This document shows, one piece after another, positions 1 to 21,057 of a stretch of 21,057 nucleotides of DNA. Each line of letters starts with the position of its first letter. Position 1 is the first letter of the stretch. Both the position numbers and the translations under genes were made by a program. Source of the DNA: Candidatus Micrarchaeota archaeon. GTDB taxonomy: Archaea; Micrarchaeota; Micrarchaeia; Anstonellales; Bilamarchaeaceae. The notes below the pieces were generated by a model. That model was not told where the DNA came from. It saw nothing but the letters and a program-made list of their open reading frames with translations, and did no database searches. The stretch spans positions 1 to 21,057 of the forward strand of contig JBFMCO010000067.1 in assembly GCA_040754495.1 (NCBI GenBank), written 5' to 3'.

Positions 1-65
1 TGCCTTAACTCTTCAACGGATATTTTGGGGAGGAATTCATCTCCTTTTGGTAGATGCCAGACCAT
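1..65 (-). CDS. 5' end of a gene running off the left edge (MVWHLPKGDEFLPKISVEELR...); possibly the N-terminus of an IS630-like transposase
   Basis: ATG at 65-63 opens a stop-free frame to position 1, with TTTTATAAA about 27 nt upstream. The peptide resembles, from memory, N-termini of archaeal IS630-family HTH/transposase ORFs. Only 21 codons are visible. Confidence 0.4.
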   Translation of the reverse strand, partial: MVWHLPKGDEFLPKISVEELR

Positions 66-87
66 AGATAGTATCTACGGAGGACAA

Positions 88-96
88 TTTATAAAA
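88..96 (-). promoter_or_regulatory. TATA box (TTTTATAAA) for the left-edge gene, leaderless spacing
   Basis: Centred about 27 nt upstream of the ATG at 65 and flanked by the inverted pair GGACAA (82-87) / TTGTCC (109-114). Confidence 0.5.
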
Positions 97-195
97 GTTC
101 GTCTAATTTTGTCCTAGACTATCAATACGCATTTTCGGAATTTTTCGACGGAAAATGCCCAAATCATTAATAATCCTCCCTCCTTATTCGGGTTT

Positions 196-1986
196 ATGTT
201 CGAGATTCTTTTTTTGATAGGGCTCATAGCTCTCATCGGGTTCGGCGGCCGGTGGGTATTCGAGCGCACGCGGATACCGGAAATCTTCATACTGCTCGCC
301 ATCGGGTTCGCGCTCGGGCAGATGGGGCCGCTGGGCGGATTCCCGGACATAAACCTGGAGAGCTTCCGCAGCATCGCGCCCATAGTGGGCGCGGTCGCCA
401 TTGTGTCGTTCGTTTTCGATGCCGGCCTGCACCTCAAGGTCGGGCAGATACTGAAAAGCCTGTCGTTCTCCACGGTCTTCGCCATCACGAACCTCGCGCT
501 CTGCGTGAGCGTGCTTACGCTCATGCTCCATTTCCTCGTGGGCTGGAACATGACGGCGTCCCTTTTCCTCGCGACGATCCTGGGCGGCCCCTCGTCCTTC
601 GCAATCTACTCGATGCTCCCCCTCGTCCGCACGAGCAACCACGCGCGGGGCATCCTCTACTTCGAGGGCACCATCTCGGCCCTCCTGATAAGCGTGATGG
701 CGATAACAGTGCTGCGCTACCCGGGCCTCGAAGCCGGGACATTGCCCCTCGTGCAGCTCGTCATCTCGTCGTTTTCAACCTCGTTCATACTGGGGCTCGC
801 GGCCGGCCTGGCCATGCTCTGGGTCCTTTTCAAATTCAGGATAAAGAAATTCGGCTACCTCCTGACCTTCTCGGCCCTGCTCATGCTGTTCTTCCTGGAT
901 TTCGAGCTCCTTGGTGGCATAGGCGTGATTTCAATAGCGCTCATCGGGCTGGTCATAGGGAACTCGGGAGACGTCTTCAGGCTCGTGGGCATCAGCGGCC
1001 GCTTCGACATGGACGACGCGGCAAAAGGCTTCAGAGACGAAATCAGCCTTTTCATCAGCACGTTCTTCTTCGTCTACCTCGGCATGATGGCGCGCCCGGA
1101 GATGCTTTTGGAGCAGGCCAACCTGCTCATCGGTGCGATGCTGGTGGCCGTCATCCTCCTATGCCGCTGCCTCATACTGCTCGGCGCCAACCTGTTGAAA
1201 GTTTCGCAGCACAACGAGGACATCCTGCTTGCGGTCATGATACCGCGGGACCTCCTCAGCGCGACGCTCGCCACCTTCATGCTCCTCTACCCCGGAATCG
1301 CAAGCTTCGGCATCGAAGTCGTGATTCTCCCGATAGTGCTCTCCTCGCTGGTCAGCGTCATCGGCGCGGGATTTTACGAGCGCATGTTCCAGAACTCGTT
1401 CCTCTTCAGGCGCGACCTGACGCTCAGCGACGGGCGCAAAATCGTCGTCCGCACGATTACGCGGGACGACTTCCCGACGCTCGGCCAGTTCCTGAACGAA
1501 CTGGTGCGCGAGAGCGCGCTCATAGCGTTCGACCGCTACGTGAACCCGATAGAGCAGAACGAGATGGGCCGGGCGAGCCTGGACAAAATCAACAAGGGCG
1601 ACATGCTCATGTGGGTCGGAGACTACAACGGCCGCATAATCGCGCGGGCGGTCGCGCAGAGGATGGAGATGCGAGAGCGGGACAACGTGTGCCTGAGCCT
1701 TTATGTGGCCAAGGATTTCCGCGGCGCTCATCTAGGCACGGCGCTCCTGCGCATGCTAATCGAGGAGTCGCAGAAGACGTTCAAGCCTCACCGGATATAC
1801 CTGTCCGTATATTCCAACAACGAGGCCGCGATTCACGTGTACGAGAAGGAGAATTTCAGGAAGGTCGGCGTGCTTCCGGAATGGGGCAAGTACGAGGACA
1901 CCTACCTCGATGAAATCTACATGGTCTACTCTCCGCCGGAAAAGCCCCCGGCAGGCGGGAAGAAAAAGAAATCCGGTGCAGCCTAG
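196..1986 (+). CDS. Cation:proton antiporter (CPA/NhaP-like) fused to a C-terminal GNAT acetyltransferase domain, 596 aa
   Basis: About 395 aa of multi-TM sequence with CPA-like motifs (VFDAGL, EISLFISTFFFVYLG, MIPRDLLSATLA), then a soluble domain with GNAT motifs VAKDFRGAHLGTALL and NEAAIHVYEKENF. ATTAATAA lies about 27 nt upstream. Confidence 0.88.
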   Translation: MFEILFLIGLIALIGFGGRWVFERTRIPEIFILLAIGFALGQMGPLGGFPDINLESFRSIAPIVGAVAIVSFVFDAGLHLKVGQILKSLSFSTVFAITNLALCVSVLTLMLHFLVGWNMTASLFLATILGGPSSFAIYSMLPLVRTSNHARGILYFEGTISALLISVMAITVLRYPGLEAGTLPLVQLVISSFSTSFILGLAAGLAMLWVLFKFRIKKFGYLLTFSALLMLFFLDFELLGGIGVISIALIGLVIGNSGDVFRLVGISGRFDMDDAAKGFRDEISLFISTFFFVYLGMMARPEMLLEQANLLIGAMLVAVILLCRCLILLGANLLKVSQHNEDILLAVMIPRDLLSATLATFMLLYPGIASFGIEVVILPIVLSSLVSVIGAGFYERMFQNSFLFRRDLTLSDGRKIVVRTITRDDFPTLGQFLNELVRESALIAFDRYVNPIEQNEMGRASLDKINKGDMLMWVGDYNGRIIARAVAQRMEMRERDNVCLSLYVAKDFRGAHLGTALLRMLIEESQKTFKPHRIYLSVYSNNEAAIHVYEKENFRKVGVLPEWGKYEDTYLDEIYMVYSPPEKPPAGGKKKKSGAA

Positions 1987-3317
1987 ACAACCTTCATGTC
2001 CCCGCCCATCCCGGGCAGGCCTCCCTTCATCATCTTCTCCATCTTCTTGCGGAATCCGCGGTTCCTCTTGAACATGCCCATCATCTTCTCCATCTTCTCG
2101 AACTGGGCAAGGAACTCGCGCACATCCTTCTCGCTGCAACCACTCCCGCGGGCGATGCGGGAGACGCGCGACTGGCTCATCTTGAGGAGGGACGCGTCCT
2201 TCTTCTCGTCTTTCGTCATGGAGTTTATCATGCACTCGTACTTCTTCATCTTGTCCTCGCTCTGCTGCACGAGCTCCTTCGGGACGTCGGCCGCGCCCAG
2301 CATGGAGAACACGTTCCCGAGGGGTCCGAGCTTCTTCGCGGCTTTCAATTGCTCATAGAACGCCTCGATGGTGAGCTCCTCGGCCTCCTCGAGCCTCTTC
2401 ACGTCCGTTTCCTTCGATATCTCCTTTATCCTCTCCATCAGCGCGCCTATGTCGGGCACGCCTAGAAGCCTCCCCACGAATTTCTCGGAATTATAAACCT
2501 CGAAGTCCGCGGGCTTCTCCCCGATACCCACGAACGCGATTTTCGCATTGGATGCAGCCACCGAGCTCAGCGCCCCGCCGCCCTTTCCGGAGCCGTCCAT
2601 CTTCGTTACTATGACCCCTGATAGCGGAACTGCGCTGTTGAACTCCGCGGCCTGCTTGCCGGCTATCTGGCCGATGTCCGCGCTGACGACCAGATAGCTC
2701 TCGTCCGGCTTCAGCACTGCGGCTATGCCCCGCAGCTCCTCGACCAGGTGGCCGTCGAAGGCGTTCCTTCCGGCCGAGTCGACTATGACCACGTCATCTT
2801 TAGAGGCCTTGAGCGCCTCGGCCGCTATCCTTGAGGGGTCCTTCTCGCCCTTAATAGTATAATACGCTGCCCCGACCTGCTTCGCAAGCTGCTCGAGCTG
2901 CTCCTGCGCTGCCGGCCTGTCCGTGTCCGCCCCGACGAGCGCCACTGAAAGCCCCTTCGTCTTGTAGAAGTGCGCGAGCTTGGCGCATGAAGTCGTCTTC
3001 CCGCTTCCGTAGAGGCCGCACATCAGTATCCTGTGCCTATCGAGGCGCGGGCTGTGGCTCGCTCCCATGAGCGCCACGAGCTCCTCATAGACGATTTTCG
3101 TCACGTGCTCCTTGAGCGTGAGGGCCTGGAGCTTCTCGCCCTTCAGCGCCCTCTCCTCTATCCTCTTGGAGAGCGCGAGCACGAGCTTCACATTGACGTC
3201 GCTGGAGATGAGCACGCGCTGGAGGTCCTTGATGAGCGCCCGGACGTCGTCCGCGTCGACGTATGGCTTGCCGGTCAGCTTTGCCAGGGCCTCTCTGAGC
3301 TTTTTTCCAAGGTCCAT
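1983..3317 (-). CDS. srp54: Signal recognition particle protein SRP54
   Basis: NG domain with GLYGSGKTTS, DTDRPAAQEQL, DSAGR and TKMDGSGKGGGALS; Met-rich M domain with SRVSRIARGSG. Confidence 0.97.
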   Translation of the reverse strand: MDLGKKLREALAKLTGKPYVDADDVRALIKDLQRVLISSDVNVKLVLALSKRIEERALKGEKLQALTLKEHVTKIVYEELVALMGASHSPRLDRHRILMCGLYGSGKTTSCAKLAHFYKTKGLSVALVGADTDRPAAQEQLEQLAKQVGAAYYTIKGEKDPSRIAAEALKASKDDVVIVDSAGRNAFDGHLVEELRGIAAVLKPDESYLVVSADIGQIAGKQAAEFNSAVPLSGVIVTKMDGSGKGGGALSSVAASNAKIAFVGIGEKPADFEVYNSEKFVGRLLGVPDIGALMERIKEISKETDVKRLEEAEELTIEAFYEQLKAAKKLGPLGNVFSMLGAADVPKELVQQSEDKMKKYECMINSMTKDEKKDASLLKMSQSRVSRIARGSGCSEKDVREFLAQFEKMEKMMGMFKRNRGFRKKMEKMMKGGLPGMGGDMKVV

Positions 3318-3372
3318 GAGAACTCGATAATATGGATGGCTGGAAAGGTTTTAGTCCTTTGGGACGTTCAGA

Positions 3373-3400
3373 AGACCGGGAACAGGAGACTGGAAACCCC
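3373..3400 (-). repeat. Degenerate heptamer tandem repeat x4 (GGGGTTT CCAGTCT CCTGTTC CCGGTCT)
   Basis: 7-nt periodicity read directly; starts 2 nt after the DASS stop codon and matches the consensus of the array at 6581-6640. Confidence 0.55.
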
Positions 3401-3402
3401 TC

Positions 3403-4740
3403 TTACCAGTAGAGGAGGGCAAGTCCCGCCAGCAGCAGCATCCCGGCCAGCGTTATCCATAACCCGGCCCGCGCCATGTCCTTCACGCTGACGTATCCTG
3501 AGGAATACGCTATCGCGGAGGGGGGCGTGCCCACCGGAACTATGAAATCCAGCGACGTCCCGATGCCGGCGAGGATGGCCAGCCCCTTGACGCCGGCCCC
3601 GACCGCCCCGGCCAGCGGAATCATGACCGGAACAAGGAGCGCGGCCGTCGCCGTGTTCGAGGCGCTCAGCGTCATCAAGACCGCGAAGGCGAGCACGGCA
3701 AGGTATATCACCGGCAGGCCCTGACCCGCGACGAGCGCGCCGAGCAGGCCGCCGAGATAAGCCCCCAGCCCCGATGCGTCTATCGCAGTGCCGAGGCTGA
3801 GGCCCCCTCCGAAGAGCAGGAGCGTCGCCCAGTCTATTTTCGATGCGTCCTCCGTTTCCAGCAGGCCGAAGGCATAGAGAAGCACAACCGCTCCTACGCC
3901 CACCGCCGCATCCGGCACCCCGTGGGCAAACGACGTCACCCAGGCGGCTACGGCCAGGCCCATGACAAGAAGCACGAGTCCGTGCTCTTTGCTCCAGGCG
4001 GGCGCCTTCTGCTCAAGGGCGACCTTTTTTATCTCGGGCGGATAGACGCGCATTAGTATGAACCATGACAGGGGCAGGAAAAGCAGCACGAAGGGCATCC
4101 CGTAATACATCCATTCCAGGAAGGACACGCCGATGCCCGCCTTAGCCAGGTCCGCCACGGTTATGCCGTTCGGGGGCGTCCCCACAATCGTGCCGATGCC
4201 GCCTATCGTGGATGCGAACGCTATCCCGAGCACGACCGCCTTCGCATAGTTGGACTGGAGCGGCTTCAGCTTCGACCTGGTGACCGCTATGAGCGCAATC
4301 GGCAGCATCATGGCGGTCGCGGCCGTGTTGGATATCCAGAGCGAGAGGAAGGCCGTCGCGGCCATGAGGCCGAGCAGGTACATCGAGGGCTCGCTGCCGA
4401 ACCGGGAGCTGAATGCGAGCGCTATCTGCCGGTCAAGGCCGTGCCTCTGCATCGCCCGGGCTATCATGAAGCCGCCAAAGAACAGGACGATAGTCGGGGA
4501 GAAATACGGCGAGAACGCGCTGCCCGCGCTCACCTGGCCGGATAATATGAGGAGCACGGTCGAGAGGAGGGCGGTAACATGCAGCGGGGCCGCCTCGCTG
4601 AACCACATGGTGCCGGTGAACAGCGTTATCGCGAGAACCGCCCTGCCCTGCATCGTGAGGGGCAGCTCCGGGAGCAGGGAGAGCGCGGCAAGGAGTGCGG
4701 CCAGGAGGGCGTATCTCCACCTGAACCTGCCGTTCCCCAT
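3403..4740 (-). CDS. DASS/SLC13-family sodium-coupled di/tricarboxylate or sulfate symporter
   Basis: Highly hydrophobic 445 aa with two SNT motifs (WISNTAATAMMLPI, SASNTATAALLVP), GTIVGTPPN and PVGTPPSAIAY. Confidence 0.93.
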   Translation of the reverse strand: MGNGRFRWRYALLAALLAALSLLPELPLTMQGRAVLAITLFTGTMWFSEAAPLHVTALLSTVLLILSGQVSAGSAFSPYFSPTIVLFFGGFMIARAMQRHGLDRQIALAFSSRFGSEPSMYLLGLMAATAFLSLWISNTAATAMMLPIALIAVTRSKLKPLQSNYAKAVVLGIAFASTIGGIGTIVGTPPNGITVADLAKAGIGVSFLEWMYYGMPFVLLFLPLSWFILMRVYPPEIKKVALEQKAPAWSKEHGLVLLVMGLAVAAWVTSFAHGVPDAAVGVGAVVLLYAFGLLETEDASKIDWATLLLFGGGLSLGTAIDASGLGAYLGGLLGALVAGQGLPVIYLAVLAFAVLMTLSASNTATAALLVPVMIPLAGAVGAGVKGLAILAGIGTSLDFIVPVGTPPSAIAYSSGYVSVKDMARAGLWITLAGMLLLAGLALLYW

Positions 4741-4762
4741 GGAAAGCCCGCCCGCGCAAATC

Positions 4763-4769
4763 TTTTAAA
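4763..4769. promoter_or_regulatory. TATA element (TTTTAAA / TTTAAAA) between the divergent DASS and thermosome genes
   Basis: About 26 nt upstream of the DASS ATG on the minus strand; the clearest TATA-like element upstream of the thermosome on the plus strand. Confidence 0.55.
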
Positions 4770-4847
4770 CATTTTTGTGGAATATGATTCTGCTAATTAG
4801 GACAGAAATAAGGCTGAATAAAGGAGGACTAATCCACAGTCTATTTC

Positions 4848-4854
4848 GAGGTGA
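4848..4854 (+). promoter_or_regulatory. Shine-Dalgarno site GAGGTGA of the thermosome gene
   Basis: Canonical archaeal SD 6 nt before the ATG at 4861. Confidence 0.8.
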
Positions 4855-4860
4855 AGGAGT

Positions 4861-6513
4861 ATGACGAAGCAGGTAAGCGGAGAACAGGTTTATGTGCTCC
4901 CCGAGGGAGCGCAGAGGGTTTTGGGTAGGGATGCGATGAGAATCAACATCGCAATCGGCTATGCTGTGGCCAATATCGTGAAGACGACGCTGGGGCCGAA
5001 GGGCATGGACAAGATGCTCGTCTCTGACCTGGGCGACATCGTCATAACGAACGACGGCGCGACCATACTCGAGGAGATGAACGTCGACCACCCGGCGGCC
5101 AAGCTCATGGTGGAAATAGCCAAGACGCAGGACAAGGAGGTCGGCGACGGCACCACCACGTCGGTCGTCATCGCGGGCAACCTCCTGCGCAAGGCCGGGG
5201 AGCTGCTCGACCAGAACATCCACCCGACCGTGGTGATAAAGGGCTACGAGCTCGCTTCCAAGAGGGCCGAGGAGCTCCTCTCCTCGATAGCCGAGCCGGT
5301 GAAGCCGACGGACAAGGACATCCTCAACAGGATAGCGCTCGTCGCCATGGGCTCCAAGGGCATAGGCAGCGACGACGAGAAGAAGAAGATATCCGACCTC
5401 ATATCGGACGCCGTGATGCAGGTCTCAGAAGAGAAGAACGGGAAGTGGAAGGTAGACCTGGACCTTATCAAGATAGAGAAGAAGGCCGGCGGCGAAGTGG
5501 TGGACACGAGCCTCATCCGGGGCGTTCTCGTGGACAAGGAAATAGTGCATTCAGGCATGCCCAAGAACGTGAAGGACGCGAAGATACTCCTTCTCGATGC
5601 GGCGCTCGAGATAGAAAAGACCGAGACCGACGCAAAAATCGAGATAACGGACCCGTCCAAGCTCGAGGCTTTCCTCCAGCAGGAGGAGAAGATGATGAGG
5701 GACATGGTCGAAAAAATTGCCGCGACCGGCGCGAACGTGGTGTTCTGCCAGAAGGGCATCGACGACCTGGTCCAGCACTTCCTTTCCAAGAAAGGCATAG
5801 CCGCAATCAGGCGGGTGAAGAAGAGCGACATGGAGAAGCTCTCCAGGGCGACAGGCGCGGGCGTGGCGTCCAGCCTCGAGGACCTGAAAGGCTCAGACCT
5901 TGGCCACGCAGGCGCGGTCGAGGAGAGGAAAATCGCCGGCGAGGCGATGGTCTTCGTCGAGAAGTGCAAGGACCCCAAGTCCGTCACCATATTCGTGCGC
6001 GGCGGGACCGACCATGTTGTCAGCGAAGTGGAGCGGGCGGTGGTTGATGCCCGCGGCGCGGTGTCCAGCGCCCTCGAGGACGGCAAGTTCGTCGTCGGCG
6101 GCGGAAGCGCGGAGATGGCGATAAGCCGCGGCCTCCATGAATACGCGGTGCACATCGGCGGGAGGGAGCAGCTAGCCATCCAGGCATTCGCCGAGGCGCT
6201 CGAGTCAATCCCGAAAGCCCTTGCCGAGAACGCAGGCATGGACGTCATAGACACCATCGTCGCCCTGCGCAACAAGCACAAGGAGAAGGACGGCAAGAGC
6301 GTCGGCGTGGACGTGGTGCACGGGAAGGTGTCGGACCTGCGCGCATCCGGGATATACGAGCCGGCCAAGGTCAAGAGGCAGGCCATGTCCTCGGCCACGG
6401 AAACGGCGAGGCTCATCCTGCGCATAGACGACATAATCAGCTCCAGGGGGGGCAAGGGCGGAGGAATGCCGCCCGGCGGCCCGGGAGGCATGGGCGGCAT
6501 GGACATGGAGTGA
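4861..6513 (+). CDS. ths: Thermosome subunit (group II chaperonin)
   Basis: [35 protein letters not shown] and LILRIDDII motifs, plus a GGM-rich C-terminal tail. Confidence 0.98.
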
Positions 6514-6560
6514 ACGTCGATACGTTCACGACAGTCTTGGACGGTGCGCCGTCCAAGGAC
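6510..6560 (+). other. Two back-to-back stem-loops at the thermosome 3' end
   Basis: GTGAACGT-cgat-ACGTTCAC (6510-6529, 8 bp, includes the stop codon) and CTTGGACGG-tgcg-CCGTCCAAG (6536-6557, 9 bp, extendable). Confidence 0.7.
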
Positions 6561-6580
6561 ATGGGCGGCGAGTAGCGCCT

Positions 6581-6640
6581 CCGGTTTCCGGCATCCTGCA
6601 TCCGGCCGGTCACGGGTTCTCCGTTTCCGGTTTCGGGTAT
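6581..6640 (+). repeat. Degenerate heptamer tandem repeat, about 8 units, consensus CCGGTTT
   Basis: CCGGTTT CCGGCAT CCTGCAT (CCGG) CCGGTCA CGGGTTC TCCGTTT CCGGTTT CGGGTAT. Confidence 0.65.
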
Positions 6641-6651
6641 GGCTGCCGGTC

Positions 6652-6680
6652 TGTTTTTCTTTTTTATCCTTCTATCTTTT
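6652..6680 (+). terminator. Oligo-T/polypyrimidine tract; candidate archaeal terminator of the thermosome transcript, possibly overlapping the acyP promoter
   Basis: TGTTTTTCTTTTTTATCCTTCTATCTTTT directly after the hairpins and heptamer array. Confidence 0.5.
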
Positions 6681-6684
6681 CCTC

Positions 6685-6963
6685 ATGAAAGCCCGCATCC
6701 ACATCCTCGTCTTCGGAGACGTGCAGGGCGTCTTCTTCCGTGCGAACACGCAGGGCGAGGGCGGCAGGCTGGGCGTATCCGGGTGGGTGCGCAACCTCCC
6801 GGACGGCTCGGTCGAGGTGCTGGCCGAAGGCGAGAAAGAGGCACTGGAAGCGCTGCTTGACTGGTGCCGCCACGGCCCGGCCGGGGCGTCCGTGGGCCGC
6901 GTGGAGCCGGCATGGCTGCAGTTCCGGGGCAACCTGCACGGCTTCCGGGTGAAATACGGCTGA
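6685..6963 (+). CDS. acyP: Acylphosphatase (92 aa; real start is the internal ATG at 6685)
   Basis: MKARIHILVFGDVQGVFFRANT...GWVRNLPDGSVEVLAEG signature. The 47 extra upstream codons in the ORF track cover repeats and the T-tract. Confidence 0.95.
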   Translation: MKARIHILVFGDVQGVFFRANTQGEGGRLGVSGWVRNLPDGSVEVLAEGEKEALEALLDWCRHGPAGASVGRVEPAWLQFRGNLHGFRVKYG

Positions 6964-6965
6964 TT

Positions 6966-7370
6966 CTAAAGAGAGCCGAACTTCTCGTTCTCCTTCATAG
7001 TCCCCCTCCTGCGGGGGTCGGAGTACCTGCGGGCGAACTTGACTTTCTTGAGCTTCGTCGTAACCATCTCGAGCTCCTCGAGCTGGAGGTCCTCCTCGAA
7101 ATAGGATTTCGCCTCGTCCGGTATGGATATCAGGCCGCTCTCTTCGAAGCATATGGGCCGCCCGTCGGAGTCGGTTATGGATTCCAGCAGCGAAACGATG
7201 GTCGAGACCTTCGCCCCGGCGTCCTTGGGCATCTTCAGGAGCGGGCCGTCTTTCTTCTTGTGGGACTCGACCTTGTTGAGTATCTCCTGCAGCTTGTCTA
7301 TATCCTCGTCGTCGAAGCTGTTCTCCTTCAGCCAGTCCACCGACAAATCGCTGAATACGTACCTGGTCAA
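6966..7370 (-). CDS. Hypothetical protein, 134 aa, TTG start
   Basis: GAGGTGA SD (7382-7376) lies 5 nt before an in-frame TTG at 7370, with host-like GC-rich codon usage. The 7499 start in the ORF track overlaps the pepA 3' end. Confidence 0.7.
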   Translation of the reverse strand: MTRYVFSDLSVDWLKENSFDDEDIDKLQEILNKVESHKKKDGPLLKMPKDAGAKVSTIVSLLESITDSDGRPICFEESGLISIPDEAKSYFEEDLQLEELEMVTTKLKKVKFARRYSDPRRRGTMKENEKFGSL

Positions 7371-7411
7371 CCTCTTCACCTCTGCGTTCCTATTGGAAGC
7401 TAATTTTTTTA

Positions 7412-8875
7412 TTACTTCTTCGGCAGCCTGCAAAGGGCCTCGGTTACGAGCCTCACGCCGGTGCAGGTCGCGCCCTTGTCCAGATATGGGTGCGGCCACT
7501 TCACGTTATCCACCGCCGCAATGTCGAGATGGGCCCATCTCGTGTCTCCGGCGAACTCCATGAGAAAGGCCGCGGCGGTTATGGAGCCGGCCTCCGGAAG
7601 CTCCGAAATGTTCTTTATGTCCGCGAAATCCGATTTCATCAGCTCCCCGTACTCGGGCCACAGCGGCATCCTCCAGACGCGCTCGTGCGTAATCCTGCCG
7701 GCCTCTTCCAGGGCCCCGGCAAGGCCATCGTCGCTGGAGAACATGCCTATGGCGTGCCTCCCCAGGCTCACCACCATGGCTCCGGTAAGGGTCGCCATGT
7801 CTATCATGAATTCGGGCTTGCGCTCCGCGCCGTAGGCGAGGGCGTCTCCGAGTATGAGCCTCCCCTCGGCATCGGTGTTGAGGACCTCGACCGTCTTGCC
7901 GTTGTACATGCGTATTATGTCTCCCGGCCTCTGCGCGGTCCCGGACGGCATGTTCTCGACCATCGGCATGAGCCCGAGCAGCCGTATCGGCAGCTTCAGC
8001 TGCGAGACGGCCCTGAAGACGCCAAGGACGTTTATTGCCCCGGTCTTGTCGTATTTCATCTCGTGCATGTTCTGTGCGGGCTTTATGCTGATGCCGCCGC
8101 TGTCGAAGCACACGCCCTTGCCCACGACGCAGTAGAGCGGATACTCCAACTTGCCCCTGTTGTATTCGAGCTGCACTAGGAGCGGCCTGTTGCGGCTTCC
8201 CTGGCAAACCGAGAGGATGCCTTCCATCCCCATTTTCCTCAGCCTGTCCTCCTCGAAGACCGTGATTGAGATGCCGTGCTCCCTCGCGAGCTTCCGCGCA
8301 TGCTCAGCCACCCATGCGGGCGTGGCCACGTTCGCAGGCTGCTCGTCCATCTCCCTGGCGTAGTTCTGGGCCCCGGCCATTATCGTGCCGCGGCTGATGG
8401 CGTCCGAGACGTCCTCCTCGCTCACTATGCGCGCCTTCTCTACCGCGAACAGCTCCTCTTTCTTCGTCTTGTAATGGCTGAACTTGTAGGATGCGAGCAG
8501 GGCGCCCTCTGCCATCGCCTGGACCATTCCGAGCAGCTCATGCCTCGCCACGAACCTGCTCGGAAGGTGCATGCCGAACTCGGCCTCCTTGAGGGACGAT
8601 GCGTATCTCACCGAGAGGCCCGCCGCCCTCCTCAGGTAGTCGTCTTTGAACTCCTCCTTCTTTCCGAGGCCGACGACGAGCAGGTGCCTGAATTTCGCCT
8701 CGCCGCGCGTGTCGGCGTAGAATGTCTGGAGAAGCTTGCCCTCGTACCTCTTCTTCTGCGCGTCGCGCAGGAACCGCTTGATGTCGTATGGCGGCTCCTC
8801 GTCCTGCATGAGGAAGACGCAGAGAAGGCTCTCCTTAGCATCTGAGAGATGGGTCTTTTTCAGCTCGATTTTCAT
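7412..8875 (-). CDS. pepA: Leucyl aminopeptidase, M17 family (487 aa; start at MKIELKK)
   Basis: VGKGVCFDSGGISIKP, MKYDKTGA, NTDAEGRL and DMATLTGA metal-binding motifs. TTTTAACC lies about 25 nt upstream of 8875. The longer ORF overlaps the ligase. Confidence 0.95.
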   Translation of the reverse strand: MKIELKKTHLSDAKESLLCVFLMQDEEPPYDIKRFLRDAQKKRYEGKLLQTFYADTRGEAKFRHLLVVGLGKKEEFKDDYLRRAAGLSVRYASSLKEAEFGMHLPSRFVARHELLGMVQAMAEGALLASYKFSHYKTKKEELFAVEKARIVSEEDVSDAISRGTIMAGAQNYAREMDEQPANVATPAWVAEHARKLAREHGISITVFEEDRLRKMGMEGILSVCQGSRNRPLLVQLEYNRGKLEYPLYCVVGKGVCFDSGGISIKPAQNMHEMKYDKTGAINVLGVFRAVSQLKLPIRLLGLMPMVENMPSGTAQRPGDIIRMYNGKTVEVLNTDAEGRLILGDALAYGAERKPEFMIDMATLTGAMVVSLGRHAIGMFSSDDGLAGALEEAGRITHERVWRMPLWPEYGELMKSDFADIKNISELPEAGSITAAAFLMEFAGDTRWAHLDIAAVDNVKWPHPYLDKGATCTGVRLVTEALCRLPKK

Positions 8876-8916
8876 GATTCGCTTATCGCGGCAATGGTTA
8901 AAATCCTGATGATAGG

Positions 8917-10644
8917 TCAGCGCGAGTGCTGAAGCTCGTACATCCTTATGACCTCGCCGGTAGTGGTTATCTCCTTCACGCCCTTGTCCTCCCTCATCCT
9001 CATCAGCCTCGGGAAGCGCAGGGCATAGCCCTTGCCGTCCTGCATCCCGCACGTGTGGTTCGGGGACTGGGTGATGTCGTCGAAGGCGACCTCCACTACG
9101 TATTTCGGCTCCACCCAGAAATCGACCTCGATTTTGTGCTCGAGCTTCGCCGGGGGCTCCGGCGTCTTGATTCTCTCAAGCGTCTTCCCGAGATTCACCA
9201 TCTCCTCCTCTGTGAAGCCGCTCGCCACTTTCGCCACGGTCTCCAGCATCCCGCTGTCCGGGTTATACACCGCGACCAGCACCCCGCCGAACTCGAACTC
9301 CGCGCGCTGGCCCCGCCCAAGGTAGTAGCCCACTATGACGCCGTCTATGGTGTCCACGGATTTCCCATAGGACTTCTTGAGCTTTATCCAGGCGAACTTG
9401 CGCTTCCCGGCGGTATATGGCGCATCCAGGTCCTTGGCCATTATCCCTTCCAGGCCCTGCGAGATGGCGTCCCTGAAGATGCCGCCAAGCTCCTTCGCGC
9501 TCCCGACAACCCTCGTCTCGCTCGGCCTCAGTACGCCAGCGCCCCTGAAGGCCTTTTCGATGATTTCGCGCCGCTTCCTGTAGGGCTCATTCGTCAGGTC
9601 CTTCCCTTCCAGGTAGAGCATGTCGAAGACGAACACGTTCAGGGGGAACTCCTCGCTCGCGGCCTCTATGCCGTGCTTGCGCCTCCGGTGCATCGTCTGC
9701 TGGAACGGGAAATACCGTTTCCTTTTCGTGTCATAGGCGAGCGACTCGCCCTCGAAAATCATCTCTTTGGGCTTGAGCTTCCGGACCGCCTCGACGACAT
9801 CCGGGAACATAGGGCTCATGCGCTCCAGGTTGCGGGAATAAATCTCGACCTTGTCGCCGGATTTATGCACCTGCATCCTGAAGCCGTCGTACTTCATCTC
9901 CACGCCGCACTTCCCTATCCTCTCTATGATGTCCTTCGGCGTGCTGAGGCGCTCGGCCAGGGCAGGCATGAGCGGCTTGAAAGGCTGCACCCGGAACGTT
10001 TCGATGGTTTCGGGTTTAGTGTAAAAGGTTTTGGCGACGTATCCCATGTCGGCGCAGACGTTGTAGGCGCGCTCCAGGGGCTCCCGCAGGGACTTGTCGC
10101 CTGCGTGCGCCACCGAGATGGCATCAAGGATGGTGGGGTCGCCGACGCCGAGCCTGAGGCGGCCGAGGACGAACCTCACGATGTATCGCGCCTCGAGAGG
10201 GGAGGCGTTGTTCAGCATCTCGGTCAGGTGCTTTATCTTCTGCTCCTGGCTCCCTGCCCCGCTCGCCTTCGCTATGCGCATCATCGCATCATAGACGTGC
10301 CTGATTCCCATCTCCTCGCTTGCGAGCGCGGTCTGCTTCTTTCTGGAGAGCAGCTCTTCGGCGCTGTCGCCCAAATCGCCGCTCTTCTTGTAGTGGGCCT
10401 CTACCTGCGGCCTCGTGTAGCCGCTCGCGGATGCGATGGCCTCGATTGCGAATTTCTCCCCGACGCCAAGGTCAATGCCCTCGTAAGGCGGGGCGAGCAT
10501 GCCCTGTATTATGTAGACGAGCCGCTCAATCTCGTCCGTCTTCGTCTTCCTGAAAAGTTCGGCCAGGATGCCTGTCATCTCCAGCCTGCCGCTTTTCTTC
10601 TCAATCCGGTCGAAGACCGCGGCCACGTCCGAGAAAAGGAGCAT
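8917..10644 (-). CDS. lig: ATP-dependent DNA ligase (575 aa from ATG 10644)
   Basis: Motif I EMKYDGFR, III IFEGE, IIIa VFDMLY, IV EGIMAK, V WIKLK, VI LRFPR. A TTTTTATTA element lies about 25 nt upstream. Confidence 0.97.
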   Translation of the reverse strand: MLLFSDVAAVFDRIEKKSGRLEMTGILAELFRKTKTDEIERLVYIIQGMLAPPYEGIDLGVGEKFAIEAIASASGYTRPQVEAHYKKSGDLGDSAEELLSRKKQTALASEEMGIRHVYDAMMRIAKASGAGSQEQKIKHLTEMLNNASPLEARYIVRFVLGRLRLGVGDPTILDAISVAHAGDKSLREPLERAYNVCADMGYVAKTFYTKPETIETFRVQPFKPLMPALAERLSTPKDIIERIGKCGVEMKYDGFRMQVHKSGDKVEIYSRNLERMSPMFPDVVEAVRKLKPKEMIFEGESLAYDTKRKRYFPFQQTMHRRRKHGIEAASEEFPLNVFVFDMLYLEGKDLTNEPYRKRREIIEKAFRGAGVLRPSETRVVGSAKELGGIFRDAISQGLEGIMAKDLDAPYTAGKRKFAWIKLKKSYGKSVDTIDGVIVGYYLGRGQRAEFEFGGVLVAVYNPDSGMLETVAKVASGFTEEEMVNLGKTLERIKTPEPPAKLEHKIEVDFWVEPKYVVEVAFDDITQSPNHTCGMQDGKGYALRFPRLMRMREDKGVKEITTTGEVIRMYELQHSR

Positions 10645-10673
10645 GAAGGTGAAACTCGCCAAAATAATAAAAA

Positions 10674-10736
10674 CTAGCCGCCCCGGATGTATTTTTCCAG
10701 CTCGGCCCTGGCCTCAGGGTCGCTCATCTGCCTGGG
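10674..10736 (-). pseudogene. ino1: Orphaned 3' fragment of an ino1 gene (PRQMSDPEARAELEKYIRGG*)
   Basis: Aligns without gaps to the C-terminus of the full ino1 in this window (PSQFSDAEAKELAEEFAISG; 8/20 identical, 14 of the first 17 nt identical). It is on the same strand, is 67% GC like the host genes, and is followed by an oligo-T tract. Confidence 0.8.
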
Positions 10737-10759
10737 CTGGGAAATGAACCCAGTCCACA

Positions 10760-10767
10760 TTTAAATA
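10760..10767 (+). promoter_or_regulatory. TATA box TTTAAATA for the endonuclease gene (leaderless spacing)
   Basis: Centred about 26 nt upstream of the ATG at 10789. Confidence 0.65.
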
Positions 10768-10788
10768 TCCAAATTTGTTTTCTTGTTT

Positions 10789-11769
10789 ATGGGGGATGAA
10801 TTGCTGACTTGCGAGCAGCTATTGGCTGATTATAAGGTGGGGAAGAAGCATCTTAACGAAGTCAGGCATTGGTTTCCCATACGCCCTACTCCAGAACTGG
10901 CCGGATTGGCGGCAGCACTGATAAGCGACGGCCATATAGATTGGAACAATTATGATGGAAACCCCAGGCCAAAGAAACTAATACTTTACTCAAACGACCC
11001 TCAGGAATGCGAGTGGTTCTTGGGTACTGTCTGGCGCCTTTTTTGTGTCAGAGGCGAAGTGGTGAAATACTGCTCCAACAGCGGATATTCGGCCAACTCC
11101 TCCTACAAAGCCGTAGTGTATTGTGCGGTATTGGCACGCATTCTCATCCTTCTTGGGGTTCCGGCTGGAGATAAAACCACAAGTCCATTTGCTGTTCCAA
11201 AATGGGTACTGGGCGGAAGCCGCGAAATCAAAAAGGAATTCCTGAGGGTTTTGTTTAACTTTGACGGTAGCCTGTCCATGCGGACAAGGCGCGAAACAGC
11301 AATAGAGATGAACTACTCGATGAATAAGCACGAGGCCATCGTTTCTAATGGCCAGCAATTCCTGCTCCAGGTAAAAGAGCTTCTTTCCGACTTCGGAGTC
11401 ACAGCCGGAAGGATTCATGTGCGCCCTTGCGCTGGTGACAAATATACCATTCTCCTTTTCGTGACGAATCACCTATCAATACTGAATTTCCACGAAAATA
11501 TCGGTTTTCTCGGCGAAACAAAAAGACGCAAACTCGAAACCGCTGTTTCCATAATCACAAAACACCGGAGAACATCTGGTGGTTCGGATGTTCTGCGGCT
11601 TCTAAAAGAGAAAGTGGGGAGCGACAGGGCAGCAATATCCAGAATAAATAAACTATCCCAGGTGAAATGCTCTCTCCGCCAATTCGAGCATATGCGCCGC
11701 GGTGAGTCCCTCATTCCTGTGGATATGGTGAACGCGGCCCTGAAGATACTAAATGAAAAAACGGGCTAA
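10789..11769 (+). CDS. Free-standing two-motif LAGLIDADG (intein/DOD-type) homing endonuclease with a C-terminal extension
   Basis: Motif 1 LAGLAAALISDGHI; GDKT...VPKWVLGGSREIKKEFLRVLFNFDGSL (motif 2); FHENIGFLGETKRRKLE block. No N-terminal Cys/Ser or C-terminal His-Asn splicing motifs and no extein. Confidence 0.88.
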   Translation: MGDELLTCEQLLADYKVGKKHLNEVRHWFPIRPTPELAGLAAALISDGHIDWNNYDGNPRPKKLILYSNDPQECEWFLGTVWRLFCVRGEVVKYCSNSGYSANSSYKAVVYCAVLARILILLGVPAGDKTTSPFAVPKWVLGGSREIKKEFLRVLFNFDGSLSMRTRRETAIEMNYSMNKHEAIVSNGQQFLLQVKELLSDFGVTAGRIHVRPCAGDKYTILLFVTNHLSILNFHENIGFLGETKRRKLETAVSIITKHRRTSGGSDVLRLLKEKVGSDRAAISRINKLSQVKCSLRQFEHMRRGESLIPVDMVNAALKILNEKTG

Positions 11770-12866
11770 CGCCCCGTATTGGCCCCGCTTATCGCAAATT
11801 CCTCTGCAAGTTCTTTCGCTTCCGCATCGCTGAACTGGCTGGGGGGGTGCTTCATGAGCCACGCGCTTGGCCCGATCAGCGCGCCGCCTATCTTTTTGTC
11901 AAGCGCAAGCTGCACGTATCTCAGAGCATCGGCTGAAACACCACTTGAATTCGCCTTGTCGTCCACTTCCAGCCGGACCTCCATGTTGTACGGGATGTTA
12001 GCCCACATACGCCCCTCAATCCTCATGAACATCAGCTTGGTATTAGCGAGGAAGGGAATGAAATCAGATGGCCCGATATATATCCTTTCATCAGGAAGCC
12101 TGTGGCGCAATTGTGACTGGACGCTCTCGGTTTTCGAGATCTTCTTGCTCTGCAGCCTCTCCCGTTCCAGCATATTGGTAAAGTCTGTGTTTCCGCCGAC
12201 ATTTATCTGATATGTCTTCTCGATTTTAGTGCCTCTCGAATCGCACAGTTTCGCAAGTGTCCGGTGCACGATGGTCGCCCCGACCATCCCTTTGTAATCG
12301 TCCCCCAGAACCGGAAGGTTCTTCTCCCTGAACTTCCGCTCCCACACTGGGTTGCTTGCGATGAATACCGGCATTGCGTTTACGAATCCGCAACCGGTTT
12401 CTAAGGCGACCTCTGCCCAGAATTCCGTGGCTTTCTGCGAACCGACAGGCAGATGATTCAGGATAATCCTGGCACCGCTATCCGTTATCTCCTGCACTGC
12501 TTCTTCCCTGAGTTTCTCAACGCTCTTTGTCTGCTTTATGGGTTTAATCATATTCTGGACATAGATGCCTACGCCGTCGAGTATCGGGCTTTCTTTTACT
12601 GTTCCAGAACAGCAGGAAACTGAATCCACCCAATTTACTTTATTTGGATATTCGTAAACAGCCTTTGCAAGCGGCTTCCCAACCTTGTTTTCCCCAACAT
12701 CGAAGCCGGCAACGAACTCCATGTCATGAATCGTATATCCCCCGATTTTCTCATACATAATCCCAATTACCTCTTCATTGGGATTCCTCTTGTAATACTC
12801 GATGCCCTGCACGAGCCCAGCAAAGCAGTTCCCGACCCCCACGACCGCGCATCTTATCTTCGCCAT
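11766..12866 (-). CDS. ino1: myo-inositol-1-phosphate synthase (short prokaryotic type)
   Basis: VVGVGNC Rossmann motif, NHLPVGSQKAT, GDDYKGMVGATIVHR, NVGGNTDF, SKKISKT, DDKANS and WLMKHPP motifs. AGGTG SD upstream. Confidence 0.96.
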   Translation of the reverse strand: MAKIRCAVVGVGNCFAGLVQGIEYYKRNPNEEVIGIMYEKIGGYTIHDMEFVAGFDVGENKVGKPLAKAVYEYPNKVNWVDSVSCCSGTVKESPILDGVGIYVQNMIKPIKQTKSVEKLREEAVQEITDSGARIILNHLPVGSQKATEFWAEVALETGCGFVNAMPVFIASNPVWERKFREKNLPVLGDDYKGMVGATIVHRTLAKLCDSRGTKIEKTYQINVGGNTDFTNMLERERLQSKKISKTESVQSQLRHRLPDERIYIGPSDFIPFLANTKLMFMRIEGRMWANIPYNMEVRLEVDDKANSSGVSADALRYVQLALDKKIGGALIGPSAWLMKHPPSQFSDAEAKELAEEFAISGANTGR

Positions 12867-12965
12867 AGCGACACCTATTTAATAATCATAAAATAGTATA
12901 ATATTTTAAACTAGTGGAAAGCAGGGGGTAATAACAATTTTAACTCTCTCTATTAATATGGAAAT
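12867..12965. promoter_or_regulatory. AT-rich divergent promoter region (ino1 / giant surface protein)
   Basis: TTTTAAA at 12904-12910 and TTTTAACT at 12938-12945, the latter about 25 nt before the ATG at 12966. Confidence 0.55.
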
Positions 12966-15900
12966 ATGAGACGAATTATTCTCCTGGCGCTGATTATCGC
13001 CGGCCTCGTCCATCCGGCATGCGAAATCCCGACCGACGACTTTCTTGTCAATGCGTCGACCACCTTCTGCTCCGGCACCTATAACATTTCCGACGCCGGC
13101 GCCCAAGGCATCATCATCGCCAACGCGAACAACATAGACATCACGTGCAACGGGACAATCCTGGTCGGCGGGGTAGCGGAACCGGCATCAACATTACGAC
13201 CAGGAACGGAACGAGCGTCTCAGGGTGCACGATAGCCAATTACAGCTCAGGAATAGCGCTTTACGGAGCATCGAGCAACGCCGTCACGAATAACAGCATA
13301 TCGGATTTCACATACGGCATATACGTAAGGCCGGGTTCGGCCAACTCCTCTTACAACTCATTCGAGAACAACAACATCGGGAACGGAACGACTGGAATCT
13401 ACCTCTACGATTTCGCCAACAACTATATCTCCTACAACAGCGCTTCCGGCAACGCCATAGGAAACTGCTCGAATAGCGGCGTATTCCTCGAAGTGCACGC
13501 AGCCGGCAGCAGCTTCATGGGCTACAACAGCTTCGTCAACAACAGCATCTCGGGCTGCAACAACTCCGTGCGCATATACGCAGGAGACAACGGCCTCGCA
13601 TACAACCAGTACAACGCCTTCGAGAACAACAGCTTCACGAACGGCACGAGCGGCGTCTACCTGGACGCCCAGGACTACCGCCACAGCCTGAATTTCAACA
13701 ACTTCACCACCAACGCATTCACCAATTTCAGCTCGTACGCGGTCTTCTTCGCGGACAACCTGACATACACCAACGACTTCGGTGGCGGGAACACCTTCGA
13801 CGGCTTCAACTTCTACCATTACGCATACAGGACGAACTTCTCCATAAGCGGCCTTTCACTCAACGCCAGCAACGACGCGAGCAACATAGGAATGTTCGTG
13901 ATCGCGAACAGCACCAACGTTTCGCTGGCAGACAGCAACATCACAGGCGACGGGGAATACGGCGTCTTCCTCTGGAACAACAGCCAGAGCTCCATTGCAG
14001 GCTCCAGCATATGGGGCAACGGCGGAGCCGCTGAAGAGGCCAACGTATACGCATTCGACGAGCGCAACTCGAGCATATCCGGCAACGTCATCGGCTCAGG
14101 GTACAACGGCGTCTACATCGTCTCATCATCAGGGATTGGAATCCACAACAGCACCATTGCGAACGCCACGAACTCGAACGTGGAGATCTACGGCTCCTCG
14201 ACAAACACAATGCGCAATAATAGCCTCGCAAATTCGACTTACGGCATACGAATCAGGCCCGGCGCAGCGAACTCCTACTACAATTCGCTCGACAACAACA
14301 CCATAAGCGGAACGGGCACGGGCATCTATTTCTACGATTTCGCAGCCAGCCAGATTGCATACAACAACGCCTCGGGCAATGCCATCGCGAACTGCACGAA
14401 CTACGGCGTTTCCCTGGAAGTCCGGGCGTCCAGCTCGAACTTCATGGGCTACAACCGCTTCGTGAACAACAGCGTCGCAAACTGCACGAACGCGGTCCGC
14501 CTCTTCGCCGGCGATAACGGCCTCGCGCAGAACCAGTACAACCTTTTCGAGAACAACAGCCTAGGTGGCTCCTACGGCATCTACCTGGACGTGCTTGACA
14601 GCCGCCATGTTGTCAATTCGACCAACTTCACCGGCAACCTCATCAACGCGACCATCTACCCCGTATTCTTCGCGGACGCCTATACCGGCATGAACAACTT
14701 CACCGACAACACTCTTATCAACGACAATTCCAGCAACTTCATATTCGTCACCCCCGGCGCGAACAACAGCTTCTCGAATACCACGTTCGTCCGCGGGGAT
14801 GGGCGGATAAACTTCCCACAGCCGGGCATCCTTGTCAACAGGTCGGTCAATTCCAGCAACATCGTGCTCGGCTCCGACATTGCTTCCATCAACTCATCGA
14901 ACCTTACGCAATATGCCGGCATCCCGGCCAACGTGACCACTTTCGCCGAGGTCTGCCCGCCGGCCATCTTCACCAAATCCGGCTTCCCGCTGACTTCCGC
15001 GGACATAACCGCGAACGGCTCGGCCTGCTCGTCGCCCCAGTGCATCGTCGTGTCCTGCGCTTCAAACTTAACCCAGTTCTCGGTTGCGAACTTCTCGGGC
15101 TACTCGGCCAACGCGACGGCGGAAAACTGTCCCATCATCACTGCTGCGGGAGCATACACTATGTCCGGGAGCTATACCGGCGCGCCCAACAGCGCGTCCC
15201 CGCTGGGAGGCTCGGCCTGCGTGAAGATTGCGGCATCCGACGTGGTCCTCGACTGTGCCGGCTTCAATATAACGAACAACGGAACCGCAGGGACGACCTA
15301 CGGCATCATGCTGAACAACTCGGCGTCCAACGTCACGGTGATGAACTGCCCCGGTATACACAGCTACTCCTATGGCACCTACCTCTACCGCGCCAACTAC
15401 AGCGATTTCACCAACCTTTCGGTCATCAATGCCAGCACCGCCGCGTTCTTCATATCGGAGGGCCACGACAACTCGTTCACAGGCAGCTATGGAAACGCGA
15501 GCGGCTATGGCTTCTACCTTTCCTCCACCGCCAACAATTCCCTGACCAACAACACCGCAAGGTCCGATAACCAGTACGGCTTCCTGGTCACTTCCAGCAG
15601 CAACAACGCAATCGCCAACAGCTCGATACTGAACAGCCAGTACGGCATCGGCGTCACGGCTGGCGCGAACAACTCCTTCTACAACAACACAATGACGATA
15701 AACCCCGGAGGCTACGGCTTCTCTGTCTCGGGAAGCGACAACCTGATAACCGGCAACACCGTAAACAACTCGGCATACGCCTATTACTTCGTGGGCAGCC
15801 AGAACAATCTGATCACCAACAACAGCGCCTTCAACGCCAGCAACTACGGCATGTCCTTTACCTCCGCATCGTTCAACCAGACGGTGATCAACAATACCCT

Positions 15901-18900
15901 GCGTGAAAGCGGCATCTACGACTTCTTCATCGTCGTCTCCAACGCCGGCTGCGCCCATACGGTCCAGAACAACACCGGATCAGGCTACAGGCCCATAATG
16001 TACGCAAACACCTCGGTCTCCTGGAGCGACCTCGAGGCCTCTGAAGTCTTCCTGTGCGATGCTGACAACTCGGTCCTCCAGAACGTGTCGGCGAACGGCT
16101 CCGACACCCTTAGAAACAACGCTTTCTTCATGTTCCGGACCGACAACAGCCTCGTGAACGGCTCGGACTCGAGTGACAACTACTACAGCTTCTACCTGGA
16201 TTCGAGCAGCAACAACAGCCTCGCAAACAGCCGCGCCTCGAATTCCTCCCAGGGCTACGGGTATTACATCCTGAACAGCGCCAACAACACCCTGCGCGAC
16301 AACAGCGCCAACTACAGCGCCTACGGCTTCTACCTCTATTCGAACTCGAACGACAACCTACTCAGCAACAATACCGCCAACGCCACGGCTGCCGCCTTCT
16401 ACCTCTCCCAGGTCTCCGGAAACAACCTCACGAACAACACCGCCATCTCAGCGGGCGGCTACGGTTTCTACCTCTACACCGCTGCCAACGGTACGATAAC
16501 CAATAACCCCATATACTCCTACTACGGTGCATACCTGTCCTACTATTCGAACAACAACACGATAACAAACAATGCGATGTCACCACCGAACGAAGCATTC
16601 CACCTGTCGCTGAGCAGCGGGAACCGCATCGGAACGGGCGCAATCACTGGCTACGGGGCAGGGCGCGGCGTCTTCCTTGAGTCCGGCAGCGACAACAACA
16701 CGTTCGCCAACCTCAGCCTCGGCGGCTTCCCCTACGGCGTGTACCTTTTCGGGAGCAACACCGGCAACAACTTCACGGGCGACGCCCTGTGCAACAACAC
16801 GTACGGGACATACATCTTCAGGTCGAACCTGACGCGGCTGGCCGGGGAGCACTACTGCAACAACAGCTACGATTTCACGGCGAGCGCGGTAGGGGGCGGG
16901 GACATACTGGTAAGCGTGTCCTCGGCCATCTTCGACGGGCCGGCAGCGGACCTCACGAACTACACCAACCTGTCGCTGAGCGACATCGTATCATCGGGCT
17001 CGTCCTACATGATAAACTGGAGCAACCAGAGCGCCGCCCTGCCCGCGGAACGTATGAGCTTCGCGGGCAGGTTCGTCAATATCTCGAACCTGAGCGCCGG
17101 CGTCTCAATAGACAGCCTCAGCTGGACATGGCTCGACCCCGAGCTTTCAGGCTACGACGAAACGGCATTCGAGCTGTGGAAATACAACTCGAGTGGCTGG
17201 GCCGTCCTCAACAACACACCCAACACCTCGGCTAATATCCTCTCGCTCTCGAACCACAGCCCGGCAAGCTTGTACGGCATCCTTGAGGAGAACGCCTCCT
17301 GCGTCACACCGACCAACGACTACTACGTGAACGTGGACACGGTCTTCTGCCCCGGGACCTACAACCTTTCTGACACGGGCGCAACAGGTGTGATAATAGC
17401 AAATGCGAGCGGCATAACCATTACCTGTGATGGAACAGAACTTGTCGGGAACAACGCGGGCAGCGCCTTCTATGCATCAGCCAAGAGCGGCATAACTATA
17501 CAAGGATGCAAAATCCGGAATTATACAAACGGCATATACGTCAACCGCCCCAACCTCACCACGATAACAAACAACACCATCCGGAACACGACCTCCAACG
17601 GTATCTACTTCTACCAGTCCGGGGGCTCCAACTACGGCCACTCCACGATAGAGAACAACACGATAAGCGGCCCTGCAGCAGGCAGCTCCATCTACCTCTA
17701 CACCGCCGACGGCGGAACAGCGTTCAACACTACCGTCAGGGGCAATAGTTTCGGCAACTCCACATACGGCTTGCAGATGAGAACCGCTTCGCTGGGCGCC
17801 ACGGCCACTCAGTACAACTTCACACTCTCAGGCAACGACTGCTCCAACACAACGCGCTGTTTCTATCTCTATGATGCAGGGGGAGGCGCAATCAAGTATG
17901 GTAAATTCGAGAACAACACCCTCTCCGGCTCAACCTATGGGATCTACATCCAGGGCGGCGCATCAAAAGTGGTGGAGAACAACTTCAGCGGCAACGCGCT
18001 TTCCAACATAAACTCCTATGGCGTTTATTTCGTGGACTCGAATACCTATCAGAACCGCTTCTGGGACGCCAACACGTTCGACGGCTATCCCTTCTACCAC
18101 TACTATGATTTCAATGACACTTCGATGGGCAACCTTAGCATCAACGCCAGCGCCGATGCCACGAACCTGGGGCTTTTCACCGTTGTAGACAGCAGGAATT
18201 TCACCCTCTATGGCAGCAACATAAGCGGGGACAGGGAATACGGGATTTTCTTCTGGAGAGGGCTGAACTACACCGTGGAGGATGCAATCCTCTCCGGCAA
18301 CGGCAATGCGGGCAGCGAAGCGAACATATACATGTATAATGGCAACCGCAGCTCAATCAGCAACAACATCATCCGCGGCGGAAGGATAGGCATATTCGAC
18401 GATATGCCCCTCTTCGGTGTCCGAGCGCAAAACAACATCATAGCGAACACGACCAGCAGCGGCATATACGTAGACCGCCCATACGCCGAAATGATTACAA
18501 ACAACACCATAAGGAACGCCTCCTCCGGCGGGATTCATTTCTTCTATGACTGGGGCGGCAATTACGGCTACTCGGTTCTGGAGAACAACACCATAGACGG
18601 CCCTTCTGGAGGCAGCTCCATCTACTTCCAATCCACAACCAACGGGAACATGAGCAGCATAAACGTCACCAACAATAGCTTCGGAAACTCCACCTATGGC
18701 TTGCGGATGAGTTCCGGGTCGTGGATCAGCCCGGCCGCGCAGGACAACTACCGTGTCACAGGCAACAACTGCTCCAACACCACGCGCTGCTTCGCCCTCT
18801 ATGCGACGGGGGGGGCCTACGGCACCATACGGTATGGACGTTTCGAGAACAACACAATCTCAAACTCTACCTACGGCATCTACCTCGATGGAAGCTCCGG

Positions 18901-21057
18901 GCGGCTTGTTGAGAACAACTTCACCGGCAACGCGCTTTCCAGCATAACTTCCTATGGCGTGTATTTTGTCGATTCCAACCCCTACTACAACCGCTTCTGG
19001 GATGCCAACACGTTCGACGGCTATCCCTTCTACCACTACTACGATACCAATGACACCGCAGTAGGCGGTCTGGACATCAACGCCAGCGCCGACGCCACCA
19101 ACCTGGGGCTTTTCACAGTCGTACGCAGCGGTAATTTCACTTTCTACGGCAGCAACGTCAGCGGGGACCGGGAATACGGCGCCTTCCTCTGGATAACGGT
19201 GAACTCAACTGTCGAGAACGCCACGTTTTCCAGCAACGGCAACGCGGGCGATGAGGCAAACGTATACCTCTACAACGACAACCGCAGCTCAATCAGCAAC
19301 AACATCATCCGCGGCGGAAGGATAGGCATATTCGACGATATGCCCCTCCTCGGTGTCCAGGCGCAAAACAACATCATAGCGAACACGACCAGCAGCGGCA
19401 TATACGTAGACCGCCCCAAGTTCAACAGCATTGCCAACAACACCATCCGGAACACGACCTCCAACGGCATCTATTTCTACCAGTCGGGAGGCTCCAACTA
19501 CGGCTACTCCACAATAGAGAACAACACGATAAGCGGCCCTGCAGCAGGCAGCTCCATCTACCTCTACACCGCCGACGGCGGAACATCATACGATGTCAAT
19601 GTTACGAACAACAGCTTCGGCAACTCTGCATACGGATTGCGGATGGGAACCGGCTCCTGGGTCGGCAGCGGGACCGGTCTGTACAACTACACTATCGTAG
19701 GCAACGACTGCTCCAACACAACACGATGCTTCTATCTTTCTGCGACCGGAGGCTCATCGGGCGTAATCAAGTATGACCGGTTCGAGGACAACCTGTTATC
19801 CAACTCAACCTACGGCATTTGCCTCGAGGGCAGCCCCTCAAGGCTGGTGGAGAACAACTTCAGCGGCAATGTTGTAAATGCCAGTTCATATCCGCTATAC
19901 TTTAGTGATGCGAATCCGGCCAATAACAGCTTCTTCGATATCACCCTCATCAACGATGTCTCCGGCAATTTCATCTACAACCCCGGCGCATCGACCAACT
20001 ATTCAAATATAACGTTCGCCCGCAACCAGGGCAGGATAAACTTCCCACCGGGCAACATATCGCTGGCAAAGAGCGTCAATAGCGGCAACACTGTCCTGAA
20101 CTCGGACATCGCCTCGATAAACTCGACCTACCTTACGGAGTTCGCAATCCCTGCCAATGTCACCACCTACGCGCCCCAGTGCCCTGCCCTCGTTATGTGG
20201 AAGGCCGGATTTCCGACGACCTCGGCAAATATAGTCTCGGCAGGCAGCCTGTGCAGCGAGCCCCAGTGCGCCCTCATTTCCTGCAGCTCCAATCTCGTGC
20301 AGTTCTCGGTGGCGAACTTCTCAGGTTACACAGCGAACATCACAGCCGCCGCCAATGTCTCTGCAATCAAGCTGGACCAGACGGCGGCCCAGCCATCGCC
20401 CGGAGGCCTCGTTCAGTTCAATATGACCGTGAACAACACTGGCGATTTCAGCCTTAACGTCACCGTCAGCGACATGCTGCCATCTGGACTTTCTTTCTCC
20501 TCCGCGTTCCCCGCGAACTCCTCTCCGGGACCGGTCTGGATTTACAACGGCCTTGCCCCCGGAAACAGCACCGTATTCTACATAAATGCCACTGTAGCTC
20601 CCTGGACGGTGAACGCTTCAGTGCCGGTCAGCAACCTCACAAACTACGTAAACGTGACCGGCCAGCCTGCCAGCGGGAGCAACGTCACTGGGGAGAGCTA
20701 CGCCAACGTGACAGTCTACTACGCCAACGTTTCCGTCCTGAAACTCGACCAAACCGCCCTCCAGCCATCGCCTGGCGGCATCGTCCAGTTCAACCTCACG
20801 ATAACGAACACGGGCAACGTGTCGCTGAGTCCGGTAGAGCTGACCGACGAGCTTCCATCCGGTCTCACCTTCGTTTCTTCTTCGCCTGCGCCTGATTCGG
20901 TGCTCGGTCAGTCCATAGACTGGGACGATATCGGCCCCCTCGCTCCAGGCGCTTCTTCAGTCGTATACCTCAATGCCACAGTGGATGCCGGCGCGGTGAA
21001 TGCCTCGGTGCCGGCAAGAAACCTCACAAACTACGTCGAGGCCGTCGGCGTCCCGCC
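12966..21057 (+). CDS. Giant secreted surface protein/adhesin (about 2,700 aa or more, 3' end beyond window): signal peptide, NosD/CASH-like right-handed beta-helix modules, Cys-rich linker domains and DUF11-like Ig repeats; frameshift at 13170-13173
   Basis: Signal peptide MRRIILLALIIAGLVHPA. After a -1 shift I translated the frame from 13172 to the window end by hand and found no stop. It has Asn/Ser/Thr/Tyr-rich GIYL..S.NN.I.NN repeats and DUF11-like units (IKLDQ...QFNMTVNNTG...SDMLPSGLSF) from about 20350. Confidence 0.9.
13310..14640 (+). repeat. Internal duplication in the first beta-helix module, period 927 nt (309 aa)
   Basis: TYGIYVRPGSANSSYN...FMGYNSFVNN...AGDNGLAYNQYN at 13310 recurs as TYGIRIRPGAANSYYN...FMGYNRFVNN...AGDNGLAQNQYN at 14237. 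Confidence 0.85.
17531..19900 (+). repeat. About 2.5 tandem copies of a 930-936 nt (310-312 aa) unit in the third beta-helix module
   Basis: GIYV(N/D)RP anchors at 17531, 18461 and 19397; 18343-18480 versus 19279-19416 differ at 3 of 138 nt. Confidence 0.9.

Follow-up and report, generated by a model that had tools for sequence, protein, structure and literature searches.

A LAGLIDADG endonuclease gene at the 3' end of ino1 in a Micrarchaeota genome: probable homing with replacement of a host gene and retention of its old end

Introduction

Homing that replaces the end of a host gene has so far been described from yeast nuclei and from fungal mitochondria. The nuclear examples are the WHO elements that Torulaspora and Lachancea yeasts carry at FBA1, their homing target (Coughlan et al. 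2020, PMC7282813; Osborne et al. 2026, bioRxiv 10.64898/2026.08.13.744650). They are regarded as a third category of homing elements, and the WHO/HO protein is intein-derived and has a zinc finger. The mitochondrial examples are mORF gene hybrids, for which PMC3630166 gives a summary covering atp6 of Allomyces macrogynus, atp6, atp9, cox2 and nad3 of Glomus, atp9 of Rhizopus and cox2 of Mortierella. According to the same source, the endonuclease ORF of such a hybrid comes with a foreign copy of the C-terminal end of the host gene, and the native C-terminus persists downstream, where it matches that of sister species, in contrast to the divergent inserted copy (PMC3630166). Both features recur at the archaeal locus that we describe here, although the hybrids, as portrayed there, belong to an organelle and have the C-terminus alone replaced.

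Two further systems share less with this locus. The Ino1 inteins of related DPANN genomes occupy the same host gene in the same clade and have a LAGLIDADG-type endonuclease, but they are in-frame insertions at residue ~226 that are spliced out at the protein level. Free-standing phage endonucleases target a neighbouring gene of naive genomes for cutting, and as they spread, flanking markers are co-converted; these enzymes of intronless homing are GIY-YIG or HNH proteins that act between co-infecting phages, normally without a duplicated gene end. The likeness to our locus lies in the free-standing endonuclease and its proposed mode of spread, and the difference in the enzyme family, the setting and the duplicated end. 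Intronless homing by T4 SegF/SegG and mobE is cited in PMC2790892. A preliminary description of the present DNA had named mitochondrial and phage elements as precedents; the mitochondrial ones are indeed akin, but the nuclear WHO elements have to be added among the closest. That description knew of no such element at an archaeal ino1, and we likewise found no archaeal description in the literature.

Results and Discussion

The window is a stretch of 21,057 nt from a Candidatus Micrarchaeota archaeon (contig JBFMCO010000067.1), whose source genome is a metagenome-assembled genome (MAG) of 72 contigs and 80% completeness. On the minus strand the parts follow one another as a full ino1, an antisense two-motif LAGLIDADG gene, the remnant of an ino1 tail and then lig, and every piece lies where the preliminary description had put it:

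11766-12866, minus strand: ino1 (myo-inositol-1-phosphate synthase), 366 aa; PF01658, 111 bits
10783/10789-11769, plus strand: LAGLIDADG_3 endonuclease gene; PF14528
10740-10788, plus strand: predicted endonuclease promoter module, with box GGAAATGAACC at 10740-10750, TATA ATTTAAATAT at 10759-10768 and ~20 nt to the ATG
10674-10739, minus strand: remnant of the 3' end of the native, class C-type ino1, 66 nt; found by tblastn and blastn
10661-10673, minus strand: lig TATA, host flank
8917-10644/10662, minus strand: lig, ATP-dependent DNA ligase; PF01068, PF04675, PF04679; likely start at ATG 10644, MLLFSD...

The endonuclease gene and ino1 are convergent, with stop codons that share 4 nt, and the ino1-lig-pepA synteny is kept throughout the genus. 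GC content is 65% in the remnant and 60% in lig, as against 48% in the endonuclease gene, 51% in ino1 and 31% in the promoter module. The contrast reported earlier between a host-like remnant and a cassette of lower GC is real, the remnant standing at 65% rather than the 67% first given.

The remnant reads PRQMSDPEARAELEKYIRGG followed by a stop codon (10674-10736, minus strand, 63 nt), and DNA homology to native tails reaches 10739. Its gap-free match at 8 of 20 residues to the tail of the resident Ino1, noted at the outset, is correct, but a closer counterpart is found in the class C Ino1 of the genus, to residues 342-360 of which it is 79-84% identical (tblastn with the G054, G051 and G017 queries). 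A search of this region against Ino1, proposed in the preliminary description, gave a match well above chance: E=3e-6 at the scale of the window and 2e-4 at that of the genome, with the next match at E=0.25, and besides the resident gene the remnant is the only tblastn match to class C Ino1 queries in the window. At the nucleotide level, blastn aligns 54 nt of it to the G054 ino1 3' end with 87% identity. It ends in its own TAG, which directly abuts the lig TATA (GGC TAG TTTTTATT), and the same juxtaposition is seen in the empty locus of G021. By these comparisons the remnant is the genuine C-terminus of a class C Ino1 allele that is present in other genomes of the genus, and the proposal that it is a displaced native ino1 3' end of host-like composition holds good. 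If homing has taken place as set out below, the empty allele would end in KHPPRQMSDPEARAELEKYIRGG and a stop immediately before the lig TATA; we found no empty allele from the same species.

The resident ino1, the sole copy in the MAG (G000), has a different history. Its product is 84-87% identical to class A relatives versus 64-70% to other alleles of the genus, and every 40-aa window along it is 76-98% identical to class A versus 34-90% to other classes. GC3 is 0.62 in ino1, low all along the gene, and 0.52 in the endonuclease gene, versus 0.85 in lig and pepA of the window; the corresponding values in J115 are 0.48 and 0.45 versus 0.71 (lig) and 0.74 (pepA), and a similar deficit is found in G005, G018, G019, G044, M101 and M102, while in cassette-free genomes with other allele classes the GC3 of ino1 equals that of lig. 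Composition and allele class both indicate a resident gene of foreign, class A origin from end to end. The preliminary description had a cassette splitting the native ino1 and supplying a replacement 3' end; the cassette does sit at the ino1 3' end with the native tail left behind, but it is the whole of ino1 that is foreign, not its end only. The foreign gene is under purifying selection, with dN/dS at 0.02-0.05 for class A inside host clades, and the NAD-binding N-terminus GVGNCFAGLVQG is conserved.

The first ~23 codons may perhaps be an exception to the class A origin. GC3 there is 19/23 versus 0.60 in the rest of the gene (a post-hoc binomial p of 0.02), and over the first 81 nt the best nucleotide matches include both class A and native alleles. 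The G023/G049 sliding identity is too noisy to place the left-hand limit of the foreign DNA, the genes upstream of ino1 are not syntenic (three configurations occur), and the ino1 promoter that is conserved in all classes spans only ~45 nt. Class D alleles have a B/C-like body and an A-like tail, which suggests that in class D lineages, unlike in this window, the tail alone was replaced.

The product of the antisense gene passes the PF14528 cut-off marginally (25.2 bits against 22.5), and a profile search of PDB sequences gave a weak match (E=0.025). The AF2 model (pLDDT 88.5, pTM 0.82) has two alpha-beta-beta-alpha-beta-beta-alpha halves, and the top Foldseek matches are the TliVMA and PI-PfuI intein endonucleases, I-Tsp061I, I-DmoI and WhiA, with E values of 2e-10 to 1e-6 against TliVMA, PI-PfuI, I-Tsp061I, I-DmoI and I-OnuI. 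Catalytic Asp residues stand at the ends of both LAGLIDADG helices (LAGLAAALISDG, D49; FLRVLFNFDG, D161), and both Asp-Gly pairs are invariant in five homologs that are 45-59% identical. From sequence and model, the protein is thus a putative nuclease, a free-standing monomeric two-motif LAGLIDADG homing endonuclease, and with fold and catalytic Asp residues retained it looks active. Close kinship to the endonuclease of the Ino1 inteins was considered but is not supported (22% identity, E=0.005). Because the ORF is located outside ino1 and is read from the other strand, and because Rfam gave no match over locus L110 at E<=1, neither an intron nor an intein is involved, and the earlier characterization of the cassette as free-standing and non-splicing, on the strand opposite ino1, is borne out.

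The same protein also has a helical, HTH-like C-terminal domain with a conserved RQFEHMRRGE motif, and this, together with the presence of WhiA structures among the top fold matches, could be taken to mean that it is a domesticated WhiA-like DNA-binding regulator of ino1 or lig, built on a LAGLIDADG scaffold with an HTH tail, rather than a mobile nuclease. A regulator of this kind is hard to reconcile with two invariant catalytic Asp residues, with the foreign composition of the gene, with a family of only 25 clusters among 5.8 billion proteins, or with a patchy distribution in which 5 of 40 genus genomes have a full-length gene and 1 a cut-off one, always at the ino1 3' end, and in which relics and deletions occur inside single clades; we consider it very improbable. 

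The preliminary description had asked for other ino1 + LAGLIDADG + tail arrangements, and the same architecture of ino1, endonuclease, short box and native-type tail is found in no fewer than 10 further independent MAGs or contigs, whose native tails differ. The box is followed by a stub of varying native class in G006, G023, G005/G018, M101, J115, N117 and G024, and all stubs start within a ~20 nt window right after the MKHPP codons, whereas no recognisable stub was found at JAZDDV (L093) or N119 (L119). That the source is a MAG in 72 contigs would allow for a chimeric assembly in which a strain with a class A ino1 was joined to another with a class C ino1, but the same order of parts has been assembled independently in those other MAGs and contigs by different projects, and the join of stub to promoter box is exactly as in those other loci; a chimera is scarcely credible.

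Relatives of this genome provide empty, filled and decayed ino1-lig loci, so the comparison proposed at the start could be made. Filled J115 and empty G021, whose ino1 is class B, are sisters on the PepA tree (support 100), and the J115 stub and lig promoter are colinear with the intact tail and lig promoter of G021. Within one clade, G005 has endonuclease and stub, G018 the stub only and G019 neither; G024 retains an endonuclease relic of 40 aa, and the endonuclease gene of G012 is truncated. Class A is a single clade on the Ino1 tree (support 95 and 100), but its hosts take four separate positions in the Lig and PepA trees, where a single clade of them is rejected by the AU test (p=9e-7 and 9e-10). 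The window itself groups on the Lig tree with the class C genome G010 and the class D genome G048 (support 98), a grouping that the PepA tree does not resolve. Class A with the endonuclease occurs in another genus (G148) and class A without it in a third (G150); genus g32 is among those that have the cassette. The discordance between host trees and Ino1 tree argues that class A ino1 has spread horizontally. Among class A alleles from different host clades dS has reached saturation, and the endonucleases share only 45-66% identity; these are therefore old and diverse lineages and not the product of a recent sweep. For the endonuclease, too, dS is saturated.

Horizontal spread need not involve cleavage, and one could envision ordinary replacement, in which a foreign ino1 and an adjacent endonuclease gene were brought in by illegitimate or homologous recombination, the endonuclease being a passenger or having another target. 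Such an origin would fit the variation of box/stub junctions among lineages, as expected of illegitimate joins, the lack of a clear immunity signature at the presumed site, and the variability of the ino1-lig interval, which in many genomes holds unrelated genes. However, wherever the endonuclease gene occurs it goes with the ino1 3' end, converging on it even beside non-lig neighbours (L118/L119, M103), the stubs begin in one narrow place, and repeated independent replacements over host clades and genera would each time have involved this same endonuclease family. Moreover, the other genes that fill the ino1-lig gap (giant surface proteins, a membrane protein, GNAT) are accompanied by neither stub nor box, the exception being G004, where a GNAT gene occupies a decayed site. 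We therefore judge ordinary replacement unlikely, though it is the alternative to which we give the most weight.

The anatomy of foreign ino1 and endonuclease with a native stub, its recurrence with different stubs, and the empty, filled and decayed states are instead probably those of a homing element that replaces a gene end and leaves the old end in place, much as WHO elements do, here on an archaeal chromosome. The mobile unit is, in our reading, the free-standing LAGLIDADG gene with its own promoter, tail-to-tail with a co-travelling ino1 allele. From the arrangement we infer that cleavage happens and exactly where, that the resident allele resists it, and how the break is repaired. The endonuclease would cut native ino1 alleles near the codons of the invariant MKHPP motif, and a donor that bears the cassette would serve as the template for repair of the break. 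The left end would recombine within or upstream of ino1, giving here a conversion tract of about the whole gene, and the right end would rejoin inside the recipient's own tail, so that the last ~20 native codons remain as the stub. Lying between the endonuclease promoter and the lig TATA, the stub may act as a right-hand homology arm for further homing. Later the endonuclease gene would decay and be deleted, and the foreign ino1 would remain.

Two aspects of the junction sit less easily with homing of this kind. Only ~3 nt within the 22 bp around the junction set the resident class A allele apart from naive ones; these few differences are synonymous or neighbouring, and further 3' the tails diverge strongly. 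With the G044 allele naive-looking at the junction, self-immunity is therefore not evident from the sequence. In addition, box and stub meet at slightly different codons in different lineages, which a simple homologous crossover in the stub does not predict, and which would call for independent microhomology joins or later erosion. Also to be set against homing are the age and diversity of the class A lineages, a left boundary that resisted mapping and the failure to find an empty allele from the same species.

The likeness to WHO elements extends to several traits: an essential metabolic gene has a LAGLIDADG-type endonuclease gene immediately beyond its 3' end, without intron, intein or splicing; the old 3' end persists downstream as a fragment that could be a homology arm; the phylogenies of the host gene are discordant; and endonuclease genes and fragments later decay. 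The differences are that the host is here a DPANN archaeon and the target ino1, that the gene is antisense to the host gene with overlapping stops, that the whole of ino1 rather than a 3' half appears to have been converted, that multi-element clusters were not seen (at most one relic, in G024), and that cleavage is deduced from sequence. The protein, too, has neither a Hint or intein relic nor a zinc finger, its only Pfam domain being LAGLIDADG_3 next to the helical C-terminal domain, so the element would work like WHO by analogy and not be a member by descent.

If homing of this type is confirmed, gene-end replacement would extend to Archaea, and such elements would therefore be no fungal oddity. 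It would offer a concrete route by which core metabolic genes are swapped between species and genera of DPANN archaea, and would make ino1 unsafe as a phylogenetic marker in this group. The stubs would record the allele that each lineage carried before the invasion, and the filled, empty and decayed loci would form a natural series for the life cycle of the endonuclease. Being small and compact, with a target region that can be deduced, the enzyme family also offers a candidate for a new meganuclease.

The sequence from the endonuclease gene to the remnant is not of ino1 origin; it is the predicted promoter module of the endonuclease, and it marks the right-hand end of the foreign DNA. Its box, spacing and TATA are kept upstream of the endonuclease in G005, G023, G044, G006, G012, M101, M102 and J115, and the same box GCGGAAATGAAC, followed after ~10 nt by a TATA, precedes all four tnpB genes of the MAG. 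As this box is common to tnpB elements, the endonuclease gene could be cargo of an IS200/IS605-type transposon, moved by transposition. There is a slim chance of this at most: the cassette contains no tnpA or tnpB, homology to the left ends of tnpB elements goes no further than the box, with neither the subterminal hairpins nor the additional ~90 nt of left-end sequence common to the C46 and C32 copies present here, and transposition leaves the exclusive location at the ino1 3' end and the stubs unexplained. Returning to homing, a more far-reaching reading is that archaea have a WHO-like third category of their own, in which a LAGLIDADG nuclease carries a resistant allele of ino1, an essential lipid and osmolyte gene, replaces part or all of ino1 across species and genera of Micrarchaeota and leaves dated stubs of the victim alleles; its expression from the promoter module that also serves the genome's TnpB (OMEGA) nucleases would be suggestive of common control over unrelated selfish nucleases. 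This reading could, in our estimate, go either way. The box is best regarded as the outer part of the predicted endonuclease promoter; an ino1 relic and a tRNA T-arm were also considered for it and rejected, the same box preceding tnpB genes. Neither ARAGORN nor Rfam detected an RNA gene at the box, and their sole significant match was a 23S rRNA 3' end ~125 nt from the C41 copy of the box.

Results

The source MAG (1.63 Mb in 72 contigs, 80% complete), of which the window is contig C67, holds a single copy of ino1. The arrangement given in the preliminary description, namely ino1, an antisense LAGLIDADG gene, an ino1 tail fragment and lig, was found in the window as follows.

Features of the window at ino1
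11766-12866, minus strand: ino1 (PF01658, 111 bits)
10789-11769, plus strand, opposite to ino1: LAGLIDADG_3 ORF of 326 aa, its stop overlapping the ino1 stop
Between the LAGLIDADG_3 ORF and the ino1 tail stretch: AT-rich spacer of 49 nt
10674-10739, minus strand: 66-nt stretch ending PRQMSDPEARAELEKYIRGG*, the ino1 tail fragment
Past the 66-nt stretch in minus-strand order, minus strand: lig TATA box, then lig, then pepA
12875-12897, minus strand: copy of a palindrome, reading ACTATTTTATGATTATTAAATAG

The fragment is a genuine Ino1 C-terminus: in tblastn with Ino1 queries from three related genomes (G054, G051 and G017), it matched residues 342-360 at 79-84% identity (E=3e-6, vs E=0.25 for the next unrelated match), and its DNA is 87% identical to the G054 ino1 3' end over 54 nt. 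Several classes of Ino1 protein occur among the 40 genomes of the genus: class A, with 84-87% identity to the window protein and ending ...AKELAE.F...; class B, ending ...KQFSDDEAQ..A.EFA...; class C, ending ...KQMTDPEARAELERYIKG*; and class D, with an A-like tail on a B/C-like body. The fragment is a native-type ino1 tail of class C. Its TAG lies directly against the lig TATA (GGC TAG TTTTTATT), the same junction that the intact native ino1 of G021 has, and in the Lig tree the window falls, with support 98, in one group with the class C genome G010 and the class D genome G048.

That a homing-endonuclease cassette had split the native ino1 and supplied a replacement 3' end, as first proposed, holds for the native tail fragment but not for the extent of the foreign part, which is the whole gene. 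Compared in 40-aa windows, the resident Ino1 keeps 76-98% identity to class A throughout, and its identity to the other classes falls to 34-46% at residues 80-160. In the window, lig and pepA each have a GC3 of 0.85, ino1 has 0.62 and the endonuclease 0.52; G005, G018, G019, G044, J115, M101 and M102 show this deficit too, and in cassette-free genomes of the other allele classes ino1, lig and pepA are equal in GC3. The resident ino1 is foreign along its whole length. Class A forms one long-stemmed clade in the Ino1 tree (support 95, and 100 with more taxa), while its hosts fall in four separate places in the Lig and PepA trees, where a single clade of class A hosts was rejected by the AU test (p=9e-7 and 9e-10, respectively). 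Outside the genus, class A was found together with the endonuclease in a single genome of another genus (G148) and by itself in a third genus (G150); among vertically inherited alleles, those of genus g17 are the nearest (68-70%). Within host clades, class A dN/dS is 0.02-0.05, indicating strong purifying selection, and dS is saturated when host clades are compared with each other, so the cassettes in circulation belong to several old lineages.

Five full-length endonuclease homologs, 45-59% identical, keep the Asp-Gly ends of both LAGLIDADG helices (D49, D161) and the C-terminal RQFEHMRRGE motif. In an AF2 model (pLDDT 88.5), two halves of alpha-beta-beta-alpha-beta-beta-alpha order are joined by a helical C-terminal domain, and its Foldseek matches are intein and archaeal intron LAGLIDADG enzymes, plus WhiA. 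The family is very small, with 25 clusters in 5.8 billion proteins, and all named sources are Micrarchaeota- or Diapherotrites-like. In every locus reaching far enough the gene is convergent with the ino1 3' end, in some with a CDP-alcohol phosphatidyltransferase gene, not lig, as the other neighbour. An intein or intron ORF is ruled out because the gene lies on the opposite strand, an Rfam search over the window locus gave no match, and identity to the endonuclease of Ino1 inteins in related genomes is only 22%.

Beside each stub, as we call the leftover native 3' ends, lies a conserved GGTTCATTTCC(GCGG). An ino1 origin for it was rejected: on the endonuclease strand it reads GCGGAAATGAAC and precedes a TATA by about 10 nt and the ATG by about 45 nt. 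The same box, spacing and TATA stand ahead of each of the four tnpB genes of the MAG (PF01385 + PF07282; IS200/IS605 OrfB), and the module common to them and the endonuclease is GCGGAAATGAAC, ~10 nt, TATA, ~20 nt, ATG (compared at window 10740-10768 and on contigs C46 (L111:4022-4070), C53, C66, C5, C32 and C51 of the source MAG, G000). The tnpB left ends are homologous only as far as the box, which therefore marks where the foreign DNA ends on its outer side, at 10740. The ATGGGGGA(T/C) start of the endonuclease also occurs in the C46 tnpB and in a cut ORF of C32, and solo copies followed by hairpins lie on C51 and at C5:21024.

Stubs in related genomes and loci, with the position of the box/stub join
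Window: join at Pro1
J115: FSDDEAQRLAMEFAKG* after the endonuclease promoter; join at Gln
M101: KFSDDEAQRLADEFVAGSK* after the endonuclease promoter; join at Lys
G005: present after the endonuclease promoter; join at Lys
G018: present after the endonuclease promoter
G006: ALSDDEAQRLATEFLR* after the endonuclease promoter; join at Ser
G023: ADDEAQRLALEVVRGK* after the endonuclease promoter, resembling the tail of G049, its sister in the Lig and PepA trees, where that tail is intact; join at Asp
N117: ...AVEEFIKGERER* after the endonuclease promoter
G024: present after the endonuclease promoter, with an endonuclease relic of 40 aa beside it
M102: truncated, after the endonuclease promoter
G044: degenerate, after the endonuclease promoter

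J115 carries a class A ino1 and the endonuclease closest to that of the window (66%). In G021, its sister in the PepA tree (support 100), a class B ino1 stands intact and immediately ahead of lig. J115 aligns colinearly with G021 from the stub and its stop codon through the lig TATA into lig; the two are therefore a filled/empty pair. Decay can be followed within one clade, from G005 with endonuclease and stub, through G018, which has lost the endonuclease and kept box and stub, to G019, which lacks both except for the last ~17 nt. The endonuclease gene of G012 is truncated.

Discussion

We consider WHO-like homing at ino1 the best reading of these comparisons. In WHO elements, an endonuclease gene just downstream of an essential gene encodes a product that cuts naive alleles; repair copies in the endonuclease gene together with the donor's version of the gene end, and the recipient's old end stays downstream as a fragment, later serving as a homology arm (PMC7282813). 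The mORF gene hybrids of fungal mitochondria show the same behaviour (PMC3630166). In the window, the conversion tract would span essentially the whole of ino1, and cleavage would have occurred near the MKHPP codons; the junction sequence has no clear immunity signature. Among lineages, the box/stub join shifts by a few codons and by a few bases of the box; either separate joining events at microhomologies or erosion afterwards is indicated. The endonucleases of M101 and G005 are sisters, and these two loci have the same junction but different tails, a pattern that fits a later round of homing in which the crossover fell within the stub. From the class D alleles, conversion of the tail alone is suggested in some cases, and G044 has the second-closest endonuclease on a class D ino1 body, so endonuclease and ino1 body are separable.

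The WHO papers do not mention archaea, and neither a homing element at archaeal ino1 nor a displaced gene end beside a free-standing archaeal LAGLIDADG turned up in our literature search; free-standing endonucleases are mentioned for Haloferax glycosylation islands (PMC5867893). The window element is a new archaeal variant of an already known kind of element.

Several genomes of the order (G045:C78 (L086:5400-6812), G034:C94, G071, G155, G123 and G152) have ino1 as a single 809-857-aa frame with a ~470-aa insert at residue ~226; this insert is probably an intein that includes a LAGLIDADG domain. ino1 is thus the target of two kinds of homing element in this clade.

Other observations concern the surroundings of ino1. 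Its first ~23 codons in the window (12801-12866) are GC3-rich (19/23, vs 0.60 in the remainder; post-hoc p=0.02) and might perhaps mark the far end of the conversion tract; the protein they encode is invariant across all classes. Almost every allele of the genus, whatever its class, has a conserved palindrome, ACTATTTAAC-N3-5-GTTAAATAGT, at 10-60 nt upstream of the ino1 start; it probably serves a regulator of ino1 as operator. In loci L117-L119 a PadR-type gene adjoins ino1. Giant Asn/Ser/Thr-rich surface-protein genes (1,080-2,600+ aa) occupy 13145-21055 of the window (plus strand), and many genomes of the genus have such genes next to ino1, on its upstream or its downstream side; in several of these genomes they separate ino1 from lig.

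In L117 (GCA_026396975.1 JAPLVT010000055.1), the ino1 beside a distant endonuclease homolog is possibly a pseudogene, since residues ~276-320 are missing from it and no gene is called there; it lies between the endonuclease gene and the PadR gene. The endonuclease promoter of this locus is still followed by an Ino1-tail stub (...EEFIKGERER*). In G004:C9 (L053:4390-4932), a 180-aa antisense ORF, GNAT-like by eye, stands between class A ino1 and lig, preceded by what is left of the promoter box (ATCCATTTCCGCGG) and by the opening bases of a stub; a decayed site has therefore been re-used.
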